Sequence record: NC_135728.1
Strand: one strand, 5' to 3'
DNA from: a phage
DNA length: 64,000 nt
A program made the translations under genes and the position numbers. A model generated the notes under the pieces. The model saw nothing but the letters and a program-made list of their open reading frames with translations. It had not been told where the DNA came from and did no database searches. This document shows, piece after piece, positions 1 through 64,000 of this stretch. Within the stretch, counting starts at the first letter, position 1, and each line of letters begins with the position of its first letter.

Positions 1-1983
1 TTATTTGGTGTTATTCTTTGCGTCGATCAGTTCACGGTATTCAATCATAGCAGGAGTGTCCCAATATTTCAAGCCCACATGCTTCAAAAGCGGATATTTC
101 TTTTCCAATCTTGCAATATAGGCCTTCCCGCACTTGACTCGGTTAGCGATTAAGATTTTGGCACGATGATTTAGCTCACTGTGCTTCCACGCGGTGTTAC
201 CTTCCCACTTGTGGAAATGTGGCCGATAATTTCCAAAATCTTGCATGGGGATAATTTTCCCTAATTGTCTATACAGGCTGTCATATGAAGTTTCATTTGC
301 TGCGCGAGTCAGTAAGAATTGCCAGGCGTCCTCTTTCAACAAATGTTCCACATTTTTCTCTGTAACATACTGGCAATCAGGATCAGTCCAAAGCAGACGA
401 GATTCTGATACCAGGTACAGATCTTCACCTTTAGGAATCTGGAGTGCCGCACGCACACGGTCATAATTTTGCTGGTAGATGTTACTCAGCTGTCCCAGCC
501 AACAACTTCCACGTTGGATATCACCCTCATAAGGAATGCAATGCTTAATCTTCTTGAACTCTGCCTTAGTAATACGCTCACGACGGAAGTAACCATCCTT
601 CTCAAGTTTTTTAACCCAATAGCCTGGCTCATAACGAGTTTTTGTTTCACCTTTCTTGACAGGTCGGCGAGGGAGCTCTGATAACAATTTGACCGTATCT
701 GCAAAGAACGGGTGGTGTGCCGCTTCTTTAAACTCTTCCACCAGATCCGTGTTCCGGCAATAGAAAACGTTGCGTCCGGTGATCTCGCTTAAGTAGTTAC
801 ACTTATTCCGGTTATATTTGCCGTCTCCGTCGTTAAATACAAGGTATACACCTCGTAAGAACTCCGACTTTCCGTAACGAGCATAGCCTATGCGGCCCTT
901 ATTTAAGCCGCCAGCGAAAATTTCACAATCGCCTAAGTCACCAAGCCCTGTTTCTTCCCAACGGTTCCACATAAAGTTTTTGCCGAAGATGTGTCCGAAC
1001 ACACCACTATTCTTCATCATTTCACGTGCTTCTGCGGAGGTTTTTGCCGTCTCCAGTTCTGCAACAACTTCTGCCCCGCGAAGACGTATACCTTCTTTGA
1101 CAAAGGCCTCCAGGCGATCCTGGAATCCACCGTCGTCATGGCCCTCTATGGTCCATTCACGCCCAGGGTTAATATTGCAATCCCCAATAGGAATTTCCAC
1201 GCAGATTGCAGGGTAATCGGTCAATGTCTCCAGGAACTTAGAGCGGTAAGGTTGGTGACCCATCACAACACGGCTCTCATCAGAACTGGTATAACCTTTC
1301 AGGATGGTCATTTTCCAGCCATCCTTCTCGTAACGATACTGTGCCTCAACCTTGTCACCTTCTAACATCTTACTGGTCATGGGATCGGTGACGGTGAACG
1401 GAAACTTCGCATAGCGTAAGCACGATGCAATAGCAGTGCGATATTTCAGGACATGCTCTTTCTTAACATGGAACTGAACTTTTACCCCGTTGTGCTCTTC
1501 AGTCTTCCGCTCGCGGATCTTGGTAACGTTTGGGATACCCTGATCCAAGAACAATAGATATGTGCTTTCAACACCATTATGCACACTGATCACATCGAAA
1601 GTGTCCACCATGCTGAACGGAGCCTTTGAACCAACACCTTTATTACCTACCAGAGCGTTGCTGTTGCGCTTGGTTGACTCCCCGAGGTTCATGAAAGTGT
1701 TGCGGACCATCTCTTCTGACATGCCCAATCCAACGTCCTGTACAAAGAAGTATGGTTCAAGGTCTGTAGGAGAGTGAATGATGATCGGTACATCACCACG
1801 TCCAGACTCAACATGAGAGTCCACAGCATTGAAGATTGGTTCACGGCAGCTTGCCAGCACCTTATCTTCGTAAATCCCTTTAATGATTAGCCCAAAAGTC
1901 TCTTTGTTCAGAGAAATTGATCCCCTGGTGACCTCCATATTTCCGGTTAGCACTGCTTTAGTTTCATTACTGTTTACAATCAT
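1..1983 (-). CDS. GHKL-type ATPase domain protein, rIIA-like (660 aa)
   Basis: Complete ORF with stop at 1-3. N-terminal Bergerat-fold motifs: N-box REPIFNAVDS, G1 QDVGLGM, G2 GNKGVGSKA. Size and phage context fit rIIA-type proteins; homology not verified. Confidence 0.5.
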   Translation of the reverse strand: MIVNSNETKAVLTGNMEVTRGSISLNKETFGLIIKGIYEDKVLASCREPIFNAVDSHVESGRGDVPIIIHSPTDLEPYFFVQDVGLGMSEEMVRNTFMNLGESTKRNSNALVGNKGVGSKAPFSMVDTFDVISVHNGVESTYLLFLDQGIPNVTKIRERKTEEHNGVKVQFHVKKEHVLKYRTAIASCLRYAKFPFTVTDPMTSKMLEGDKVEAQYRYEKDGWKMTILKGYTSSDESRVVMGHQPYRSKFLETLTDYPAICVEIPIGDCNINPGREWTIEGHDDGGFQDRLEAFVKEGIRLRGAEVVAELETAKTSAEAREMMKNSGVFGHIFGKNFMWNRWEETGLGDLGDCEIFAGGLNKGRIGYARYGKSEFLRGVYLVFNDGDGKYNRNKCNYLSEITGRNVFYCRNTDLVEEFKEAAHHPFFADTVKLLSELPRRPVKKGETKTRYEPGYWVKKLEKDGYFRRERITKAEFKKIKHCIPYEGDIQRGSCWLGQLSNIYQQNYDRVRAALQIPKGEDLYLVSESRLLWTDPDCQYVTEKNVEHLLKEDAWQFLLTRAANETSYDSLYRQLGKIIPMQDFGNYRPHFHKWEGNTAWKHSELNHRAKILIANRVKCGKAYIARLEKKYPLLKHVGLKYWDTPAMIEYRELIDAKNNTK

Positions 1984-2480
1984 TTATTGCGCTCCTTGTA
2001 GTAGATATGGCTCCCGAATTGGGCTGTCCTCTGCATCTTTTTTGCCCATTTCGGTCGTACTTTGGTTGTATGGTAGTGTGTTGCTCCACCTGTTATGTCC
2101 ATAGCCATGTATGCAACATGGTTGTTATTATAGACCTTTAGAAGCATCTTTGCAAGACTTTTAGCGTGATCCCATGAATCTTTTTCTGTCACCTTAAAAG
2201 TTTTGCCGTGGTTTGTCCACGAAAACTGGTTAGGTTGGTAGACAATCTTTCTTATGGTGTCTGGGTATTTGGGGTGAGATTTCCTGTTTAGGGTGGCAAA
2301 CCCAGATGCCAGCATACCCATCGTGCCATCCCCTCTAGCTTCCCTGTAGATATTGCATGCTAGAATGTTTTCCTTAGTATCTGATGGCTTGCAAGTATGG
2401 TATACTTTTTGTTTTGGTGCTGCAACAACAGGCAGCGATAAAAATGCGCTCAAAATAATAGCAAAGATCTTAATTTTCAC
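1980..2480 (-). CDS. secreted cell-wall hydrolase, SleB-like (166 aa)
   Basis: N-terminal signal peptide MKIKIFAIILSAFLSLPVVAAP; NIYREARGDG motif typical of the SleB/cell wall hydrolase family; 4-nt overlap with the downstream gene. Confidence 0.6.
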   Translation of the reverse strand: MKIKIFAIILSAFLSLPVVAAPKQKVYHTCKPSDTKENILACNIYREARGDGTMGMLASGFATLNRKSHPKYPDTIRKIVYQPNQFSWTNHGKTFKVTEKDSWDHAKSLAKMLLKVYNNNHVAYMAMDITGGATHYHTTKVRPKWAKKMQRTAQFGSHIYYKERNK

Positions 2481-2486
2481 AATAAC

Positions 2487-2517
2487 TCCAAATAGAAAAT
2501 CCCCGCCGAAGCGGGGG
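2487..2517 (-). terminator. intrinsic terminator, CCCCCGC-UUCG-GCGGGG hairpin plus U-run
   Basis: Minus-sense stem-loop with UUCG tetraloop followed by AUUUUCUAUUU, directly after the stop of the 2530-2910 gene. Confidence 0.6.
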
Positions 2518-2529
2518 AGGTCTTAGAAA

Positions 2530-2910
2530 TTAATCGTAGTGTGCCAAAATCTCTCCATCGTTGCAAGTTCCCTCTACAAAGTTATGAAGATTCATGCACT
2601 CATCTTGATAGAAGAATTTACCGCTTTTCAGCCGTAAGCCAAACAACTCCGCATCTCCACGATGGCAAGCCTCTACAAGTTCATAGATTTCATACGGCAA
2701 CTCTCCGTCGTCATGGAAGAACCCAGCCTTATCGTTGACATAGATGAAGAAATAATCACTGCTGTCGCAAGCGTCCAATATTTTAAACCAGATTTCATCT
2801 ACATCTTTTTCTCGGATATCGATCACGCAAGTGGAGCTGCATTCGTACTCCTTCTCCGGCTCCTCGGTCAATACCACCAGGTAGTTTCCCCGCTTACCTA
2901 CTTTAGCCAT
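2530..2910 (-). CDS. hypothetical protein (126 aa, acidic)
   Basis: ORF in a tightly packed same-strand array. Confidence 0.5.
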   Translation of the reverse strand: MAKVGKRGNYLVVLTEEPEKEYECSSTCVIDIREKDVDEIWFKILDACDSSDYFFIYVNDKAGFFHDDGELPYEIYELVEACHRGDAELFGLRLKSGKFFYQDECMNLHNFVEGTCNDGEILAHYD

Positions 2911-2919
2911 ACAACCCCC

Positions 2920-4104
2920 TTAAGCTTTAGCCAAAATGGCGCTAAACTCTTCACCAAACTCTTTTACAATCTTCATCAGGTTTGGGTATGCTTTGATCAG
3001 CTGAGCAACAATCTTGTCACGCCCTTTGCCGATAAGCAAGGCATTTCCTAAGGCATTAGGTTTCATCATCGCCATAAAGACTGAGAATACAAAATCTCGG
3101 TTCTCGTCCTTGAAGTTTTCCCAAAGGAAATCGAGGAAGTTTGCCACGCAGCTGACAAGATCTTCGTCTGAGATACTTGCATTTTCCATCATATTACGAA
3201 TAGCGATACAACCTTCAGATCCAAGAATCCACAAAATGTCTGGCTGCTTAGGACCTACGTATTCTTTGCAACCACCTGCCATAATCCGACCGATTTCAGG
3301 TAAATTGCGTTTCTTGGTGTGGTATGTCCAGATCTCTACCGCTGCAGTGTGACCAATAGCACCTTGCAGAAGAACACGGGCCATAGCGTCAGAAATAATA
3401 CCGCTGTCAAAATCGTGCAAGATGTCAGATGCAGCAACCCAAGATCGTGGTGTGGCAAAAGATGGACAATTAATCTCAGCCATAGCCTCATAATTATCAA
3501 TAGCTGATGGAACTCTTTTCAGATACCCAATTACAGAGGAGTGAACCCCGTTGAGGAATGCGTAGTCCTCAATAAACACCTCTGCATTGCTTGTAACCTC
3601 TACAATGATAAAACGGTTAGCCAGAGGGGCTTCGAGCGCCGAAAGAACCGCACCATCTGTAGAACGGTTACCCGCAGCCACAAAAACAGAACCCTTAGGG
3701 AATGCATAGGTGCCGCACTTGTGGTCAAGCATAATTTGCATTGCAACCTTTTGCAGGTAGTTATCTGCATGAGTGAGCTCATCCAGAAAGATAATTCCGC
3801 TCCAGTCAGGATCCGCAGGCCAAAATTCTGGAATTGCAAACACTGTACGTGTAGTTCCATCCGCTTCTACAGGGATAGGTAGCCCAGATAAGTCGGCAGG
3901 ATCTTTATCTGACAGTCGCACGTCAACAAGGTTGTCATCTCGCTCACCGAACATATTATCAGCGATCTGCTTCATCACCTGGCTTTTACCCACACCCATT
4001 GGTCCCAAAATTAGGACAGATCGGCTATGACGTTGGGCAAACTGAATAATAGCTGGCAACTCACGGACAGTGATTTGACCACTTTCGAATACGTTTCTTG
4101 ACAT
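2920..4104 (-). CDS. AAA+ ATPase, MoxR-like (394 aa)
   Basis: Walker A GPMGVGKS and Walker B IIFLDEL; length and layout typical of MoxR/AAA_5 ATPases. Confidence 0.7.
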   Translation of the reverse strand: MSRNVFESGQITVRELPAIIQFAQRHSRSVLILGPMGVGKSQVMKQIADNMFGERDDNLVDVRLSDKDPADLSGLPIPVEADGTTRTVFAIPEFWPADPDWSGIIFLDELTHADNYLQKVAMQIMLDHKCGTYAFPKGSVFVAAGNRSTDGAVLSALEAPLANRFIIVEVTSNAEVFIEDYAFLNGVHSSVIGYLKRVPSAIDNYEAMAEINCPSFATPRSWVAASDILHDFDSGIISDAMARVLLQGAIGHTAAVEIWTYHTKKRNLPEIGRIMAGGCKEYVGPKQPDILWILGSEGCIAIRNMMENASISDEDLVSCVANFLDFLWENFKDENRDFVFSVFMAMMKPNALGNALLIGKGRDKIVAQLIKAYPNLMKIVKEFGEEFSAILAKA

Positions 4105-4373
4105 TAGTAAAAGTCCTCTACTTGTGTGTAAGTGTTTTCAAAGTTTTCCAAAACAGATATCACATCGAATCTGTCAATATCATACGTGACTCTCCAGTTG
4201 TACGCAACCCTTTCTGCTGTTGCCTCTTCTGGCGCTAGTCGTCTGCTGGCATAAAAGAGTGTTGGAGTACACTTTCTTGCTTGCCCTCTAACTTTCCCAT
4301 AATAATATCTGTGAATATCTTTGTCAAAATTTAACTCTTTTTCTGCACGAAGTTCATATTGCTGGTATAACAT
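4104..4373 (-). CDS. hypothetical protein (89 aa)
   Basis: ORF whose stop overlaps the start of the downstream gene. Confidence 0.45.
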   Translation of the reverse strand: MLYQQYELRAEKELNFDKDIHRYYYGKVRGQARKCTPTLFYASRRLAPEEATAERVAYNWRVTYDIDRFDVISVLENFENTYTQVEDFY

Positions 4374-4417
4374 CTCTACTACTCCTTAAGCGGCATCCTT
4401 GCCGCCATTCCTGCCCA

Positions 4418-4798
4418 CTAAAATGCAGTCCGAATCCAGACAAGGTTCTTATCTGCCCAATCATAGAGGCAAGTCATTGCACTATTGAATTGCTCACACG
4501 GAGGATAATCTTCTTCCATCTGGCGCATAGCAGAGCCTTGTGGGTAAAGCTCCCGTGCTGCAAACCACGCATCGTAGTCATCCACGGTATCGAAGTAGTA
4601 TACAACATCCTCCAACTCAGGATCGAACTTTGAACTATCAGGATCCAGTTGTTCAGGGAACTTGGAGCGTAACTTGCCAGCCACAATACTTGCCAACTCG
4701 CTAACATGCTTATTGTCCCACTCCACTAGCTTCCCGTCTTCAGTGATGCGTCCTAACCACTGATCATGAAGGTCAACTGTTGTCTTCCACTGAGCCAT
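4418..4798 (-). CDS. hypothetical protein (126 aa)
   Basis: ORF in same-strand array. Confidence 0.5.
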   Translation of the reverse strand: MAQWKTTVDLHDQWLGRITEDGKLVEWDNKHVSELASIVAGKLRSKFPEQLDPDSSKFDPELEDVVYYFDTVDDYDAWFAARELYPQGSAMRQMEEDYPPCEQFNSAMTCLYDWADKNLVWIRTAF

Positions 4799-4800
4799 TA

Positions 4801-5058
4801 TCAGTCCACCTCTTCTTCTCGTTGTAGTTCAAGATACCCGTAGGTCTGGACATCTTGAAGGGTGTGGAACTCCCCCTCTGCCGCTAAGGCACGAACAACT
4901 TGGCACAAAACCTTATGAGGAACTTCATCCAAACCTAGATTCAGTGCAGGAAACACCTTATCTAAGTCAACAAAATAAACGAACTGTAGCTCACCAGCTT
5001 CAAAAGGTGTATCTTCAATAAACATCTTCTCGGCATTAGTCAAGATCTGCACTTTCAT
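4801..5058 (-). CDS. hypothetical protein (85 aa)
   Basis: ORF in same-strand array. Confidence 0.45.
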   Translation of the reverse strand: MKVQILTNAEKMFIEDTPFEAGELQFVYFVDLDKVFPALNLGLDEVPHKVLCQVVRALAAEGEFHTLQDVQTYGYLELQREEEVD

Positions 5059-5414
5059 TATTCTACCTCCTCTTCTTTTTCTTCGGCATTAGTTTCATGG
5101 CTACTCCACTCGGGAGTTTCCACCTCGATAGTAAACTCACGCACTACACGGTAATTGCCCATGAAGCGCTCTACTTCGTCAAGGCTTATGGAGAGGCCAT
5201 TGGCAACCAGGTCTGCAGCACCCTCTTCTACCAGGTAGTCCAGATTGGCTTCCAGAGCCTCAGGTTCAAACCCTGTCAATGCAATCAGATAACCTTCCCC
5301 TTCATCAGGGAGGACAATACAGCCCAATTGATTTTCTTTAAAAAGGCAGTGACCATCATTATTGATTGGGTGTTCATTGCAGTACATAGCTGCACGATAA
5401 GTAACTTTAGACAT
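5058..5414 (-). CDS. hypothetical protein; start moved to the internal ATG (MSKVTYRA...)
   Basis: Track ORF begins at a TTG (5435); the ATG at 5414 is preceded by AAGGAGA at good spacing. The start lies inside the 29-bp inverted repeat. Confidence 0.5.
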   Translation of the reverse strand: MSKVTYRAAMYCNEHPINNDGHCLFKENQLGCIVLPDEGEGYLIALTGFEPEALEANLDYLVEEGAADLVANGLSISLDEVERFMGNYRVVREFTIEVETPEWSSHETNAEEKEEEVE

Positions 5415-5419
5415 CGGTA
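5391..5419 (-). repeat. 29-bp perfect inverted repeat, copy A (TACCGATGTCTAAAGTTACTTATCGTGCA in minus sense)
   Basis: Exact reverse-complement match to 7253-7281; spans the start codon and first 8 codons of the 5058-5414 gene. Confidence 0.85.
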
Positions 5420-5427
5420 AGGTCTCC

Positions 5428-5706
5428 TTAGGCAATTGTCATTTTACATTCTTGAAATTTTAACACAAGACGGTGATTGTGTCTAGTGTCTAAAAAGATT
5501 TTTTCAACCATCAGGCACACGGTATAACCGTCCATCTTGTTGACAACAAAATCTCCAGGATGAGGGAGGATGTCTCCCGGATTGGGGAAACATAGTCCAC
5601 TCAGAAAGGCATCGTCAGTGGTGGACTTAATAGATTTCCACACACTGTCTGCCTGAACATGTTCACCGACGTAATATACATTACCACACGCCTTCATCAT
5701 AGTCAA
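5428..5706 (-). CDS. hypothetical protein (92 aa)
   Basis: ORF with ATGA stop/start overlap to the upstream gene. Confidence 0.45.
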   Translation of the reverse strand: MTMMKACGNVYYVGEHVQADSVWKSIKSTTDDAFLSGLCFPNPGDILPHPGDFVVNKMDGYTVCLMVEKIFLDTRHNHRLVLKFQECKMTIA

Positions 5707-6602
5707 ACCCTCGCATAAATTAAACTTGTATCAGTATACTTCTTTAATGGGTAAATATCCTGTCCATAGATGCAATCATTAAACACCTCATCTACCCAAA
5801 GGCTACACTTATATCCCATCATTTCTAAAACACCCATCTCTTCTTCGGTAAACTTATCACCGCTCTTGCAAGATGTCAATACCTCATTCTGAACTCTTGC
5901 TACCTCGAAGCGGTTATTGGCAATATCGCTATTGGCGATCAAATACTCACCTAGAGGGTGTGCGGCATTAAAGATGCACAGTGGACGGCTGACGTAATAG
6001 TCTCCGGGTGTATAAAAATTGTTGAGGTCTTTCACTAGAACATTCTTATCAGTCACTTCATTTATAACATCATGCATATCGCACATCTTTATATGTTTGA
6101 GGATTCCATCCCCCATCACAAAATAAAAACTTGCTGAGACACTTTCGGCATAGATCTTACTAGATCCGTTGTAGTTGTATTTTACTCGGATGCTAACGGG
6201 GGTTTTTCCTGTCGCGTTAGCCATCATCCAAAGAAATGGCAGCTCATACTTCTCCTCTGAGGAAACAAAAGGTGAGGTAGCCAGAGATCGAAAACCTCCA
6301 GAGAAGTTGAAAGTTACAGAACCGCTCCGGCGGTATGATACCGCGTATTCTACTTTTATATCGACGTACCCATTGGAATAGGTGTGTCCTTCATTATCTA
6401 AATATGTCCACTTATCAGACCCAGATACCAATCTACGCTCAATAACCTTCATCACTACAGGAATTAGTGGGTTGGTACAAACCGCTTTTGAAGTAGCTTT
6501 ATCATCTAAAGCCTCGTAAATTGCAGAAAGGATGTCCCCAGCTGAAAGATTGGTTGTTATGTCCTGTTTCCACCGCGTACTAAAACTGTTAAGATTTGCC
6601 AT
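5703..6602 (-). CDS. hypothetical protein (299 aa)
   Basis: ORF with AGGAG RBS about 9 nt upstream of the ATG; first gene of the leftward early block. Confidence 0.55.
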   Translation of the reverse strand: MANLNSFSTRWKQDITTNLSAGDILSAIYEALDDKATSKAVCTNPLIPVVMKVIERRLVSGSDKWTYLDNEGHTYSNGYVDIKVEYAVSYRRSGSVTFNFSGGFRSLATSPFVSSEEKYELPFLWMMANATGKTPVSIRVKYNYNGSSKIYAESVSASFYFVMGDGILKHIKMCDMHDVINEVTDKNVLVKDLNNFYTPGDYYVSRPLCIFNAAHPLGEYLIANSDIANNRFEVARVQNEVLTSCKSGDKFTEEEMGVLEMMGYKCSLWVDEVFNDCIYGQDIYPLKKYTDTSLIYARV

Positions 6603-6642
6603 AAGTAAGTGCTCCTATGTTAGTTTTCTTTCGAATGGGTGC

Positions 6643-6671
6643 ACTATATTGTGGAGTTAGAGTAAAGTCAA
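6643..6671 (-). promoter_or_regulatory. sigma70-like promoter (TTGACT-17-TATAGT) for the leftward early block
   Basis: Minus-sense -35/-10 hexamers with 17-bp spacer in the divergent intergenic region. Confidence 0.45.
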
Positions 6672-6684
6672 CACGTTTTTGATG

Positions 6685-6713
6685 TTGACATCTGTTGAGA
6701 CAATTGATACGAT
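6685..6713 (+). promoter_or_regulatory. sigma70-like promoter (TTGACA-17-TACGAT) for the rightward block
   Basis: Plus-strand consensus -35 with 17-bp spacer and partial -10, back to back with the minus promoter. Confidence 0.4.
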
Positions 6714-6744
6714 TTCTTCACTTACAGAGCACGAGAGACGACTC

Positions 6745-7722
6745 ATGAATCTTGAAAAATATTATACACCAGAAGAGTTAGAGCGCTTGCTCAAAAAATA
6801 TAGACGCAAACAGAATAACGCACGGAAACGAGATATAGAGTTCGACCTGTCATGGGAAGAATACCTCCTATTTGGTAAAAAACTTTTAGGAGATGGAGTA
6901 TGCGACTATACCCTTATACCTTTTGACATGCACACAGATGAAAACGGGCTGGGAAATCCTTTCTACCCATCTCTGGAGCGGATAGATGATGAAGGTCCTT
7001 ATGCGGTTGATAACTGTTGTGTGGTGGGATTGAGATGCAACTCTCTAAAGGACTGTCTGGTAGATAAAAAGACTGCAGTCTTGATTAAAGACGAAACTGA
7101 TCGAAAAATTGTCCAGCAGATGATGCTCCACCTGAGCGAAGAGCGTATGGAGAAATTGAAAGGTGATTATACTTTTGAAGATTTCATCTTGCAATATGGA
7201 ACGGAAGAGGATAAACTAGCACTCTTTGACGAAGAAGAGGAGGAAGATATGCTACCGATGTCTAAAGTTACTTATCGTGCACCCAAGAAGCACATTTCCG
7301 ACATTGTAAACGAGCCTATCACAGAAGAGATTGAAGAAATGACGCAACAGGTGCATGAAGAGGAAAAAGAGACTCAGGAGGTCGAAGAGGAGCTTACAGA
7401 AGAGGTTCCTGCACTACCTGATGATGTTGAGATTGCCAAAGCTTACACTTTCTATTGTCAAACGTTCTACGATGTAGGTATGAAAGTTGATCTGTCGTTC
7501 AGCCAATTTAAGAGTTCGTATATTCGCAAATGCTGTGCTTTAACTGGTGAACGTCTTGGAGCTGGACTTAAACCTCTGTTGGTGACCGACTGGAATAAAG
7601 GTTTCACTAAAGGAAACTTTATGGTAGTATCTCCAATTATGGAGAAAGCTATGACAGATCTTATGAAGACCACCCGCATGACAATGACCGAGTTGGCAGG
7701 TATTTTCAAACACGTTAAATAA
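6745..7722 (+). CDS. hypothetical protein with HNH (His-Me finger)-like motifs
   Basis: Track ORF starts at TTG 6679, upstream of the predicted promoter; first ATG after it is 6745 (MNLEKYY). Motif SLERIDDEGPYAVDNCCVVGLRCNSLK plus an acidic linker; a second in-frame start (MSKVTYRA, 7258) sits in repeat copy B, so this may be two genes. Confidence 0.45.
   Translation: MNLEKYYTPEELERLLKKYRRKQNNARKRDIEFDLSWEEYLLFGKKLLGDGVCDYTLIPFDMHTDENGLGNPFYPSLERIDDEGPYAVDNCCVVGLRCNSLKDCLVDKKTAVLIKDETDRKIVQQMMLHLSEERMEKLKGDYTFEDFILQYGTEEDKLALFDEEEEEDMLPMSKVTYRAPKKHISDIVNEPITEEIEEMTQQVHEEEKETQEVEEELTEEVPALPDDVEIAKAYTFYCQTFYDVGMKVDLSFSQFKSSYIRKCCALTGERLGAGLKPLLVTDWNKGFTKGNFMVVSPIMEKAMTDLMKTTRMTMTELAGIFKHVK
7253..7281 (+). 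repeat. 29-bp perfect inverted repeat, copy B
   Basis: TACCGATGTCTAAAGTTACTTATCGTGCA on the plus strand; identical to the reverse complement of 5391-5419. Confidence 0.85.
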
Positions 7723-7734
7723 TAACAGGGGCCA

Positions 7735-9216
7735 ATGGCCCCTTCTGGAGTTTTAATGGATAGCAGAAGTTCAGAAATCATTGCCTCGCAGAAAGATGAT
7801 GCCCTGAGAATGTTGCAGGCTGCACGTATGTATCTCCTTGAAAAGCTGCCGTTCTATGGCACACTACTGTCAGGGTTGCAGTTCGTAGAAAACCACACAT
7901 GGTGCTCCACCATGGCAACCGACCATAAACGCATCTATTACAGTCCTGAGTTCATTATGGGATTGGCTGATGAACGCAAGGCTATTCTTAAGGCTTCTCT
8001 AACTGACGAGCAGTTTGAGATGGCTGAAGTTTTCTATTCCCCAAAATCTGTGAAAGAGGTGGCCTTCCTTCTGTCACATGAGGTGGGGCATATTATCTGT
8101 GATCACCTAGTCCGTGGTAAAAGCTTTGAGCCGGAACTGTTCAATATTGCTTGTGATCACGTTATCAACACAGGCCTTGTGGTTGACTTTAGCAAACCTC
8201 CTTGTGTTTTCTTCCCGAAGGGGAAAAGCACTACGTTCGTGAAAGGTAAGCCTTTTGGCTTCTTAGCCAGCTGCTACTGCGACATGAAGTTTCATGGATG
8301 GATTGCTGAGAACGTTTATGCAGTTCTTGATAAGCAAAGAGATCAGAATAACGGTAAAAGTAAGAACGGTAAAGGTGAGAACTCTCAAAGTGATAAGCGA
8401 CAAACCGATGATCACATGAGTGGGAACGGTGGCACCAGTGATAATCTTGGAAAGGCTATGGGGTATGATCAGCCACAACCTGTAATCAGCCAATCTGATA
8501 AAGATCAGGCCATGCAGGACTCTGGTGATATGCTGGAGGCAGCAATGCAAGCGTCCGGAGGCCGTTGCCCTGAGGCGGTGCGTGAGTTTGTCAAGAACAG
8601 AGGTAAACCTGTAATCAACTATATAGACATCATTAAGCAACGCATGTTGTCTAAAAGAAAGGCCGAACTGACCTACAGAAAACCTGGTCGCCGATCTGGG
8701 TCTTTGACCAGCACAATGCGAAAAGTTGGGGCTATAAACAAGAACCAGCACGTTATTGTTCCTGGTCGTAATCCGGAAAACACTATAGATATTGTGGTGG
8801 CTTTAGACGTTTCTGGCTCGATCTCTCAAAGAACTTTAAAGAAAATGTTCAATGAAATCACCGGATTGTGCAATCTGTATAAAGAGTTTAAGGTTACAAT
8901 GTTCTGTTGGTCAACTGAGGTTGGAGAGGTTAAAGTATACACTCGCGGCAACATAGACGAGATGATCAACTATGAGGTCCACTCAACATGGGGCACAACA
9001 GCTGCTTGCGTGTTCGAGTATCTGGATGCCAACATACCTAATGCAAAAGATGTCATCGTCCTGACCGACCTATACTTTGAGCATAACTTTGAACAAAAGG
9101 TTGTTGACAACAAGTGGAAAAAGTACGATACTCTATGGGTCCTCACTGAGGGGTATAATAAAAATTATATCCCGAGCTTTGGGAAAACTGTGGAATTAAT
9201 CGAGTACGCTAAGTAA
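7735..9216 (+). CDS. vWA-domain protein with N-terminal HExxH metallopeptidase-like motif (493 aa)
   Basis: HEVGHIICDH zinc-binding motif; C-terminal MIDAS-like VVALDVSGSIS; true start may be the ATG at 7756, since a hairpin overlaps 7726-7744. Confidence 0.65.
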   Translation: MAPSGVLMDSRSSEIIASQKDDALRMLQAARMYLLEKLPFYGTLLSGLQFVENHTWCSTMATDHKRIYYSPEFIMGLADERKAILKASLTDEQFEMAEVFYSPKSVKEVAFLLSHEVGHIICDHLVRGKSFEPELFNIACDHVINTGLVVDFSKPPCVFFPKGKSTTFVKGKPFGFLASCYCDMKFHGWIAENVYAVLDKQRDQNNGKSKNGKGENSQSDKRQTDDHMSGNGGTSDNLGKAMGYDQPQPVISQSDKDQAMQDSGDMLEAAMQASGGRCPEAVREFVKNRGKPVINYIDIIKQRMLSKRKAELTYRKPGRRSGSLTSTMRKVGAINKNQHVIVPGRNPENTIDIVVALDVSGSISQRTLKKMFNEITGLCNLYKEFKVTMFCWSTEVGEVKVYTRGNIDEMINYEVHSTWGTTAACVFEYLDANIPNAKDVIVLTDLYFEHNFEQKVVDNKWKKYDTLWVLTEGYNKNYIPSFGKTVELIEYAK

Positions 9217-9231
9217 GAGAGGAGGTTATTT

Positions 9232-9495
9232 ATGGCAACAGAGTTAAAATTTGCATCAAACCGTAAAACTAAGAAGTATCTGTCCTCAGTAGCTCCAGGC
9301 ACTGTGGTGATGTTTGTTGATGAACTTGGGGATGTGAATACAGCACTTGTTGTAAAATCACATCCTGCAAACATATATGTTGGGGTATTTGACCTGTTCA
9401 GAAAGGTGTTTGTAGAACTACCTCACAGTTTGGTTGTTACAGAAATGGATGCCTGCATAGAAATTCTTGGCGAAGTTATGGTGGAGGAACAATAA
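9232..9495 (+). CDS. small paralogous protein 1 of 4 (87 aa)
   Basis: Strong RBS GAGAGGAGG; shares G-T-V-V and V-x-E-x-D-x-x-I-x-I-L-G-E pattern with the next ORFs. Confidence 0.55.
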   Translation: MATELKFASNRKTKKYLSSVAPGTVVMFVDELGDVNTALVVKSHPANIYVGVFDLFRKVFVELPHSLVVTEMDACIEILGEVMVEEQ

Positions 9496-9758
9496 TGGCT
9501 ACCAGCATTGTATTCAATTCTAAGGTGAAGAACAAAAAGCGTGCAGACAGCTTTCCGTGTGGGACCGTGGTAAGTTGCGACGGAGACGGCATTCAAAACA
9601 TAGTTATGATTGTCAAAACAGGAGAACATTGTGTGTGGGGGTTCGATTTAGAAAATAATGAGTTGTACGATCTGCCACCAAACATGAAAGTTACAGAGCT
9701 TGACACCAAAATTACCATCCTTGGAGAGACAAGCTATTCAAAAGAAGGAGGAGAATAA
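9495..9758 (+). CDS. small paralogous protein 2 of 4 (87 aa)
   Basis: Same length and motif pattern as 9232-9495; ATGA-type coupling. Confidence 0.55.
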   Translation: MATSIVFNSKVKNKKRADSFPCGTVVSCDGDGIQNIVMIVKTGEHCVWGFDLENNELYDLPPNMKVTELDTKITILGETSYSKEGGE

Positions 9759-10021
9759 TGACCACAAAAATCACTATCGCAGAACCGAAAGCTAACACTC
9801 AACCTATCGAAAAGTTTAAGTGCGGTGAGGTGGTAACATTCACACCAGATAATGAAGATGCTAAGATTTTCGCAATGGTCACAGCTGAGTGGATGTGTGA
9901 CAACACCACACAGGTTCTGCGTTTTGACACCTATCTTACCGATGAAATCAGGAACGACAAGATTGTGACTGGTGTGGATACTGAGATTGTTTTCTACAAG
10001 AGCTTTTTAGAGGGTTTCTGA
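9758..10021 (+). CDS. small paralogous protein 3 of 4 (87 aa)
   Basis: Same length and related pattern (CGEVVTF...). Confidence 0.5.
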   Translation: MTTKITIAEPKANTQPIEKFKCGEVVTFTPDNEDAKIFAMVTAEWMCDNTTQVLRFDTYLTDEIRNDKIVTGVDTEIVFYKSFLEGF

Positions 10022-10022
10022 T

Positions 10023-10256
10023 ATGGCAAAAATTCGTAAATTATCTAGCAATCAGGTTGTGAAAGACTTTGAATCTGGAGAGATTCTTTATGTTCGTGAT
10101 GCAGATGACGAAGGTGAAGATCTCGTTATGTTGGTGGGGCACGCTGAGGACGGATGCATCCAAGCTGTTTTTCTTGAAACAGCTATGGTGCACTGGATAG
10201 AGCTGGACCTGAAAGCACGAAAACCTAAAGCAGAAATCCTGATTTACGAAGATTAA
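10023..10256 (+). CDS. small paralogous protein 4 of 4 (77 aa, more diverged)
   Basis: Related pattern (GEILYV ... LVMLVG). Confidence 0.45.
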   Translation: MAKIRKLSSNQVVKDFESGEILYVRDADDEGEDLVMLVGHAEDGCIQAVFLETAMVHWIELDLKARKPKAEILIYED

Positions 10257-10271
10257 TAAAAGGAGAGAGCC

Positions 10272-10721
10272 GTGTTGAGCAAACGTGAATGCGACAGCAT
10301 TAGCCTGAATTCTTATAAGAAACAATGGTTTGGGGTGGAAGTTTGCCGACTGCGGCTAGGCTCCTACCTGAACTTCGTTTATTATGAGAGCGATAGTCGT
10401 ATCGTTTCTTATGAAGTGTTCTACACTAAGAACACCTTCGAACTGCGCCGTAAAGTGGAGGGTGGGAGAACTACCCCCCAGAATAATTGGGAAACTATCC
10501 TACCTACAGATGTTATAGGAAGTCCTCTGAATGTATCTGAAGATGAAAATCTTATGGTTCATGCTATGATGGGGCTTGACAGCTTAGAGCTGGCGATCTA
10601 TGATATGTCCATCGAAGCAGTTAAGCTGGACTACATCGAAAACACTTTAGAGGAAGGTATCAAGAAGTTTCTCAGTGAGAAATTAAAAGACCACTTTCAT
10701 AAGGAGCTATATCTGTTATGA
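10272..10721 (+). CDS. hypothetical protein (149 aa)
   Basis: GTG start preceded by AGGAGAGAG. Confidence 0.5.
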   Translation: MLSKRECDSISLNSYKKQWFGVEVCRLRLGSYLNFVYYESDSRIVSYEVFYTKNTFELRRKVEGGRTTPQNNWETILPTDVIGSPLNVSEDENLMVHAMMGLDSLELAIYDMSIEAVKLDYIENTLEEGIKKFLSEKLKDHFHKELYLL

Positions 10722-10963
10722 AGACCCGTAAAGAACGTAACAAAATTTTACCTGGAGCTCTCGAACACCTGATGAAGTGCAGATCTATTTGGCACTCTGC
10801 CAAGGAAGGGCAGAAGGTGGTTGTGGTTAGTGACAATACCAACCCGTTTGGAGATTATACCACCATGATGGCCCCATATGTCCGTGATGGCGTTGTAGAA
10901 GTGGTCCCTTACAACGGTCTGCATGAACGGCACTTTGAAAGCACTTTGTTAGTGGAGCTATAG
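10718..10963 (+). CDS. hypothetical protein (81 aa)
   Basis: ORF overlapping the upstream stop. Confidence 0.45.
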   Translation: MKTRKERNKILPGALEHLMKCRSIWHSAKEGQKVVVVSDNTNPFGDYTTMMAPYVRDGVVEVVPYNGLHERHFESTLLVEL

Positions 10964-10965
10964 TC

Positions 10966-11532
10966 ATGGCGGTCAATGTGGCTTACAACACAGGAAAGCT
11001 TGACAGAGACATTGGGTGTCTTGTCCTTTCAGATACAGAAGAGTATTGGGGTTATGGGTTGCTGTCAGACCCACACCCGAGCAACCTTGTATCAACAGTG
11101 CTATACCGCTACGACCCTGTGCCAACGGTACACGACAAAGACATTCACGACCTTCGGATCAAGTGTCTGGAAGATCTGCTGAACAATGGTTGCAACGATC
11201 TGCGGGTAGCCAAAGAGAAGCTTACAAACATTCACAAAGAGGAAGTGATGAGCACTCTCAGTAAGAGATCAGTGCACAAAAAGATGATGCTGAACTTTGC
11301 AATGGGTATCTACATGGATGGGTATAAGGGAGGTGATCCGATTCTCAAGCTTCGCTGCCCAACACTGTGGGAAAGGGTGGTTGACAGTAAGGACGGCACT
11401 GCCCTGCTTGAGCTTCACACTGCAGGTTGGATATGGCGGTATGTTGATGGATACCCTCTATGGGCATGTGGGCCTGGGGAATTTGTTGACAGGCCTAGTG
11501 CGGTGGTGGACTTGCTATTGCAGTTTGAATAA
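10966..11532 (+). CDS. hypothetical protein (188 aa)
   Basis: ORF in same-strand array. Confidence 0.5.
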   Translation: MAVNVAYNTGKLDRDIGCLVLSDTEEYWGYGLLSDPHPSNLVSTVLYRYDPVPTVHDKDIHDLRIKCLEDLLNNGCNDLRVAKEKLTNIHKEEVMSTLSKRSVHKKMMLNFAMGIYMDGYKGGDPILKLRCPTLWERVVDSKDGTALLELHTAGWIWRYVDGYPLWACGPGEFVDRPSAVVDLLLQFE

Positions 11533-11587
11533 AAGTGAGATATAAGGTGTTCATGCACCTACTAACAATACAACAAGAGAGACTGAG

Positions 11588-11863
11588 ATGACGAAAGAAG
11601 AAGCTGACGTATTAGACTTTGCACTGGAGGCTACGCAAGAGGCTCTGGTGTTAGCTTGGAAAATGAACCAGCGTGCTGCAGAATGCAACCGCCGAATCAA
11701 TGAGATCCTGGGCATGTCTATGTATGATTTCACCATGCATGCCGGAGAGATTCCTGAATTAACTGCTGAGATGAATGATCTTGACGATAAAATTAATATC
11801 ATTCTGAAGACAGCAGAAACAACTCACCAAACCGCCCGTAAATTTATCAACGAGAAGGTGTGA
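11588..11863 (+). CDS. hypothetical protein (91 aa)
   Basis: ORF in same-strand array. Confidence 0.45.
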   Translation: MTKEEADVLDFALEATQEALVLAWKMNQRAAECNRRINEILGMSMYDFTMHAGEIPELTAEMNDLDDKINIILKTAETTHQTARKFINEKV

Positions 11864-12339
11864 ATATGGACTACAGCTACTGCGGGGAAGAGGTTCCTTT
11901 TAACTACAGCAATCTTACCACAAGCAATCCATATGAGACACGCCACGGAACACACATCATTGCCATTGACTTTGATGGAACATTTAATGCGAGTCCTTTC
12001 ATCTTCTCCCGCCTGATTAGGGACTTGAAAAAGGAAGGGTGGACAGTCTACCTTGTGACTTTCCGATTCATCACTCAAGACAACGTAGACATTGAGTATT
12101 GGCGCAAGGAGCTCGATGTTGGTGTGTTTTATACTGGCGGTGTTCAGAAGGCAGCCTACCTGGCGCAGTTTGATATCTACCCAGATATCTGGATTGATGA
12201 TTCTCCGGCATGTATTCCGGCTAAAAATCAGTTAGAGTTTGCAATGAAGGAGATTGAGTACAAGTCTGAGGCTAAGCGGAACGGATGGCCTTTTATTATT
12301 GAAGATTACCCAGATCCTGAACCGGAGAAAGAGCCATGA
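11860..12339 (+). CDS. HAD-superfamily phosphatase-like protein (159 aa)
   Basis: HAD motif I IAIDFDGT and C-terminal IWIDDS motif. Confidence 0.5.
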   Translation: MNMDYSYCGEEVPFNYSNLTTSNPYETRHGTHIIAIDFDGTFNASPFIFSRLIRDLKKEGWTVYLVTFRFITQDNVDIEYWRKELDVGVFYTGGVQKAAYLAQFDIYPDIWIDDSPACIPAKNQLEFAMKEIEYKSEAKRNGWPFIIEDYPDPEPEKEP

Positions 12340-12506
12340 GGCGAAGATATCATTACCTGATGTGGAAGTTATATCATGGTGCTGCTAAAGCTTACCGCAC
12401 CGTGTTTGGTAATGACAATCACTGCATTATGTTACACCTTACCGCCATTGAACATCACAATGAGTGGATTCGTGCAATCGTAATAGGTGACAAAGATTTT
12501 AAGTAA
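12336..12506 (+). CDS. small hypothetical protein (56 aa), absent from the ORF track
   Basis: ATG overlaps the upstream TGA (ATGA); fills an otherwise empty gap. Confidence 0.35.
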   Translation: MRRRYHYLMWKLYHGAAKAYRTVFGNDNHCIMLHLTAIEHHNEWIRAIVIGDKDFK

Positions 12507-12536
12507 AGTATTGCTTTCTAGATGGAGACTGATTAA

Positions 12537-12917
12537 ATGTGCAAGTGTAAATCCTATAATTGGAAAGTGAAAGGTGCCAAGCATCAAAATGTTATCGTTG
12601 ATGTGCCTAAAAAGCTCCGTGACGGCAAAAAACGTGTGTGCCTTGATAAGTGTATGGCTAAGCCTATCATGAGTCTATGGGCGGCAGGATTGAAAACTCT
12701 AAACTGCTGCTGTGGTCATAACAAAGATGTTCCAAGTATCATTATCCCAGAGGATGCAGACCCTAAAGCTTATGCCAAAATACTGACTCGCTACCCCAGC
12801 ACCTTTCTGATCGGAAAATGGTGTCACGATGAACTTCAATGGTGGGTAGCATACGGTAGTATAGGTACTGCTTTTGGCTTCCCAGCTTTGTCAGAGCGCT
12901 ACGTCAAAGTGTCATAA
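12537..12917 (+). CDS. Cys-rich hypothetical protein (126 aa)
   Basis: ORF with several Cys clusters (CKCKS, CLDKC, NCCCGH). Confidence 0.5.
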   Translation: MCKCKSYNWKVKGAKHQNVIVDVPKKLRDGKKRVCLDKCMAKPIMSLWAAGLKTLNCCCGHNKDVPSIIIPEDADPKAYAKILTRYPSTFLIGKWCHDELQWWVAYGSIGTAFGFPALSERYVKVS

Positions 12918-13021
12918 CCTATTTTAAGGCCTCAAACGAGGCCTGTGCCTTCATAAATTGCCCTACCCTGTGAGATTACCCTCCTGAATAAAATACCCTC
13001 TCAAATTGCTTAAAATTAAGC

Positions 13022-13050
13022 TTGACATCAACACCAGATTTATATATGAT
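13022..13050 (+). promoter_or_regulatory. sigma70-like promoter (TTGACA-17-TATGAT)
   Basis: Consensus -35, 17-bp spacer and near-consensus -10, 30 nt upstream of the ATG at 13081. Confidence 0.5.
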
Positions 13051-13080
13051 TATCTCATCAACCAAGCAGAGGAGATTGTC

Positions 13081-13488
13081 ATGGATAATCTTGCAAGTGT
13101 GAACGTCGAAATTGTTAAACTAAAGTTCTTGGGCTTTCGAGACCCGAATTCTTTAACAGCTATACTGATGGATACCCACTTCACACCTGGGAAAGAGTAC
13201 ACCGCCTTCCGTTATATTTGTGGAGACCACGAATCAGCCTATAGTGTGAATACAAATCTTGGCGAGGGATATTTCATCAAAGATATTACAGACCACCTGT
13301 GGGGTATATGGGAGCTGGTGGAAGAAGAGAATAAATCCCTTCCTAAAGAGATTTGGGTGCACACCTTCCACACAGGCAAGTTTGGAGGTACGGAACATAA
13401 GTCTATCCACTATGATGAAGAGAGTGCCATCAAGCAACAAGCTGTGCTTGGTGGATCTGTAGAAAAATTTGTTAAATGCGAGGACTGA
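13081..13488 (+). CDS. hypothetical protein (135 aa)
   Basis: First ATG (MDNLASVN) after the promoter, with GAGGAG RBS; the track start at 13006 lies upstream of the promoter. Confidence 0.5.
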   Translation: MDNLASVNVEIVKLKFLGFRDPNSLTAILMDTHFTPGKEYTAFRYICGDHESAYSVNTNLGEGYFIKDITDHLWGIWELVEEENKSLPKEIWVHTFHTGKFGGTEHKSIHYDEESAIKQQAVLGGSVEKFVKCED

Positions 13489-13491
13489 GAA

Positions 13492-13692
13492 ATGGCTGAT
13501 TTTTGTAAAGATTGCTCTGAAGAGTTGTTTGGCTTTGACTGCAAAGATTTGGAAGGTCTGATCACTGAGGATCAGTGGAAGGAAGGCTATGCAGCACCTG
13601 TTATTTGTGAAGGTTGTGGCTATACCTATGTTGACCATAAAGGTAAGCGCGTCAAGCCGTCTGAAGATGGGGCATGTTGGGAGTATTACTAA
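13492..13692 (+). CDS. small Cys-rich zinc-ribbon-like protein (66 aa)
   Basis: CxxC ... CxxC pairs (CKDC, CEGC). Confidence 0.45.
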   Translation: MADFCKDCSEELFGFDCKDLEGLITEDQWKEGYAAPVICEGCGYTYVDHKGKRVKPSEDGACWEYY

Positions 13693-13704
13693 TTATAAAA
13701 AGAA

Positions 13705-13730
13705 AGGGGCCGTTTGGCCCCTTTTTATTT
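13705..13730. terminator. bidirectional intrinsic terminator between convergent blocks
   Basis: AGGGGCC-GTTT-GGCCCCT hairpin flanked by T-runs on both strands. Confidence 0.65.
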
Positions 13731-13739
13731 ACCCCCTTG

Positions 13740-16700
13740 CTAACGAGAAAAGGTTGCGTAGGCTTCTAGACGATACTGCTGGTCACCAGGGAACATAACA
13801 CCTATAGAGGCTGTCCCTAGAATCCTGCCTTCCTTTCCAGACTCCATTCTGAACCCTACCCATCCTGAACTTCTTGCAGCATCGATGTTGTCGCTATACC
13901 CGAAAGTGGCAAGATCGTCAACACCAGCCCCAAACAGCAACTGAAGCTGACTTCTCGGAAGCCCTATAATTTCAGGAATATACGCACCAAAGTACACCAT
14001 CTGTCCTACCTTAGGACCGCTGCCGTACTCCATCGGTTTGCTTGTAGAGAAAGTCTTCATACCAGAAGTACCTGCCGGATTAGGGTATGCCCCGTTTGTT
14101 GCTGTACCTATCCACATTCTCCACTGTGGTGCCATCTGTCTGACAGTAAACGATGTTGAAGACGTTTTGCGGCCTGCATCATCTGTAACTACAAACTTTA
14201 TGGTGACATTCCCAGTAGCTTTAAATGTTACCAGCCCTGTGGTGGCATCCACTGTCGCAATGTTGGTATTACTACTTTCCCAAGTCTTTCTAATCCCGGA
14301 TACGTTGGAAGGGGTAATAGAAGGTTCCTGCATCTGCAACTTACCACCCACAATCCCTATGCCGTTACCTGGATTATACAACACACCAACCTCGTCTATA
14401 ATGTTTCCTGCTTTGAGACTATACTTCCTTGAGAAGTTGTAAGTTCCGTTATAAGTGTGTGTCCCTGAGAAGGTGACATCTGCTTTTCCGTAAGAGATGC
14501 AAACCAAAGCATACTTCCTGTCAGGCAACGTTGCTCCCGTCTCTGGGTGGGTTTTACCAACCTGGAACACGCTGGGGTCAGTAGAATCGTGGCTATCGCT
14601 GACAGAGCTTGGACCACCCATCAACTGAGGTAAGCAATTCCTTACCCACGTCCAGTTATTATCGCTAGAAAAGTCAACAGCCAGATCAAATACAACCCAC
14701 TCATTTGGCTTCCATACTGGTGTTGCAATAGATTTACCTACGCCACCTCCTTGGAGTGTTGCCGACTGTTCAGTGATCAGGGCCGCATAGGCTAGAGTTC
14801 CTAAACTCAGAGTCTGGCTTGCTGTCCTCACTACCTTAGAATCAGCATCTGTGAAGTTGTTGATGATCTGGAATGTGCCATAAGTGTTTTTACAGGTAAT
14901 TCTGGCGTTCAGCGTGTCAATCTTCCTCACATCTGCCATAGCAGTGTTAGACACAGAGAAGTCAGAAGCTTTAGCTGAGTTTGCCGCAACAGCAGGATCA
15001 ACGTTAAGAGTTGCGTTGAACTGGCAGGCAGGGGTAACCAGCAGCTTGTTATCACCTATTTGCTTCCATGAAACACTTTGAACAGGGAGATTCCATTTAA
15101 TACCTGAGAAAACCTTAGCAACCCTTGGCCCCAAAGCTCCAGTCCTGTTGTCTTTACAGCACATAGACATGGTGATCGTTGACGGAGTGGCCTGACCAAA
15201 TAATTGCTGTGCTTTTGCAGAGGACATAGTGTAGAAATTGTCCTTAACAAACTCATCAGCAGCTAAAGACCCATCAGCTCTCCACCACTGAACCTGATAC
15301 CCTGTTTTGTCCCAACCACCGACCTGCTTCAAGTCCTCCCAGGAGATTTCCAGATCCCCAGTGGTAGGGTTGATTGCAGCAGTTCCCGGTGTTCCAGAGG
15401 ACCATAATGGGATATCGAACCACGCTGGTTTAACAGATTGTACTGCGTTCGGCCCTATTGCAGCAGCAAGTTGCTGACCCATCAACACACGAGCATCTTT
15501 TACCAAGCCCCATTCAATCATGGACCCGGAGTAGCCTTCTTTCTTATAGGCCGAAGATCCGTTCAAATGGATAAGCCTGCTGCAGTCGAAACCATACGCC
15601 CCGCCACCGTTAGGATCTGCAAAGTTAGTTATGATTCTATCCCTTATATTTTTCCATGCCCTGCCTCCAATCTCATAGTCATGGTCATAACATCTCTGCA
15701 GCGTTGTCCAGCAAATGATTGCCATTCTTCTGCCACCAGTAAACCCGAAAGCGCCGTCATTCAACTCTTTCCACAGATAGCAGTTAGTTGCCCACATAGC
15801 TCTGTGGATATTGAACCAGTTTATAGACTTAGCAGAATTGTCCCACTGAGTTCCCGGTAATTCAGGCCACACCGCATTCACCAGCATATCCTCTGTGCCA
15901 GCATCGACCAAGAAGCCTCTTACCTTCCTACCCATCCCTTCTCTGTCTTTAGCAATCCAATTGCCAAACAGCCTCAGTTTTGGACCATAAACAACATCTT
16001 CAGGGTGCTCAAAAGAGACATACTTCAAGTATACCGTAGGATCACCGTAGGTGCCATCACAAACACTTTTATGCATGTTCTCACCCAGGTCTAGACGAAG
16101 TCCTGTCACCACTTTAGATGTGTCGGTGAATTTGTCTGTTAAATCAAATTCATACCACCACCATTCGCCACCAAGCATAAATTTCTTGCACCGCGCAGTG
16201 TCTGTATCTGATATTCTCTTATCTCCTGCAAAAGGTGAATCAGCAAACTGATAGTGCAGAGCAGTCTCAAATAGATGTGTTGAGGTTCCGTTTTCTGCAA
16301 GAACTTGCTTACCTATTAAGTCACACTTAATGATCATCACAACACGCTTGTAGCCGTTTGTTATCGGAACCTGCATAGATATGGATGTTCCGTCCATGTT
16401 CGATCTTAGTGCGGTCATGATGATGTAAGGATCAACAGCATTACCCAAAGTTTCAGGTCCTGGAATTATCTTGTATTTCTTGACCTGGCCCATAAATCTG
16501 TCACTGGCGTAAGTTGCAGCCTCAAAACAAGAGCCACCACCAGGTAATTCTCCAGGTCCCCAGAAAAATGCCCCATAGCAGTTATAGAACCACTTATTAG
16601 GGTCGTATTTGTTCTTGAAGGTCTGGACCTCGTTGGCCTGTTTTGTCAAGAAAACCTGCGTGTCTGTGAAGATTGCAGGGTTTACTCTCGCCTGTCTTGG

Positions 16701-19376
16701 AGGGTAACCTGTAGTTTGGTTAAACCACAAATTACAAGAGTAATCCCTCATATAGTCATAATCAGAGTATTTGTTTACATCTTCGTTCCAACACATGTTT
16801 AGGTTGGTACCGCCCATGCATACAATATATTCTGCGACATACTTATCACTTCTGGTAGGAATACCTATGAACCATCTGTTAACAGGCTCATCCCAAGCTG
16901 TGCGCTCATCTTTAACGCAGATAGCAATCCAGTCATGTGTTCCTGTTTTCTTGCACACATCTCGCTTCATACCATAGTAGAACTCTTTAGTATTCGGCTC
17001 AGGTGCATTTATCAGGTAACTCCATGCCTGATTTGCATAAGTTCCATTGGTGCGTGGATCATGATCAAAGGCATACATGATGATCCTTTCCCCACCAAGA
17101 TGTTCGCCAAGAGTAACTTTGACATTCACATCGCCGTAACCATTGCGAACAACATCCATATTATCAATAGAGATACCTCTGGGCGTGTAGGCAATTTTCA
17201 GCGAGTTATCTTCACTAGTGCCGCCAAGTGTAATCCCTATGTTGTTTGTTGTCCCGTCGACATATCTTACTGTAGCTTCCCAGCGTATTCCGAAATACCC
17301 TGCATCATGGCTGACAATTTTCAGTGTACGAGCTCCTGGGTGAGGTTTTCCAGGATCAGGCCAAGGGTCTGGGTGTTCGTGAACAGTCAACGACGTTCCG
17401 TTCTGCTCATTAACCTGCAACATTTTACCACCCTTGCCATTAGGATTGAACTCCCACAAGGCTTGTGTTTTCACAATATTGTCATACGTGGCGCGTCTTT
17501 GATCGTAGATCTCTTGGGTCACATCATAAGTGACTGATCCAGCATCCATTCTGTGGAGTCTGACCATATACGATGTATCCCCTTCTACTGCAGGCTGGGT
17601 CCCATTCAGCCCAAAGTATACAGTATCATTAACATGGAACTGTTTGTTTCTACCGACAGTATGCCATTTACCATCAGACGGGTACGCAGGAACTATGGTG
17701 TTCCAGTTCAAAGTCCTTGTCGTATGGGTTCTGCCTGTGCCATGCTTGTCATGATAGGTTATTTTTACAGAGTACAGGCCACGTCTGTTAACATTTCTGT
17801 TATACTGGGTAACAACAACTTCGTTGGCCCCGCCGTGGTTCCAGTTGGTGGAGAATTGGTAATTTGCATCTGTAACAACCGTACCTGCAGCATTCACCAG
17901 TTCAATCTTGTCAATGATGAACGTAGCTCCCTCTGGCTGAGGCTTCAATTTCATCTTGACCGTGTCACCAATGTAGATATTGCTAACACTGCTAACACCA
18001 TTAACGTCGAAAATATCATCAACGCCCCAACTGTCTACTGGGACATTTTTATACCAATTCTCAGGAACCTCTGTGAACCCCTGACTATTAAGTCTGCCGC
18101 CAAACAGGTTATTAGAGCCTGTAAAACTTCCCCTCGGGATACCTGACCACCAAAGTTTACCATTAACAACAGTAAAGGTCCCTAAGAAACCTTCTCTGTG
18201 GATGCCTTGGAAATAAACACTCTCTGTCCAGCTGACTGGCAGGCGTTGCTCAACATATTTAGCTGTAGCAAGAGCTTGATAGTGGATAAAATCGGCCCTA
18301 GGACTATTGTTTGCAGATTGTGCACCAATATCATTACATAAGTTGCGAGAGAACCCACGATACTGCTTAGTGCCATTATTGAAGAAAATGCCACTTGTGC
18401 CGTACCCACGAGCCATCATTACCTCATGGGTGTAGGTGATATTCAGTTCCCGCCATGTATCATCTCCCCAAATGTTTTGACCATAAAATACGTTAACAAG
18501 CTGCTGGTCATCGGGTCTATGCATCCTCTGTGTAGCAATTACTGCCCCGTTAGGACCACACATAAACCCTTTCCACTCCTCATCTGCAGGAATGCCCCTC
18601 AAATCGTTACGAGTAATCTGCACAGGAGGCCAAACAAGGTCGTTTCTACTGTTATTTCTCAGAAAGTCGTAACCTGCAATCCAGAATCCGTTAGGACCAC
18701 CAAAAATAACCGAGTTGTCATGAACTTCACAATTAATTCTTGGATTTTTCCAAGGACCTGTCTCTGGACTTTCAGATGTTTCACCGATCTTAACTGGAGT
18801 AGCGTGTTGACTTTTGTCAACATGAAGAGAGCCGTAAGTATTATTGCCAGAGCCGTACAGGTGAAGCATACCATCAGCCTCTGGTGCAGCAATTACCCAC
18901 ACGGTATTGTTTACGCCACCCATCACTTCAACAAGTCTCTCAGGATGGGTGTCCAAATGCAACCCTGTTACGATCTGTTCCGGCAAAGGTGTCCACTCTC
19001 TGACACAAACATCGTTTCCACCTGCTGCCTCCGATCCGATAAGACCAGCTGTGCAACCAATATAGAAAAATTTATTATCGAATGTGCGGATTACAAATGC
19101 ACGGTCAGCTCTCCAAACATGGTCTACGTTCCAAGCTGCCTCATTAGGATAGTTTATTGTATCAAGATCTCCAGTCCGACACTCTCCGAACCTATTATAG
19201 CCAGTAATATTAAGCTGACCATCATCAAAAAGTATAGCTAAGCTATTTACATAGGATACTGTGTTGCTTGTACCATCACTGTTGTCTATTGGGTATGACA
19301 GAACAGCAAGTTCCTTAATTCCACCCCTCTTATCGAGGAAATGACGACCAAGTTTTAGCAAAGGGATTGGAAGCAT
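13740..19376 (-). CDS. giant virion-associated protein (1878 aa) with C-terminal Big_2-like Ig domain
   Basis: Uninterrupted ORF; C-terminal segment TGLVTFKATGNVTIKFVVTDDAGRKTSS resembles bacterial Ig-like group 2 domains; last gene of the structural block. Confidence 0.6.
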   Translation of the reverse strand: MLPIPLLKLGRHFLDKRGGIKELAVLSYPIDNSDGTSNTVSYVNSLAILFDDGQLNITGYNRFGECRTGDLDTINYPNEAAWNVDHVWRADRAFVIRTFDNKFFYIGCTAGLIGSEAAGGNDVCVREWTPLPEQIVTGLHLDTHPERLVEVMGGVNNTVWVIAAPEADGMLHLYGSGNNTYGSLHVDKSQHATPVKIGETSESPETGPWKNPRINCEVHDNSVIFGGPNGFWIAGYDFLRNNSRNDLVWPPVQITRNDLRGIPADEEWKGFMCGPNGAVIATQRMHRPDDQQLVNVFYGQNIWGDDTWRELNITYTHEVMMARGYGTSGIFFNNGTKQYRGFSRNLCNDIGAQSANNSPRADFIHYQALATAKYVEQRLPVSWTESVYFQGIHREGFLGTFTVVNGKLWWSGIPRGSFTGSNNLFGGRLNSQGFTEVPENWYKNVPVDSWGVDDIFDVNGVSSVSNIYIGDTVKMKLKPQPEGATFIIDKIELVNAAGTVVTDANYQFSTNWNHGGANEVVVTQYNRNVNRRGLYSVKITYHDKHGTGRTHTTRTLNWNTIVPAYPSDGKWHTVGRNKQFHVNDTVYFGLNGTQPAVEGDTSYMVRLHRMDAGSVTYDVTQEIYDQRRATYDNIVKTQALWEFNPNGKGGKMLQVNEQNGTSLTVHEHPDPWPDPGKPHPGARTLKIVSHDAGYFGIRWEATVRYVDGTTNNIGITLGGTSEDNSLKIAYTPRGISIDNMDVVRNGYGDVNVKVTLGEHLGGERIIMYAFDHDPRTNGTYANQAWSYLINAPEPNTKEFYYGMKRDVCKKTGTHDWIAICVKDERTAWDEPVNRWFIGIPTRSDKYVAEYIVCMGGTNLNMCWNEDVNKYSDYDYMRDYSCNLWFNQTTGYPPRQARVNPAIFTDTQVFLTKQANEVQTFKNKYDPNKWFYNCYGAFFWGPGELPGGGSCFEAATYASDRFMGQVKKYKIIPGPETLGNAVDPYIIMTALRSNMDGTSISMQVPITNGYKRVVMIIKCDLIGKQVLAENGTSTHLFETALHYQFADSPFAGDKRISDTDTARCKKFMLGGEWWWYEFDLTDKFTDTSKVVTGLRLDLGENMHKSVCDGTYGDPTVYLKYVSFEHPEDVVYGPKLRLFGNWIAKDREGMGRKVRGFLVDAGTEDMLVNAVWPELPGTQWDNSAKSINWFNIHRAMWATNCYLWKELNDGAFGFTGGRRMAIICWTTLQRCYDHDYEIGGRAWKNIRDRIITNFADPNGGGAYGFDCSRLIHLNGSSAYKKEGYSGSMIEWGLVKDARVLMGQQLAAAIGPNAVQSVKPAWFDIPLWSSGTPGTAAINPTTGDLEISWEDLKQVGGWDKTGYQVQWWRADGSLAADEFVKDNFYTMSSAKAQQLFGQATPSTITMSMCCKDNRTGALGPRVAKVFSGIKWNLPVQSVSWKQIGDNKLLVTPACQFNATLNVDPAVAANSAKASDFSVSNTAMADVRKIDTLNARITCKNTYGTFQIINNFTDADSKVVRTASQTLSLGTLAYAALITEQSATLQGGGVGKSIATPVWKPNEWVVFDLAVDFSSDNNWTWVRNCLPQLMGGPSSVSDSHDSTDPSVFQVGKTHPETGATLPDRKYALVCISYGKADVTFSGTHTYNGTYNFSRKYSLKAGNIIDEVGVLYNPGNGIGIVGGKLQMQEPSITPSNVSGIRKTWESSNTNIATVDATTGLVTFKATGNVTIKFVVTDDAGRKTSSTSFTVRQMAPQWRMWIGTATNGAYPNPAGTSGMKTFSTSKPMEYGSGPKVGQMVYFGAYIPEIIGLPRSQLQLLFGAGVDDLATFGYSDNIDAARSSGWVGFRMESGKEGRILGTASIGVMFPGDQQYRLEAYATFSR

Positions 19377-19424
19377 TGTGTTCTCCAGATAAGAAAACCG
19401 CCCCGTCAGGAGCGGTTAGATATA

Positions 19425-21170
19425 TTAACGTTGTGCAATTACTACGTCTACGATATCACCAACACCACAATACGTTAATTGCAGCAAGGTAACACTGTTA
19501 GCCTTGTTGTTAATAACAGGTGTTGCCGACAGGATAGCATACTTATCGTGCAAAGTCACGTTGTGACCTACAGCATCCTGAATTACATAGATAACCGCAG
19601 TGAATGGATAAGGTTTATCTTCCGCTGATGTCCCAGGCCACTGCCCTATTGTAAAATCCCCTTTAGCGTGGACAACATACATACTGGCCTGCCCGTTAGG
19701 TGTCCATGTCCCACTGGCCGCGTCAACCTCCTCTAAATCGAAATCTACCTTCCCTGCGTGGAAAGTGGGGGCAGTGATGGTTTTACCAGCCTCAATTTCT
19801 TGAGAGGTGGTTATCTTACCACTGGAGTTAATGCCATTACAGACAAAGTTGACATTAGAGAAGTCTGGCAGCCATCCGGTCACCGTGCCGGATATTTCAA
19901 GGTTGTGAACAGAGGTGGTGCCAGTCCCTGCTGCGTTTAAACTGACATCTCCATTTACCTGCAAGTTGCGGGTAACGTTGCAGTTTTCAGAGTTTGCAGT
20001 TGTTGCAGTTAAAGTGGTTGTTGTCAGCTCGGTAATTACACCTTTGTTGGCTGTAAGCCCTTCTCCTTCAAAAGTTGCACGCTCATTGACTCTTAAGGTA
20101 TTCAGAGCTATGTTTTGGATAGAGGCCGTACCTCGAATAACTACAGACCCGCCAACCTCCAAATCGCCATTTATCAATGCATCACCCGTGCTTTCAATAT
20201 AGCTAGGGTAGATCATGGTGCCATCGACAGAGTATGTTATCCCTGTAACGGTACCTGTCACCTCAAGGTTCTTAACCCTGGTGGTCCCATCGACCTGCAA
20301 TGTCGGTTCGGTTGCTGCCTTCATGGCATTACCACGAATGTACACGTAGTCAAAAAAGTTATTACCCAGACCATCAAAATGCACATCGTTATTATTAGCC
20401 ACTGGTTTCCCAGAAGTTATAGTGTCAGCTATAACCCTGTGGGTGGACACTTCATGAGGTTGCAGCTCTGTACTTCTCCAGTCTGCATGCTTAGGATCGC
20501 TCCACGCAAAAGTAAGTGTAGAAGTATTTGCCGTGAGGATTAGATTCCTAAAGCGTGCAGTAGAATCTGCCCCATTAACAGGTCCATGCAAGGTAAGGGT
20601 GCCACCAACTATAGTGTTAGCGAGCTCTGTAAGACCTTTTACCACCAAAGATCCTACAGTAACTTTCATCCCCTCCATGGCTTTAAATATGCTATCAACA
20701 TAGTCAACAACAAACTCTGTGTTTGCTATGGACTCTGACTTATCGTCCATTGGAGGTGTAGGTACTCGCGGGTCACCTTCGAACCTTGGGCTGTTAAGTT
20801 TTGCGTAGTATTTTGCCATTACTGCAGAATCGGTATATAATCTCCAGTTTGGAGATTGTGAAGGATCTGCTGGCATTCTAACCGGGTTAGATTTTGATGC
20901 TGCGGGAGCGTACCACCACTGAGGGCCTGTGTCCCCTTTAAACTCGTACAGCTGGTTAAAAACTGTTGTGGATGCACCATACGCCCAAGGGATCGGTGGC
21001 GTTTTAAAATAAAGGGTGTCAAGCATGGCTTTTCGTACCGTAGGGATGGTGGTCCCATCCTCTACGACAACTTCATCCACAGCGTTACCGTTGACAATCA
21101 GGTGCAAACGTTCAGAATCAACAATTACTTGATCTACCGCCTGCTCAAAGCTTGTCATGTCTTGCGCCAT
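19425..21170 (-). CDS. tail fibre/tailspike-like protein (581 aa)
   Basis: Thr/Gly/Asn-rich repetitive beta-strand sequence; position in the fibre module. Confidence 0.5.
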   Translation of the reverse strand: MAQDMTSFEQAVDQVIVDSERLHLIVNGNAVDEVVVEDGTTIPTVRKAMLDTLYFKTPPIPWAYGASTTVFNQLYEFKGDTGPQWWYAPAASKSNPVRMPADPSQSPNWRLYTDSAVMAKYYAKLNSPRFEGDPRVPTPPMDDKSESIANTEFVVDYVDSIFKAMEGMKVTVGSLVVKGLTELANTIVGGTLTLHGPVNGADSTARFRNLILTANTSTLTFAWSDPKHADWRSTELQPHEVSTHRVIADTITSGKPVANNNDVHFDGLGNNFFDYVYIRGNAMKAATEPTLQVDGTTRVKNLEVTGTVTGITYSVDGTMIYPSYIESTGDALINGDLEVGGSVVIRGTASIQNIALNTLRVNERATFEGEGLTANKGVITELTTTTLTATTANSENCNVTRNLQVNGDVSLNAAGTGTTSVHNLEISGTVTGWLPDFSNVNFVCNGINSSGKITTSQEIEAGKTITAPTFHAGKVDFDLEEVDAASGTWTPNGQASMYVVHAKGDFTIGQWPGTSAEDKPYPFTAVIYVIQDAVGHNVTLHDKYAILSATPVINNKANSVTLLQLTYCGVGDIVDVVIAQR

Positions 21171-21179
21171 GATTTCTCC

Positions 21180-21446
21180 TTAAGCTTTTTGCTCTTCGTT
21201 TTTAACGTGGTCAGGGTGCTGGCAACCCCACCGGAGCGAGATGAATTTGCTAATAAGCTGGGGGCAAGCTACTGAAGGCGCGTATATCCACGCATACCAT
21301 TCAGGAAGCGTATCATTATACCCCATATGAATAAACACCCCAGTCATCACCGCCATGCCTATGTTCGACCATAGCTTAGATTGGGACACTTTCGTAGGGT
21401 CATCAGATGCCGCAACCAGTCCCCATAAAAACTGAGTTAGTTTCAT
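21180..21446 (-). CDS. small membrane protein (88 aa), possible holin
   Basis: Hydrophobic segments WSNIGMAVMTGVFIHMGY and WYAWIYAPSVACPQLI; function is inferred only. Confidence 0.35.
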   Translation of the reverse strand: MKLTQFLWGLVAASDDPTKVSQSKLWSNIGMAVMTGVFIHMGYNDTLPEWYAWIYAPSVACPQLISKFISLRWGCQHPDHVKNEEQKA

Positions 21447-21457
21447 TTACCCTCTTT

Positions 21458-22504
21458 TTAAGCATAAGATATAGTGATCCATTGACCATTTACAAGTTTT
21501 TGGATAGCACCTGTCCAGTAATCACCTTGATAAGGGTGTTTATAAGCGTAGTTACCAGAGCACATCACATGTCCAGGGTAGACTCTTGACTCTCTGTAGG
21601 TGGTTTTAAAACGGTTTGCTATCCTTACATCATCAACCCCTCTGCTAGGCATAGGGATAGTAAGGTTACCGCTACTGTCTGCGCCGTTACCATTTACCCT
21701 GCGGACCACGTTTCTTCCACCAACTGTTGCATATTGGCCCCTGACGGTTTCATCGTTACAATCAACTCTTCCACCTATTTGAGCGCTTCCGCAGGATTGT
21801 TGTCCATTAACAGTGGCTCTTGGTATCGTGACCGCATTGGCATTTGCAGAGGAACTTTTTGCATCGTTGCATTCAAGATTTCCTTGGATAGCCAGTCTTG
21901 CACGGTTGGCAGTTATAGCATTGAGCTTCATAGCTGAAAACACAGGCTGCCCACCAGAAGGTTGAAATCTCCAACGGAACCCATCTATTTGGTGAGAAGG
22001 ATCATCAAGGTCTGTGCCGTCAGCACCACCGATGTTGTCCATAATCCAGAAATCCATCGTCGTCTTGTCTGGAGTTATGGTGGTATATATTGCCGCACTG
22101 TCTGTTGACGCAGATGCAAACTCGATTCTTTGAAGACCTAAAGTTTGAGTCTGAGTCATTATGTCTCCAGACTTGTCAACATATAGATCGTCCATTTCTT
22201 CAGGTGAGTATACATTGAGAACTTGACGTGCAGCAGCTTTGTCTGGAACGTCTGCTAGATTATTAGTGACCCTTAAGAATCTATTATCCCATCCTGGGAC
22301 AACATCTTCTGTTAAATGCTTCAACCACGCAGAAAGCATGTGAAGTTCAAAGTTAACAACTTCACATGCCATTCTTTGTGTCATATCCCAACCTTTCAAT
22401 CTCTCTTCTTTTTTTGGTTGAGATTTATTCAACTCTCCCGTATTTTCAAGCACAACATCCTGATTGGCCCAAATATCAAGAGGGATAACTGGTTTAGTCA
22501 TCAC
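21458..22504 (-). CDS. tail fibre protein, paralogue B (348 aa)
   Basis: Shares N-terminal (PLDIWA), central (GPDKTT-DF, LNAITANRA) and C-terminal (QKLVNGQWIT) blocks with 23516-24556. Confidence 0.6.
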   Translation of the reverse strand: MMTKPVIPLDIWANQDVVLENTGELNKSQPKKEERLKGWDMTQRMACEVVNFELHMLSAWLKHLTEDVVPGWDNRFLRVTNNLADVPDKAAARQVLNVYSPEEMDDLYVDKSGDIMTQTQTLGLQRIEFASASTDSAAIYTTITPDKTTMDFWIMDNIGGADGTDLDDPSHQIDGFRWRFQPSGGQPVFSAMKLNAITANRARLAIQGNLECNDAKSSSANANAVTIPRATVNGQQSCGSAQIGGRVDCNDETVRGQYATVGGRNVVRRVNGNGADSSGNLTIPMPSRGVDDVRIANRFKTTYRESRVYPGHVMCSGNYAYKHPYQGDYWTGAIQKLVNGQWITISYA

Positions 22505-22548
22505 GTTCTCCTGAGAAAATTCCTTAGGACTATTTTAACACTTTAGAG

Positions 22549-22580
22549 AACAAAATGCAAGAACGGAGTCCTTTCCGTTC
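22549..22580 (-). terminator. intrinsic terminator
   Basis: GAACGGA-loop-TCCGTTC hairpin followed by a U-rich run in minus sense. Confidence 0.5.
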
Positions 22581-22590
22581 TGACCTTTGT

Positions 22591-22905
22591 TTACCTTTTA
22601 CTATGCTCTACGAGCATGTGCAAAATCTTTTGTACATCAGCTCGGATGCCGGAGACATCTGTCCTGACATCCTGCTTAAGGTCGTTAATATCGGCCTCTA
22701 GCTTGCTTAACCGAGTCTCGATAACGGAATCAAGTCTATCTTTTGTAACCATACTGTTTTTCACTAAGATGAGGTCTTTCTCCAGCTCATCCAACCTCTT
22801 GGAAATGCCTTTCCATTTGGTGTGCCACTGGTTGAAAGCCCATACACAGATCGGGACAACGGTACCCATGCAGATACCGTACAATGCCGCCAAATCCAAC
22901 TCCAC
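22591..22905 (-). CDS. membrane-anchored coiled-coil protein (104 aa)
   Basis: N-terminal hydrophobic segment followed by heptad-rich region. Confidence 0.4.
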   Translation of the reverse strand: MELDLAALYGICMGTVVPICVWAFNQWHTKWKGISKRLDELEKDLILVKNSMVTKDRLDSVIETRLSKLEADINDLKQDVRTDVSGIRADVQKILHMLVEHSKR

Positions 22906-22916
22906 AACACCTCCTC

Positions 22917-23501
22917 TTAGAGGGTAGGTCGCTCCGGGAAGAAAATGTCAGGGGCTTTAGATGTATCTATTTCAAGAAGTTTTACCCTGTACATTTTCAA
23001 ATCTCTGATGTTACGTTTCTGGTCATCAGTAAGATCATATTCAAGGTCAATCATGTCTTGATAGGCACCAATTCTAGCAGTAGCCCAAGCAAGTTCTGTC
23101 TCTATGACACCCTCTGCCTGTTGAACAAAGAATTCATTGTCTGTGACAAATCCATCACCAACTAAACGCAAAGCGTCGTGGTGAAGCGTAATGTTTTCTG
23201 GTACCTCTTCTTTTTTGGCGATAACCACACGGAGACCTGGAGCAGGCCATAAGGCATCAGGTTCTTCTGTAGATGTCTTAAGAATTCCCTTCTCGTCAAC
23301 AAGCAGGAAGATACAACCTGGATTTTCTTGTCGTAATGTTCGTGACTGCACATACCAATCGCCATCATCATTACGTAAAAAATACCCGGTGTATGCGGTG
23401 TAATCCTCAACCTCTTGAGGGGTCAGCTCTTTGGTTTCCTTGTTGGCGTGGTATTCGCCAGATCCCGGTTGGTAAAGTTTAAACTCTTGAAGTATTTTCA
23501 T
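22917..23501 (-). CDS. tail fibre assembly chaperone (Tfa-like, 194 aa)
   Basis: C-terminal motif YRVKLLEIDTSKAPDIFFPERP typical of tail fibre assembly proteins; immediately downstream of a fibre gene. Confidence 0.55.
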   Translation of the reverse strand: MKILQEFKLYQPGSGEYHANKETKELTPQEVEDYTAYTGYFLRNDDGDWYVQSRTLRQENPGCIFLLVDEKGILKTSTEEPDALWPAPGLRVVIAKKEEVPENITLHHDALRLVGDGFVTDNEFFVQQAEGVIETELAWATARIGAYQDMIDLEYDLTDDQKRNIRDLKMYRVKLLEIDTSKAPDIFFPERPTL

Positions 23502-23515
23502 GCTAGTCCTCCGAT

Positions 23516-24556
23516 CTATGCATAATTAACAGTGATCCATTGACCATTTACAAGTTTTTGTAAAGGTCCTGCCCAGTAGGTTGAACCACGCATCTCTTTT
23601 TTGTCACCGAAATGCCAGCCTGTGACAACGTAGCCGTTGCGGATTGGAGATTCAGAAACGCCGTCCACAAGTCTTGCACCGATTCTGATGTCTTGCACAC
23701 CTGTCTGCGGGATAGTGATCGTTACATCACCGTTACCGTTAGCCGTCACTCCGTTCACAGAGCGAACCACATTTCTGTTACCTACAACACAGTGCTGGCT
23801 TCTTACAACCATACTGTCACAACTTGCACCACCATTAACATATACTGACCCAGCCGTCAACTGACTGGCCACATTACAGTTGGTGAATGTTGCGGTATTG
23901 CTGATAGTAAGGTTATTGCACCTCATGTTATCGACAACTTCAACATTGCCTACCACTTTCAACAGCGCACGGTTAGCCGTGATCGCGTTAAGGTACATCA
24001 AAGTGAACTCCGGATTAATATCCGGCTGAGTTGGCTGGAATCTCCAACGAAACGCATCTATTGTAGATGTGCCACCATCATCAAACGCCCCAGTATTATC
24101 ACTTAACCCAAAGTCGAGAGTTGTCTTATCTGGGCCAATAGTTGTCTCTATCCAAGCCTTATCTGTCTCGGCAGCTTTAAAGTTGATACGTTGCAAACCC
24201 AATGGGCCTGTCATTGTATCACCTGTAACTTTTACATACCTGGCGTCTGCCTCTTCCTTAGTAATAATCCCAAGGTTTCTACGGGCAACAGGAATGTTCA
24301 AAAGATCACTCAAGTTATTATCACGTACCAGATAACGGCCTTCTTGAGCGGGGATCTGCTCGTCAGCAATGTATTTTGCCCAAGTTCCGAGCATATTGAA
24401 AATATAGTTAAGTTCTTCACATGAGGGCTTTTGACCAAGATCCCAACCTTTTCTCCACAAATCATCAATCGGGCGTAGCCTGTTCTGTCTGTGGGTGTTA
24501 GGCAGAACCTGATCCTCCTCTGCCCAAATCTCTAATGGAAAACTAGGTTTTGACAT
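23516..24556 (-). CDS. tail fibre protein, paralogue A (346 aa)
   Basis: Paralogue of 21458-22504. Confidence 0.6.
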   Translation of the reverse strand: MSKPSFPLEIWAEEDQVLPNTHRQNRLRPIDDLWRKGWDLGQKPSCEELNYIFNMLGTWAKYIADEQIPAQEGRYLVRDNNLSDLLNIPVARRNLGIITKEEADARYVKVTGDTMTGPLGLQRINFKAAETDKAWIETTIGPDKTTLDFGLSDNTGAFDDGGTSTIDAFRWRFQPTQPDINPEFTLMYLNAITANRALLKVVGNVEVVDNMRCNNLTISNTATFTNCNVASQLTAGSVYVNGGASCDSMVVRSQHCVVGNRNVVRSVNGVTANGNGDVTITIPQTGVQDIRIGARLVDGVSESPIRNGYVVTGWHFGDKKEMRGSTYWAGPLQKLVNGQWITVNYA

Positions 24557-24568
24557 TTTATCTCCTGA

Positions 24569-26641
24569 TTATGAGAAGTCTGGCGGGACAACATCTTCTA
24601 CATACCCTTTCAGAGCAACCTGCCCCATATGAAGCACGGTAGAATCTCTAGCGGTAACAGTGATGCTGTCAGACATTACTTGCGGATATGCCCATACATA
24701 CTGTTTTACCTCAGGGTATCTATACTCTATAGTTGCCATGTTTCCGCAAATACATCTCCATAAAAATTCTTGGTAATTCCTAGTTGGGTCGTAGCCATAT
24801 ACCGGAGCAAGCTCTTTACTAGGAACGAACCCTGCAAGGTATTGTATTTCAGACGGTTGCCAACCTAACTTAACGATAGGTATGTTTACAGACTCTTTTG
24901 CCTTTTCAATACCTCCCTGCATCACCCAATCGTAGCACTCAGTGCAGAAGAAATCAAGAGCACCTGCTTCCTTTTTATATTGGTCAGCAAGGTTCAGCTT
25001 TTGCGTAAGCTCGGTTTCCATAATGGTTGGGAAAAACAGCAAAGCTGTCATCTGAGCTGATGCAGCGTGTGCCTTTATTGCCTTTGAAATGGCCGCAATA
25101 CGAGCGCCAAGCTTACCACGACAAAATGCTACATACTTGTCGTAAACACCGCCAGTTTTAGGATCGTCAATAGTCCCAATATCTAATGCATACTCACCTG
25201 TCTCATCATAAAACGCCTGCTTTGTAGGGTAATCATAAATACAAGGTCTACGAGTATCGGTATTGTACCACCACCACGGTTCACCAACCTGCATAATCAC
25301 TGGCAGGTTGTTTCTCATAGCGGCTGATGCAAAATTCTTAAATACTGCAGTAAGGAAATTCATACCCTCTTCAATGGTTGGAGACAGGAGGTAGCTACAG
25401 GGTGTATACCCTGTTTTAGCGTAGTTATCGTTCCAGTCTCTTTGGGTCCATTCCAACGGGCAGGCATCGCTGAAAAGCTCAAAACTTACAGATTGCATAA
25501 CGTCGAAGTTATGTCGTTTGGCATTGTACATAAAATCATCATGCCATTTATAAGCTGCAGCGTTTAGCGCCCCTGTTCTGTTTATAGACCATTGGGTTCC
25601 TGACCATGTGTAGTCATAATAATGACTCATACCAACATAATGGTTTATGGTTCCGGTATAGCCCAGACGCTTGATATTGTTCAACACCCTTAAAGGAGAT
25701 ACGTTCCACATATCGTCATATGCGGTGCAGATCCCAACGTCGTGCTCTTTAACCTGAATATTGTTAAGTTGCATCATTTTCCAGCCTGTGTCTGGCTGGA
25801 GCAGATCTAGGCGCAACTCACACTCTACATTTTCCGTTCTCGGGTCTGTGCTATTACTTACCCAGTCTTTAGGCATAAGCGGTATTAAAATCCTTCTCAC
25901 CTGTCGAGGATCAACACCCATCATGTTGTTGTTCTGATCCATCCCGACGCAGTCCTCGAAATCAATATGAATCTCTGCAACATTCTTATCCTCTGAGATG
26001 CTGACAGCATATTGAGCTAAAGGAACATAGATGATTGTGCCATCAACAAGGTCTACAGTCATAATCATCTTTTCAGGGGTGGAGAAGTTGCTGGCATTGG
26101 TTATTGACATTCTGAACCAAAGCTTGGTGTTTCTCATCTCATAGTGATCATCAAACCCAATACCGAAATGGTCATACTTGTCAACTGTTTCCCAAATGCA
26201 CCCAGCCATACCTCCATATGTTCTTGACACTAAACGGTTAATACAACAGTTGTCATCTGCAACAATACAGGTACTTTCAGTCTGCTGAGTGGTTGTAACC
26301 CAATATCTTGGGTGAAACATTCTCTCCTCAACAGTATCCCAGGATATCCTGTCAAGATTCTCATCTGAAACTATTGTACATTTCGCCCTTTGTGTTCCAA
26401 TCATCACCCCTTGAGATTTTGATGAAAACTCCATAAAGAAGCTTCTTGGCAACCTGTTGGGTAATTTGTCAACAATTTCCACAGGGATCTCAATACTGGT
26501 TGCCCCAATTGGGATAGTTACATCGCCCTCAACATGATTATAATCCCTACCAGGAACGGCAGTATCCTGAACTGTTCGGTAATGAAACTGTGCAGCCATT
26601 GTAGAGTAATCACGGTAAGGTTTAAAAACAGCTGTTGCCAT
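24569..26641 (-). CDS. tail/baseplate-associated protein (690 aa)
   Basis: Large ORF in baseplate module; no diagnostic motif. Confidence 0.45.
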   Translation of the reverse strand: MATAVFKPYRDYSTMAAQFHYRTVQDTAVPGRDYNHVEGDVTIPIGATSIEIPVEIVDKLPNRLPRSFFMEFSSKSQGVMIGTQRAKCTIVSDENLDRISWDTVEERMFHPRYWVTTTQQTESTCIVADDNCCINRLVSRTYGGMAGCIWETVDKYDHFGIGFDDHYEMRNTKLWFRMSITNASNFSTPEKMIMTVDLVDGTIIYVPLAQYAVSISEDKNVAEIHIDFEDCVGMDQNNNMMGVDPRQVRRILIPLMPKDWVSNSTDPRTENVECELRLDLLQPDTGWKMMQLNNIQVKEHDVGICTAYDDMWNVSPLRVLNNIKRLGYTGTINHYVGMSHYYDYTWSGTQWSINRTGALNAAAYKWHDDFMYNAKRHNFDVMQSVSFELFSDACPLEWTQRDWNDNYAKTGYTPCSYLLSPTIEEGMNFLTAVFKNFASAAMRNNLPVIMQVGEPWWWYNTDTRRPCIYDYPTKQAFYDETGEYALDIGTIDDPKTGGVYDKYVAFCRGKLGARIAAISKAIKAHAASAQMTALLFFPTIMETELTQKLNLADQYKKEAGALDFFCTECYDWVMQGGIEKAKESVNIPIVKLGWQPSEIQYLAGFVPSKELAPVYGYDPTRNYQEFLWRCICGNMATIEYRYPEVKQYVWAYPQVMSDSITVTARDSTVLHMGQVALKGYVEDVVPPDFS

Positions 26642-27327
26642 TAACCCTCCTGTCTAGTTGCGTTTACTGTAATACTTTCACAATAAATGGTTGTGGTGTC
26701 CCAATCAGGTCTTACGTCAGGAACATATAGCAAAGTAGCCAGCCCACCAACTCCGAATTGGCTTTCTTCCCACACTGATCCGAAGCCAAGAGCTGTAGAG
26801 TCCCCTTCAAAACCAAAAGCTTGCCCTTGCGATTCTGTAAGACGTAAATGACAAGGTAATGGTAGCATATCTAAGATCTGATCGATAGACTGCAATATGT
26901 CAAAGCAAGTTTTTCTAATATTTATGTCAAACCTGAAGTTGTCTCCTTTCCACGTATCGAAATTGTCTCTTCCGAACAATTGTCGCAAGGTGGAGATGAC
27001 ATCTTCGCGAGTCCCGCCCCTTGATGCTGCGGCCTGCTGAATAATTAGTGTGGCACGAAAATCAGCATCTGAAAGTCCATTCCTAAGAATACCAAGTTGA
27101 TTACCAACTTCGTCAAGGTATCTTCCGCTGGCATTGTTAAGCAATCTTCCTTCAGCCAAACCTACCAGCATCTTATCAACATCCTCCAACCTTTTAAGGT
27201 ATACGGTTAAGAATGTGACTAAATTAACCTTCTCAGCCAGAAAATCTCCAGGTAGGTAGTCAAGACCTCCCTGAACAAAATCTGGCAGAGTGTGGATGTG
27301 GTTAACATCCGACTTAATCTCTGCCAT
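26641..27327 (-). CDS. baseplate-associated protein (228 aa)
   Basis: ATGA-coupled to the upstream gene. Confidence 0.45.
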   Translation of the reverse strand: MAEIKSDVNHIHTLPDFVQGGLDYLPGDFLAEKVNLVTFLTVYLKRLEDVDKMLVGLAEGRLLNNASGRYLDEVGNQLGILRNGLSDADFRATLIIQQAAASRGGTREDVISTLRQLFGRDNFDTWKGDNFRFDINIRKTCFDILQSIDQILDMLPLPCHLRLTESQGQAFGFEGDSTALGFGSVWEESQFGVGGLATLLYVPDVRPDWDTTTIYCESITVNATRQEG

Positions 27328-27338
27328 ATCTCGCCGCC

Positions 27339-28829
27339 TTAAATAGTTTGTTGGAAAGTTATATTACTTTCGTCGAGGTCAAACACCTCGGTCATGTTCG
27401 CAACAATATCGTTTGTAGTGTAAGCTTCATCAGAAGCTCCTACGGATTTAACTTGAATTACCAGTCTATTAAATCTGCCTATTGACACAGCAGCAGATGC
27501 AGCACCTACCAATTGGATATTATACAACGTATCTGCAACATCCAGTCCGTTAACAACCTGCAAAAGAGCCTCTATAATGGCATCTTTTTCGGTTGTAGAA
27601 AGCGCAGCACCGGAGTAGGTAATTCTCATATCCAGGCGGTAGGTGTTTGCCTTGGAGTAATAAATTCTTTCAGTTTGACCGTCAGATGTAGTGACATCGT
27701 AGAAAATATTACCATAAGTCCTGTTCGTACAGGCTATAGTTTGGTAAAGTGCTTGGCAAATGTCTTCCGTTGCACCACCAAACACAACCACTTGGAACTT
27801 GTAAGGAGGTATACCTTTAGCATCAGTTTTATCGGTGTTGTTGGAGAACACTCTCACTTTCTCAACACCTTTCACCTCGCTTACAGCGCTAAGGATTGCA
27901 GGACGGGTAGCCTTAGATGTTAACTGTTTTGTGCTGGAAGCTCTTAAGCGATACTCTGAGTCTTTCTCAACATCCCTGCCCTCATTGAATCTTTCTCGGT
28001 TGGTAAGCTTGATAAATCCACTAGGAGTAGGTGACATTGTTGTCACGGTTTCTGCTTCTCTTGACAGCTCACCAGCCTCGTTAGCGATAACATCCAGTGT
28101 GATAGTTCTTTCCCCTACAATCGGGGATACTCTGAAATCTACCCTACTATTAAGTCCAACTTGATCAAGATTCGAATTGTACCCTATCCACAACGTTCCT
28201 GTCAACATATCGATCTGAATCAAATCGTCGTTCAACAGGGTTGTATTATCGACAATGAATTGCTTAATCTCTCCGTAAAAGCTTGGCAGATCAGAAGAGT
28301 CCAGAGCCTTATCTGTTAAAACCAAACTTTTTGTTTTGATACTTCCATCTGTCTGGTTGGTAATTTGAAAGTTGTATTTACCAATCCTCAGGTCTGGAGC
28401 ATTTATTCTGTGGGCAATAAGATTCCCTGCCACTTGCACATCATTGCTAAGAACAAAGTTGCCACTATCCAGCGTATAAGTTTTGGAATCATAAATCATA
28501 TTGTACGGCACAGTTGTGTTGATCGTCAACTGGCAGGTACCTGATGATTTAGAACGGCCTCTTCGGTAAATACCCCGTCTTCCAAGAAGCTCATCCAGGT
28601 AAATACCTTCTGCCCCATACAGCGTCTGTGATGCGTATACAGATGCTGCCATAAGAATAAGTTGATACTCTCGCTCGTTGAAGATAGTGGTCAACTTATC
28701 TGCAACGGAGTTACTCTGTACGTTGAAGTTTTCGCCAAAAGCACGGATCAGGCTTTGCTTAGTTTCAACGATTAGGTCATTTAGGGTTGGTATAACGAAA
28801 CCAGCCTCTGTCAATCCATACTTAGCCAC
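27339..28829 (-). CDS. baseplate protein, possibly J-like (496 aa)
   Basis: GTG start with GGAGGA RBS; call by position and size, homology not verified. Confidence 0.45.
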   Translation of the reverse strand: MAKYGLTEAGFVIPTLNDLIVETKQSLIRAFGENFNVQSNSVADKLTTIFNEREYQLILMAASVYASQTLYGAEGIYLDELLGRRGIYRRGRSKSSGTCQLTINTTVPYNMIYDSKTYTLDSGNFVLSNDVQVAGNLIAHRINAPDLRIGKYNFQITNQTDGSIKTKSLVLTDKALDSSDLPSFYGEIKQFIVDNTTLLNDDLIQIDMLTGTLWIGYNSNLDQVGLNSRVDFRVSPIVGERTITLDVIANEAGELSREAETVTTMSPTPSGFIKLTNRERFNEGRDVEKDSEYRLRASSTKQLTSKATRPAILSAVSEVKGVEKVRVFSNNTDKTDAKGIPPYKFQVVVFGGATEDICQALYQTIACTNRTYGNIFYDVTTSDGQTERIYYSKANTYRLDMRITYSGAALSTTEKDAIIEALLQVVNGLDVADTLYNIQLVGAASAAVSIGRFNRLVIQVKSVGASDEAYTTNDIVANMTEVFDLDESNITFQQTI

Positions 28830-28862
28830 GTCACTCCTCCGGTATGAAAATCTCTACAAGGT

Positions 28863-28891
28863 ATTTTACCAAATTTTGTAACAATAGTCAA
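28863..28891 (-). promoter_or_regulatory. sigma70-like promoter with extended -10 (TTGACT-N14-TGGTAAAATA)
   Basis: Hexamers with 17-bp spacer between the upstream terminator and the GTG start at 28829. Confidence 0.5.
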
Positions 28892-28898
28892 TCTGAGC

Positions 28899-28926
28899 AT
28901 AAAAATAAACCCCGCCGAAGCGGGGC
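28899..28926 (-). terminator. intrinsic terminator, CCCCGC-UUCG-GCGGGG hairpin plus UUUAUUUUU
   Basis: Same hairpin core as the 2487-2517 terminator; follows the J-like gene. Confidence 0.65.
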
Positions 28927-28934
28927 TTTAAAGG

Positions 28935-31900
28935 TTAGTCGTGAGACTCGTTCCAAGGTCCTTGGAAACTAGAGTTAGAACGGCTTACCACAACAGTAGG
29001 ACAGGATATTGCGACCCCTGTTACAGAAGACGTTGACCATGGTGTGTAGATTTCAACAACAATATCTATGGTTTGTTCACCAAGACCTGTTATCCCTACC
29101 GCACACATGCCGTTGTTGTCGTTTCCGTACTTCTTACCTGCAAGGATTTGATGTCCGGCTATCCAAACGTTGAGCTGGGAGCTGGCAAGAGTACCATTCA
29201 GTTTAAAGAAGAATGTTACGTTCTTACCCTGACCTGAAACGTTATCTACATATCTCCACCTCCAACGGCAAACCCTTTGCTGGGAGTTATATACTGGAGC
29301 ACAATCCCCGTAAGTCCTGTGTGCAACTATTGCACCTTCGAACTGGTTAGCACGGATAACAGAAGCTTCTACACGACCACGGAATGTACCTCCGGTTGCA
29401 TCTATGGTGCCTCTAAAGCTACCATTATTGGCATAAACATCCCCACGGAAGGTACCACTAGTGGCGTTAACTGCCCCTGTGAAGTTACCAGAACTGGCGT
29501 TGATGTTGCCTTTCACCCACACATCCATAAATTGGGCGTGCCCGTTCTTGTTAATATACCAACCGTATTGATGGTACCCGTTACCATCGTAGTTGTTTGA
29601 CGAAATTTCTTGTGCGATCTTGGCAGAGGAGATCGTGCCATTCTCTATAAAAGCGTCTTTCAAGAACGCTTGGTTGTTCTTGATTGCGAAAGCAAGGGTT
29701 GCTGTTCCATTTCCAGGGTTGTATACCGCAAAATTGTTTGCACTAACCATGAAGTAGGATTGAACTTGTCCTCCAGACCCCTCCATGCCCAGCTGGATAC
29801 CTGCAACATATTTATTACCATGGCTGTCAACCTGAATCTTAGCTCCCCACTGAGCATCTATTTTACCCTCAAGTGTTGTTACAGCTTTAGAGGTATTAGA
29901 TACTGTAGCCCTGAGCTCATCAATATTACCCATTTCGTCAACAATTTCTTGTTTTGCAGAGGTAAGTTCTTGACGGATCGCTGTGGCTGTATTATTAACA
30001 AGATCAACTGTTGTACTATTAGTTTCTTGAATAGATGCTTGCAGATTGGCAACCTCTTTCTGCACATCATCTTCCAGCTTGGTGATCTTCCCTGTAGCTG
30101 CCACCAGATCCTGCTTAATAGCTTCCGTTGTCTTATTTAGCAGATCGGTTGTTGCCTTGTTGGTTTCTTGAATAGAGGAGTTAAGTTTGCTCTCAGTGTT
30201 CTTCAACTCTTCCCGCAGAGTACCTTGAGTTGCAGTTATTTGCTCACTCAATGCTTGAGTTTTACGATTAACAAGATCAACGGTTGATCTATTTGTTGTC
30301 TCGATTAGTGACCCAAGCCTACCAGACTCTGCTGCAAGTTTATCGTCAAAGGATTGCTGAGCTGCTACCAGCTTACTGTTAAGGGCAGAAATTTCTCCAT
30401 TAACCCCTGTAAATTTTTCTGTCGTCTCTCTGACAACACCCTCTATTGTATCCCCAAGCTCTTCAAAAATGCTAGTAACACGGTCATTGACTGCACCAAC
30501 ATTTTTATCCATTTCCTTGACTGCATTATCAAGATTGGCGGTAAGCTCTTTATAAGTCTCTGTCTTTTTGAACTCAGCATCAATCTGTGGCATAAGATCT
30601 TCTATGGATGTGTAACAGTGGGCTGCACACTCCATAAAAGCAGATGAACCAAAAGCATTTGTTGTCCTGATATACCAGTAATAAATCTTATCGTTCTGCA
30701 GACCTTCAGATGTCCAAGTTGAACCAACACCCATACGAGTGGCTTTTGAAGTAACTGTTACATCACTGGTATCTGGCAATCTTGTCATCCCAGATGTCCA
30801 AAAGTCGTACTGGGTGCTTACACTAGCCAAGTCTCTGCTGTGCGGGATCAGGGTAATAGCAAAGTATCCCTGCTTAACCTCTACAGAAACAGGAGCTTCA
30901 GGTGCCTGAATGTTGAACTCGCAGTACGCTTCTGGAGATACACCACCTTTATAAGATGTTGCAACCACGGTTGCTGTGTATGATCCTTTGGTCAAGCCTT
31001 CTACTCGGACAAACTGCTCAACTGTCTGTGCTGTCCAAACAATCTCTCCGTTCTTTCTTACCTGCACAATATTTTGAGCGTAAGTTCCAACGTTGTCCCA
31101 AGCCAAAACACCGTGAGTTACTTCCCCGGCTTGGAGAACGGAATATCTGAAGTTTTGCGGTTGAGCTACACCAGATGGAGATATCGGAATATCTACATCA
31201 CCAGAATCCGGAAGTTGCCCTGTGGCATCATTCCACTCTTTAGCATCTTGACGAAGTTTTACCTTGACACCGCCCTTTTTGGTGAACTCCCATTCAAGAA
31301 CCCTCATTTCTTGGCCTACTATACCAATACTTGGAAGGTCCATTGTAACGTAACGGCCAGGTTTAAATTTAAAACCTCGCATATTGCAGGTGACTTCAAT
31401 AATCCTGCCAGCTCTAGCACGTCTTAAGAAGATTGCAGAAACACGCTGAGCTTGATAAGGACTGGTAACAAAGCGATAGTCTATATCAATTATCTTTCTT
31501 TCTCCATCCTTCTCTATCCACTCTGGGACAAACACTGATGGAAAATCTGTTTCAGAATACCCTTTGGTCGGACTAGTGAATCTGCCAGTTATTGTGTTGG
31601 ATCTCTTGTCAAAGGAGGCTTCCGGATAGATCTTGACCTCACCACAGACACAATCCTCACTCAGTGTCATTGTTGCTGGGCCATAGTATGCACCAACCAG
31701 CAAACCATACTTACCAGCAACATAACTAAGGTCTGCACCGCAAGCTTTCAGCATTTCTGCCATAATACTTGCTGGGGCCTCATCCATGTCAAACTCACCG
31801 TTAATGGTGTAACGTCGCTCACTGGTTCCGTCAGCGTTTTTTACCGCCTCGTCGCATATATTGGCAGCCTCCCTAAAGGACTCCCAGTTGATGGTTTCGT

Positions 31901-32534
31901 CAGGACATTTAAGGTACGTTCTTAAATAGTCCAGGATCACCAAGGCTGCGTTATTGGTGTACACCTCTTTACTGATGCGAGGATCATAGCATTTTTTACC
32001 AACCTTGACGAGTGTAACGTTTGGCAACCCAAAAGGAAACTTGTTAGGGTCAAACTTGAAACTGGCACGTAGCCAACTGATCCCTCTACCTATCATGTCG
32101 GGTGACCATGATGGGCAGTGTGTACCCATGAAAGGATCAGATGTTTTTCTGTCGTTATGTAGCTCCCACGATACCAGATCTCCATACGAGGAAATAGGAT
32201 TACCGTCGATGAGTATGTCTTCTATACCTTCCAGAGGATGATTAGCAAGAACAATGGCACAATGGAGGGTTCTGTCTCTGTCCTGCTCCAAAAACGCAAG
32301 CAGCCCAGACGTGCGTGTCTTCCCATACACTACAGAGCAGGGTGCAGCAGAAGATCTGAGAAGCTTTTGTCTATCTTGCTGACTTCTGTAAGATTTGTTG
32401 CCCTCAAAAATCTTATCCAGAGTTCTGGTGGTAACAGTGTTCAGGCTGTCAGCCAGAGCTGCCTTGGATGCGTTCCAGTCATAACTTGAAGATCTTGCAG
32501 AAGCAACGATGTTATCAATCATTGCAATTGGCAT
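28935..32534 (-). CDS. central tail fibre/host-specificity protein, lambda J-like (1199 aa)
   Basis: Architecture and local sequence reminiscent of lambda gpJ (e.g. KIYYWYIRTTNAFGSSAFME versus lambda DYYFYIRSVNTVGKSAFVE, recalled from memory); coiled-coil repeats; C-terminal receptor region. Confidence 0.65.
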   Translation of the reverse strand: MPIAMIDNIVASARSSSYDWNASKAALADSLNTVTTRTLDKIFEGNKSYRSQQDRQKLLRSSAAPCSVVYGKTRTSGLLAFLEQDRDRTLHCAIVLANHPLEGIEDILIDGNPISSYGDLVSWELHNDRKTSDPFMGTHCPSWSPDMIGRGISWLRASFKFDPNKFPFGLPNVTLVKVGKKCYDPRISKEVYTNNAALVILDYLRTYLKCPDETINWESFREAANICDEAVKNADGTSERRYTINGEFDMDEAPASIMAEMLKACGADLSYVAGKYGLLVGAYYGPATMTLSEDCVCGEVKIYPEASFDKRSNTITGRFTSPTKGYSETDFPSVFVPEWIEKDGERKIIDIDYRFVTSPYQAQRVSAIFLRRARAGRIIEVTCNMRGFKFKPGRYVTMDLPSIGIVGQEMRVLEWEFTKKGGVKVKLRQDAKEWNDATGQLPDSGDVDIPISPSGVAQPQNFRYSVLQAGEVTHGVLAWDNVGTYAQNIVQVRKNGEIVWTAQTVEQFVRVEGLTKGSYTATVVATSYKGGVSPEAYCEFNIQAPEAPVSVEVKQGYFAITLIPHSRDLASVSTQYDFWTSGMTRLPDTSDVTVTSKATRMGVGSTWTSEGLQNDKIYYWYIRTTNAFGSSAFMECAAHCYTSIEDLMPQIDAEFKKTETYKELTANLDNAVKEMDKNVGAVNDRVTSIFEELGDTIEGVVRETTEKFTGVNGEISALNSKLVAAQQSFDDKLAAESGRLGSLIETTNRSTVDLVNRKTQALSEQITATQGTLREELKNTESKLNSSIQETNKATTDLLNKTTEAIKQDLVAATGKITKLEDDVQKEVANLQASIQETNSTTVDLVNNTATAIRQELTSAKQEIVDEMGNIDELRATVSNTSKAVTTLEGKIDAQWGAKIQVDSHGNKYVAGIQLGMEGSGGQVQSYFMVSANNFAVYNPGNGTATLAFAIKNNQAFLKDAFIENGTISSAKIAQEISSNNYDGNGYHQYGWYINKNGHAQFMDVWVKGNINASSGNFTGAVNATSGTFRGDVYANNGSFRGTIDATGGTFRGRVEASVIRANQFEGAIVAHRTYGDCAPVYNSQQRVCRWRWRYVDNVSGQGKNVTFFFKLNGTLASSQLNVWIAGHQILAGKKYGNDNNGMCAVGITGLGEQTIDIVVEIYTPWSTSSVTGVAISCPTVVVSRSNSSFQGPWNESHD

Positions 32535-32971
32535 TAATACCTCCAGACATCAACAACGATAGAATCTTTCATGTCGAACATAAAGACCCCTTTATCACCT
32601 TTCGCCCAAATCTGGTTGTTCCAGAACACACCAGCGGTGAGCCCGTTCAGACCTTCGAAAATGACAATATCTCCACGCTGAACCTGTTTAGGAGTATCCA
32701 GCCGAGTCATAAAGAGATCAAAAATAGTAGGCAGGTGTGTGGTTTTGAAACGGAGCATGCACCATCTTTTGCTTTCCAACTCTGTTTTATACGTTCCTTC
32801 GAAGTTAGAAAGAAAATCTGTTCCGTACTGGGCATCAACACACTTAGCTGCAAAGGTGCAACAATCGTGGAATCCCCATTCAAAAGGTATGGTGGCCTCT
32901 TCGTCAAACACTTTCCACAATCTTTCTTGCCAATCCACTAAACGAGGGTGTGTGCTCATTAAACCTCCCAA
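32534..32971 (-). CDS. tail-associated protein, possible NlpC/P60-like peptidase (145 aa)
   Basis: HDCCTF Cys-containing motif; position immediately upstream of the J-like gene as for lambda gpK. Confidence 0.4.
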   Translation of the reverse strand: MGGLMSTHPRLVDWQERLWKVFDEEATIPFEWGFHDCCTFAAKCVDAQYGTDFLSNFEGTYKTELESKRWCMLRFKTTHLPTIFDLFMTRLDTPKQVQRGDIVIFEGLNGLTAGVFWNNQIWAKGDKGVFMFDMKDSIVVDVWRY

Positions 32972-33525
32972 ATGATCGGGCGGCTCGCCACCTGATCCAC
33001 ATATTTAAAAAATCTGTCATTATCGTTTCTTGAGCTGTGGCTTTCCTCCGTGTACCTATAAGGAAAACCTCTTAACCAACTGTTGAAGATGGAAGAGATG
33101 GATATGGACAAAGCACTATTCTCACCTGTCTGAATAGCCATATCTGTTATAAGGCCGTCAAACAAGCCATTAGTTGTAACAGGCAGACCATTCTCCATAG
33201 CGGTAATGTACAACGTGGCACGACAACCAGAATACTCCGTCTTCAGCAGATCACCAACATACTTAGGATCAAACCCGTTCAATGTTGCTACCACAGATCC
33301 GAAGTTGGTGGCATCTTTCTCAGACACAGCAGTTAATGTTGCTGATCCACCTATCCCTATAAAATGTTGCCCCTCAATTACTACAACACCAGTGCCTGAG
33401 CACACCCTGACAGTTCCTGTCGGTAGCTCCAGCTTTGCAGCAATTAAGATCTCAACACCATCAAGCTCCAGCTTTTCAAGAAATAAATTATCTAATGGCG
33501 CTCTGATCATCTTAGAAATCCTCAA
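32959..33525 (-). CDS. minor tail protein (188 aa)
   Basis: Overlapping start/stop with neighbours; positional call. Confidence 0.4.
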   Translation of the reverse strand: MRISKMIRAPLDNLFLEKLELDGVEILIAAKLELPTGTVRVCSGTGVVVIEGQHFIGIGGSATLTAVSEKDATNFGSVVATLNGFDPKYVGDLLKTEYSGCRATLYITAMENGLPVTTNGLFDGLITDMAIQTGENSALSISISSIFNSWLRGFPYRYTEESHSSRNDNDRFFKYVDQVASRPIIWEV

Positions 33526-34102
33526 AGAAGTTGATAACTATATTATCACCTTTTTGCATAGCATCGACTTTTTGCTTAATTTTATAAATATCTCTGATAT
33601 GAAACCTACCCTTTGGGGATTGAGTTATTATCTTCATAGTATCCCCTGCGGCAATAGGTTTCCTAAGTCTTGGAGATATGCTTATAACAGCAGCCCCAAC
33701 ACCATCGCTGCGTACTGGAGCTGTTACTACTTTCAACTCATCGTTCACAGATATTTTATCACCAGCTCTGGCTATGTCTCTGTTTGGCTCCCACCCGACC
33801 GTCTTCAAAAAATCGTCGTTACCAGTAGGCCCAAGAGCGATTGGCTCATTAGCTGTTACCGAGTGACCGTAAGTTTTAATGAGAAATATGTTCCCATCTT
33901 TATATACCTGATCAACAAAGCTCTTAAGCTCTAACAACTGTGACTCGCTGATATTGGAAACCGTCAAAGTGCCTTTCCAGTTAGGTGTGGCATAGGTTAC
34001 TTTTTGCGTTTTACCTGTAAACGGACTTTTAAACGTAACAATATCTGCTAGCAGCTCCAATCTAATATCTGGAAGGTATCTAGGCCTTTCCCATAAAAAC
34101 AT
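33512..34102 (-). CDS. minor tail protein (196 aa)
   Basis: Positional call. Confidence 0.4.
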   Translation of the reverse strand: MFLWERPRYLPDIRLELLADIVTFKSPFTGKTQKVTYATPNWKGTLTVSNISESQLLELKSFVDQVYKDGNIFLIKTYGHSVTANEPIALGPTGNDDFLKTVGWEPNRDIARAGDKISVNDELKVVTAPVRSDGVGAAVISISPRLRKPIAAGDTMKIITQSPKGRFHIRDIYKIKQKVDAMQKGDNIVINFFEDF

Positions 34103-34133
34103 TGTGCCTCCAGGTTAAACAATCATGATAGTT

Positions 34134-34162
34134 ATTTTACCAGATTTTAAGTTAATACGCAA
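34134..34162 (-). promoter_or_regulatory. sigma70-like promoter with extended -10 (TTGCGT-N14-TGGTAAAATA)
   Basis: Shares the TGGTAAAATA motif; sits between a terminator and the gene start at 34102. Confidence 0.45.
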
Positions 34163-34165
34163 TAT

Positions 34166-34194
34166 AAACAAAAAGCCCCCGCCGAAGCGAGGGC
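34166..34194 (-). terminator. intrinsic terminator, GCCCUCGC-UUCG-GCGGGGGC hairpin plus U-run
   Basis: Third copy of the UUCG-tetraloop terminator motif. Confidence 0.55.
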
Positions 34195-34199
34195 AATAC

Positions 34200-34532
34200 T
34201 TAAAATACTTCCAAGGTAGACGCTGGAGGGTCGAACATGTTCAATTTCATCGACTCTACAACTTTTCCGCTTTTTGAGATAATGTTTTCTGCACCTTCGT
34301 CCAGAGTTAAAACATTAACATAAAACAATTCGCTTTTCTCACAAACAGGATAGACAACCATGTTGCCAAACTCATCTTCTGCCTCATAGGTATCTCCCGT
34401 CTCTGTGTAAACAAAGCCAGCAACCTCTACAAGAAGTGTGTTTTGCAACACCTCATTTTCGTAAAAGCCGATTTCATCCATGAAACCGTTGAAGTCCTCC
34501 CTGTCAGTGAACCCGAGGGTAAAGGTATTCAT
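34200..34532 (-). CDS. hypothetical protein (110 aa)
   Basis: ATGA-coupled to the 1479-aa gene. Confidence 0.45.
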   Translation of the reverse strand: MNTFTLGFTDREDFNGFMDEIGFYENEVLQNTLLVEVAGFVYTETGDTYEAEDEFGNMVVYPVCEKSELFYVNVLTLDEGAENIISKSGKVVESMKLNMFDPPASTLEVF

Positions 34533-37500
34533 TATTCAACACTCTCCATCATAAGTTGGGTATCTGTCAGCGCAGAGTTCCAAACTCTTATGTCCTTAAT
34601 ATGACCAAACAAATGTCTTTCTCCTGTTGCCGTTTGACCACCGATACGGATGAAAGCTCCTCCTGCCAGGAACTCCCAAGAAGACTGTGTTTCAGTGCTC
34701 ACCAGTCCGTTAGCAAAAGAGCAAGTTTTACCGTCTTCTTTTATCCTGAACCCCATCTTCAGTTTACGCGCTTTAGCCATCTCGTAGACACGTCTGTTTG
34801 ACCCTCCAATATCGCAGTATGGATACCCATCCTCTGCAATATTTGTTGCAGAACCAAACCCGAGAATAAAAGCTGCGCTCGTCTGGTGTCCTTCTGTGTC
34901 TATAACCCTAGGGGCTGCGTTAGGAGCTTTGCCCCAACCTCTCCAGTTAGCATCCACAGTAGCGGCGATAGTGAACGGTCTAGGTGCTAAGTTATCCGTC
35001 ATCGGGAATTTGCAAAGGTCTGCCGCTCTAGTTACAGGTGAAGATCCTGTGGGAATAAACGAGGACTCGCAAGAACCTAACTCAAATTGAGGTATTGCAA
35101 CATCAACCCAATCCCCTACAACATGCTGAGCACCTTCAGGTGGAGAAATCTGGAACTGGCACCCGATATTCTTGTCAGAGGCCACTGCCTCAAACGTAGC
35201 GGCAATCCTTACCCAAGCAGGTCCGGCTGTTTGCCATCTCTCAGCTTTTACTTTAATTCTCCCAGCTGCACCACCTGTTGTTTTAACTTCAAGTGTTGAC
35301 AGGTTAACATAAGCGTCACCTTGGAATACTGTGGTGGATCCGTCATACATGTCGAATCTTACACGTAATCTCTGGTTCGCTTTACCTCCCCTTGCAATAA
35401 TAGACCCAGTACAGAATTTCTCAGCACCTGTCACATCGGCACCTCTGGTGGCTGGAACTGTAGCAAGGTTTAACGCTGTTGTTTCCACACCGGATGCAGT
35501 GTTTACTGTAAATCTTGCACCTTTTGTGCCGTTGGTGTTTGTTACAGTACCACCAACAGTAATCTGTTGACTGGCTCCCCATTTACTAGGGTCTTCACTG
35601 TTAAGCATTAGGTTTGTCCTTTGCCCTTCAATAAGCAGACCATCTCTTTCAAACCGAGGATGATCGTTCTGAGCAGTAACCATCACACCGCGTTTAGAAA
35701 AGTATGTTGCTGTAGAAGGTCTGGAGAATACCATCTCTCCCTCACCAAGTGCAGGTTTTAAGTTGGAGGTCAAAGGTAACCAAAGATCAGGCATAACTGG
35801 GGCGGTTGTGCTTTCCGGGAAGCTTGTTCTCTTCCAAGGACTCCAAGCCATTCCACTACCAGTGTTATTATAATACCTTTCCCATGTTCCACCAAGGTAC
35901 ATCTTGTAGATCTGAATACAGCCCGTGCCCTCGTTAGCAGAGTTTCTAAGCACAATCAGCGTACCAGCCATCTGCTGTCCAGGCGGGTAATGTCTTTCAG
36001 CTGTAGCGTTAGCATTCGCCTCTTGATGGTAGATACCTTCACGATCTGCTTTATAATCGTTAAGGTCGCTATTCCCCAGTCCTTGACCACGGTGCTGAAT
36101 AACCTTGTTCCACGCTCTGTGATTTCCCTGCTCTATGGAACGGGTATATAGCTGATCTAATCGACCTGCTATCTGGAAAGCATAGTTCCCAGAGAATGCC
36201 ACAGACAACCCGCCAACAACCATCGAACCTTCAGGCCCGTTAACATTACCAGCCATTATTTTAGAAGGGTTGTTATTCCCGAACTGGTTGTTCCAGTCTG
36301 CACCTGTGTGGCATACAAAACCACCAGGAGCTGAGAAAGTGCCATCTTTGTTGAAGTTGTAGAATCTATGGGATGAACCAACAACATCTCTAACAATGAC
36401 CTGACCAGCCTCTGGGGTAGACCTGAACTCTGCCTGACCTTTGAGACCAGCACCATTACCGCATTTAGAGGTAAATGTACCGTTAGTTAAGTCCTCTGTC
36501 CCATCTGATGCACACTGGAATCCTGCATTAGAGAATAAAGCCTTTCTAGGGCTGCCGTAGCACAAATAGTCAAGACCGTCTGCCCATAGCTCGACTTTTG
36601 GCATATTCATTTTGCTCATCACAGCATAGCGTTCAGCAGTGCCTATATAGTGCCACTGTGTACCGCCGCCAGTGTAGAATCCAGAGGTACCTTTGAAGTC
36701 AACAATAGGTCTGGTGTTGGTATTGTTATCTCCAAGAACAGCAAGATTCAAATCTGCCGACTGGAGAGGTGCAACAAACTTAACCCCGTCCTGATTGTTT
36801 GTTACAGAACCAACCTGGTAGTCTTGTTCTTTGGTAAACACCTCTAAAACATTTCTACTTGCGTATATGCTGACAGGGAAAGCACGCGCCTCTGCATAGA
36901 AAGCAACATATTCTTGTTTACCCCTTGTTGGAGCAACCATCCCAAGAATTGCTTTTTCATTCTGGTAGAAATTTACTACTCCGTAGAAAGAGTCCCCTCT
37001 ATCTGTCCACCCACCAGTTCTATAATGACACTGTAAGGTAGCACAGTTCATGGGGTCACCACCAGATGACGACCTAGTAACTATGGTAATATCGGTGCCA
37101 GTAGCTGGAGCATAATACGGATCTGTTCTAACTATAATTGGGTAGTATTTCCCATCTTCCATCCCTGCGGTTCTTGGCAGCGTTAAGAAATCTTTTACGC
37201 CTGCAGCTATAGGAACTCTAAACAGATTCTGAGCCTCTGCCAAAGTTGTAGCCCCAGTACCACCTGCGGCTTGCGGTAAAGGTTCCCACTTGGCCTTCCG
37301 GTTGTTATAAACACCCCATTCCAGAGTGCCGTTACCGGATTCATCCATCCCGCCATCCCAGATGACCATCTTGGCGGCTTTCTTGGATCCCCAGAAGCCT
37401 CTTTCTGCTCCTGAACTACGGATCCACTCTCCGAGTCCCCAGTTTGTCAGCTGACCAGTAAGATCCCCAACCTGCATGTATTTAGGGCAGTCTAGCACGC

Positions 37501-38971
37501 CGTCTTCTCGGAAACCTAAATATCTATGGGTTTCAGATCCTTTTGCACCTTTGTGCAGGTGGATTGTCAACCAAGCCTTATTGTCGTTTCTTACCTCAGA
37601 ATAGATCCTATAACCATGCTCAAGAACACCATCAGTATTATATTTATCTCCATGGAGAATACCTGAGGCAGATTTAACATCTCCAGAGTATTGAGCTAAG
37701 TAAAGGTGCCCGAAGGCTGGTGAGTTGTTTTTACCAAGGCCGATATGAGATCTGAAGGTATCATCGTTACGAGGTCTGACCATCGGCTGCCATGCAGTCC
37801 ACTGATTTGTGTTGGCCTGATAGGTTCTCAAATACCAAACATCTACGTTAGAGAATGGATAGTATTCCTGACGACAACCTGCACCGCCGTTAGCATTGTT
37901 CTGCCAAACAATCAGGTGACCAGCACCAGAACCTGCTGGGTAACCATTTGCCTCGGTGGCATTGGCAGTCATGGGCTGGTAGTATACACCATCCTGATTG
38001 CCAGTCAAATTGTTAATATTGAAATTTGCCTCAAGGGCTGCACGTTGTTTATAAAAAGTTCCTAAATTAATACGTGCACCTGCGGCATCTCTGGCACCTG
38101 TACCACCTTGCTCTATAGCAAGAGGTTGCCATGAAGATGTCTGTTGGTTCCACATGCCCCAACGACCTGTTGCATCAAGCTGCAAGTACCCGGCTGTGTT
38201 TACATCATCACCAGCACGAATAACGGTTCTTGTTGGGTTGTTTGCCTCTAGGCGTTTAAATTCATCACGAAGTGCTATTCTTTTTGTTGTTGCTACACCG
38301 TTGGTTACTGCAATGGTGTACATAGCTCCGGAGGTAGCGCCACGGAAAATACCATCAACAGTTGTAGTATCACGACGAGATACCACACCGTTCAGGAATT
38401 TTTCACCAGCTGCTACGGAAGGGTAGTTAGTAGTTCTTCCCTCTTCAATAACTGCAGGGCCAACAAAATTGACAAGGTGAATAACATCGCCTACAGTGTG
38501 CACGGTACCAAAATCTACCCGCTGTGCAAGTGCTTTAGCATCGTTGGCGGTCTTAACTGTAACATCCATTACATCCTGGACAGACTGACCTTCAGCTGTC
38601 ATAATCATGGATGCGCCAATAGTTGATTCCAGCTCCTCTCTTAATGATGGATCTGTATATACCATCCATGCAGCATCAGTAATCCCACCATCGGAGTACG
38701 GTGAAGATAGTGCAGGAACGGTGTGCGGAAATTCGCCTTTCCAACGCAGGTAGAGGTCTTCCTCTTCGAAGTAGGCAAAATCCATTGGGCCGTTTAACTT
38801 ACCACCTTCCTTAAAGGAGATTACATGAGAAACAGTCCCATCCACATGGACAACATCGCCAATTTTTACACGACGAGTCAGGTCTGGTTGTTGAACAACC
38901 AGGTAATCATCCTCTGTCACTGCGGTAGTGGCAGGAAGAGATTCAATTCTGACAACTTTAATATCAGCCAT
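34532..38971 (-). CDS. large tail fibre/tailspike protein (1479 aa) with conserved N-terminal anchor
   Basis: N-terminal ~80 aa shared with 41606-42274 (DDYLVVQQPDLTRRVKIGDVV ... EGGKL ... DFAY); long Gly/Asn/Thr-rich body. Confidence 0.6.
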   Translation of the reverse strand: MADIKVVRIESLPATTAVTEDDYLVVQQPDLTRRVKIGDVVHVDGTVSHVISFKEGGKLNGPMDFAYFEEEDLYLRWKGEFPHTVPALSSPYSDGGITDAAWMVYTDPSLREELESTIGASMIMTAEGQSVQDVMDVTVKTANDAKALAQRVDFGTVHTVGDVIHLVNFVGPAVIEEGRTTNYPSVAAGEKFLNGVVSRRDTTTVDGIFRGATSGAMYTIAVTNGVATTKRIALRDEFKRLEANNPTRTVIRAGDDVNTAGYLQLDATGRWGMWNQQTSSWQPLAIEQGGTGARDAAGARINLGTFYKQRAALEANFNINNLTGNQDGVYYQPMTANATEANGYPAGSGAGHLIVWQNNANGGAGCRQEYYPFSNVDVWYLRTYQANTNQWTAWQPMVRPRNDDTFRSHIGLGKNNSPAFGHLYLAQYSGDVKSASGILHGDKYNTDGVLEHGYRIYSEVRNDNKAWLTIHLHKGAKGSETHRYLGFREDGVLDCPKYMQVGDLTGQLTNWGLGEWIRSSGAERGFWGSKKAAKMVIWDGGMDESGNGTLEWGVYNNRKAKWEPLPQAAGGTGATTLAEAQNLFRVPIAAGVKDFLTLPRTAGMEDGKYYPIIVRTDPYYAPATGTDITIVTRSSSGGDPMNCATLQCHYRTGGWTDRGDSFYGVVNFYQNEKAILGMVAPTRGKQEYVAFYAEARAFPVSIYASRNVLEVFTKEQDYQVGSVTNNQDGVKFVAPLQSADLNLAVLGDNNTNTRPIVDFKGTSGFYTGGGTQWHYIGTAERYAVMSKMNMPKVELWADGLDYLCYGSPRKALFSNAGFQCASDGTEDLTNGTFTSKCGNGAGLKGQAEFRSTPEAGQVIVRDVVGSSHRFYNFNKDGTFSAPGGFVCHTGADWNNQFGNNNPSKIMAGNVNGPEGSMVVGGLSVAFSGNYAFQIAGRLDQLYTRSIEQGNHRAWNKVIQHRGQGLGNSDLNDYKADREGIYHQEANANATAERHYPPGQQMAGTLIVLRNSANEGTGCIQIYKMYLGGTWERYYNNTGSGMAWSPWKRTSFPESTTAPVMPDLWLPLTSNLKPALGEGEMVFSRPSTATYFSKRGVMVTAQNDHPRFERDGLLIEGQRTNLMLNSEDPSKWGASQQITVGGTVTNTNGTKGARFTVNTASGVETTALNLATVPATRGADVTGAEKFCTGSIIARGGKANQRLRVRFDMYDGSTTVFQGDAYVNLSTLEVKTTGGAAGRIKVKAERWQTAGPAWVRIAATFEAVASDKNIGCQFQISPPEGAQHVVGDWVDVAIPQFELGSCESSFIPTGSSPVTRAADLCKFPMTDNLAPRPFTIAATVDANWRGWGKAPNAAPRVIDTEGHQTSAAFILGFGSATNIAEDGYPYCDIGGSNRRVYEMAKARKLKMGFRIKEDGKTCSFANGLVSTETQSSWEFLAGGAFIRIGGQTATGERHLFGHIKDIRVWNSALTDTQLMMESVE

Positions 38972-39006
38972 TCTTTCTCCTGAAAGGGGGCAAACAGCCC
39001 CCTATG

Positions 39007-41604
39007 TTAAAGGTACAATCCACGGTATTGAGCATAAAGGCCCAGACCGCGAAGGATTTCGCCAGAGTGATAGCCAACCGGATCAGAAACTGCCCAGCAG
39101 CCGTTTAAAACATTATCCCCATTAATGAAGTGGTGCTTTTGCAGTAGCTTCACACAGGCCTCTACAACAATATCTATTTGGGGTATTGTCTCTGAATACC
39201 CGCACAGACCTAGCCAGCAGCAACCTGCAAGCCATTCACCTACCACCCACATCCTGTCGCCTCTATCTTGATAAGAATATCCCCCAGAGGTGTTAAAGTC
39301 TGTAGGTAGGTTTCCTGAATGAGATGACTGGAATCTGTTGAGAAACCATGCCCATTTCTGGCAGAACAGGAATAATCTTTCATCAACAGGTTCTTTATGT
39401 TTCTTGAGCTCATAGATTGTGCGGCACGCAGCAACAAAAGATCTTGACTGGAGTTTAGAGTTATCTACCATCTCCCACCAACCAGTCAACCCTTCATTAC
39501 CTCTTTGCCATACATAACGTGAGGCAACTGGACCCTCTGTCTTAAATGTATTATTATACCAGACTTGAGCGTCATACAGAAAGCCTATTGTATTTGACAA
39601 TCTATGGCGATCTATGTTTTCTGCACCCATGCAGTATACTGCTGGGTATTGCATGCCAGGGTAGGGCCAATTTGGCTTTTCCTCTAAGAGATAGTTTTCC
39701 TTATCTATCACCTTTCCGGCAGGGAACACACCTGGTGTGTGCCTGTATGCACCTTGCTTGTAGTTTCTGACATAGCAATCACCAACCTTAGCGGTTGATT
39801 CTGTCTTGCTTGCCATCCATACGCTAAACCATATTAGATAAGCATCCCTATCTGCAATATAGAACTGCGGCAGCGTGTTTACGCAGTACAGATCAAACAA
39901 GCCATTGCCTATCTGCCTGTCGCTTAGGCTGAAATCTACAGAGGTGAGTCCCTTAGGATTAGCAAAGAAAGGTTTAATCTCTTCTTCGGTGTGATGAGGT
40001 TGTGTCGGATCTAGTTTGAAATCTCCTAGAGTAAGAGTTTCTGTTATCCATTGTCCATTAGTGGCATATAGATCAGCATACCATAACCACCTATCTTTGT
40101 CAAGAAATTTGACCCTTACCATCTCATCATCTGATCGATAAGTTACTGAGTTTAAAGAAATCTCTCTCCCAAAATTGAAAGTTACTTTACCTCTTGCTAT
40201 ATTACAACGGGTGAAGTTGTCAGAGTGGTTGTAAATGTCGGTATCATACTGCATACTAACACTAGCGCCACCGCTTACGACAATGTTTTCCTCTTTAGGT
40301 AAGAGATACGGATTACCGTCTTTACCAACTACCTCTACGAAATCAGTAACCTTGGCAACTATTTCTGTTACCTCTGCCCCTCCAAAAGGAACCCCTATCC
40401 TGTACTGTTTTTTGTTATTGTTGCCATCATTAAGGATGAAATGTGGCTGGAACAGAACCCCTTCTCCTCCGAAATTCATAACAATTTCAGCATCTCTGCC
40501 TATTTTGTATGTAGTCCCTTTTTGAATTATTTCGCAAGGCTGGCGTGCGTTCATTCTAAAATTGATATACCCGTCACTGTCCCTGCTCATGGCAGGAACT
40601 GTTCCTGCAACAAGGCAAGTACCATCTGTAAACGGTGCCTTAATCAACGTGGTCTTCCTAAACAGTTTGTCGTAGGCGTTTATATCACTGAAATTAAGCA
40701 ATTTGTTGTAAGACTGTTTAAACGCGGTGTAATACTTTTCCTCACCTGTCAAGGTGTAGAGTTGATAACAAGCGTCACACCACATTTCTTCCCCGTCCAA
40801 CTCTGGGGCCTGATTATCTGCAACCACGTTTATAGGATTTACAATTACAGGGGATCCTGCAGGTATCACCGATCCGCCCTGCTCTTGAGGTAATCTTACA
40901 CAATAGGTCACCTTGTGGCTGCCTGTAACACCCTTATCTTGTAATTGGATTGTGCCGAACTCTACAGACGTATGACCACTGTCGGCTATGCTACCGTTAG
41001 CCCAATAGCGGTTACCATCCCATGCTATGTACCACTCAACCCCCCAACTTAATCCGGATGTTGTCCAATCTGGGTTAGCATCTGTGCCACCGTAAACATC
41101 GGAGTCTACAGTATCTCTTCCTAACACACCGTTATACGCTTGGAATGCCTTGTCAAGGTATTCCCCCCATGTCGGAGATCCAGCTGGGATTTTTCCTCTA
41201 CCGTTGGTAAAAGACACCACCACATCTTTAAACCCACCATGTGATGGAACCCCATCTGTGGATAGAGGGTAGTGGGACAATCTTTGCATTTTACTTTCTA
41301 CTGCATATGCACCCAGAAGATGACTATTGTAAGCTTCCCAAGCATCTTTTGCCCTATCCAGATAGAAATCGCTTTTCGATGCCCTGTATGCTTCAATGTA
41401 TCCCAGAATCAACACAGCTTGGGACTCATGCATTGCCCAATCATTATTTATCTTATTACCTGCCCACCCTGCAGCTATAAGACCATCAGGGTTTACTAAC
41501 TTATTTTGAGTATGGGTGTTGGTAATACCTGTGTTGTTATCGAGGCACTTCCTGTGCCCCTCAATCATCTGAAATACGTTATCAATGTTGTGTTGAATAC
41601 GCAT
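39007..41604 (-). CDS. large tail-associated protein (865 aa), possible depolymerase or receptor-binding protein
   Basis: Large ORF between two fibre genes; aromatic/Gly-rich; no catalytic motif identified. Confidence 0.45.
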   Translation of the reverse strand: MRIQHNIDNVFQMIEGHRKCLDNNTGITNTHTQNKLVNPDGLIAAGWAGNKINNDWAMHESQAVLILGYIEAYRASKSDFYLDRAKDAWEAYNSHLLGAYAVESKMQRLSHYPLSTDGVPSHGGFKDVVVSFTNGRGKIPAGSPTWGEYLDKAFQAYNGVLGRDTVDSDVYGGTDANPDWTTSGLSWGVEWYIAWDGNRYWANGSIADSGHTSVEFGTIQLQDKGVTGSHKVTYCVRLPQEQGGSVIPAGSPVIVNPINVVADNQAPELDGEEMWCDACYQLYTLTGEEKYYTAFKQSYNKLLNFSDINAYDKLFRKTTLIKAPFTDGTCLVAGTVPAMSRDSDGYINFRMNARQPCEIIQKGTTYKIGRDAEIVMNFGGEGVLFQPHFILNDGNNNKKQYRIGVPFGGAEVTEIVAKVTDFVEVVGKDGNPYLLPKEENIVVSGGASVSMQYDTDIYNHSDNFTRCNIARGKVTFNFGREISLNSVTYRSDDEMVRVKFLDKDRWLWYADLYATNGQWITETLTLGDFKLDPTQPHHTEEEIKPFFANPKGLTSVDFSLSDRQIGNGLFDLYCVNTLPQFYIADRDAYLIWFSVWMASKTESTAKVGDCYVRNYKQGAYRHTPGVFPAGKVIDKENYLLEEKPNWPYPGMQYPAVYCMGAENIDRHRLSNTIGFLYDAQVWYNNTFKTEGPVASRYVWQRGNEGLTGWWEMVDNSKLQSRSFVAACRTIYELKKHKEPVDERLFLFCQKWAWFLNRFQSSHSGNLPTDFNTSGGYSYQDRGDRMWVVGEWLAGCCWLGLCGYSETIPQIDIVVEACVKLLQKHHFINGDNVLNGCWAVSDPVGYHSGEILRGLGLYAQYRGLYL

Positions 41605-41605
41605 C

Positions 41606-42274
41606 TTAGATAGCTCCTGCGATAATCAGTGCTCCGTACCAAGTTAACCCGTTGTCGTAGGTTTCCAACTTGAAAATGTCTGTTGCACCAGCTGTAAATG
41701 TTAGGATAGGATCTCTTCCGTAGGCCCATTTAACATTATCAGGCCAATAGACTTTGTTGCCGCCAGCGGTCTGAGTAATGCATACGGTTATAGTTCTCGC
41801 CACCCCTTCAAGACCTTCTGTTTGATTTTCAAAAGAGATTGTGGTATTTGAAGTTAGTCGAACTTTAAAGGTGTCTGCAACTTCAAGATCCATATCAAGC
41901 TGACCACCGATAGATCCGTAATCAACTATCCTGCCAGAAGAAGTTGCAGCAAGCTCACCAAAAACAGACCATGCTTTTGCAGACACACCCCCAGCACCCT
42001 CTACAGTGGAGTCTGGGAGGATTATTTTAGGATAATCCCCGTTCCACGTGTAGTAGCGCTTGGTCTCTGGATCATAGGCAAAGTCCTTCTTGCTCTTAAG
42101 ATAACCACCCTCTGTGAAATAGATTATTTTAGTAATGCTGAGATCGTTGACAACATCATCAATCTTAGCCTTTCTTGTCCCATCAGTCTGGTTGACAACC
42201 AAGAAGTCATCACTCAGGACTGTTTCTGCATCTTCAAGATCTGGAATTGGTATTGTAGGATAAGCTACAGCCAT
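41606..42274 (-). CDS. tail fibre protein with conserved N-terminal anchor (222 aa)
   Basis: N-terminus DDFLVVNQTDGTRKAKIDDVV ... EGGYL ... DFAY matches the 34532-38971 N-terminus. Confidence 0.55.
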   Translation of the reverse strand: MAVAYPTIPIPDLEDAETVLSDDFLVVNQTDGTRKAKIDDVVNDLSITKIIYFTEGGYLKSKKDFAYDPETKRYYTWNGDYPKIILPDSTVEGAGGVSAKAWSVFGELAATSSGRIVDYGSIGGQLDMDLEVADTFKVRLTSNTTISFENQTEGLEGVARTITVCITQTAGGNKVYWPDNVKWAYGRDPILTFTAGATDIFKLETYDNGLTWYGALIIAGAI

Positions 42275-42283
42275 GATTTCTCC

Positions 42284-43000
42284 TTAGTTAACATCAATAG
42301 CACGACCAGACTGGTTGGCAATAGCCTCATCATTGGAGGTAGCAATAACACCAGAGTATTCGCGCTCATCTGGAGCAAGCGTCCAGGTATTGCGGTTAAT
42401 GGTTTGTTCTGCCTCAGTCATCAGCAGATCTTTATCCTGAGTCAACAGAGAGCCTACAGGGATCGGGTTTTCCATCTCAGGACCAGCATACTGGTTCCAC
42501 CATGTGGCATCTCCGGTTCTAGGCAATCTGAAGTTAATCAGGTAGTACAGTTTATTAGCCCACTTAATCCAACCTTCATCATCACAGAGAGAGGTTGTCC
42601 CAGAATCAGGCTGTGGGTAGGTAAACTGATCAAGACCTACGAAAGCCAGCCTTACAATCTCGTTCTCTTTGGTAACAACCTCAAAGAACGCTTGGTATGT
42701 TCTCGATCTTCGATCCATAGTAGACTGGAAGTTTATGATGTTTAGCACATCCGGCTCTTGTCTTGCCACTTCCATGATCTTGTTATCAAGAACAGTCTTC
42801 ATGACCTTCTTACTGAGAAAGTCCATATAAGGGAAGCCAAACAACTCGTCAAAGTACCAGCTCCCCTTCCACGTATTAAACCTCATCCACAAGCGCTGGC
42901 GCAGACTTACCTGGTTTGAATCTATCAACTCAAGACCTTTGTCTATCGCCAAATCGCCTGTCTGTGGGTCCATCAATATATCACTATAAAGCGTAGCCAT
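42284..43000 (-). CDS. baseplate protein (238 aa)
   Basis: Positional call. Confidence 0.4.
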   Translation of the reverse strand: MATLYSDILMDPQTGDLAIDKGLELIDSNQVSLRQRLWMRFNTWKGSWYFDELFGFPYMDFLSKKVMKTVLDNKIMEVARQEPDVLNIINFQSTMDRRSRTYQAFFEVVTKENEIVRLAFVGLDQFTYPQPDSGTTSLCDDEGWIKWANKLYYLINFRLPRTGDATWWNQYAGPEMENPIPVGSLLTQDKDLLMTEAEQTINRNTWTLAPDEREYSGVIATSNDEAIANQSGRAIDVN

Positions 43001-43012
43001 GAAAGCCCTCTA

Positions 43013-43690
43013 TTAGTGCGGTCCACTTGTCTCGCCATCAGGGCAAGAGTGGGTATGACCTTTATATTCTGCATAGAATGAATCCAAATCCACACCAGCA
43101 GCAGTTATAATTCTACCAGATGGGTCTATTGTGGCACCATTCATTCTGATATTTCCATCCACAGCAGCTCGCAAATTGGCAGCACCGTTAGTGAAAGAGA
43201 ACTCCCCGCTGCTGTCGCACCGTAATGTCCCACCAGGTGTTTGAAGCTCAAAATCGCCAGAAGGTGTCAGTTTAAAATAAACCCTATCATTCCATAACTC
43301 TACGTTATCAGGATCGATCTGTAAAGCGTTCGAGTCTGAATGAACAGAGGTGATTGCCCACCCAGGAAACAGGCCGTGAGTTTGTTGATCATCGTTATTG
43401 TTTTCATTTCTCTCTGAAAACTGCAATCCTACAACATCTCCAGCCTTAATAGGAAGTGTTAACCTTGCCTTTCCGCTGTTTGCAGACATCACCTGAATTG
43501 GAACGTCATAGATAAGAGGGTATCTCTCTACATCCCCGTCATCAAACGTAGTTTCAGCTATTGGCTGCACGGCTGCAGAAGGTATACTGTAGTCTACACT
43601 GACAACCCTGGCCCTGATACTGGTGTGGTAGTCCCTCATTATTTTTTCTATAAAAGATCTTACAGCAGCATCTTTCCTATTTATTGCCAT
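43013..43690 (-). CDS. baseplate central spike protein (gpV/gp5-like) with metal-binding apex (225 aa)
   Basis: C-terminal His/Cys cluster YKGHTHSCPDGETSGPH resembles the spike-tip metal site of contractile-tail spikes. Confidence 0.5.
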   Translation of the reverse strand: MAINRKDAAVRSFIEKIMRDYHTSIRARVVSVDYSIPSAAVQPIAETTFDDGDVERYPLIYDVPIQVMSANSGKARLTLPIKAGDVVGLQFSERNENNNDDQQTHGLFPGWAITSVHSDSNALQIDPDNVELWNDRVYFKLTPSGDFELQTPGGTLRCDSSGEFSFTNGAANLRAAVDGNIRMNGATIDPSGRIITAAGVDLDSFYAEYKGHTHSCPDGETSGPH

Positions 43691-44694
43691 TATACCTCCT
43701 CAGTTTTGTCAACAACTCCACCCACTGTTTCCCCAAGGCCAAGCTCTGTAGTGTAATCACCACCTTCTATGGTGCCCTTATGATGCACCGTGATCACCTT
43801 ATAGAAGCCTGTATATTGCTTGCTTTTAAGATAAATAGTGGACTCTGGGAGGATAGCTCCGTTAAGGCATGTGGTTACAGTAAGGCCAACATCCTCTCTC
43901 GGGTTTTTCTTTTTCTTTTTAGATGTCGAACCACCTTTGGCAGCAGCTTTAGCTCTTCGTTTTTTAGCAGGTTCTGGGTTTTTAGGAGTAGGAGATCCGT
44001 GCATCCCAGACTCTGCACTTATTTCAAACACAGAGTCCTTGAACCTTTTTCCAACCTTGGTCCAATACAAAGCCCCATCCTGAACGCTAAATGTTGAGTT
44101 GGTCAGCCTTGCAAACCTGCGGAGGTTCTCTGCAGTGTTTCCAGAGAAAGCCATAGAGTATTGCAAAGTCTGGTTTCCAAAACCAACAACCCTACCCTTT
44201 GGCAAGTTCATATCCTTCAGTAGGTCATTAAGCACAGAGTTCAGAGGTGTGCCTTTCTGATAAGATCTTGTGCTTTGGCACTTAATGATGTTCTCAGTGC
44301 CATCCCCAAAGATGAACTTAGTTTTTCTGGTCGGACCTTCCCATCTGTCTTCAACAAACTCCACAGTTCCGGAGAATATCAACTGGTTCTCATTATCATA
44401 GCCAGCTTCAAACATAACTGCAAGGGCATCAGCCTGATGCATATCCAAATAGTTAACTGTATCGTCAGACAGGTTGTAAACTGTCACATAACCTTTGTTT
44501 GGCTCTTTGGTATTGTCCTTTTGTATGTCAAACTCTATATTGGCAGCACCAGTGTCCGAGCTAACTTCATAAACTCCGGAATCACTCTCCCCTTTCTTTT
44601 CAACAGATTTTGGGATATTGGTTTTTGATTTGCCGCCATGTTCTACAGGACGACCAAACAATAATCGCCATGTTCTACGTCTGTACTCTGCCAT
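43690..44694 (-). CDS. baseplate/tail protein with Lys-rich segment (334 aa)
   Basis: ATGA coupling; internal KKRRAKAAAKGGSTSKKKKK tract. Confidence 0.45.
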   Translation of the reverse strand: MAEYRRRTWRLLFGRPVEHGGKSKTNIPKSVEKKGESDSGVYEVSSDTGAANIEFDIQKDNTKEPNKGYVTVYNLSDDTVNYLDMHQADALAVMFEAGYDNENQLIFSGTVEFVEDRWEGPTRKTKFIFGDGTENIIKCQSTRSYQKGTPLNSVLNDLLKDMNLPKGRVVGFGNQTLQYSMAFSGNTAENLRRFARLTNSTFSVQDGALYWTKVGKRFKDSVFEISAESGMHGSPTPKNPEPAKKRRAKAAAKGGSTSKKKKKNPREDVGLTVTTCLNGAILPESTIYLKSKQYTGFYKVITVHHKGTIEGGDYTTELGLGETVGGVVDKTEEV

Positions 44695-45074
44695 TATTCT
44701 AACCCTTGCTGTTCCTTGTAAAGATCAACCGGGGTGCCGTATACAAGCTGTAGCTCAGATCTCGCCCCAAGGTTATATCTTCCAACCCTGCCCCAATATT
44801 GATCGTCTTTAAACGACAGCGCCATCAGTCTACCTTTCGGTAAATCATCTCTGTAATGCAGTCCGTCTAAAATATCTTGACAAGCTGTTACTTTTCTGGT
44901 TACTAAAGGGCTGTCACCTACTGGACCAAGAGATAACCACCAGGACTCATCCCTCTCATTCCATTGCATACGCATTTCATACGTTTCATTGTCTAAAACA
45001 ACACGCATGGTTTGATCAGGAAAGCCATCAATGTCCCACACAAAAGTGATTACACACCAATCTTTAAGCTCCAT
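44694..45074 (-). CDS. tail protein (126 aa)
   Basis: ATGA-coupled. Confidence 0.4.
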   Translation of the reverse strand: MELKDWCVITFVWDIDGFPDQTMRVVLDNETYEMRMQWNERDESWWLSLGPVGDSPLVTRKVTACQDILDGLHYRDDLPKGRLMALSFKDDQYWGRVGRYNLGARSELQLVYGTPVDLYKEQQGLE

Positions 45075-45085
45075 TGCTGTTCCCC

Positions 45086-45997
45086 TTATTTTCCGTTAAC
45101 TTTGTCGTAGTTTCCCTGCTCTGACGGAACTATAGTGGAAGGTCTTCCATATTCCTGATAGTACCAATCGGCAGCGGACTGGGTAACACCGTTTTCATCT
45201 GTCCACATCATAGACTTGTATGGCTGCCACTCTTCTGCAGCATTTGTGGATGCAGTGTCTGCAAATGCCCCTGTATCTCTCTTGTTACCTACATTACTAC
45301 CATTCTTACAATCGTTGACAGCACCTTTTTGCTGGGTCTTCCCAACTTTTTTAGGATTGCTGTACACTGTTGCATTAACAACTTTGTTCAAGTAAAATGT
45401 GCGGAATTCTGTAAGTTCTACATCAAACACCATTGCAGCTCCTTCACCAACAGACTTGTTGGCAGAAAGGCTGGTTATGATATAGTTCTCAAGGAGTCTC
45501 TCCTCGGTAACCAAGGAAACCAACTGTCGCTTATTGATAATCTCAGTCAAAGCCTCCAATGCAGCTCCTGGTCTCATAGATGCTGCAGGGTTTTTAGAGT
45601 CAGTATTCCTATCAATGTAGTTTTGCTCATAAATTATATGTGGGGATGTATTTACCCTGCCAGTAAAAGAAAATACACCATCTTTAATTACAGCGTGGTC
45701 TGACATGGTAGATTTATCTTCCACTGCAAAACCAGTTTTATCAACAGAATGTTTGAAAGAATAGTTCTCAACCTGGTCGAAGATAATGGCAAGATCGTTA
45801 GTAAAGTTTTTACCCTTCATCTCCGTATTGCGACCACCATAGTTAAGACCGCTGACAAACATAGTGTACTTTACATCACCTTCAGTTTGCTGCTCAGCCT
45901 TTTCAGCCTTTGGAGACTTAACCTCTTGAGGCTTGTACAGATCTTTTTCATCAACTATATTATTTGGCATAACCTCTCCAGGACACTCCGATACCAT
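45086..45997 (-). CDS. tail protein (303 aa)
   Basis: Immediately downstream of the tape measure gene; an alternative start with GGAGAGG RBS lies near 45970. Confidence 0.45.
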   Translation of the reverse strand: MVSECPGEVMPNNIVDEKDLYKPQEVKSPKAEKAEQQTEGDVKYTMFVSGLNYGGRNTEMKGKNFTNDLAIIFDQVENYSFKHSVDKTGFAVEDKSTMSDHAVIKDGVFSFTGRVNTSPHIIYEQNYIDRNTDSKNPAASMRPGAALEALTEIINKRQLVSLVTEERLLENYIITSLSANKSVGEGAAMVFDVELTEFRTFYLNKVVNATVYSNPKKVGKTQQKGAVNDCKNGSNVGNKRDTGAFADTASTNAAEEWQPYKSMMWTDENGVTQSAADWYYQEYGRPSTIVPSEQGNYDKVNGK

Positions 45998-46037
45998 TTA
46001 GATATTGTATCATAAAATAGCTGTTTTTACAACACCG

Positions 46038-46066
46038 ATAAAAATAAAGGGGGCCGGAGCCCCCCC
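46038..46066 (-). terminator. intrinsic terminator after the tape measure gene
   Basis: GGGGGC-loop-GCCCCC hairpin followed by UUUAUUUUUAU. Confidence 0.5.
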
Positions 46067-46074
46067 GCAGTTTA

Positions 46075-48414
46075 TTACCAAAGATCTGTTGACATAAAGT
46101 TAATATCTTTGCTATTCTCCCACTCAAGTTTTGCATCAAGTATTTTGCTAAACTCACCTTCATCTATAGAAATGGTGATTTTACCATCGCTGATCTCCAA
46201 AGGTAACATTTCCATGGTTCTCAGTTGAGAGGCAAAACCAGGGCCACCAGGTAGCGGAAGGGTTCCACCAGGTAAAGTGTCTAGAGGATTAACAAACCCG
46301 TTGCCACCCGATACTATATCTTTGCGGATCATGTCACTAATAGTATCCAGCTGTTGATTTCTCTCACTGAAAGGGTTGAAACGATCATTAACCATAGCCC
46401 CAGCACTCAATAATGTCCCAAGTATCCCCAACTTACCTAACATACCGGTACCTTTGATGCCTGGTGCTTTTATTCCACCACCTTTTCCTGCTGCGCCACC
46501 TACAGAACCCCCTGTGGTGATGGCACCAGCGCCAGCAGCTCCAGCTGCACCTTTCAGGGTGCTAAGGAACTTAAAAGTTTTTACAAGCATGGATGCCATG
46601 ACAAACCCTTTTGTAAGAGCGTGCACTACCAGCATAATGGCAGCAGCATACCCTGCCCATTTGGCAGTGCTGAAGGTGTCATGCAGCTCTTCGGAATACT
46701 CCTTCGTCTTAGCTGTTATGAACCCCCATTTGATGCCCCACTCAAGGAAAAACAGGCGGATCTTAACTATAGTGTTGTTTAGCTCACCAACAACCCAGTT
46801 AAGGCCTCTAATAAATCCGCTAACAAAATCACCTGAGGCATCCCACACAAATTGCAGAGTCTCACCTGTGCGGATCAAGGTGTAGTAGAACTCTGTCAAT
46901 TCATCTGCCCAACGGGTGAACAGTTTCTGACGAGACAGTTCTATGAAGGTTTTCAGTCTGTTTTCTGCCAGTACGTTAGACTTCTGCATTCTTTCATAAC
47001 CAGCTGCAGATGCCTCGTTCATGTACTTAGCCACATACTTCATGATCTTAGCTGTTTTAACCTCACCTTTCTTCATCATATCCATGAACTGATCCATGGA
47101 GAGTTCAGAAAGACCAAAAGCCTCTTTGGTGGCCTTGATAAAAGGTTCGTATGCACCAGGTAATGCTTCAGCAAGTTGTTGCTTCAGTTCTTCGGACATT
47201 ACTTGTCCCTTGCCTAGCATCTGTTGGATTGCCATGATACCACGCTGGTATTTTACCTCATCGGCACCATAAGCAGCAGCATACTGGGAGTATGCAGAGA
47301 ACAGCTCATGAACCTCCTGATTTGTCATCTGGTTTTTGGCGTTTACCGCCATCTGGGCGTAACCTTGAAGACCAGATTTGAGATCAAAACCAAGACGCAT
47401 AGCCTCTTGCTGGACAAACGCAACCTCACTGTTGGCTTTGTTTGGATCTCCAGTAACAGCAGTAAGAGCAGCACTTGCACCCTCCATCATGTGACCGGAT
47501 CTGTTAACAGCAGTAAATCCAGAAAAAGCCGTATACGCAGCTGTTGCATTAATAACAGATCTACGTAAGTCTCTCATGGCATCGCCTAGTGTAAGCGTTT
47601 GGTTGGTGGCGCTTTTAAACCCAGACTGCAGCGCTGACAGGTGGGCGTTAAAGGTTGACTTCTTCATCTCCCCGCGAGCAAACCTGGACTCTAACTCTGA
47701 GTATCCTGGCAAGCTTCCACGGAATCCGGCCCCATACTTGGCAGAAAGTCTTATCGCGGAGTTGTAGAGGTGGGTTCTCCTTGCCTCACGATCCGACATA
47801 AGCTTATTATCCATACCAGCTTTACTGTCTCTTCTTAGCTGTCTATGATAACGATTCATAGCGGCTGTCTGAGCTTTCACAAGGTTAGGGTCGGAAGCCA
47901 CACCACCCATATTAGGGTTACCGGGGATATATTTGAAAGATTTGGCATTAGCCAAAACTCTTGCCTTAGGTGCCTTATAACCACCGTAAGACACTGGTGC
48001 AGATTTGGCAGCCTTTTTGGCCTCTTTAGCTTGCTGCTGGTAGAACTTACGCATCCTAGCCATTTCTGGATTTTTAGCGGTAAGATTACCTACAGCTTGT
48101 TTACGTCTCGCATTCTCCCTACGTTCTATTGCAGCCCTTACTGCAGCCTCTTTCTTGGCCTGTGCTACGCTCTCTCTGTGCAGTTTAGCATTTGCCTGAG
48201 ATTGCTGTCTGGCAACCCTCTGCATTGTCTGCTGGGTTTTAACAGCTACCGCCTGCCATCTACTCATGGGGTTGGCTGAGTTAAAATCCTCGCCCAGTTT
48301 CCTGAACTCCCTCCCAATACTGCGAATTTTCTCTACAGCTTTTTTGTAGGAGGAGTTCTCTATCTCAAAGCCAATCTTGTTGACTGTTGTGGCAACTATT
48401 TTGTTTGTAGCCAT
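46075..48414 (-). CDS. tail tape measure protein (779 aa)
   Basis: Long helical, Ala/Gln/Lys-rich protein with C-terminal Gly-rich hydrophobic segment (GAAGAAGAGAITTGGSVGGAAGKGGG); sits after the tail chaperones. Confidence 0.7.
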   Translation of the reverse strand: MATNKIVATTVNKIGFEIENSSYKKAVEKIRSIGREFRKLGEDFNSANPMSRWQAVAVKTQQTMQRVARQQSQANAKLHRESVAQAKKEAAVRAAIERRENARRKQAVGNLTAKNPEMARMRKFYQQQAKEAKKAAKSAPVSYGGYKAPKARVLANAKSFKYIPGNPNMGGVASDPNLVKAQTAAMNRYHRQLRRDSKAGMDNKLMSDREARRTHLYNSAIRLSAKYGAGFRGSLPGYSELESRFARGEMKKSTFNAHLSALQSGFKSATNQTLTLGDAMRDLRRSVINATAAYTAFSGFTAVNRSGHMMEGASAALTAVTGDPNKANSEVAFVQQEAMRLGFDLKSGLQGYAQMAVNAKNQMTNQEVHELFSAYSQYAAAYGADEVKYQRGIMAIQQMLGKGQVMSEELKQQLAEALPGAYEPFIKATKEAFGLSELSMDQFMDMMKKGEVKTAKIMKYVAKYMNEASAAGYERMQKSNVLAENRLKTFIELSRQKLFTRWADELTEFYYTLIRTGETLQFVWDASGDFVSGFIRGLNWVVGELNNTIVKIRLFFLEWGIKWGFITAKTKEYSEELHDTFSTAKWAGYAAAIMLVVHALTKGFVMASMLVKTFKFLSTLKGAAGAAGAGAITTGGSVGGAAGKGGGIKAPGIKGTGMLGKLGILGTLLSAGAMVNDRFNPFSERNQQLDTISDMIRKDIVSGGNGFVNPLDTLPGGTLPLPGGPGFASQLRTMEMLPLEISDGKITISIDEGEFSKILDAKLEWENSKDINFMSTDLW

Positions 48415-48468
48415 GGTTTCCTCATAATAAAAAGGGCCAGATCCCAGAAAAGGAATCCGGCCCTTAGA

Positions 48469-48717
48469 TTATCCTCTCCTGCGCTTAGCTTTCGCAGCAG
48501 CTGCGGCAGCCTTCTGCTCCCGCTCCATTTCCCTGTTTTGGACGGTATCTAGGAATTCTTCGATATCAAGATACTCACAGAGCTTCAGGAAATACGCCAT
48601 ATCTGCAAGATTTAGCGATTCAAAATTTTCCCCTTTGAAATTCTTGAGCACTCTGCACCAAAGAAAGTCGAACCAGTTGAGTGAACTGTTCTTGGCTGCC
48701 CACTCACTGGCCCTCAC
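48469..48717 (-). CDS. tail assembly chaperone, -1 frame extension ORF (T part of G-T)
   Basis: Lies in the -1 frame relative to 48729-49202 and is open back to the slippery site; GTG is only the first in-frame start in the track. Confidence 0.45.
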   Translation of the reverse strand: MRASEWAAKNSSLNWFDFLWCRVLKNFKGENFESLNLADMAYFLKLCEYLDIEEFLDTVQNREMEREQKAAAAAAKAKRRRG

Positions 48718-48728
48718 AACAACCTTGC

Positions 48729-49202
48729 TTATTCCTGCTCTTCCGGAGTCTGATCCAGGTTGTTCACCTGCTGAATCATACCCATCTGCTGTAACATCTC
48801 CAGAAGGCTTCCTAAACCGTCTTGTGTGAAAAAACAGCCGTAGTTAACCTCCAGAACCTTACCTGCCAGCTTAATCATCTCCAGCAGATGCCCTGCAAAC
48901 ACAACATCTGGGTTAAGCTTATCCACACCATCTACGGTAATATCTTCGAACAAGATTTTAAATAACTCTTCAATAGAGCTATCATCAAGTTCTTGGAACA
49001 GGTAAGCCAGGGCAGTAGGAAGGACCTCTGCCATATTCTGACCGCCTGAGATAATAGATCCACCGATAGCACCTAGCGGAACAGCCACAATCTTACCGAT
49101 TTTAGGCATGTTTTTCATTGCTTTCATCGGTCCCCAGTGGGTGATCACAAAGTTGTGCCCTGCTAAATCAATCTCTGTTGTAGGTCTAAAGTTTATAGCC
49201 AT
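48729..49202 (-). CDS. tail assembly chaperone (G-like, 157 aa)
   Basis: Position between tube-like and tape measure genes; contains the heptamer T_TTT_TTC about 35 codons before its stop. Confidence 0.55.
   Translation of the reverse strand: MAINFRPTTEIDLAGHNFVITHWGPMKAMKNMPKIGKIVAVPLGAIGGSIISGGQNMAEVLPTALAYLFQELDDSSIEELFKILFEDITVDGVDKLNPDVVFAGHLLEMIKLAGKVLEVNYGCFFTQDGLGSLLEMLQQMGMIQQVNNLDQTPEEQE
48828..48834 (-). other. candidate -1 programmed ribosomal frameshift site (U_UUU_UUC)
   Basis: In-frame slippery heptamer in the chaperone ORF; the -1 frame is open from here through 48469. Confidence 0.45.
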
Positions 49203-49245
49203 TTTATAGCATCCTTATTAGTCATGTTGTGCACCATATTTGTGT

Positions 49246-49274
49246 ATTTTACCATGATTATGGTGCATTGTCAA
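49246..49274 (-). promoter_or_regulatory. sigma70-like promoter with extended -10 (TTGACA-N14-TGGTAAAATA)
   Basis: Consensus -35, 17-bp spacer and TGGTAAAATA, upstream of the chaperone and tape measure genes. Confidence 0.55.
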
Positions 49275-49310
49275 TTTAACCTTTCAAGCAATTCAAGAAC
49301 GTGTGTCAAA

Positions 49311-49347
49311 ACCATAAAAAGCAAAAAGCCCCACCCTAAGGTGAGGC
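49311..49347 (-). terminator. intrinsic terminator after the tube-like gene
   Basis: 8-bp GC-rich stem (GCCUCACC/GGUGGGGC) with 4-nt loop, then CUUUUUGCUUUUUAUGG. Confidence 0.6.
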
Positions 49348-49365
49348 TTATGCTAAAGTGTGCCC

Positions 49366-49839
49366 TTAGATAATACCTGCAAGACCTGCGAGGCCAGTGA
49401 GAGCACCAGTAATGTTATCACGGTTGAGCCATGCATCCAGAATACCGATATCCCAGTCCAGTTGACCTACTTCGGTTCCGTAAGTCAGGTCTGGTTGTTT
49501 CTGGATCCAACCGATTGTGGAAATACCAGGGCCCTGGCTACCTTCCAGCAGAACCGGGAAGAATACCAGGCCAGTAATCGATGCCTGTTTCTGCCAGTCA
49601 GAGAGGTAAGCGTTCCATACTGAAGTGTTCTGCAAAGACACAGTCATGACACCAGATTGGTTACGGGACAGAGCCGCAGACATTTCACCATCCACACCGA
49701 CGTGAGGATAAATGTTGTCTTCGTTTCTTGAAACAACAATCTTGGTGTCAGCAGCGAAGCCAGTGACACGCTGCTGCATCAGATACAGTTTGACCTTTTT
49801 AGGGTCATACGCATAAGGAGTTAAAATTTGAGTTTCCAT
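49366..49839 (-). CDS. tail tube protein (putative, 157 aa)
   Basis: Size and position between sheath-like and chaperone genes; no sequence motif verified. Confidence 0.4.
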   Translation of the reverse strand: METQILTPYAYDPKKVKLYLMQQRVTGFAADTKIVVSRNEDNIYPHVGVDGEMSAALSRNQSGVMTVSLQNTSVWNAYLSDWQKQASITGLVFFPVLLEGSQGPGISTIGWIQKQPDLTYGTEVGQLDWDIGILDAWLNRDNITGALTGLAGLAGII

Positions 49840-49849
49840 CTAGGCTTCC

Positions 49850-51226
49850 TTATTCAGTCATTGCAACAGCATTGGTGGATTTAGAACCAACTTTGTCCAG
49901 AAGGACGTTGATCCGGATACGAACGAAGTGCAGGGCGTTATTATACACCAGTTCTACTTTCACACCTTCCAGAACACGAGCAGCCAACTGATTGGTTGGG
50001 ATTTCTGCACGTTTAGGAACTGTGATGATCGGGTCGTAGAATACATTATTGTCTTCGTCGAAACCTGTCAGGATCGCACCATTCTTAATGCCAGTGTTGA
50101 TTGGGTTGTTCATCAGGACAGACTTGATAACCGGAAGATCATCATCAGACATCTTCATGCTCAGACCCATATTAGATCGGCGATGCATGTATCCAAACAT
50201 AGACTCTTCGGATCTGAATTTAATCCAGTGGGCGAAGCGGATAGCATCTGCATACTGACCAGAAGCACATTTACCTTCCCAGAAAGCACCAACACCGTTG
50301 ATTGTTCTGTAGAAGTTAATGTTGTTCTCCCAAATCGCCATGCGCTGGGTCAAGGTCAGGGATGGTGCAAGAACACCAGGCATCTGTTTTAAGTGTAAGC
50401 TGTCGCCGTAGGACGGATCGTTGGATGCCATAGCACCGATAATACCGCCCTCTGGGAAGTCTTTGTCGGCGCGAGGGTCGTACATACCAATACTGTCATA
50501 TTTTGCAGCTTTCAGTTTAGTGGCAATGTTGCTGTCTTTGCCAGTCACATCTTCTGCAGTAGAGTAGACATGCAGTTTGTAGTTAGCCTGAGCCCACTTA
50601 GCACATGCTTCAATATCTGTGTGGTCTTCATGGCACAAGAAGTACCAATTATCCTGCTCAGCGTTGATCTTGTCGATCACGGTAGAAGGTTTTTCACTAT
50701 TGGCAATGTTTTTGATCGTATAATTACCAGTATGATAACCAACAGTACAATCACCAGTGATGGTGATAACACCTTCGTCTGCCTGCACGGTGATACCGTC
50801 TAAGCTATCATCAGCCTCAATTTTTTCCTTCATTGCCTCTGCGATCTGAGTTGCCCCTGTTCCACCAGAGATAGGGACTATCAAGGCAGTATTGTAGTCA
50901 CCTTTTGCAATAGTCATTACGACATCGGTATCAGCTGCGGCAGCAATACCTTTAAAATCTACAGTGGTCTTTTCTTTGGCCTGTCTGCCGATCATAACGT
51001 ATTGTGGAGGGAATACACCACCAAAAGCTTTTGCTGCAAACTCATACGCTGCAGAGCCTTGTGCGAAACCATCTTCCACCATCTGATCCAGCTCCGCATA
51101 TACGCGAGCTCGCTCAGTAAAGTTATTGTGGATAGCGATGAACAGGGGAGTTTCGAAACCTACAGTGTCAATAGGCTGGGTTCCGAGGTTAACTGTAACA
51201 TCTACCACTTTATCTAAATATGGCAT
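49850..51226 (-). CDS. tail sheath protein (putative; alternatively major tail protein, 458 aa)
   Basis: Size, position after neck proteins, codon usage of a highly expressed gene; call is positional. Confidence 0.45.
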   Translation of the reverse strand: MPYLDKVVDVTVNLGTQPIDTVGFETPLFIAIHNNFTERARVYAELDQMVEDGFAQGSAAYEFAAKAFGGVFPPQYVMIGRQAKEKTTVDFKGIAAAADTDVVMTIAKGDYNTALIVPISGGTGATQIAEAMKEKIEADDSLDGITVQADEGVITITGDCTVGYHTGNYTIKNIANSEKPSTVIDKINAEQDNWYFLCHEDHTDIEACAKWAQANYKLHVYSTAEDVTGKDSNIATKLKAAKYDSIGMYDPRADKDFPEGGIIGAMASNDPSYGDSLHLKQMPGVLAPSLTLTQRMAIWENNINFYRTINGVGAFWEGKCASGQYADAIRFAHWIKFRSEESMFGYMHRRSNMGLSMKMSDDDLPVIKSVLMNNPINTGIKNGAILTGFDEDNNVFYDPIITVPKRAEIPTNQLAARVLEGVKVELVYNNALHFVRIRINVLLDKVGSKSTNAVAMTE

Positions 51227-51298
51227 TTGTTTCCTCTTAATATCTGTGCACGGATATCAAACACGCAGTGTAATCATTACACTACACAATTATAACGA

Positions 51299-51850
51299 TT
51301 ACTGACCACTGTCTGTAACCGCTTTACCAGAATTGGGTGAAGGGAAGTGTGTGGTTATTTCAGCCTTAATTCCCTGAAGATCCTCAAAAGCCCCAATGTC
51401 TGTTTCAACAAACCTTACGTTAAATGTCAGCATCACAGTGGCTCTATTTTCATACGTCTGCTTATTCAACGGCACTCTTTGAGGTGAGATTGTTGAATTG
51501 TTAGAGTAGGCAAAGCACGATCCCAGAGGGAAATACTTGTCATAAAACATTGGAAGGTTTATTGCTTGCAATACTCTGCTAAGTGCAGCATATGCCCTGC
51601 CACGATAAGCTGTTAATAGATAAGTAACAGTGTAGCTGTGGGTGACGTAAGCATTACCCTCCGCATCTTGAAATTCATTATCTTCCCAAGTGGTGGGATT
51701 GATCGCTAAGGTTTGTAAAAGTACAAACTCACCTTCCGGCTTCGGTATGGTAGAGCTTTCTGCCAGAACTACAGTTCTTCCTGTGGCAACCTTGACGAGC
51801 TTAGCAATGGTTGTTTCAAGATCAGAAAAAACTTTTTCGAAAGCTTCCAT
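51299..51850 (-). CDS. head-tail joining/tail completion protein (183 aa)
   Basis: Positional call. Confidence 0.4.
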   Translation of the reverse strand: MEAFEKVFSDLETTIAKLVKVATGRTVVLAESSTIPKPEGEFVLLQTLAINPTTWEDNEFQDAEGNAYVTHSYTVTYLLTAYRGRAYAALSRVLQAINLPMFYDKYFPLGSCFAYSNNSTISPQRVPLNKQTYENRATVMLTFNVRFVETDIGAFEDLQGIKAEITTHFPSPNSGKAVTDSGQ

Positions 51851-52275
51851 CAGTTCTCTCCTTCAGGCTCTTCTACCACAAAAAATCTATATCTCCCGCC
51901 GCCGGAGGTAACATATGCATCGCATTTTAAAACGGTAAACCATTTCAAGTCACCACGGATGTCAGGCAGCTGAATTTGGTCAGCCATTGCATATGTTCCT
52001 TCGTCCGGACTATACAACTTGGTTGAGGAGTAAACTGTAAAAGCCTCGTACTGTCTGTCACCTTCAGGGTTTATTTGAGAGGAGTAATCTTTAGCTGCCC
52101 TTCCTGTCAACGGCTGCACAACACACTCTAAGACATCAAACTCTTCATACTCAAGCTCTAACCCCTCGTTGACAAAAGGACCGCCAACTGTTTTGTTATA
52201 CACTCTGTGGCGACCTTTGAATGTTTTACGAGGTATTAGTCTGTTATTTCCTATCAGCTTATAACCTGCTGCCAC
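51850..52275 (-). CDS. head-tail connector protein (141 aa)
   Basis: ATGA-coupled; positional call. Confidence 0.4.
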   Translation of the reverse strand: MAAGYKLIGNNRLIPRKTFKGRHRVYNKTVGGPFVNEGLELEYEEFDVLECVVQPLTGRAAKDYSSQINPEGDRQYEAFTVYSSTKLYSPDEGTYAMADQIQLPDIRGDLKWFTVLKCDAYVTSGGGRYRFFVVEEPEGEN

Positions 52276-52290
52276 TCAACCCCCTTATTT

Positions 52291-52761
52291 TTACTGTCCG
52301 ATTTTAAAGGTTGCAGATTCAAGCAGCACATCGTAATGCCGCATAGCCTCGTTGAAGCCCTTTTCTTGTGCCCACTGCTCACTAACAGTAGGATTACTAA
52401 ACTGACCAGCCTCAATAACAAACTGGATAGCTTTGGCCCCTGTGTCCCCCATCTGCTTAAGAATAGCCTCTGCACTTGATCCTCTAGCCATAGCTCTCAA
52501 CAATTTTTCTGTCAAGGTCTGTAGTTGAGTGCTGTGAAATGCAAAGGCTGTCTCCATGAAATTGCGAACAGGCAGCCCGTTCCAACCGAAGTTGTGAATG
52601 GCTGCCAATGTTGCCATATTTAAGCCTGACGGGTGAGGTTCGTCATAAAAGCCGTAGGTTATTGTTTTACTTTCAAGTCTCACAAGTTCTTTGTAGAAGC
52701 TATCTAAACGCTTTAGGTTGAACCTTGTTTGACATTTAACCTTTAGCATTATATCCCTCAC
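52291..52761 (-). CDS. head-tail connector/neck protein (156 aa)
   Basis: GAGGGA RBS; positional call. Confidence 0.4.
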   Translation of the reverse strand: MRDIMLKVKCQTRFNLKRLDSFYKELVRLESKTITYGFYDEPHPSGLNMATLAAIHNFGWNGLPVRNFMETAFAFHSTQLQTLTEKLLRAMARGSSAEAILKQMGDTGAKAIQFVIEAGQFSNPTVSEQWAQEKGFNEAMRHYDVLLESATFKIGQ

Positions 52762-52767
52762 TAATGT

Positions 52768-52796
52768 ATTTTACCACAAAGATACATCAAAAGCAA
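52768..52796 (-). promoter_or_regulatory. sigma70-like promoter with extended -10 (TTGCTT-N14-TGGTAAAATA)
   Basis: Fourth copy of the TGGTAAAATA motif, upstream of the 52291-52761 gene. Confidence 0.45.
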
Positions 52797-52802
52797 CAAT
52801 TT

Positions 52803-53480
52803 TTAAAAACTGCGTTTGCGTCTTGGGTGGCGAGGAGGTTGGTTATTTAGACCACTGATAGGTGTAATACCCTGGACATCGAACGGCCCGTTGCTGTTTT
52901 CATTAAATTTAACCCGAATTCCTTCATCTACACGAACACCACCAATGATAATCATTCTGCTGTAAGCATCTAGCTCAGAATCTACATAGTCTGGGTGTGC
53001 CAGCAGCCAATCAAGGAAATCTTTCCATTGGGCGTAGGAAGATCCACCACGAATCTCTATGGTCTCATCACCTATTTTTTCCAGACGGGAAGTTATACTT
53101 GCATTACCGCTGGAAACTTCCTGCATCATCAGCCATCGCACAAGCTGCACAAGCACATTGTACTTAAGCAGTGGTAGCTTATCAGGGTCTGCCGGATAAT
53201 TTAGTTTCAGCTTCTCCATATCAAGGAATGTTTTAATTACCTCATCAGGGAGTGTTTCCTCATCAACATTGCCAAGCAATAACCTCATAATATCAATAAG
53301 AGGTTGGTCTGGATCAGGTTCCGGAGGTACAGGATCTTCTTTTGGTGGCTCTTCTGGGGTATCGACTACACCATCATGGTTAGGCGGGGACGGGATAATA
53401 TCTTCATCTTCATACCATGCCATTTGAAAATACCTCGTAAAAATAAAGCCCCATTCCTGATTTGGAAGGGGCCTTAACAA
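52803..53480 (-). CDS. head completion/adaptor protein (Pro/Glu-rich N-terminus)
   Basis: Positional call; start may be the internal ATG (MAWYEDED). Confidence 0.4.
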   Translation of the reverse strand: MLRPLPNQEWGFIFTRYFQMAWYEDEDIIPSPPNHDGVVDTPEEPPKEDPVPPEPDPDQPLIDIMRLLLGNVDEETLPDEVIKTFLDMEKLKLNYPADPDKLPLLKYNVLVQLVRWLMMQEVSSGNASITSRLEKIGDETIEIRGGSSYAQWKDFLDWLLAHPDYVDSELDAYSRMIIIGGVRVDEGIRVKFNENSNGPFDVQGITPISGLNNQPPRHPRRKRSF

Positions 53481-53482
53481 AA

Positions 53483-54307
53483 TTATGCCAGTGCAGCCTC
53501 AAAATCTTTCATCATATTTTGGAAAGTTTTTGCCTTACTTAAGGTAACACCGTGCTCTTTAGCGAAGGTTTGGAGTGCATCTTTTGAACCACTTTTGTCA
53601 TCTTCGTTGTTAAGAGCTGCGGCCTGTTTAAGGATTTCATCCTTATTCTCAACAGCTGTAGATGCGAAAGAGGCTACAGCCACATCTTGTGGATCTGCTA
53701 CAGGACCTTCACCGTCACCCTCTCCAGGCGGCTCAGGCTCTGGTTCAGGCTCAGGTTCTGGTTCAGGTGCTACTGTAGAAGTCAAACCCAGATTTATAAC
53801 CTGAGAACGTTTCTTAGGCCACTCAATGGTGAAAGTTTGGGTATCTTCTTCATAAACAATGTTGCATTGCTCATCGTTTATGGTCACTTTTTTAGGCATT
53901 CCTGCAGGGTCCCATAGATGGCCCTCTGCCACGGAAACCTTGAAAGCAGCATCTACCTCTTTAAACACTGAAGGGGTAAGTGTAATGTTGACATCACCAC
54001 TTTGAAGTGTTAAAGTGCTTTCATCAAGGTTTTCTGTGAAGAACAGAAGAATAACACCCATACGGATAGTTGAAATACCAGTATCAATTGGCAGACCTGT
54101 ATGTTTTGCAATCTTCTCGAAGAAGTCTACAATCGTTCTACATGGATAGTGAACACTGCCAATAACGAATTCTGTTGGTGGCAGAAGGGCTGATAAACCA
54201 ACATTGATTTCTGGATTATATTGTGCTAAAAATTGATAAAAACTTAACTGATTGTTGAAAACTCTTAATAGAGGATCATACTCAACTGGATATACGGCTC
54301 TCTTCAC
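53483..54307 (-). CDS. structural protein with (PE)n linker (274 aa)
   Basis: PEPEPEPEPEPEPPGEGDGEG low-complexity linker; lies after the capsid gene and its terminator. Confidence 0.45.
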   Translation of the reverse strand: MKRAVYPVEYDPLLRVFNNQLSFYQFLAQYNPEINVGLSALLPPTEFVIGSVHYPCRTIVDFFEKIAKHTGLPIDTGISTIRMGVILLFFTENLDESTLTLQSGDVNITLTPSVFKEVDAAFKVSVAEGHLWDPAGMPKKVTINDEQCNIVYEEDTQTFTIEWPKKRSQVINLGLTSTVAPEPEPEPEPEPEPPGEGDGEGPVADPQDVAVASFASTAVENKDEILKQAAALNNEDDKSGSKDALQTFAKEHGVTLSKAKTFQNMMKDFEAALA

Positions 54308-54330
54308 GGGGCACTCCTGTTAAACCCTAA

Positions 54331-54364
54331 TAAATAAAAAGGGGAGGGGGAGAACCCCCTCCCC
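54331..54364 (-). terminator. strong intrinsic terminator after the major capsid gene
   Basis: GGGGAGGGGG-UUCU-CCCCCUCCCC hairpin followed by UUUUUAUUUAUU. Confidence 0.65.
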
Positions 54365-54391
54365 ATATGGGATGAATCACCTCAGTGATTA

Positions 54392-55399
54392 TTAATCACC
54401 TTTCAGAGTTGCTTTAACAACCAGCTCTGGACGGGTGTTAACTGCCAGCATAGAAGTTTCAGATTCAATCTTCTCTTCACGCAGGTATGCAGAGTGTTTA
54501 TACCACATATACAGTTCCTGTGCTGGGGTATTTGCTTCGTTAACATCATCTGCCGGAGCAAAGTGCAGCTGGAACATCTGATCAATACCCATCGGCAGAA
54601 TGCGAGCTTCTTTCTTAGGAATATTGCCAGAGATATCTTCGATAAAGGTGATACCTTTATGTTCGAACACACGATAAACGCTGTCCTGACCGCCAGCACC
54701 CAGACGACGACGCAGAGGTTCCTGAGCAGAGCCGTAGTAGGTGTATGCCAGCTCTACCAGCGGGTGGTGAGTGACTGCACTGAAGAACTCAGGAGAGCAC
54801 AGAGCCACGATACGGTAGCCAGCAGCGTTGTCACCAGCTTGCAGGGCGATATGCAGACGAGCGTCTTCCAGAACTTCCATCGGGTCCTGATCTGCTTTTG
54901 CAGGATCGATCTCAACAGATTTCTGAGACACACCCCACAGAGTGTAGTAATCATACTGGCAGGTAGCGTCACCAGGTGCATAGGATTTACCCAGAATAGC
55001 CTGGAACAGCGCTTTCTCACGCAGTGCTTCATGGGAAACACGGATACGGCGAACAACTCGGGTTACTACGTCCTGAACAGTTTTCGGAGCATCAGGGGTG
55101 AAGTAACGACGGAAGTTCTGAACATCTGCGGCGGTGATGCCTTTGTCCAGAGGGAAGAACGGGATGTTCAGGTTTTTAACCTGAGCACGTTCATTACCAA
55201 CGTAGTTACGCTCACCACCACGACGGCGTGCCGGAATGTCGGTTACAACTTCATCAACACGCTCGATCTGAGCAATCGTTGAGGTGCCGAGACGGGTTTC
55301 GAACAGATCCATACCAGTAATCAGTCGGAATTGGCGCGGAACAAGGTCCAGAGTAGCACCTAAATCAACAATGCCAAATTCATCTTTACGAGTAATCAT
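54392..55399 (-). CDS. major capsid protein (335 aa)
   Basis: Position after scaffold and decoration genes; high-expression codon usage; strong terminator downstream; homology not verified. Confidence 0.6.
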   Translation of the reverse strand: MITRKDEFGIVDLGATLDLVPRQFRLITGMDLFETRLGTSTIAQIERVDEVVTDIPARRRGGERNYVGNERAQVKNLNIPFFPLDKGITAADVQNFRRYFTPDAPKTVQDVVTRVVRRIRVSHEALREKALFQAILGKSYAPGDATCQYDYYTLWGVSQKSVEIDPAKADQDPMEVLEDARLHIALQAGDNAAGYRIVALCSPEFFSAVTHHPLVELAYTYYGSAQEPLRRRLGAGGQDSVYRVFEHKGITFIEDISGNIPKKEARILPMGIDQMFQLHFAPADDVNEANTPAQELYMWYKHSAYLREEKIESETSMLAVNTRPELVVKATLKGD

Positions 55400-55447
55400 T
55401 TATTTCTCCAAAGTAAAACTTAAATATTTTCCCGAACAATTTAGGGC

Positions 55448-55837
55448 TTACTCATCACCAAGAGTCTGGACGTGAACTTTGTTACCTAAAGCTTCCAACT
55501 TATCCAGAATTCTTTGGTCTGCTTTAGTTCCACCTGCACCTAACAGCATGTCTTTTGCAAAGGTAACACCATGGACGGCAACAACCAGGTTATAGGCTTG
55601 ACCTACTTCTAAAGGTTTTGCAAGATGAACCGTACCAGCATCTTTGACAAGAGCACGGTCAACAAGAACGCCGTACACATCAGAACCGTCTGCGTTAGCG
55701 ATGGTACCTGTTTTTGTTACAACAGTGCCAGCGTGGTGATGCTCTGTCAGTGTTACCTTAATCTCTTTAAAATTGTAGCCAGCATCGCTAGAATCAACTT
55801 TGCCGAGCACGATATCAGAATATTGAGCGGTAATCAT
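55448..55837 (-). CDS. head decoration/small capsid protein (129 aa)
   Basis: Small Gly/Ala/Val-rich protein between scaffold and capsid genes. Confidence 0.45.
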   Translation of the reverse strand: MITAQYSDIVLGKVDSSDAGYNFKEIKVTLTEHHHAGTVVTKTGTIANADGSDVYGVLVDRALVKDAGTVHLAKPLEVGQAYNLVVAVHGVTFAKDMLLGAGGTKADQRILDKLEALGNKVHVQTLGDE

Positions 55838-55857
55838 TTATTTCCCCCGTTAATGTC

Positions 55858-56835
55858 TTATTTGGCAGATTCTGCACGTGCACGAGCAAGTGCTTTTGCA
55901 ACGTTTTCAGCAAGAATTTCTTCTGCGGATTTTGCAATATCATCCACAACAGGTTCGCCATCATTACCATGTTCAGTGGTGGCAAACTCTTCTTTGGTTT
56001 TATGCACCTCTGCTTCCAGCTCTTTAATTTTGGCTTGAGCTTTCTCCAGCATAGCTACGATAGGTTCGTTAGCTTTTTCCAGCATGAAGTCAACCAGGGT
56101 TGCATGATCTTCTTCACCAACAAAGCTTAAAGCTTGAGCCTTGGTCAGCATTTTAGCTTTTTCAACTTCAACCTGGGCCTTAATAATTTCTTCAGCTTTA
56201 CTCTGGGTCGCTTTCAGCTCTTCTACTTGCTTCAGCAGGTCCAGGTACTCTTTGGTTTTGGTTACGTCCACCGGATTCTCCTCGGTATTTGCGGATTTTT
56301 CAATATCATCCACCTTGGTAGTTTTATCCACCTCAGCAGGTTCCTGTACCGCCTTAATCAGGTTCCCTTCTTTATCGAAGAGATCAGCGGTTACTTGTTC
56401 AAAAATCTGTTGTGTTTTTAACAGACTGTATTGATCTACCACACTAAGCTGCTTGCCTTCTTTTGCAGCTTTATGAATGGTCACGTTATCACAACGCTCT
56501 TCCAGCCATGCAATACAAGACTCTGCGTCAGCTTGCGCCCATTCCCAATCAGGATGCTCTTTAGCCCAAGCCTCTTCTTCAATCTCAAAGCCAAGCATGT
56601 GTGCAAGTGCTTTAGCATCATCATACCACATATCGAAGAAACGACGCAGGTATTCTTCAAAACTAAGCTCCACAGTAACTTGACGAAGTGCCTTAACAAT
56701 ATCGTCTGTTAACTGCTCAGGCTTAAGATCACTCTTCATCAAAAGAGATACAGGTCTGTTGTTAGCGCTATAGCCTTGCGCCTTGTGGCACAGGGCAATC
56801 CCCTTCTCTTTAATAGTAATCGTTTTTTCAGACAT
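55858..56835 (-). CDS. capsid scaffolding protein (325 aa)
   Basis: Highly charged, Ala/Glu/Lys-rich helical C-terminal half; position between protease-like and capsid genes. Confidence 0.55.
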   Translation of the reverse strand: MSEKTITIKEKGIALCHKAQGYSANNRPVSLLMKSDLKPEQLTDDIVKALRQVTVELSFEEYLRRFFDMWYDDAKALAHMLGFEIEEEAWAKEHPDWEWAQADAESCIAWLEERCDNVTIHKAAKEGKQLSVVDQYSLLKTQQIFEQVTADLFDKEGNLIKAVQEPAEVDKTTKVDDIEKSANTEENPVDVTKTKEYLDLLKQVEELKATQSKAEEIIKAQVEVEKAKMLTKAQALSFVGEEDHATLVDFMLEKANEPIVAMLEKAQAKIKELEAEVHKTKEEFATTEHGNDGEPVVDDIAKSAEEILAENVAKALARARAESAK

Positions 56836-57254
56836 TATTCATTGCCCTCTTCTACAACACTGATCCCGAAGTTTACGTTGGTAATTTCACCAGTTTCTTC
56901 ATCAACATTACCTGTTGCCTGAATGCTTAGGCCACCAACAATGCCAGCCTTCTTAGCTTCCCATAATTCAGGATTATTGTATTTAACTTTAGCAACCCAA
57001 GAGCCAGCCTTGATGACCTGCTCAGTGCCAATCACTACAACATCAAACTCTTCTTGAATCCACGTCTTTTCAATGGTGAAAGCATCTGTAGAGGTCAAGT
57101 GAAAAAGGTTTTCAGAAACTAGTCCTGCGGCGTATGCTGCGTCCCAGTTATCTTTAGCCTTTTTGATGGTGTCTTTACTCATCCACTCACCGTGAGCATC
57201 TTTAGTGTCAGGCTCGTAGATGATTTCGTAGGAAATCATTTCTTCCTGTGGCAT
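56835..57254 (-). CDS. prohead protease-like protein; start ambiguous
   Basis: The track ORF (start 57410) overlaps the portal 3' end by 89 nt; internal ATGs at 57266, 57254 and 57239 are more plausible, the last with an AGGAAG RBS. Confidence 0.4.
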   Translation of the reverse strand: MPQEEMISYEIIYEPDTKDAHGEWMSKDTIKKAKDNWDAAYAAGLVSENLFHLTSTDAFTIEKTWIQEEFDVVVIGTEQVIKAGSWVAKVKYNNPELWEAKKAGIVGGLSIQATGNVDEETGEITNVNFGISVVEEGNE

Positions 57255-57321
57255 CTTATTCCCCATGTGGATTATTTTATCACGCCAAAGGAGGTTTTGC
57301 AACCCCCTGTGTTGATAATTT

Positions 57322-58878
57322 TTAATTTTCCATGTTGGATATGGAATTATCTCTGGTTGATGACATCTTAGAAGTGCCGTTACCCGTGGATCCTGCAGCC
57401 ATTCCATCACCAGCTCTACTGATGTCCTGGCCCAAGAGCTTCATCAGCTCTTCCTGATCCATGTCCTCGTCAAATCTTTCATCAAACCCACCTACTTCAA
57501 GAATCTTATTAATTACTGCAGGAGTTTTTGGCAAGTAACCTACAGCACCGATCCTCTGGACAAACTTGGAGAAGCTCTCCATGTCCACCTCTTCAATCAG
57601 ACCAGGTTTCAGTTTAGGCATATCATCATCTTCAAGGATGATACCATTCAATGCCAAAAGCTGTGGAATAAGATCTTTATTGAAGGCTTCAGTGATAATA
57701 TCTATATCACGCTGAACAAAATGACCATGGATAGACTGTTTTGACTCAGACAGAGAGAAGGATCCAACGTTATCGTTACCGAGGTTAATAAAGCCAGCAC
57801 CGAAACGGTCAAGAATCGCCTTCTTACGGGCATCAATCAAATCTTTAGTGGAATACTGCTTACCCATACCGTCAACCCCCTTCAGGGTCATGGAGTAAAG
57901 CTCTTTACCAGACTTATCTCTATCAGACGGAAGTATAAAGAAACTTTGCTCACCACTATGGGCGTTTGCTGCGTCAAGCATAAGATCTGCAACCATTCTC
58001 CCTTCCATTGAATTCGGGTCAATGCTGGCCTTGTTCAAAATATTGGAAGGAATTTTCAGCTCAAGTACACCACCAAGGTCTTTGGAACAGCCAACAACCT
58101 CAAGGTTTTCAATCAGAACTTTCTCACGGAAAGATCTGTAGCAACCTATCATAGGTGACACACCTGCAGGGTTAGATTCTGTTCCTGACAGGGTCATGAG
58201 CATAAGTTTTTTAGCAGGGATGAAAATTTCAGGCTCATTAAAGCCTTTTGAAGGCATTGCAGCAAGAGGTCCAGCCCAGCGTGCATTCTGAGTGTTTAGA
58301 AATGCATTAGGTGACTGATAAATACCTGTCAGTGTTCTACTGTTCTTGTCAAAGACAAACGGCTCTGATCTAGACAGACTGGCCTGAGGTCGGAATGCAA
58401 TTTTATCAATAAGAAGCATCCCGGCATATTTACCTTCTTTCTCTCTGCGGTATACTTTCTCAAACAGTGAAAAACCATACTCGTTAAAGGTAGCTGCGCT
58501 TCTTGCAATATCCCGAAGGGTTTGTTGGTTTGCCAAATTACGCAAAGAATACTCTATAAGCTCTGCAGCTTTCTTAGAGTCTTCACTTTTAACATTATAA
58601 AGGATCTTAAAATCATTAAATGCTTTCGTGATGAAAACGTATTTTGTATCTAAGGCAGTAGCAACTGTGGAATCACATTTCATAGTCTCCACTGTGGCAA
58701 TCAGCTGAGGCCAACGCAATTCCTCAACCATCATAGATTGCGATTCTGCCATAATTTGGGAAAGTGCGCCAGAACCGATCTCACTCATACGAACATTATG
58801 AGTTGGTGCGCCTGCGTTCCCAGATTTATTCACAGTTTTGGCTGTGGCGTTGTGTTTCCTGCGGTTCTTTTTGGACAC
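57322..58878 (-). CDS. portal protein (518 aa)
   Basis: Size, acidic C-terminus and position directly downstream of the terminase large subunit. Confidence 0.65.
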   Translation of the reverse strand: MSKKNRRKHNATAKTVNKSGNAGAPTHNVRMSEIGSGALSQIMAESQSMMVEELRWPQLIATVETMKCDSTVATALDTKYVFITKAFNDFKILYNVKSEDSKKAAELIEYSLRNLANQQTLRDIARSAATFNEYGFSLFEKVYRREKEGKYAGMLLIDKIAFRPQASLSRSEPFVFDKNSRTLTGIYQSPNAFLNTQNARWAGPLAAMPSKGFNEPEIFIPAKKLMLMTLSGTESNPAGVSPMIGCYRSFREKVLIENLEVVGCSKDLGGVLELKIPSNILNKASIDPNSMEGRMVADLMLDAANAHSGEQSFFILPSDRDKSGKELYSMTLKGVDGMGKQYSTKDLIDARKKAILDRFGAGFINLGNDNVGSFSLSESKQSIHGHFVQRDIDIITEAFNKDLIPQLLALNGIILEDDDMPKLKPGLIEEVDMESFSKFVQRIGAVGYLPKTPAVINKILEVGGFDERFDEDMDQEELMKLLGQDISRAGDGMAAGSTGNGTSKMSSTRDNSISNMEN

Positions 58879-58948
58879 AAGCTTTACCCCTCAAAACAGT
58901 ATAACAAAATAGCCCTCGTGTTAGAGGGCTAGTATCTCCGATTAATCT

Positions 58949-58977
58949 ATTCTACCACATCTAATTAAGATTGGCAA
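58949..58977 (-). promoter_or_regulatory. sigma70-like promoter (TTGCCA-17-TAGAAT) upstream of portal
   Basis: Hexamers with 17-bp spacer; a hairpin plus U-run (58901-58925) lies in the predicted leader. Confidence 0.4.
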
Positions 58978-58980
58978 CAC

Positions 58981-60069
58981 TTAGATAAAACGCTTGAACA
59001 TAGAAGGTGATGAGATTGATGGAATCACACAAGGAAGTGCTACCTCCTCTTTCTCCAGGAAATTAATTGCAGAAGCTACACAGTCAGCCCAGTCGTCTTT
59101 TCTGTTAAATGTTGATCTTTCCCCGTTGAATTTTTCAAGTTCGGTCAGAAATGCTTCCAGAGTATCAGGATGGAAACTGGATTTTACAATCCTCACCATC
59201 CCTTGTTGGGCAAGATTGGCAAAAGGTGAGAACCTTGTCAGTTTAGACTTGTTGGAAGGCATTGGGTCTTCTTCAACCCTGAACCCTTCTGCGAGCAAGG
59301 ATCTGGATGAGGTTAAGAACTCACTCTTACCTGCCTGACCAGGGTCCACAGAGAATACGATTATGCAATCATCACCATCAAACTGCGCCTGTTTCCTGAT
59401 GATCACATCTCGTTCACCAGCCTTTTTACAGAACTTGCCTTCCAGACCTGTGGAATACCTCCCGTCATCCACGTTTTCAGGACAATAATCCCCTGACAGG
59501 TAATAAAAGCCGTCGCTATCTTTACTTACCTTAATACTGGCAGTAAAGTCAGGAAATTTATTGCCAGAAGTTCTCTCGGTTCCTGCCTTATCCCATGCCC
59601 TGCAAGATACTGATCCAAGGGGTACTCTATCGGCATCACGAAGGAAAGATCTTTGAAAATAGTTTGCACCCTCAGGCTTTGCAAACCAGTTACCATGGAG
59701 AAGCTGAGCTTTTTCCAGCTCTGGTAGACCTTCGAGGAAAGCAAGGTATTCTGGGTTGTCTCTCAAACAGACAGGATTATCAAATATTGTTGCGCCTATG
59801 AACGAGAATGACAACGGTCTTGGCTTGATCTCTACACCCAGTCCGTTAACCGTGGTGTATTTCTCTATCAACTCTTCCTTAGAGTCTCCCCAAATAAATT
59901 CACCGTCGCGTCGGATAAAATATCTTTTCTTACCACATTTCTCCGGATCTGGATACCCTTCATCGTCCAACCACCATCTAACCAGTTTGGCAAGCATGTG
60001 TTCTGAATCAGGGTTACAGCTGATAACCATCCTTGATGGATACTTTGACTGAGATCGCAGACGAGACAT
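58981..60069 (-). CDS. terminase large subunit, exon 2 (nuclease domain); 5' boundary approximate
   Basis: Continues the ATPase exon after the intron; Asp/Glu-rich RNase-H-like C-terminal region; the real 3' splice site lies within about 50 nt upstream of the ATG at 60069. Confidence 0.7.
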   Translation of the reverse strand: MSRLRSQSKYPSRMVISCNPDSEHMLAKLVRWWLDDEGYPDPEKCGKKRYFIRRDGEFIWGDSKEELIEKYTTVNGLGVEIKPRPLSFSFIGATIFDNPVCLRDNPEYLAFLEGLPELEKAQLLHGNWFAKPEGANYFQRSFLRDADRVPLGSVSCRAWDKAGTERTSGNKFPDFTASIKVSKDSDGFYYLSGDYCPENVDDGRYSTGLEGKFCKKAGERDVIIRKQAQFDGDDCIIVFSVDPGQAGKSEFLTSSRSLLAEGFRVEEDPMPSNKSKLTRFSPFANLAQQGMVRIVKSSFHPDTLEAFLTELEKFNGERSTFNRKDDWADCVASAINFLEKEEVALPCVIPSISSPSMFKRFI

Positions 60070-60418
60070 CAGATAGTCTATCTGCTCCCATTCAAATTGT
60101 GTCGTTTATGTTCGGGCAAGGTCGCTAGTCTTGCCCCGCCATTTTCAGGCAGCTGCATGTCTCCATGCAGACCAGACTATATCTTATAAGCGACAACAAC
60201 CGCTTACCCTCCCGTTTCGAATCGCTTGATTCTACGTCTCTCGACTAGTCGTTGAACGTTCATCCTCTCGGATGCTTCGCTGCGGATTATCTAAATTAAC
60301 ACACTGTTACCCTACCTTCGATCTCTCTTCGAAGCCTCTATCATGTTACCATGACAGGTTGGTGGTGTCAATAATAAAGATTTCCCCGCAATTAGGGAGG
60401 TTTTACGAGAGCTGCAAA
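60070..60418 (-). ncRNA. group I self-splicing intron (ORF-less) in the terminase large subunit gene
   Basis: In mRNA sense, conserved core elements in canonical order: P AAUUGCGGGGAAA (60393-60381), Q AAUCCGCAGC (60288-60279), R GUUCAACGACUAGUC (60257-60243), S AAGAUAUAGUCU (60185-60174); in-frame TAA right after the exon-1 GGU. Confidence 0.8.
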
Positions 60419-60847
60419 TTAACCCTCATCGAAGCAAACCATGGTGTACTCAAGCCCCTGATGGTTAAGCTTATCTTGTACATACTCCATGTGGCAGTAT
60501 TTTACAACAGCTCCCTTTTTGCTTCTATCCCACTTACCAGTGTTCGGATCAAACCGTGGAAAAATGAACTTATGATCCTTCTCTCTGAACTTTGGCTTAA
60601 TGTTTTCAGGCAGATCACTATAAATAGCTACTGCTTTAGGCCATAGTCCACCCTCACCTTCCAACTGTGGGGTTGTTCTTCGGAACATAACCACAGAGCT
60701 GTGGGGGTCATCAATAATTTTAAGTGGCATCAACTGCAAGAGGAACGACTTGCCAGACCCTGCGGCACCTCCGATTACCAAAATATCTGCATCGTTTTCT
60801 AGGATCATCTTCTGCTTTTCAGAACACGGTCCGTAAATCTTAGACAT
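60419..60847 (-). CDS. terminase large subunit, exon 1 (ATPase domain)
   Basis: Walker A GGAAGSGKS and Walker B MVCFDEG; ORF ends ...GAU GAG GGU UAA at 60422/60419, with the stop probably intronic. Confidence 0.75.
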   Translation of the reverse strand: MSKIYGPCSEKQKMILENDADILVIGGAAGSGKSFLLQLMPLKIIDDPHSSVVMFRRTTPQLEGEGGLWPKAVAIYSDLPENIKPKFREKDHKFIFPRFDPNTGKWDRSKKGAVVKYCHMEYVQDKLNHQGLEYTMVCFDEG

Positions 60848-61134
60848 TAACCTCTCTCCTTTGGAAACAGTGTTCTAATATAGTCTTGCAAAATGATCAA
60901 TTTAGCTCTATCATTACTACAAGACAGATTATTATCCCTCATAATGCCAGAATTCACCGCATCTGGCGCACCTTTCTTCAAAGGCATAGCTCTAGCAGGT
61001 GGTTTCATGGCACCTTCTGGGGGTTTAACAATCAACCTTCCTACATCTGGAGTGTCAATCCTATATTCTCTCTCAACGCTGGTTGCACACCCACATAATA
61101 ACAAGCACACAATAAACAGTGTAGCAACTCTCAT
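60847..61134 (-). CDS. o-spanin-like outer-membrane lipoprotein (95 aa)
   Basis: Lipoprotein signal with lipobox LLLCGC; Pro-rich; immediately follows the i-spanin-like gene. Confidence 0.5.
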   Translation of the reverse strand: MRVATLFIVCLLLCGCATSVEREYRIDTPDVGRLIVKPPEGAMKPPARAMPLKKGAPDAVNSGIMRDNNLSCSNDRAKLIILQDYIRTLFPKERG

Positions 61135-61529
61135 CGATCCTCCTGATTGATACTCTCATTATAAATATCTATAAGCTGATCAGGGAGTGTTGACTTCTTA
61201 CCTTCAGGTGATTGGAGGTAGATAGTCTGCTTTTCTCTACCTGCCCTCTCAGCTATATTTAATTTATCCTGCAGATCAGAAAGAGATTTTTCAAGGTTTT
61301 TAACCTCCTCTGCGTGGCCCATTTTAATTTTGTCGGCCTGCTTTTGTTGCTGATCAAGGATCCGTTCCCACTTTAACTCTGTTGCTGACACACCCTCTTG
61401 GTAGGCATCATTAAGCTTAGAGTTAAACCAATACACGGCCCCAAGATAAGCTGTACCTATAGCCGCTGCAAAAACTAAACCTTTTATGATCCCTCTATAC
61501 CTACTAAGCCATGTTAAACCTGAAATCAT
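61131..61529 (-). CDS. i-spanin-like protein (132 aa)
   Basis: N-terminal transmembrane segment (GLVFAAAIGTAYLGAVYWF) followed by a coiled-coil-rich periplasmic region; overlaps the o-spanin gene start. Confidence 0.5.
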   Translation of the reverse strand: MISGLTWLSRYRGIIKGLVFAAAIGTAYLGAVYWFNSKLNDAYQEGVSATELKWERILDQQQKQADKIKMGHAEEVKNLEKSLSDLQDKLNIAERAGREKQTIYLQSPEGKKSTLPDQLIDIYNESINQEDR

Positions 61530-61634
61530 TTTAAGGCTCCAGAAACGAAAAAACCCCGCAGCTATACAGCTAACGGGGCGGGTTAAAATTGAGTAACCTA
61601 AATAGATCGAAACTAACTAAAAGGAGACTAATAC

Positions 61635-61904
61635 TTATCGAGGCACTCGGTGGATGATTCTAACAGTAACTGCATTTTCATTCATCAAGTATGCATCTAC
61701 ATCTCTGTAAATATAAAACTTCTGCTCACTATCAACAACACAAGCTACCGCCCCTTCAGAGTTGTCTTCAAAAAAGACCACCACTGCATCGCAGCTGAGT
61801 TCATGATATGACTCTCGAAGATTTACAGCCAGAGGATTGAAATCGTCACGAAAATCTACAGTATTGGTTGGATTTACACGCTCTACAATTTTAAGTGTAT
61901 ACAT
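61635..61904 (-). CDS. hypothetical protein (89 aa)
   Basis: ORF between the tRNA cluster and the spanins. Confidence 0.4.
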   Translation of the reverse strand: MYTLKIVERVNPTNTVDFRDDFNPLAVNLRESYHELSCDAVVVFFEDNSEGAVACVVDSEQKFYIYRDVDAYLMNENAVTVRIIHRVPR

Positions 61905-61950
61905 TTTAAAGGTTCCTTTCGTTTGTATATGTTTAAAGTATAACTAAAGG

Positions 61951-62027
61951 TGGTCTCCACGGAGTGATTCGAACACTCGACCTCCTGATCCCAAATCAGG
62001 CGCTCTACCAAGCTGAGCTACGCGGAG
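61951..62027 (-). tRNA. tRNA-Pro (anticodon UGG), CCA encoded
   Basis: Manual cloverleaf: acceptor CUCCGCG/CGUGGAG (C1-G72), D-arm GCUC/GAGC, anticodon loop UUUGGGA, T-loop UUCGAAU. Confidence 0.8.
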
Positions 62028-62038
62028 TATTTATAATT

Positions 62039-62113
62039 TGGTGGCCCTGGGTGGAATTGAACCACCATCTGGCGATTATGAGTCGCTTGCTTGAACCTTC
62101 CAGCTACAGGGCC
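62039..62113 (-). tRNA. tRNA-Met (anticodon CAU; elongator or Ile-lysidine type not resolved), CCA encoded
   Basis: Acceptor GGCCCUG/CAGGGCC, anticodon loop CUCAUAA, T-arm GGUGG-UUCAAUU-CCACC. Confidence 0.7.
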
Positions 62114-62114
62114 A

Positions 62115-62190
62115 TGGTGCTGATGGCAGGACTTGAACCTGCAACCTATTGATTACAAATCAATTGCACTGCCAATTGTGCTACATCAGC
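62115..62190 (-). tRNA. tRNA-Thr (anticodon UGU), CCA encoded
   Basis: Acceptor GCUGAUG/CAUCAGC, D-stem GCAC/GUGC, anticodon stem AUUGA/UCAAU, loop UUUGUAA, T-loop UUCAAGU. Confidence 0.8.
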
Positions 62191-62195
62191 AAAAA

Positions 62196-62294
62196 GGTGC
62201 TAGGCGGTGGAATCGAACCACCTATGTATTCAACGACTACCTCGTCTATTTTCAGGATTAAAAATCCTCGCCCTTGCCAAAGGGCTTACCTAGC
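62196..62294 (-). ncRNA. atypical tRNA-like element (~99 nt), possible disrupted tRNA-Lys(UUU) or stable tRNA-like RNA
   Basis: Canonical T-arm GGUGG-UUCGAUU-CCACC and acceptor GCUAGGU/GCCUAGC, but ~30 nt of extra sequence between the anticodon-like hairpin (AGGA-UUUUUAA-UCCU) and the T-arm; no encoded CCA. Confidence 0.4.
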
Positions 62295-62392
62295 TCAGTA
62301 TGTTGACCATGTTGCTAGTCGGCGATGACGACTGTAACATTTGATAATCCGGTTCTGCTTCCGGCTTTCGCTTAATTACAAGGTCAACAATG

Positions 62393-62483
62393 TGGCGGAG
62401 AGTAATGGAATCGAACCATCATCGAGTCATCCTCAATGGGACGGTTTTCAAGACCGCTTGAGCACCATTGCTCCCTACCCTCC
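62393..62483 (-). tRNA. tRNA-Ser (anticodon UGA), type II with long variable arm, CCA encoded
   Basis: Acceptor GGAGGGU/ACUCUCC, anticodon stem GCGGU/ACCGU, loop CUUGAAA, ~20-nt variable arm, T-loop UUCGAUU, discriminator G. Confidence 0.75.
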
Positions 62484-62598
62484 TTTATAAATTATACTGA
62501 TAATGACACTGATTTTCGAGCAGTTAGTGACTAGTATAAACGACGATAAATATCAATGCCATTATCTGTATTATTTACGCATCTAAAAAATATAAATT

Positions 62599-62685
62599 TG
62601 GTGGGGAGTGGTGGAGTCGAACCACCCGAGTCGCAATGACAATAGATTTACAGTCTACACCGCTACCTCTACGGGATAACTCCCC
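62599..62685 (-). tRNA. tRNA-Tyr (anticodon GUA), type II, CCA encoded
   Basis: Acceptor GGGGAGU/ACUCCCC, anticodon stem GUAGA/UCUAU, loop CUGUAAA, ~15-nt variable arm, T-loop UUCGACU. Confidence 0.75.
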
Positions 62686-62689
62686 AATT

Positions 62690-62764
62690 TGGCACCCCGT
62701 ACTGGACTCGAACCAGTGTCAACGGCTTAGAAGGCCGCTGCTTTATCCACTAAGCTAACAGGGC
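62690..62764 (-). tRNA. tRNA-Arg (anticodon UCU), CCA encoded
   Basis: Acceptor GCCCUGU/ACGGGGU (two G-U pairs), D-arm GCUU/AAGC, anticodon stem GCGGC/GCCGU, loop CUUCUAA, T-loop UUCGAGU. Confidence 0.75.
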
Positions 62765-62860
62765 ACTGGGTGGCTTTCTTTTACACCTTAGCCGCCAGAA
62801 AAGGTGGGAGACCATGTTTACAATATTACACTGTTAAGCAAAGTTTGTCAAGAAAATATT

Positions 62861-63199
62861 TTAGCTATTGCTAACAGGCTGTATTTCTGTAGTAAATGGC
62901 ATAAAAGGTGCTGGTTTTTCAGCCTCTTCTACTACCACCTCTTCCTCTTCACCAAACATCTCATCATATTCTTCCTGCATTCGGTCTGCCTTATCAAGAA
63001 CATACTCTGCAATGCTTTGACGAATATTTTGTTTGGTTTTCGGGTCCAACATCAGCTCTCTTAAAACTTTGTGAGCTTCTGGAACCATCGCTATGAAAGA
63101 TTCCTTCATATCAAGGATGTTCTTCTCTAGCTGAATGGCGTTGGACTCCTCTTTCAGAGGTCTGCCTCTACGGCGACGCTTTTTAGTTGTATCCGCCAT
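62861..63199 (-). CDS. small basic protein (112 aa), possible DNA-binding protein or terminase small subunit
   Basis: Start moved to the ATG at 63199 (MADTTKKRRRRGRP) with GGAGGAAAC RBS; Arg/Lys-rich N-terminus and acidic C-terminus; function speculative. Confidence 0.4.
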   Translation of the reverse strand: MADTTKKRRRRGRPLKEESNAIQLEKNILDMKESFIAMVPEAHKVLRELMLDPKTKQNIRQSIAEYVLDKADRMQEEYDEMFGEEEEVVVEEAEKPAPFMPFTTEIQPVSNS

Positions 63200-63545
63200 G
63201 TTTCCTCCATTATCACGTGATAGGTGGATTTTATCATAGCAAATACTGATTGTCAAGTTCGCCGCAGGGTGGTATTCCCTGCGACTTGTCCAGCGTCCTG
63301 GACCAGCAAGACCCAACAAGTGGGTTACCAGAGGCCTATTACCCGCGCTTCGGCCCGACCTTGTTACAGGTTGGCTGGGGTCACATCGTCATGTGCTGGC
63401 TGCCCCTACCATTTTAAGTGTGGTGCACTATCAAGCCCTCTGAGGGGAACTCAGCTTTCTCCGAACCCTGTTTCAAAGCATCCGGAGATAAAGCCATCAA
63501 ATTCATCTTTAAATTGGATATTCATCATGATACACGAAAACAACC

Positions 63546-63788
63546 TCATTGTAAAGCACAAATAAATAAAACATACTTAATTTGTTTGTTATCAGGCTCA
63601 GGGTAGAAGTAGAAGATCTTGCTATCACCGATCTGAACACCACCATCCCAACAGCATAGCCCATAACCTGTATTCATACAAGCTAAGTCGTTGGCAAAAT
63701 CTATTGCATCATCCAGTGCACGAAATTCACCTTCATCTTCTAAATAATCCTCATTCATGGAACGAAAAACGAGCTTAACCTTAAACAT
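63546..63788 (-). CDS. hypothetical protein (80 aa)
   Basis: ORF from track. Confidence 0.4.
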   Translation of the reverse strand: MFKVKLVFRSMNEDYLEDEGEFRALDDAIDFANDLACMNTGYGLCCWDGGVQIGDSKIFYFYPEPDNKQIKYVLFICALQ

Positions 63789-63864
63789 AGCATTACCTGT
63801 AGACCTCGTAAGTTAAAATTGCATCACATCATATTGCAGATCTTATCAGGTAACACTATTTTTG

Positions 63865-64000
63865 TCAACAGATTCCGGCCTTATCCTTCCTGTCTGCGTA
63901 TTCTTTAATCGCAACCTCATCTGCATTAGTGACCAGGTCTTCAAAGTAACTCTCAAGCTCCTCATCAATGTCAGGAGACCAGCTCTTTTTCCTGTCAGTG
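63865..64000 (-). CDS. hypothetical protein, C-terminal fragment (gene continues beyond the window)
   Basis: Open minus frame from the window edge to a TGA at 63865-63867 (...EYADRKDKAGIC*). Confidence 0.3.
   Translation of the reverse strand, partial: TDRKKSWSPDIDEELESYFEDLVTNADEVAIKEYADRKDKAGIC

Follow-up and report, generated by a model that had tools for sequence, protein, structure and literature searches.

Group I introns are known from the terminase genes of several phages, the first of them being, according to the citation in PMC3606486, that of Lactobacillus phage LL-H in 1995. Terminase introns have since been shown experimentally in phage CB7, for which splicing of the intron in the terminase large subunit gene (TerL) was demonstrated by RT-PCR and cDNA sequencing (PMC7344957), and in the Bastillevirinae, in which the SIOphi TerL intron was spliced both in vitro and in vivo, and in which some introns were spliced only in vivo, among them that of phiAGATE TerL, a behavior shared by the polymerase and RNR introns of the same phage (PMC11878797). 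The terminase introns of LL-H, SIOphi, and phiAGATE provide a precedent for group I splicing in this gene, although they belong to phages of Gram-positive hosts and occupy insertion sites unrelated to the one treated here, and the similarity of the phiAGATE TerL intron to the present one is confined to the 3′ 78 nt (79.5% identity). Closer to our locus, the GenBank record of phage rV5 (DQ832317) assembles TerL from three joined pieces (ORF64ABC), the paper by Kropinski et al. 2013 has a section entitled “Introns in terminase” and acknowledges D. Shub for assistance in locating the intron (PMC3606486), and the records of the BASEL phages JohannBauhin and RudolfGeigy annotate the same joins (PMC8594841). 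The first of the two TerL introns of rV5 lies in the same gene and at the same site as the intron described below and has the same 319-nt form devoid of an ORF. The copies of rV5, JohannBauhin, and RudolfGeigy, all lacking an ORF, exhibit 96–99% identity to the present one (99.4% for RudolfGeigy) and differ from it by point changes alone, several of which are compensatory changes within helices. Since the intron has been annotated and published for rV5 (2006/2013) and relatives, it was already known, and the finding reported here is correct but ordinary, with nothing new in kind; its added value lies in the exact coordinates for this genome and in the fact that several public records mis-annotate TerL as two or more fragments.

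More distant counterparts delimit the features that this intron shares with others. Pectobacterium phage CB7 (Certrevirus, Vequintavirinae) has a homologous terminase whose Walker B motif is likewise interrupted by an intron, located 6 nt further upstream (GVD|EGTQF in CB7 vs. DEG|TQF here) and ending in a related, td-like 3′ domain (GAUAUAGUCUGAUCU...GAACAAAAAUG). In the P6 region of the CB7 intron, ahead of the 5′ strand of P7, lies an HNH ORF, which splits the core and thereby limits the Rfam score to 35 bits. The introns of SL2, PA7, and U5, which are phiKZ-like Pseudomonas phages, share approximately 73% identity with the present copy over its nucleotides 130–316 (P6 to P9.2) and are likewise compact and free of an ORF, scoring 84 bits on Rfam; however, they reside in a hypothetical-protein gene of another phage family and have a short P5 hairpin and different P7.1 and P8 stems. 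In phage T4, the td intron, a phage group I intron that also has P7.1/P7.2, interrupts the thymidylate synthase gene, possesses a P2, and encodes I-TevI (GIY-YIG) within P6, whereas the intron treated here is ORF-less and has a P5abc-type extension. The td intron self-splices.

The terminase locus and the limits of its intron

The window, i.e., the whole 64-kb stretch of DNA that was analyzed, encodes TerL on the minus strand, to which all intron and exon coordinates below refer. The 2.1 kb around the TerL locus are 98.9% identical to vB_EcoM-Pr121LW and 97–98% identical to rV5 and many others, and on the ground of such nucleotide identity the source phage is classified as a Vequintavirus, that is, an rV5-like E. 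coli myophage. TerL adjoins two upstream spanin genes, the o-spanin stop codon overlapping the TerL ATG at 60847, and the portal gene is located downstream, beyond an intrinsic terminator-like hairpin with a T-run (58910..58931, minus strand) that was detected directly after the TerL stop codon in a promoter/terminator scan. A Rho-independent terminator is annotated in the rV5 record at the position matching this hairpin.

Two terminase-like ORFs are separated by a gap at this locus. The first (60847..60419) encodes 142 aa that include the Walker A motif GGAAGSGKS and terminate in MVCFDEG (Walker B MVCFDE-G), with GGT (60424–60422) as the last sense codon and an in-frame TAA (60421–60419) immediately next to it, whereas the second was called by the ORF finder from ATG 60069 to 58981. 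A preceding inspection of the letters and ORFs alone (the sequence-only reading) had described the same motifs and the same stop in the first ORF, had seen no protein-coding frame in the gap, and had taken the gap for a group I intron; all of this was borne out, the last with corrected boundaries and a corrected domain placement. Stops are found throughout all three sense frames of the gap, none of which is open, and with these frames closed this copy of the intron contains no homing-endonuclease ORF. When all Rfam models were scanned against the whole window, the covariance model RF00028 produced the sole intron match (60457..60153, minus strand), which scored 79.4 bits (gathering score 50; E-value 1.6e-18) and covered model positions 1–253 of 253; a permissive scan (E ≤ 1) revealed no second intron in the 64 kb. 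The intron RNA folds with −113.8 kcal/mol (z = −5.27), a value equaled by 0 of 100 dinucleotide shuffles. The presence of an intron-like element in the TerL gap is thus confirmed far beyond chance, and by its match to RF00028 the element is identified as a group I catalytic intron.

The exact limits of the intron were set by an intron-less allele in combination with the U(−1)/omega-G rule. Using the predicted spliced peptide as tblastn query, we found intron-less relatives, among which bov25_3 has TerL as a single 1548-nt CDS. In the nucleotide alignment, TTC GAT GAG GGC ACG CAG TTC GAA of bov25_3 corresponds here to TTC GAT GAG GGT, followed by 319 nt and then by ACA CAA TTT GAA, and since this gap of exactly 319 nt opens after GGT, the intron extends over 60103..60421. 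The 5′ splice site consequently follows U60422 (of GGU), while the intron ends in AUAAACG, the terminal (omega) G being located at 60103 with the 3′ splice site right after it, and the exon continues with ACACAA. A shift of both junctions by −1 (GAG GG|G ACA) would still encode E-G-T, but it would leave G as the last base of the 5′ exon and C as that of the intron; the chosen register was preferred because it alone has a U ahead of the 5′ splice site and a G closing the intron. The Rfam limits (60457..60153) were also considered and rejected as intron limits, given that 36 nt of exon 1 are made to serve as the P1/P2 positions of the model and that the match ends 50 nt before the 3′ splice site, missing P9.1 and P9.2. 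The sequence-only reading had placed the intron at 60418..60070, where an intron is indeed present; its 3′ limit, however, was off by 33 nt because it had been taken from the ATG at 60069 that the ORF finder had called.

Excision of 60103..60421 joins exon 1 (60422..60847; 426 nt, aa 1–142), defined by the ORF list, the alignment to the intron-less allele, and the spliced translation, to exon 2 (58981..60102; 1122 nt including the stop codon, aa 143–515), defined by the alignment, the spliced translation, and Pfam. The second exon starts with ACA CAA TTT at 60102, 33 nt upstream of ATG 60069. The resulting join (60847..60422 + 60102..58981) measures 1548 nt and encodes a TerL of 515 aa that is identical to the uninterrupted bov25_3 protein at 515 of 515 residues, which is the outcome that an alignment of the exons to an intact homolog had been expected to deliver, and the two CDSs differ by 39 nt, all of them silent (39/39). 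Precise excision thus restores the intact TerL frame, as it does for a group I intron. These data directly establish the match to the ribozyme model, the geometry of the junctions, and the identity between the predicted spliced protein and that of a naturally uninterrupted allele. Pfam searches with the bov25_3 protein, identical to the spliced TerL, detected Terminase_6N (aa 25–294, E-value 6.2e-20) and Terminase_6C (aa 394–489, E-value 5.1e-06), and judged by these domains the predicted spliced product is a T4-type terminase large subunit with a Walker A/B ATPase domain and a C-terminal RNaseH-like nuclease domain. Since Terminase_6N covers aa 25–294 and the intron is inserted after aa 142 (MVCFDEG|TQFEWEQ), the intron interrupts the ATPase domain right behind Walker B, and exon 2 encodes the rest of this domain in addition to the nuclease domain. 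The previous notion that the nuclease domain resumes after the gap was therefore mistaken, as it is the ATPase domain that continues there. For annotation purposes, TerL should be entered as a single 515-aa protein with its junction at 60422|60102; ORF callers break this essential gene into two “terminase” fragments, examples being the Pr121LW, HdK5, and V18 records.

The in-frame stop of exon 1, together with an ATG located 33 nt into exon 2, could also be read as a true split gene, in which the insert would be retained in the RNA and TerL would be supplied as aa 1–142 plus a product starting at ATG 60069; the NrdA of Aeromonas phage Aeh1 is reportedly split by mobE. A non-splicing HNH insertion described in CB7 (PMC7344957) and a promoter-like TTGACA-17-TAACAT within the intron would be compatible with such an arrangement, which we nevertheless consider very unlikely. 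The gap is matched over the full length of the ribozyme model with covariation (described below), and the U·G/omega-G junction restores exactly the uninterrupted protein. Moreover, ATG 60069 has no suitably spaced Shine-Dalgarno sequence (15 nt separate it from the end of GGGAG), the protein started there would miss the conserved TQFEWEQIDYL, the break would sit inside the Terminase_6N ATPase fold, and the promoter-like sites show no excess, with 6 found vs. 4.8 ± 2.3 by shuffles.

Anatomy and covariation of the ribozyme

The four conserved core elements P (AAUUGCGGGGAAA, 60393–60381), Q (AAUCCGCAGC, 60288–60279), R (GUUCAACGACUAGUC, 60257–60243), and S (AAGAUAUAGUCU, 60185–60174) follow one another in the canonical 5′-to-3′ order, as had been noticed from the letters alone, and the pairings proposed at that time were likewise recovered. 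P4 is formed by UGCGGG inside element P (60385..60390) and UCCGCA inside element Q (60281..60286), as given by Rfam and the fold and, for the 3′ strand, also by alignment reading, whereas P7 is the pseudoknot of GACUA in element R (60246..60250) with UAGUC in element S (60175..60179), which was placed by comparison with td and a 7-intron alignment and whose five pairs are invariant in all seven introns. The stop codon expected just inside the 5′ end is also present, nucleotides 1–3 of the intron being an in-frame UAA (60419..60421). In both the MFE and the centroid folds, P1 (60405..60429) pairs the 5′ exon sequence AUGAGGGU (60429–60422) with the internal guide GCUCUCGU (60412–60405), and the U60422·G60412 wobble that arises in the unconstrained fold coincides with the junction that had been placed independently through the intron-less allele. 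Between P1 and P3 there is AAAA alone and no P2. The P3 helix, supported by the fold and by alignment reading, connects CCUCCC (60395..60400) to GGGAGG (60208..60213).

The remaining helices complete a compact td-like architecture. According to the fold, P5 (AUCU/AGAU) carries a three-way P5a/P5b/P5c extension (60289..60381 in total), in which P5a is UUGACAC/GUGUUAA, P5c is CUUCGA/UCGAAG, and P5b is the stem CUGUCAUG-GUAA-CAUGAUAG closed by a GNRA loop. P6a is the hairpin CAUCC-GAGA-GGAUG (60261..60274; Rfam and fold). Folding also places P7.1 (GUC-GAGA-GAC) and P7.2 (GAAUC-AAGC-GAUUC) at 60219..60245, between P7 and the P3 3′ strand, and P8 at 60187..60206 as the hairpin UAAGCG-GUUGUUGU-CGCUUA, which is the site of an Endonuclease_7 ORF in sibling introns. 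The 3′ end comprises P9 (CUGCAUG-GAGA-CAUGCAG), P9.1 (CUGCC/GGCGG), and P9.2 (GGCAAG/CUUGCC), which span 60115..60170 and were recognized by their likeness to the T4 td 3′ end. The unconstrained fold recovered P1, P3, P4, P5abc, P6a, P7.2, P8, P9, and P9.2. No convincing P10 with the 3′ exon was found, and by eye there is only an offset pairing of 3–4 bp (exon CAA or AAUU with intron nucleotides 2–7), with nothing adjoining P1; many group I introns can do without a P10.

The presence of P7.1/P7.2 is the mark of subgroup IA in the Michel & Westhof classification. By these two helices, located between the P7 5′ strand and the P3 3′ strand, the intron is of subgroup IA and td-like. Within this subgroup, a tentative IA2 assignment is supported by the identity of P7 with that of T4 td, the IA2 archetype, and by approximately 82% identity over the last 80 nt, from the P7 3′ strand through P9, P9.1, and P9.2 to the 3′ splice site, while the 5′ part is not td-like, the 5′ two-thirds of the intron (P3–P6) not being alignable to td by BLAST, and IA2 itself is a heterogeneous subgroup (PMC11878797). 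The two introns also resemble each other at their 5′ ends, since td opens likewise with UAAUU after a GGU exon end (GGU|UAAUU), which gives an in-frame stop.

Because TerL of the Klebsiella/Raoultella relatives (60–80% DNA identity) is uninterrupted at the intron site, diverged introns of other genes and phages were used to examine covariation. BLAST searches with the intron only retrieved such relatives in phiKZ-like Pseudomonas phages, in T4 td, in the DNA polymerase gene of JLBYU08 (a Vequintavirus), and in TerL of the Bacillus phage phiAGATE. The introns of SL2, JLBYU08, and phiAGATE reach the Rfam gathering score (60–84 bits), and that of td falls below it because an ORF interrupts its core. 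The formal pair count was performed on an alignment of seven introns, three of them near-identical, and was limited to P7, P7.2, P9, P9.1, and P9.2, as MAFFT could not align the diverged 5′ halves, P5abc occurring in the Vequintavirus copy only. Standard pairs occupied 92.3% of the cells vs. 28–39% when the partners were slid by 1–3 columns, a control that is somewhat flattering because one of the seven sequences of this small sample had served to derive the structure. Double-sided changes were found at 8 pairs and in independent introns, and none of 500 shuffles attained as much pairing, as many double changes, or as high a covariation as observed.

Inspection of individual helices extends this pattern to the whole molecule. 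P7.2 covaries between GAAUC/GAUUC and CACUC/GAGUG, and P9, P9.1, and P9.2 all covary as well. Alignment reading indicated that P3, P4, P7.1, and P8 are kept as helices with differing sequences. The P3 variants are CCUCUC/GGGAGG in SL2, CCUCUU/GGGAGG in JLBYU08, and CUCCCU/AGGGAG in phiAGATE; P4 is UGCUG/CAGCA in SL2 and phiAGATE, a compensatory change from G-C to U-A; and phiAGATE has a different stem (CCUC/GAGG) as the counterpart of P6a. Within Vequintavirus, P5b of rV5 shows a compensatory double change from C-G to U-A, and P5a of JohannBauhin has G·U replaced by A-U and C-G by U·G. The P7.1 hairpin differs in sequence in every intron compared, and its GNRA-type loop reads GAGA in the present copy but GAAA in relatives. 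The P8 stem of HdK5 (GAAUGUG...CACAUUC) is unrelated in sequence yet paired, and it encloses a 196-aa ORF. Structural selection on the ribozyme is evident from these comparisons.

Such selection bears on a reading in which the intron would be a decaying, splicing-dead relic and the TerL allele a pseudogene of a defective or mis-assembled genome. The missing homing-endonuclease ORF and the frame-breaking 8-bp duplication that V18 carries at the same site would agree with decay, but all core helices are intact, the existing variation is compensatory, the intron is 96–99% conserved among many independently isolated plaque-forming phages, and the exons differ from the intron-less allele by silent changes only (39/39). 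We accordingly give this reading hardly any credence.

Proposed splicing of the terminase transcript

In our judgment it is highly probable that an ORF-less, td-like IA intron interrupts the Vequintavirus TerL after Walker B and is spliced out to yield the 515-aa TerL. In the proposed mechanism, TerL would presumably be co-transcribed with the abutting upstream spanin genes, and the intron in the transcript would fold into a ribozyme composed of P1 and P3–P9.2. Free guanosine would then attack after U60422, held in the U·G wobble by the guide GCUCUCGU, and the freed 3′-OH of exon 1 would in turn attack after the terminal G60103, so that ligation of GAG GGU to ACA CAA would produce an mRNA for the full 515-aa TerL. 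We infer this chemistry, as well as the self-sufficiency of the RNA, from the sequence and its predicted fold. With an in-frame UAA as intron nucleotides 1–3, unspliced RNA yields only a 142-aa fragment, and functional terminase and DNA packaging would therefore depend on the inferred splicing. TerL is indispensable for packaging, and database records indicate that intron-bearing phages were isolated as plaque-forming viruses. Indirect support for splicing comes from this viability, from the self-splicing of td, with which the present copy shares P7 and the 3′ domain, and, as the nearest experimental case, from the RT-PCR evidence for splicing of the related CB7 TerL intron (PMC7344957). The locus would represent one further well-supported case in which the packaging of phage DNA depends on RNA self-splicing.

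Self-splicing by the RNA alone is not guaranteed, because splicing of the phiAGATE TerL intron was seen in vivo and not in vitro (PMC11878797). This leads to the reading that the intron is genuine and splices in the cell but needs a host or phage protein, an RNA chaperone, or particular GTP/Mg conditions, in which case splicing would double as a gate that ties terminase production to timing or energy. The in vivo-only splicing of the three phiAGATE introns and the GTP-sensing “molecular on-switch” proposed in the same work (PMC11878797) argue in this direction, as does the lack of a P2 and of an obvious P10 in the present copy. Nevertheless, its core is complete and canonical, its 3′ domain is close to that of the self-splicing td intron, and, as a matter of general knowledge, GNRA loops and P5abc extensions usually stabilize an RNA unaided, so that we regard a dependence of this kind as unlikely.

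Intron forms across Vequintavirus

We surveyed how widely the intron occurs among relatives. An 80-nt probe over the uninterrupted junction gave a one-piece match in 64 of 115 Vequintavirus-type records, and BLAST detected the intron at an identity of at least 90% in approximately 62 records; judging from these matches, roughly half of the sequenced relatives carry the intron. RF00028 scored 84.9 bits on the same intron in rV5 and 84.0 bits in RudolfGeigy. Additionally, several copies at the same site (those of HdK5, inoa, navn, nomo, DrSchubert, and others), identical over the first 234 nt and the last 130 nt, bear a 196-aa ORF of the Endonuclease_7 family (PF02945, E-value 2e-21) in a P8 loop whose stem has a different sequence (GAAUGUG/CACAUUC), in contrast to the short ORF-less P8 found here. 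The description of the intron as ORF-less in the sequence-only reading hence holds for this allele and not for the lineage, in which the HdK5, inoa, navn, and DrSchubert copies hold such an ORF. Because the endonuclease gene is absent from it, the present copy is unable to home alone.

The silent differences to bov25_3 are dense around the insertion site, 4 of the 39 being located at positions −1, +3, +6, and +9 relative to the junction. A hypergeometric calculation gave a probability of approximately 0.0025 for 4 or more differences within 24 nt, with the caveat that the region was picked after seeing the data. GGC|ACG was observed in 5 of 5 sampled intron-less alleles and GGT|ACA in 4 of 4 sampled intron-bearing alleles. 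The U at −1 is required for P1, and the remaining junction differences seem to fit either co-conversion or a divergence of the homing site. As a tentative and rather doubtful extension, the ORF-less copy, instead of being a mere passenger, might be one of the states in an intron/anti-intron polymorphism that is still under way and in which the Endonuclease VII-type enzyme encoded in the P8 of sibling introns would mobilize it in trans at co-infection and empty alleles would be selected for resistance to cleavage; silent changes by the insertion site would be expected if such trans-mobilization and selection held true. A further, similarly doubtful possibility is that GTP-dependent splicing gates the onset of packaging.

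A second TerL intron site occurs in this group at the GATIFDN motif. In rV5 it is occupied by an intron with an HNH ORF, in RudolfGeigy by an ORF-less intron of 268 nt that scores 95.6 bits on Rfam, and in the present genome the corresponding position, near 59787, is empty. Vequintavirus thus offers a natural series of empty site, ORF-less intron, endonuclease-bearing intron, and second site for studies of intron gain and loss and of homing-site immunity. Separately, the TerL of V18 exhibits, at the first intron site, the 8-bp duplication that breaks its reading frame.

Exon flanks and other insertion sites

Comparison of the window with the intron-less allele, the uninterrupted large terminase (TerL) gene of phage bov25_3, revealed four silent third-position differences in succession at −1, +3, +6 and +9 relative to the insertion site, all located in the exon flanks of the TerL group I intron (60413-60432 and 60090-60102). 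Among the alleles sampled, the junction GGT|ACA accompanied the intron in four of four cases and GGC|ACG marked the empty site in five of five. These flank differences look like a signature of co-conversion or of homing-site immunity. In the intron-less TerL of Escherichia phage V18 (L006, NC_041937.1), an 8-bp duplication (GGTTTGCTT...) lies precisely at the intron insertion site, at ~1440-1460, where one G is also absent (GAGGC instead of GAGGGC), and the record annotates the gene as two terminase CDSs. The duplication and the lost G could stem from faulty sequencing, or they could be a scar left by repair at an endonuclease target.

The TerL gene also has a second insertion site for a group I intron, which is empty in the window (minus strand, 59781-59792; GCA ACA ATA TTT GAT AAT, within the GATIFDN motif). 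In relatives, this site is filled by an HNH-ORF intron of ~980 bp in rV5 and SophiaRose, and by an ORF-less 268-nt intron (Rfam, 95.6 bits) in RudolfGeigy. A different group I intron was detected in the DNA polymerase gene of the Vequintavirus Escherichia phage JLBYU08 (L009, OK272482.1; 1385-1673; Rfam, 72.5 bits), the TerL of which has no intron. The P6-P7 core of this polymerase intron shares 92% identity over ~50 nt with that of the window TerL intron, and no intron of the polymerase kind was found across the 64-kb window.

Within the TerL intron itself, the P5a/P5b region contains a promoter-like sequence on the minus strand (60343-60371; TTGACA and TAACAT spaced 17 nt apart, plus an extended −10 TG; 10/12 matches), which is probably fortuitous, since the count of such sites in the region did not exceed the shuffle expectation.

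Intron states and labels in public records

Eighteen records in the range MG065635-MG065684, labelled as Campylobacter jejuni phages (C2, C15, A12a, D1 and others), exhibit 97-98.5% identity to the present E. coli Vequintavirus locus and the same intron polymorphism, and probably either bear a wrong host label or derive from contaminated preparations. The intron state of the TerL site also differs between two sets of records, LR597647 and LR694165 (rV5_ev147/156) versus LR694610, LR694611 and LR699804 (ev168/158/146), the site being uninterrupted in some of these phages, named as rV5 "ev" derivatives, and occupied in others by the intron copy bearing an Endonuclease_7-family ORF. Unlike them, rV5 itself harbors the ORF-less form. 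These differences suggest recombination or intron turnover between co-cultured relatives.

In the closest public relatives, Pr121LW (L004) and HdK5 (L003), the split TerL is broken up into between two and five CDSs or hypothetical proteins, each entered on its own, instead of one joined product; these entries are annotation errors, correctable from the present analysis.

An unusual element in the tRNA cluster

A seven-gene tRNA cluster spans 61951-62764 of the window. Within it, ARAGORN reported on the minus strand, at 62196-62294, a "tRNA-???" of 99 nt whose anticodon (atcc) has four bases. The equivalent interval is left empty in the rV5 record, in which six tRNAs are annotated. The element produced only a weak tRNA-Sec-like match in Rfam (30.8 bits, E 0.042). 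Its acceptor stem and T-arm are good (GGUGGUUCGAUUCCACC), the extra arm is long and the anticodon loop (UUUUUAA) is unusual.

Follow-up and report, generated by a model that had tools for sequence, protein, structure and literature searches.

The spanin locus and its genomic setting

Within the window, the 64,000-nucleotide stretch of phage DNA analysed here, the list of open reading frames places two overlapping genes on the minus strand: a putative i-spanin gene at 61131-61529, encoding 132 residues, and a putative o-spanin gene at 60847-61134, encoding 95 residues, each with an ATG start. The i-spanin stop codon TGA (61133-61131) and the o-spanin start codon ATG (61134-61132) share a four-nucleotide ATGA at 61131-61134, and both reading frames of the overlapping pair claimed in the initial annotation are present at exactly the coordinates given there. 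As read from the sequence, an AGGAGG ribosome-binding site for the o-spanin (61139-61144, minus strand) falls within the 3' end of the i-spanin gene, 6 nt 5' of the o-spanin start, and a GGAG site for the i-spanin (61537-61540, minus strand) lies 7 nt 5' of its ATG. The stop codon of the o-spanin in turn overlaps the start codon of the terminase large subunit (TerL) as TAATG, which bears out the claimed position of the pair directly upstream of the terminase. We read the i-spanin, o-spanin and TerL genes as a single block whose translation appears to be tightly coupled.

The terminase gene is interrupted by a group I intron without a homing-endonuclease gene (60103-60421, minus strand), whose boundaries were placed by analogy with the annotation of the related phage Bas54. 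Exon 1 (60422-60847, minus strand) is matched by a PHROG profile (5e-76) and by Pfam Terminase_6N; exon 2 (58981-60102, minus strand) was identified from the open reading frames, profile searches and the spliced product. The Rfam family RF00028 matches 60153-60457 on the minus strand with 79.4 bits against a gathering score of 50, and splicing yields a continuous TerL of 515 residues that is identical to Bas54 TerL and collinear with the intron-less TerL of Proteus phage Mydo.

On the other side of the pair, a terminator-like hairpin at 61548-61579 (minus strand) ends 19 nt 5' of the i-spanin ATG and divides the tRNA/gp69-like unit from the spanin-terminase block. Its G+C-rich stem of 11 bp carries one bulge and is closed by a GUAU loop, with a U run after it, and the RNA fold of 61525-61600 (minus strand) has an energy of -22 kcal/mol (z = -2.2). 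Because of the bulge, a simple terminator scan missed this hairpin, which is not annotated in rV5 either.

The open reading frames and a profile search identify the neighbours of the spanin genes as an 89-residue protein, a tRNA cluster and the terminase. This is not a classic lysis cassette, in that neither an endolysin nor a holin gene adjoins the spanins. A megablast search with positions 58900-62000 returned 140 phage records, 107 of them spanning most of the query, with Escherichia phage vB_EcoM-Pr121LW as the best match (98.7%; about 98% for the window overall). All close matches are members of Vequintavirus, rV5-like myoviruses with genomes of ~137 kb. The window begins within rIIA, takes in the fibre, baseplate, tail and head modules, the terminase and the spanin genes in turn, and reaches the tRNA cluster; it matches roughly the initial 64 kb of the rV5 and Mangalyan genomes as deposited. 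At 9232-10021 it also holds three 87-residue open reading frames that are diverged protein paralogues, beneath which Tandem Repeats Finder detected no DNA repeat.

The two proteins and their catalogued relatives

Hydropathy analysis of the i-spanin gives a single hydrophobic helix at residues ~13-35 (~61425-61493), with R10, R12 and K16 on its N-terminal side. The 97 residues that follow are hydrophilic, abound in K, E, Q and L, and lack cysteine. Based on hydropathy and the positive-inside rule, the i-spanin is predicted to be a type II anchor, N-in/C-out, with this tail in the periplasm. The AlphaFold model, which has helices at 12-45, 50-105 and 117-131, was used for secondary structure alone, its mean pLDDT of 46 being of low confidence and its alignment shallow. 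The best heptad register has 75% hydrophobic residues at a/d positions over 28 residues, and a coiled coil at 53-104 has been predicted for the rV5 i-spanin, which is 98% identical to that of the window (PMC6139136 supplement).

The o-spanin begins with MRVATLFIVCLLLCG, followed by CATS. A basic n-region and an uncharged h-region lead into the lipobox L-C-G-C, with Ala at +2; residues 1-15 form the predicted signal peptide, and Cys16 (codon 61087-61089) is the predicted lipidation site. The mature protein would comprise 80 residues, including 8 Pro and one further cysteine, C72. A cysteine at position -2 of a lipobox is unusual, though permitted by the rule of the Kongari survey. In an alignment of eight o-spanins extending down to 25% identity, Cys16 is invariant and Cys14 is not; a region NN...(K/R)L..LQ.(Y/W)(I/V) near the C-terminus is conserved, and every homologue has at least one cysteine in its mature part, though the alignment column can differ. 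This alignment comprises the window protein, five database clusters and two o-spanins from the Kongari supplement, namely the distant proteins of Cronobacter phage CR3 and phage 7-11 (25-26% identical). Taken together, the predicted lipobox, the invariant Cys16 and the Ala at +2 agree with the earlier call of a lipoprotein. A loose lipoprotein-signal filter, applied to open reading frames of at least 40 residues in all six frames of the whole window, was passed by 3 of 1,775 ORF/start combinations; the o-spanin is the sole free-standing gene among them, the other two being shadow ORFs within larger genes, and the spanin observation is therefore not a chance pattern.

Word-indexed searches of a protein database recovered close relatives alone, in 8 clusters for the i-spanin and 5 for the o-spanin. 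By tblastn against phage genomes, an o-spanin homologue was found in 191 records, where it is widely annotated as o-spanin, and the hosts include Escherichia, Klebsiella, Salmonella, Cronobacter, Erwinia, Proteus and others. Among PHROG families labelled 'Rz-like spanin', the i-spanin matches phrog_4297 (3e-48) and the o-spanin matches phrog_1267 (7e-22), a comparison that is partly circular in that the PHROG 'spanin' labels go back in large part to how phages of this group were annotated. Weaker matches link the i-spanin to three further spanin PHROGs, phrog_8821, 6197 and 1152, from other phage groups. Sequence searches of Pfam, NCBIfam and PDB gave no match for either protein, as is usual for the very diverse spanin class.

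The pair has a published counterpart in gp68 and gp67 of rV5, on which the 'rv5' i-spanin and 'rv5' o-spanin families were named by Kongari et al. 2018 (PMC6139136). The supplement of that survey lists the rV5 pair as 'sep' with a spacing of -4, at 61155-61554 and 60871-61159, and describes an o-spanin with a 15-residue signal peptide ending in LLCG (cleavage LLCG/C), an 80-residue mature protein and the same Shine-Dalgarno sequence as in the window, together with an i-spanin that has one predicted coiled coil and no periplasmic cysteine. These listed features are all reproduced in the window pair, the coiled coil there being a possible one. The criteria of Summer 2007 and Kongari 2018 for a two-component spanin cover an i-spanin with one N-terminal transmembrane helix (N-in/C-out) and a largely helical or coiled-coil periplasmic domain, an o-spanin with a lipoprotein signal, neighbouring genes in embedded, overlapped or separated architecture, a periplasmic cysteine capable of a homotypic intermolecular disulfide, and a requirement in outer-membrane disruption with complementation of lambda Rz/Rz1. 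In the window we find one predicted transmembrane helix in the i-spanin; adjoining genes with the i-spanin first and ATGA at their junction; a lipobox with its cysteine and without Asp at +2; and a periplasmic cysteine in the o-spanin, C72, that is a candidate for such a disulfide. Similarity to the rv5 sequence families is full-length, at 97.7% identity to gp68 and 95.8% to gp67. With identities of 96-98% to the rV5 proteins alongside the two PHROG matches, the i-spanin/o-spanin arrangement put forward initially stands.

Neither the pair nor its setting is new. RefSeq labels rV5 gp68 and gp67 'Rz-like spanin', and the Mangalyan orthologues were annotated as I-spanin and O-spanin by the Center for Phage Technology, likewise those of Pr121LW, the BASEL phages and others; the pair is already known from SpaninDB and from the GenBank records of about a hundred near-identical phages. 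Buttimer et al. 2020 place these spanins next to the terminase and remote from any lysis cassette, with the Rz stop overlapping the Rz1 start as in T4, and report spanins beside the terminase in SP6 and VP4 too (PMC7344957). The dispersal of the lysis genes and the separation of the spanins from the endolysin were in print between 2013 and 2020 (PMC3606486, PMC7344957), and the dispersed lysis functions claimed for this sequence agree with what those papers and the Kongari supplement (PMC6139136) record for rV5 and its relatives. In Proteus phage Mydo (Mydovirus) and Erwinia phage pEp_SNUABM_01 (Henunavirus), the o-spanin is 36-39% identical and the gene order is kept, with the tRNA cluster followed by one gene, i-spanin, o-spanin (4-nt overlap), terminase and portal. 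Since the order persists at this level of o-spanin identity, the arrangement is old within the subfamily. We conclude with high confidence that the pair serves an rV5-like (Vequintavirus) coliphage as its two-component spanin.

Transposon evidence, cell-wall hydrolases and holin candidates

Transposon insertions in phage MaxBurger (Bas54) were mapped in the HIDEN-SEQ preprint (10.1101/2025.11.20.689424), which scores each gene by the TA sites hit over the TA sites available. The Bas54 proteins bas54_0001 and bas54_0002 are 95.5% and 96.8% identical to the i-spanin and to the o-spanin of the window; their genes were hit at 0 of 29 and 0 of 19 TA sites, respectively, and both are scored Essential, an indirect indication of a role in outer-membrane disruption. 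In T4, the same study found pseT.3 essential and a strong fitness defect for pseT.2, and its authors argue that polar effects were not widespread (10.1101/2025.11.20.689424). The lack of insertions in the Bas54 spanin genes could nonetheless partly reflect polarity on the terminase gene, a local contribution made possible by the overlap of the terminase start with the stop codon of the o-spanin.

The same data bear on the cell-wall hydrolases. The secreted SleB-like hydrolase at 1980-2480 (minus strand) is what the initial annotation took it to be: it matches Pfam Hydrolase_2 (2e-19), NCBIfam spore_SleB (1e-12) and phrog_938, has an N-terminal signal-like helix and is coupled to rIIA. It had also been called the only candidate cell-wall hydrolase, and this part of the claim fails, close relatives having a lambda-R-like endolysin at a locus beyond the window; the impression of a single candidate is an artefact that arises because the 64-kb window ends before the endolysin gene. 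In relatives that gene follows a DNA ligase gene on the other strand, ~8-10 kb past the position of the window end (32965-33435 in Pr121LW, 71883-72353 in Mangalyan). Its product has 156 residues and no hydrophobic N-terminus, matches phrog_90 (3e-56) and carries the annotation glycoside hydrolase family 24; we take its sequence to resemble lambda R closely. The gene is present in every close relative examined, its locus being beyond the window of the present genome, and in rV5 it is gp89 (PMC3606486). The tail module of the window also encodes a DUF6950 protein (32534-32971; Pfam 3e-33), which relatives annotate as 'CHAP' or 'cell wall hydrolase'.

It might be supposed that the SleB-like protein is the phage lysin that acts with the spanins, its export by Sec making a holin unnecessary. 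This would suit a protein that has a genuine cell-wall hydrolase domain, carries a signal peptide and is conserved throughout Vequintavirinae, and also the reports that the CR3 homologue is implicated in lysis and that the CB7 homologue is toxic when expressed (PMC7344957). In Bas54, however, the SleB-like gene bas54_0065, whose product is 99.4% identical to that of the window, was hit at 32 of 36 TA sites (Non-essential) and is therefore dispensable, whereas the lambda-R-like endolysin gene bas54_0202 was hit at 0 of 24 (Essential) with both of its neighbour genes freely hit. The SleB-like gene moreover sits in the rIIA operon among dispensable genes and not with the late genes. We consider such a lysin role for it very improbable; by analogy with the relatives and with Bas54, the main endolysin of this phage type would be the lambda-R-like enzyme and not the SleB-like hydrolase.

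An essential endolysin that has no signal implies that some membrane-permeabilising protein should be essential too. The genome announcements of LL12 and Gotham state that a holin could not be identified. The published candidates, the BASEL 'putative holin' bas54_0115 and the rV5 gp129-type protein bas54_0164, have identities confirmed against Mangalyan and are encoded beyond the window; Bas54 can do without either (27 of 28 and 17 of 19 TA sites hit, respectively; Non-essential). Because neither is required there, membrane proteins of the fibre module remain holin candidates. One of these is a small membrane protein of 88 residues encoded between tail-fibre genes (21180-21446, minus strand; phrog_1322 'membrane protein', 3e-32), which is probably the holin candidate of the initial annotation. 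It is 98.9% identical to the essential bas54_0039 (0 of 19 TA sites), and its homologues in 373 phage records always stand beside fibre or spike genes and are never annotated as holin. The other, of 104 residues, combines a membrane helix at its N-terminus with a coiled-coil tail and is encoded just after the tail-fibre chaperone gene (22591-22905, minus strand); it is 99.0% identical to bas54_0037, which is essential with 1 of 20 TA sites hit, and no record annotates it as a holin. A third essential Bas54 protein with a single-pass architecture, bas54_0110 (117 residues, N-terminal helix), lies outside the window.

We suggest, tentatively and in the knowledge that it is rather doubtful, that the holin of rV5-like phages may be the 104-residue or the 88-residue protein. 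A holin in the fibre module would mirror T4, in which the holin gene t lies at the end of the fibre cluster, after the fibre-assembly gene 38 (gene table, 10.1101/2025.11.20.689424). Both proteins may instead be fibre-assembly or virion proteins, and their essential scores may reflect polarity on essential fibre genes downstream. It is also possible that bas54_0115 and bas54_0164 are each dispensable because they could be redundant holins. Two further genes were considered as lysis partners and set aside: the gene upstream of the i-spanin (61635-61904), whose product has no membrane segment, and bas54_0201, which encodes 68 residues with an N-terminal hydrophobic segment and follows the endolysin gene in relatives, and which is dispensable. 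With the proposed holins apparently dispensable, the passage of the endolysin across the inner membrane is now testable in this therapeutically used phage group.

Proposed mechanism, alternative readings and known spanin systems

The mechanism that we propose for the pair follows the one given for lambda Rz/Rz1 and T4 PseT.3/PseT.2 in three sources (PMC6139136, PMC5295617, PMC10865782). Translation of the two spanin genes is coupled through ATGA between them and through TAATG to TerL, and their products should therefore appear late, along with the proteins for packaging and the head. The i-spanin would be anchored in the inner membrane by its one N-terminal helix, with the helical tail of 97 residues extending into the periplasm. 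The signal of the o-spanin is predicted to be cleaved before Cys16, after which the lipoprotein would reside in the inner leaflet of the outer membrane, a destination expected because residue +2 is Ala and not Asp. By analogy with lambda and T4, the C-terminal parts of the i- and o-spanin would then bind each other, giving complexes that reach across the periplasm by way of gaps in the cell-wall mesh. With no cysteine in the periplasmic part of the i-spanin, the covalent dimer that spanins as a rule require could arise only through C72 of the o-spanin. As in lambda and T4, the intact wall would presumably keep these complexes inactive until its peptidoglycan is degraded by the endolysin, whose gene lies elsewhere; collapse of the complexes may then fuse the outer membrane with the inner one as the final event of lysis.

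Two other readings of the pair deserve weighing. Its place directly upstream of TerL, combined with its essentiality, would also be explained if the two proteins were accessory factors of packaging, such as the otherwise missing small terminase subunit with a partner. No small terminase is annotated in the rV5-like phages examined, both genes are translationally coupled to TerL and have a count of zero insertions in Bas54, and a coiled-coil core is typical of small terminases too. A small terminase, however, is a soluble DNA-binding protein, whereas the window encodes a membrane helix and a lipoprotein signal with an invariant cysteine; on these membrane signals we reject the small-terminase reading. 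The weak matches to spanin profiles of other phage groups (phrog_8821, 6197 and 1152) and the spanins that adjoin the terminase in SP6 and VP4 (PMC7344957) likewise speak against a packaging role, which we judge to be almost certainly wrong.

Many small lipoproteins and single-pass membrane proteins of phages act in exclusion, and the pair could from its build alone belong to an envelope-modifying or superinfection-exclusion system like T4 Imm/Sp or the Cor-type lipoproteins; the literature that we found reports no lysis phenotype for the rv5 spanin family. Yet exclusion genes are normally dispensable, early and poorly conserved, whereas the Bas54 pair lacks insertions, the genes are tied in translation to late packaging genes, and their order and 4-nt overlap persist across genera. 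No other spanin candidate is annotated in the relatives examined, and we hold an exclusion function to be very improbable. The spanin assignment makes the pair one of textbook type, and it matters little beyond correct annotation. The useful by-products of the analysis are the corrections to the endolysin, SleB-like hydrolase and holin assignments.

Set against known spanin systems, the pair combines familiar elements. With lambda Rz/Rz1 it shares the pairing of a type II inner-membrane protein, whose periplasmic domain is a coiled coil in lambda and possibly one here, with a small Pro-rich outer-membrane lipoprotein, as predicted here, and presumed membrane fusion after removal of the cell wall, although no sequence similarity to Rz/Rz1 was detected (no Pfam match). 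In lambda, Rz1 is embedded in Rz in another reading frame within a holin-endolysin-spanin cassette, and Rz has two periplasmic cysteines; in the window the genes are sequential, stand outside any cassette and encode an i-spanin with none.

The resemblance to T4 PseT.3/PseT.2 extends to gene organization, with the i-spanin first, a 4-nt start/stop overlap and no linkage to endolysin or holin (PMC6139136). The proteins are of similar size (117/83 residues in T4, 132/95 in the window), and the T4 and Bas54 pairs were both under strong counter-selection in the same transposon study. The two pairs nevertheless fall into different sequence families by Kongari clustering, and T4 requires two o-spanin cysteines (PMC6139136), whereas the o-spanin of the window has one periplasmic cysteine. 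The T4 pair, moreover, lies among early/middle genes, whereas that of the window heads the terminase block.

The agreement is closest with rV5 itself. Here the terminases differ, that of rV5 having three exons and an HNH gene and that of the window one intron without an HNH homing endonuclease. The spanins of the window differ from gp68/gp67 by a few conservative substitutions only, and the two pairs have the same lengths of 132/95 residues, the same separated architecture with a spacing of -4, the same LLCG/C cleavage and Shine-Dalgarno sequence, and the same place upstream of an intron-split terminase.

Small membrane proteins and the SleB-like and DUF6950 genes

Two small membrane proteins are encoded among the tail-fibre genes on the minus strand, at 22591-22905 and 21180-21446. 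Their orthologues in the near-identical phage Bas54 are 99% identical to them, and both score as essential in a transposon screen (HIDEN-SEQ preprint, 10.1101/2025.11.20.689424). The two published holin candidates of the rV5-like group (bas54_0115 and bas54_0164), which are located outside the window, are both non-essential in the same screen. It is possible that the proteins of the fibre module supply the holin or holins, in a position like that of T4 gene t, which follows fibre-assembly gene 38. It is also possible that they are fibre-assembly factors.

The initial annotation had taken the secreted SleB-like hydrolase (1980-2480, minus strand) as the candidate lysin. This gene overlaps rIIA (1-1983) by 4 nt, and the two are translationally coupled. 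It is dispensable in Bas54, where insertions were recovered at 32 of its 36 TA sites; the hydrolase is kept throughout the subfamily, and expression of its CB7 homologue is toxic (PMC7344957). A gene for a DUF6950 protein lies in the baseplate/fibre module (32534-32971, minus strand), and in relatives it is labelled 'CHAP domain' or 'cell wall hydrolase'. The Bas54 orthologue is dispensable on K-12. In one comparison of K-12 with a clinical isolate, insertions were strongly depleted in this orthologue and likewise in the adjacent fibre genes.

Upstream of the spanin-terminase block

A strong terminator-like hairpin followed by a U-run (61548-61579, minus strand) ends 19 nt ahead of the i-spanin gene's start codon; the rV5 record carries no annotation for a matching hairpin. 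The block comprising the spanin genes and the terminase large subunit gene (TerL) is reached either by read-through of this hairpin or from a promoter upstream of or within it.

A small gene of phrog_3330, a family of unknown function (62861-63319, minus strand), lies a little upstream of both the tRNA cluster and the spanin-terminase genes. Its true start is probably near 63199 (MADTTKKRRRRGRP...), and its product is highly basic at the N-terminus and acidic at the C-terminus. Because no small terminase is annotated in the rV5-like phage group, this protein could be a candidate for that role. Within the cluster, both ARAGORN and the Rfam tRNA model detect a 99-nt tRNA-like gene (62196-62294, minus strand), the former returning an undetermined type with a four-base anticodon and the latter 31 bits, barely over threshold. 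Mangalyan has it annotated as tRNA-Lys, whereas rV5 and Pr121LW carry no annotation. It may be a tRNA carrying an insertion, or a pseudogene.

Paralogous ORFs and the terminase intron

Three successive 87-aa ORFs (9232-10021, plus strand) lie end to end or share a single base with the next. They are paralogues that have diverged, the second and third being 38% and 18% identical to the first. No tandem repeat underlies them at the DNA level. The Mangalyan annotation includes only two of the three.

Several regions, among them 58900-62000 and 22560-22930, match some 16-21 unannotated 'Campylobacter phage' records (MG0656xx, e.g. MG065655.1) with Campylobacter jejuni given as host. These records share ~98-100% identity with rV5-like phages of E. 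coli, and their host attribution looks doubtful.

The TerL gene (58981-60847) is interrupted by a group I intron (60103-60421, minus strand; Rfam RF00028, 79.4 bits). Joining the exons at the junctions annotated in Bas54 yields an uninterrupted 515-aa TerL identical to that of Bas54. TerL introns are already known in rV5-like phages from the rV5 and LL12 papers. Whereas the intron described here lacks a homing-endonuclease gene, an endonuclease gene is present in or near the corresponding intron of rV5 (HNH), Bas54 and other relatives.

Follow-up and report, generated by a model that had tools for sequence, protein, structure and literature searches.

It has long been asked why phages carry tRNAs and tRNA-like RNAs, and recent work shows that some phage tRNAs counter tRNA-cleaving immunity. 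A T5 tRNA-Lys with an altered anticodon stem neutralizes PARIS, the nuclease of which cuts host tRNA-Lys (PMC11464382), and phage tRNAs that evade anticodon nucleases have been described (PMC10264068). [quoted passage not shown] The classic target of tRNA-cutting anti-phage nucleases in E. coli is tRNA-Lys.

Among described RNAs, those nearest to the element reported here are the allo-tRNAs and the tRNA-Sec-like tRNAs of the selC* type (Mukai et al., 2017, PMC5389517). Allo-tRNAs are defined by an 8/4 or 9/3 acceptor/T helix, and non-translational or regulatory roles are suspected for many members of this group (PMC5389517). Inside a phage tRNA cluster, like our element, lie the T4 species 1 and 2 RNAs (rnaC and rnaD), which are also small non-tRNA genes; rnaC has a T-arm-like hairpin, recognizable by inspection of its sequence, and both differ from our element in their length of 119–139 nt and their incomplete cloverleaves. 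To our knowledge, the function of rnaC and rnaD is still unknown.

Here we describe an RNA gene in a 64,000-nucleotide stretch of phage DNA (the window; sequence record NC_135728.1), which comes from an rV5-like coliphage of the genus Vequintavirus. Comparative sequence analysis confirmed it as a real, conserved, non-canonical tRNA-like RNA gene, and the best reading of its relatives is that they form a distinct family of non-canonical tRNA mimics outside any named family.

A tRNA-like element within the tRNA cluster

The window contains a tRNA cluster on its minus strand (61951–62764), in which ARAGORN and Rfam both identified tRNA-Arg(UCU) (62690–62764), tRNA-Tyr (62599–62685), tRNA-Ser(UGA) (62393–62483), tRNA-Thr(UGU) (62115–62190), tRNA-Met/Ile2(CAU) (62039–62113) and tRNA-Pro(UGG) (61951–62027). 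The original prediction had placed an atypical tRNA-like element of ~99 nt between tRNA-Thr and tRNA-Ser, and ARAGORN confirmed it with a call that spans exactly 62196–62294 on the minus strand, giving the order Arg(UCU)–Tyr–Ser(UGA)–element–Thr(UGU)–Met/Ile2(CAU)–Pro(UGG). This 1-kb tRNA region is 98–99% identical to those of phiWec193, rV5 and many other phages. Upstream of tRNA-Arg, a consensus scan found a sigma-70-like promoter (TTGACA-17-TAATAT; 62823–62851, minus strand) at the same site that the rV5 record annotates as 'P(tRNA)', and this promoter likely drives the entire cluster, from Arg through Tyr, Ser, the element, Thr and Met to Pro.

The 99-nt RNA, also detected by the Rfam tRNA model and by a covariance model of our own (R1, see below), extends from its 5′ end at 62294 to a 3′ end of ...A-C-C at 62196. 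Both the sequence and the minimum-energy fold contain the acceptor stem, D-arm-like hairpin, UUU hairpin and canonical T arm that had been noticed before. Read 5′ to 3′ along the minus strand, the RNA begins with the 5′ strand of the acceptor stem (GCUAGGU; 62288–62294), which pairs with the 3′ strand (GCCUAGC; 62199–62205) to form 7 bp, the last of them U·G, that are supported by both fold and covariation. Then come a linker, A8-A9 (62286–62287), in which A8 is invariant in the family alignment, and a GG-containing D arm, GCCC-UUUGGCAA-GGGC (62270–62285), in which three of the four core pairs covary and which can alternatively be drawn as a 6-bp stem with a UGGC tetraloop, as in tRNA-Sec and allo-tRNAs. 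The anticodon-like arm, G-AGGA-UUUUUAA-UCCU-G (62253–62269), has a 4-bp stem set between two single, invariant Gs and carries a UUU triplet (62260–62262) in its loop. It is followed by the variable region, AAAAUA-[hairpin]-GAAUACAUA (62223–62252), by the T arm, GGUGG-UUCGAUU-CCACC (62206–62222), with a canonical loop of the T-Ψ-C-R-A type, and, beyond the acceptor 3′ strand, by discriminator A73 and CC (62196–62198). The stretch that separates the anticodon-like arm from the T arm (AAAAUAGACGAGGUAGUCGUUGAAUACAUA) is 30 nt long, as had been estimated, and 30–40 nt across the family, which exceeds type I and type II variable arms; it holds a 5-bp hairpin, GACGA-GGUAG-UCGUU (62232–62246), flanked by linkers that are conserved across the family.

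The earlier statement that CCA is not encoded was right for the full triplet but needs qualifying, in that A73-C-C is encoded and then followed by U, and in that homologs in other phage genera encode U73-CCA. Because the base after A73-C-C is U, the terminal A of the CCA end must be added post-transcriptionally. Directly after the A-CC comes a run of UUUUU and then tRNA-Thr.

The minimum-energy fold is a five-helix cloverleaf (−37 kcal/mol; z = −3.8 relative to shuffled sequences). A sensitive scan with the Rfam tRNA model scored the element at 31.0 bits against a gathering score of 29; it was missed by the scan at default gathering settings. The outcome that was to refute the prediction, a covariance model folding the region as a standard tRNA, came about by half: the Rfam tRNA model and tRNAscan-SE-based annotation accept the element, but to do so they require an insertion of 27 nt and an anticodon stem that is cut short, position 27 being deleted in the Rfam alignment. 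No credible protein-coding ORF covers the element, the overlapping ORFs being of 42 and 59 aa on the opposite strand; we also rejected a coding interpretation of the homologs, over which 'hypothetical protein' calls are short and inconsistent.

Public annotation of the element varies between nothing (rV5), 'tRNA-OTHER', 'tRNA-???(atcc)', 'tRNA-Stop(tta)/suppressor' and 'tRNA-Lys, codon AAA', the last being the label in the BASEL genomes, which were annotated with tRNAscan-SE. The four-base anticodon, which ARAGORN also assigned in our window ('tRNA-??? anticodon (atcc)'), rests on an alternative register of the U/A-rich loop with an AUUUU/AAAAU stem, and the 'tRNA-Stop(tta)' of GenBank likewise depends on an alternative register in this loop; we discarded both, as other members of the family have no such register. 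The rV5 genome paper gives six tRNAs and does not mention the element, and our literature search found no paper tying Vequintavirinae to a tRNA-like RNA. Several of these phages are candidates for therapy or biocontrol, and the element is at present handled inconsistently when their tRNAs are counted and their codon usage is analyzed.

Conservation and mobility of the element

BLAST recovered the element from about 150 Vequintavirus-type records and, in diverged form, from 45 further records of Henunavirus, Seunavirus, Mydovirus and Avunavirus, and roughly 190 sequenced phages carry it. Uncultured phages, among them a low-GC phage of 149 kb, came from scans of IMG/VR with three independent sequence patterns, one of which was also applied to metagenomes. 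More than 30 distinct homologs were gathered in this way from Vequintavirinae, one N4-like Salmonella phage and uncultured phages. No locus showed more than one copy, and where the flanks are available the copy lies among tRNA genes; on our reading, the family resides, as one copy in each genome, in the tRNA clusters of Vequintavirinae and of some other large virulent phages. The covariance model R1, built from a MAFFT alignment of 28 distinct family sequences, scored members at 82–118 bits (104.9 for the element of this phage) and ordinary tRNAs at no more than 28.

The comparison with related phages that had been proposed as a check thus revealed a conserved family, with 99.7–100% pairing in 28–32 homologs. 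In the 28-sequence alignment, all 560 base-pair cells are standard and 11 of the 20 pairs show compensatory changes, and sliding the registers by 1–3 columns lowered pairing to 33–46%; in the 32-sequence alignment, 99.7% of 608 cells are kept, with compensatory changes in 11 of 19 pairs. The best argument against a chance fold is this comparison, in which pairing is retained in 99.7–100% of cells, as against 32–47% in registers shifted over both alignments (28–32 sequences). Compensatory changes affect five of the seven acceptor pairs, and they extend to the tertiary pair between the D and T loops: G19:C56 is replaced by U19:A56 in nine sequences, with those that have the D-loop UUUGUCAA being exactly those that have the T-loop UUAGAUU. 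Although it probably took place only once in evolution, this switch speaks for a genuine L-shaped fold. In Vequintavirus, 5 of the 99 sites of the element vary, compared with 20 of 98 in the adjacent spacer, 13 of 91 in tRNA-Ser and 6 of 76 in tRNA-Thr. As judged from these comparisons, the cloverleaf and its D-loop/T-loop elbow are under purifying selection.

Outside the Vequintavirinae, the Schitoviridae (N4-like) Salmonella phage vB_SenP_UTK0002 carries the element within its own tRNA cluster, and similarity between this locus and that of an Erwinia phage (88% identity) is confined within the ends of the element. Such a distribution of similarity indicates that the gene is horizontally mobile and moves as a unit, and because the homology of UTK0002 is limited to the element, the element would need no linked phage partner gene, as is the case for a tRNA. 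In a search for a host origin, 5,426 complete E. coli genomes contained no similarity to the element, and a scan of GTDB genomes with its 3′ motif gave no match; a looser 5′ motif returned 120 loci from the GTDB collection, which, as matches to the motif, weigh neither for nor against family members in bacterial genomes. In other genera, the element is followed by a conserved non-coding stretch of ~180 nt.

Fixed and exchangeable parts

The element shares with standard tRNAs a 7-bp acceptor stem, a 5-bp T stem, a T-Ψ-C-type loop, and a D loop whose GG makes contact with the T loop by pairing. Its departures from the standard are fixed across the family. Where U8 and A14 are the norm in standard tRNAs, the family has A8 and U14. 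The D-arm tetraloop is UGGC, UGGU or UGUC, and the two extra U-A pairs that close it never vary and hence have no covariation support, although the Rfam tRNA-Sec model aligned a D arm with 6 bp and a tetraloop in one homolog. Rather than the standard 5-bp anticodon stem with a preceding nucleotide 26, the family has one of 4 bp with an invariant G on either side (G·G), because of which either nucleotide 26 or nucleotide 27 must be missing. The variable region, 30 nt here and 30–40 nt across the family, compares with the usual 4–5 nt of class I and about 10–24 nt of class II tRNAs, and takes the form GAAAA(A)UA, hairpin, (N)AAAUAC(AUA); we propose that AAUA and GAAU form a non-canonical module where the arm begins. 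Its linkers are conserved, with the most divergent members, which were found through their 5′ half only, keeping AAAUAC alone; this invariance is in part an ascertainment effect, because homologs were retrieved with patterns (the three independent patterns together with BLAST). Most members encode U73-CCA, which the Vequintavirus/Av-05 branch does not. The suggestion that the element is a tRNA-Lys interrupted by an insertion fits only on the surface: the long variable region, with its invariant linkers, is ancestral to the family and no recent insertion, and the UUU loop is confined to one genus.

Two parts of the molecule behave differently. The anticodon is not conserved among orthologs, in which the loops contain UUU, UAU, UCA, UCC-like or GCC-like triplets. 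In the commonest and most widespread loop, N-A-U-C-A-A-N, which is shared by Henunavirus, the Schitoviridae phage and a number of uncultured lineages, UCA is preceded by A33 and not by U33. The loop of Seunavirus and Mydovirus (CCAUCCAG) can be drawn as 8 nt or, if a fifth pair is added to the stem, as 6 nt, and CCCUCAAG and CCAGCCAG are variants of this type. The Av-05 loop is UUUAUAA, and UUUUUAA is specific to the genus Vequintavirus, this phage included; most members of the family have either A33 or a loop of 6 or 8 nt. The hairpin held by the linkers is likewise swapped elsewhere, for at least five unrelated hairpins. In the Av-05-type hairpin, A-U is replaced by G-C, and in one type covarying stems carry a 12-nt loop, GAAYUAACAGUA, that is conserved. 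Because the GAAYUAACAGUA hairpin co-occurs with two different anticodon-loop types, modular exchange is suggested. Across the aligned homologs, then, what differs from lineage to lineage is the anticodon loop and the hairpin of the variable arm. The type of loop tracks phage phylogeny over host, as illustrated by the E. coli phage AV124, which has a Klebsiella-type loop.

Comparison with known RNA classes

Like allo-tRNAs and selC*-type tRNAs, the element has a long variable arm and a D arm able to form the long stem and tetraloop of tRNA-Sec, and its family resembles them further in having mostly U73 and in carrying anticodons that include UAU and UCA on one scaffold. Membership in the allo-tRNAs can nevertheless be rejected, in that the acceptor/T helix consists of 7 + 5 pairs, supported by covariation or invariance, and not of 8/4 or 9/3. 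In addition, the anticodon stem is shorter (4–5 bp) instead of longer, the variable region is far larger and has conserved single-stranded linkers, A33 predominates, and the carriers are enterobacterial lytic phages rather than soil bacteria.

The commonest type in the family, with UCA followed by AAA, recalls tRNA-Sec (RF01852), as do the 6-bp D stem, UGGU/UGGC tetraloop and long extra arm of the family in general. On RF01852, members scored 29–42 bits, with the best at 37.6–41.9, against a gathering score of 47. We rejected this assignment on the basis of the 12-bp (7/5) rather than 13-bp (8/5) helix, of U73 or A73 in place of G73, of A33 and, in this phage, of UUU. Apart from tRNA and tRNA-Sec, Rfam has no family that matches the element.

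With the class II tRNAs for Ser, Leu and Tyr (RF00005), the element shares its acceptor stem, D-arm GG, T arm, elbow pair, CCA end and location in a tRNA operon, and in this phage its 7-nt loop with U33 and A37 is that of an elongator tRNA. It differs from them in A8, the missing nucleotide 26 or 27, the 4-bp anticodon stem, a variable region of 30–40 nt (the usual maximum being about 20–24), an anticodon that is not conserved among orthologs, and an Rfam score of only 31 bits. The tRNA-Lys of T5 (PMC11464382), which we group with other phage tRNAs that escape nucleases (PMC10264068), is similar in its UUU loop, in an anticodon stem unlike that of host tRNA-Lys and in its place in the tRNA cluster of a virulent coliphage. 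It is otherwise a standard tRNA of 76 nt that has been shown to decode and to resist AriB, whereas our element is structurally aberrant and its function putative. The original suggestion of a tRNA-like RNA, presumably stable, of the kind found beside phage tRNA clusters fits the element best, but not by descent from the T4 species 1 and 2 RNAs: R1 found no match in rnaC or rnaD at E ≤ 0.01, picking up only T4 tRNA-Thr and tRNA-Leu, both weakly, which rules out homology.

Decoding or mimicry

The reading that we favor, to which we assign a probability of roughly 0.45, is that the element is a functional, non-canonical, L-shaped tRNA-like RNA whose basic job is to engage tRNA-binding proteins rather than to decode in the ordinary way. 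It would be co-transcribed with the tRNAs of the cluster from the promoter upstream of tRNA-Arg, cut at its 5′ end by RNase P, trimmed of its 3′ trailer and completed at its 3′ end by the host CCA-adding enzyme, and the mature RNA would act as a tRNA mimic that uses host tRNA-handling proteins and no dedicated phage partner. Efficient decoding by UCA would predict avoidance of UGA stops, of which there was no sign: TGA ends 39 of 99 ORFs of at least 100 aa over 49 kb of a UCA-type Erwinia phage and 12 of 71 ORFs in the complete genome of the UCA-type phage UTK0002. This makes it unlikely that the ancestral form of the element decodes. Phages of the UCA type also have a canonical tRNA-Lys(UUU), and those of the UCC type a canonical tRNA-Gly(UCC). 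Taken together, the TGA stops, the co-resident canonical tRNAs, A33 and the 6- or 8-nt loops render ordinary decoding an unlikely ancestral function, and an L-shaped, CCA-ended tRNA mimic would be the more economical description of the family.

For the Vequintavirus form, the balance of evidence is different. The identity set of E. coli LysRS consists of U34-U35-U36 and A73, and it is present in the element (UUU, A73) in the Vequintavirus lineage only, where the discriminator has changed to A73. The best reading of the loop UUUUUAA and of A73 is that the element of this phage imitates tRNA-Lys; it may also decode AAA and AAG, or its activity may be confined to contacts with tRNA-binding proteins, anti-phage nucleases among them. 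A less likely alternative is that it works as a tRNA-Lys(UUU) in spite of its odd structure, one that is charged by E. coli LysRS, reads AAA and AAG on the ribosome and, through its unusual stem and arm, is insensitive to nucleases that recognize host tRNA-Lys. Such a tRNA would have a canonical 7-nt loop with U33, A37 and A38, a canonical elbow and a canonical 7/5 acceptor/T helix. The cluster has no other tRNA-Lys, its members with UCU, UGA, UGU and UGG also read A-ending codons, and the sister lineage Av-05 has UAU (for AUA), another typical phage-supplied anticodon; the BASEL annotation as tRNA-Lys/AAA and the precedent of T5 tRNA-Lys acting against PARIS also favor a working tRNA. Against it stand the 4-bp anticodon stem with G·G, the absence of position 26 or 27, A8 and the lack of a fully encoded CCA. 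LysRS, like other class II synthetases, approaches a tRNA from the side of its variable region, so that the 30-nt arm may clash with the enzyme. Moreover, the loops of the orthologs (A33; 6 or 8 nt) cannot decode normally, and the UCA forms coexist with abundant TGA stops, and because these loops are unfit for normal decoding, reading of Lys codons would have to be a lineage-specific gain. Counting, for their part, against a mimic or decoy role are the canonical 7-nt loop (U33, A37), the combination of UUU with A73, and the standing of the element as the sole tRNA-Lys candidate of the phage.

It is improbable, in our estimation, that the family consists of recoding or mis-decoding tRNAs in the style of allo-tRNAs, charged independently of the anticodon (SerRS could, for instance, recognize the long arm, or CysRS U73) and inserting a residue at UGA, GGA, AUA or AAA. 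The long arm, the Sec- or allo-like D arm, U73 in most members and the diverse 'anticodons' on one scaffold (cf. PMC5389517) would suit such tRNAs, as would the label of suppressor in some GenBank records. The frequency of TGA as a stop in UCA-type phages (12 of 71 ORFs in UTK0002 and 39 of 99 in the Erwinia phage) led us to reject opal suppression or recoding for these relatives, and in UTK0002, the one complete genome in which read-through was assessed, no long read-through ORF appeared, the longest in-frame extension past TGA being 39 codons. Recoding is also at odds with A33 where U33 is expected, with a variable hairpin on single-stranded linkers of 5–9 nt, unlike that of tRNA-Ser, and with A73 rather than G73 or U73 in this phage. 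Improbable, too, is an element with no role in trans, serving as tRNA-shaped 'punctuation' in processing and stability through which RNase P and 3′ exonucleases would separate and protect the neighboring RNAs of the cluster. Its spacing of 2–6 nt from neighboring tRNAs, adjacent spacers that fold better than shuffled sequence and the ~180-nt non-coding stretch conserved after it in other genera are in keeping with this idea, but real tRNAs already flank it on both sides as signals, it has been transferred alone, without its neighbors, to an unrelated phage, and punctuation does not require the conserved geometry of the anticodon arm, the linkers or the conservation of loops within each type. 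That the element is a decaying tRNA pseudogene, as the original prediction had allowed, or a chance tRNA-like fold has a negligible probability. Gene finders do disagree on it or skip it (none in rV5; '???', OTHER, Lys or TERM elsewhere), and its Rfam tRNA score is barely above threshold, but every stem and one tertiary pair show compensatory changes that preserve them across genera, pairing is 99.7–100% in 28–32 distinct sequences that span several genera and two families, and its variability (5 of 99 sites, against 20 of 98 in the spacer) is as low as that of neighboring tRNAs, which led us to drop the pseudogene.

If the element is a mimic, as we favor, it would represent a natural RNA effector built on a tRNA scaffold and, with it, a phage–host interaction module of a new type. 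If it is a decoder, it would rank among the most structurally deviant functional tRNAs of the bacterial type, which would be of interest for tRNA engineering.

A possible anti-defense role

As a mimic, the family would most plausibly divert tRNA-cutting nucleases of the host's anti-phage defense as a decoy, or replace their targets with an RNA insensitive to them. A bait or resistant stand-in fits a scaffold whose processing would be tRNA-like, whose structure is unlike that of any host tRNA, and whose anticodon and extra arms change fast. The fully specified proposal, which we consider unlikely, is that the family comprises RNA anti-defense factors in which a nuclease-proof scaffold, matured by the host as a tRNA would be, presents an exchangeable anticodon arm and variable hairpin as bait that titrates or blocks particular tRNA-cleaving immune nucleases; in rV5-group coliphages, the targets would be tRNA-Lys nucleases such as PrrC, RloC and the PARIS nuclease AriB. 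Host-specific mimicry is weakened as an explanation because loop type follows the phylogeny of the phages and not their hosts.

Genes for RNA repair are also found in these phages. In the classical example, T4 counters PrrC, an anticodon nuclease that acts on tRNA-Lys, by repair with Rnl1 and polynucleotide kinase-phosphatase (Pnkp). In rV5, an RnlA-like RNA ligase is encoded beside a phosphoesterase and an ATPase, 4–5 kb from the tRNA cluster, and an Erwinia relative encodes an RNA ligase, Pnkp and a tRNA nucleotidyltransferase.

Unusual tRNAs in X-bearing clusters

The tRNA clusters that carry X (the 99-nt tRNA-like RNA gene) in related phages seem to contain many non-standard tRNAs. We found irregular tRNA-like genes adjoining X in several retrieved loci (L002 1419-1494; L003 1351-1425 and 1814-1892; L038 1910-1991; L005 928-997 and 2598-2672, each in the coordinates of its own locus). 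Some were called by ARAGORN as 'tRNA-???' with anticodons of two or four bases, one was a 'tRNA-Ser(cga)' that lacked a long arm, and others, which were unannotated, matched Rfam's tRNA or tRNA-Sec model with scores of 30–35 bits.

Within the window's own cluster, the tRNA-Ser(UGA) at 62393-62483 (minus strand) had no match in the Rfam gathering scan, and in the sensitive Rfam scan its best match was the tRNA-Sec model at 41 bits, which is under threshold; standard models capture long-arm phage tRNAs poorly. The CAU-anticodon tRNA at 62039-62113 (minus strand) may be either Met or lysidine-modified Ile2; ARAGORN and the rV5 record give tRNA-Met, and the BASEL genome AlexBoehm gives a tRNA-Ile recognising ATA.

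Candidate RNAs between the tRNA genes

Both long spacers of the window's tRNA cluster, at 62295-62392 and 62484-62598 (minus strand), were predicted to fold more stably than their shuffled counterparts, with z-scores of -2.6 and -3.9, respectively. The second is an AU-rich long hairpin, and the first is weakly conserved within the genus, with 20 of its 98 sites variable. These spacers may be additional small RNAs or processing elements.

Downstream of X, the loci of Henunavirus and Mydovirus have a non-coding stretch of ~180 nt that precedes tRNA-Leu (L001 1605-1786; L003 1537-1718). Because the Erwinia and Klebsiella phage versions of this stretch appeared conserved when compared by eye, it may be another structured RNA.

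Neighboring genes and host assignments

RNA-repair genes lie near the tRNA cluster in rV5 (L212 5207-7215, corresponding to rV5 65706-67714), where they comprise an RnlA-like RNA ligase, an ATPase and a phosphoesterase, and in the Erwinia phage (L211 7924-9970 and 35767-37032), where a polynucleotide kinase-phosphatase, an RNA ligase and a phosphoesterase are joined by a tRNA nucleotidyltransferase. The presence of these genes near the cluster suggests that damage to tRNAs is a selective pressure acting on this group of phages.

A group I intron, matching Rfam RF00028 at 79 bits, lies at window 60153-60457 (minus strand) and probably interrupts the terminase gene, because the terminase large-subunit CDS in the rV5 record is a join of three pieces that ends right at the intron site.

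About 18 records labeled 'Campylobacter phage' (GenBank MG0656xx) were 98–99% identical to rV5-like coliphages in the tRNA region; their host labels look doubtful.
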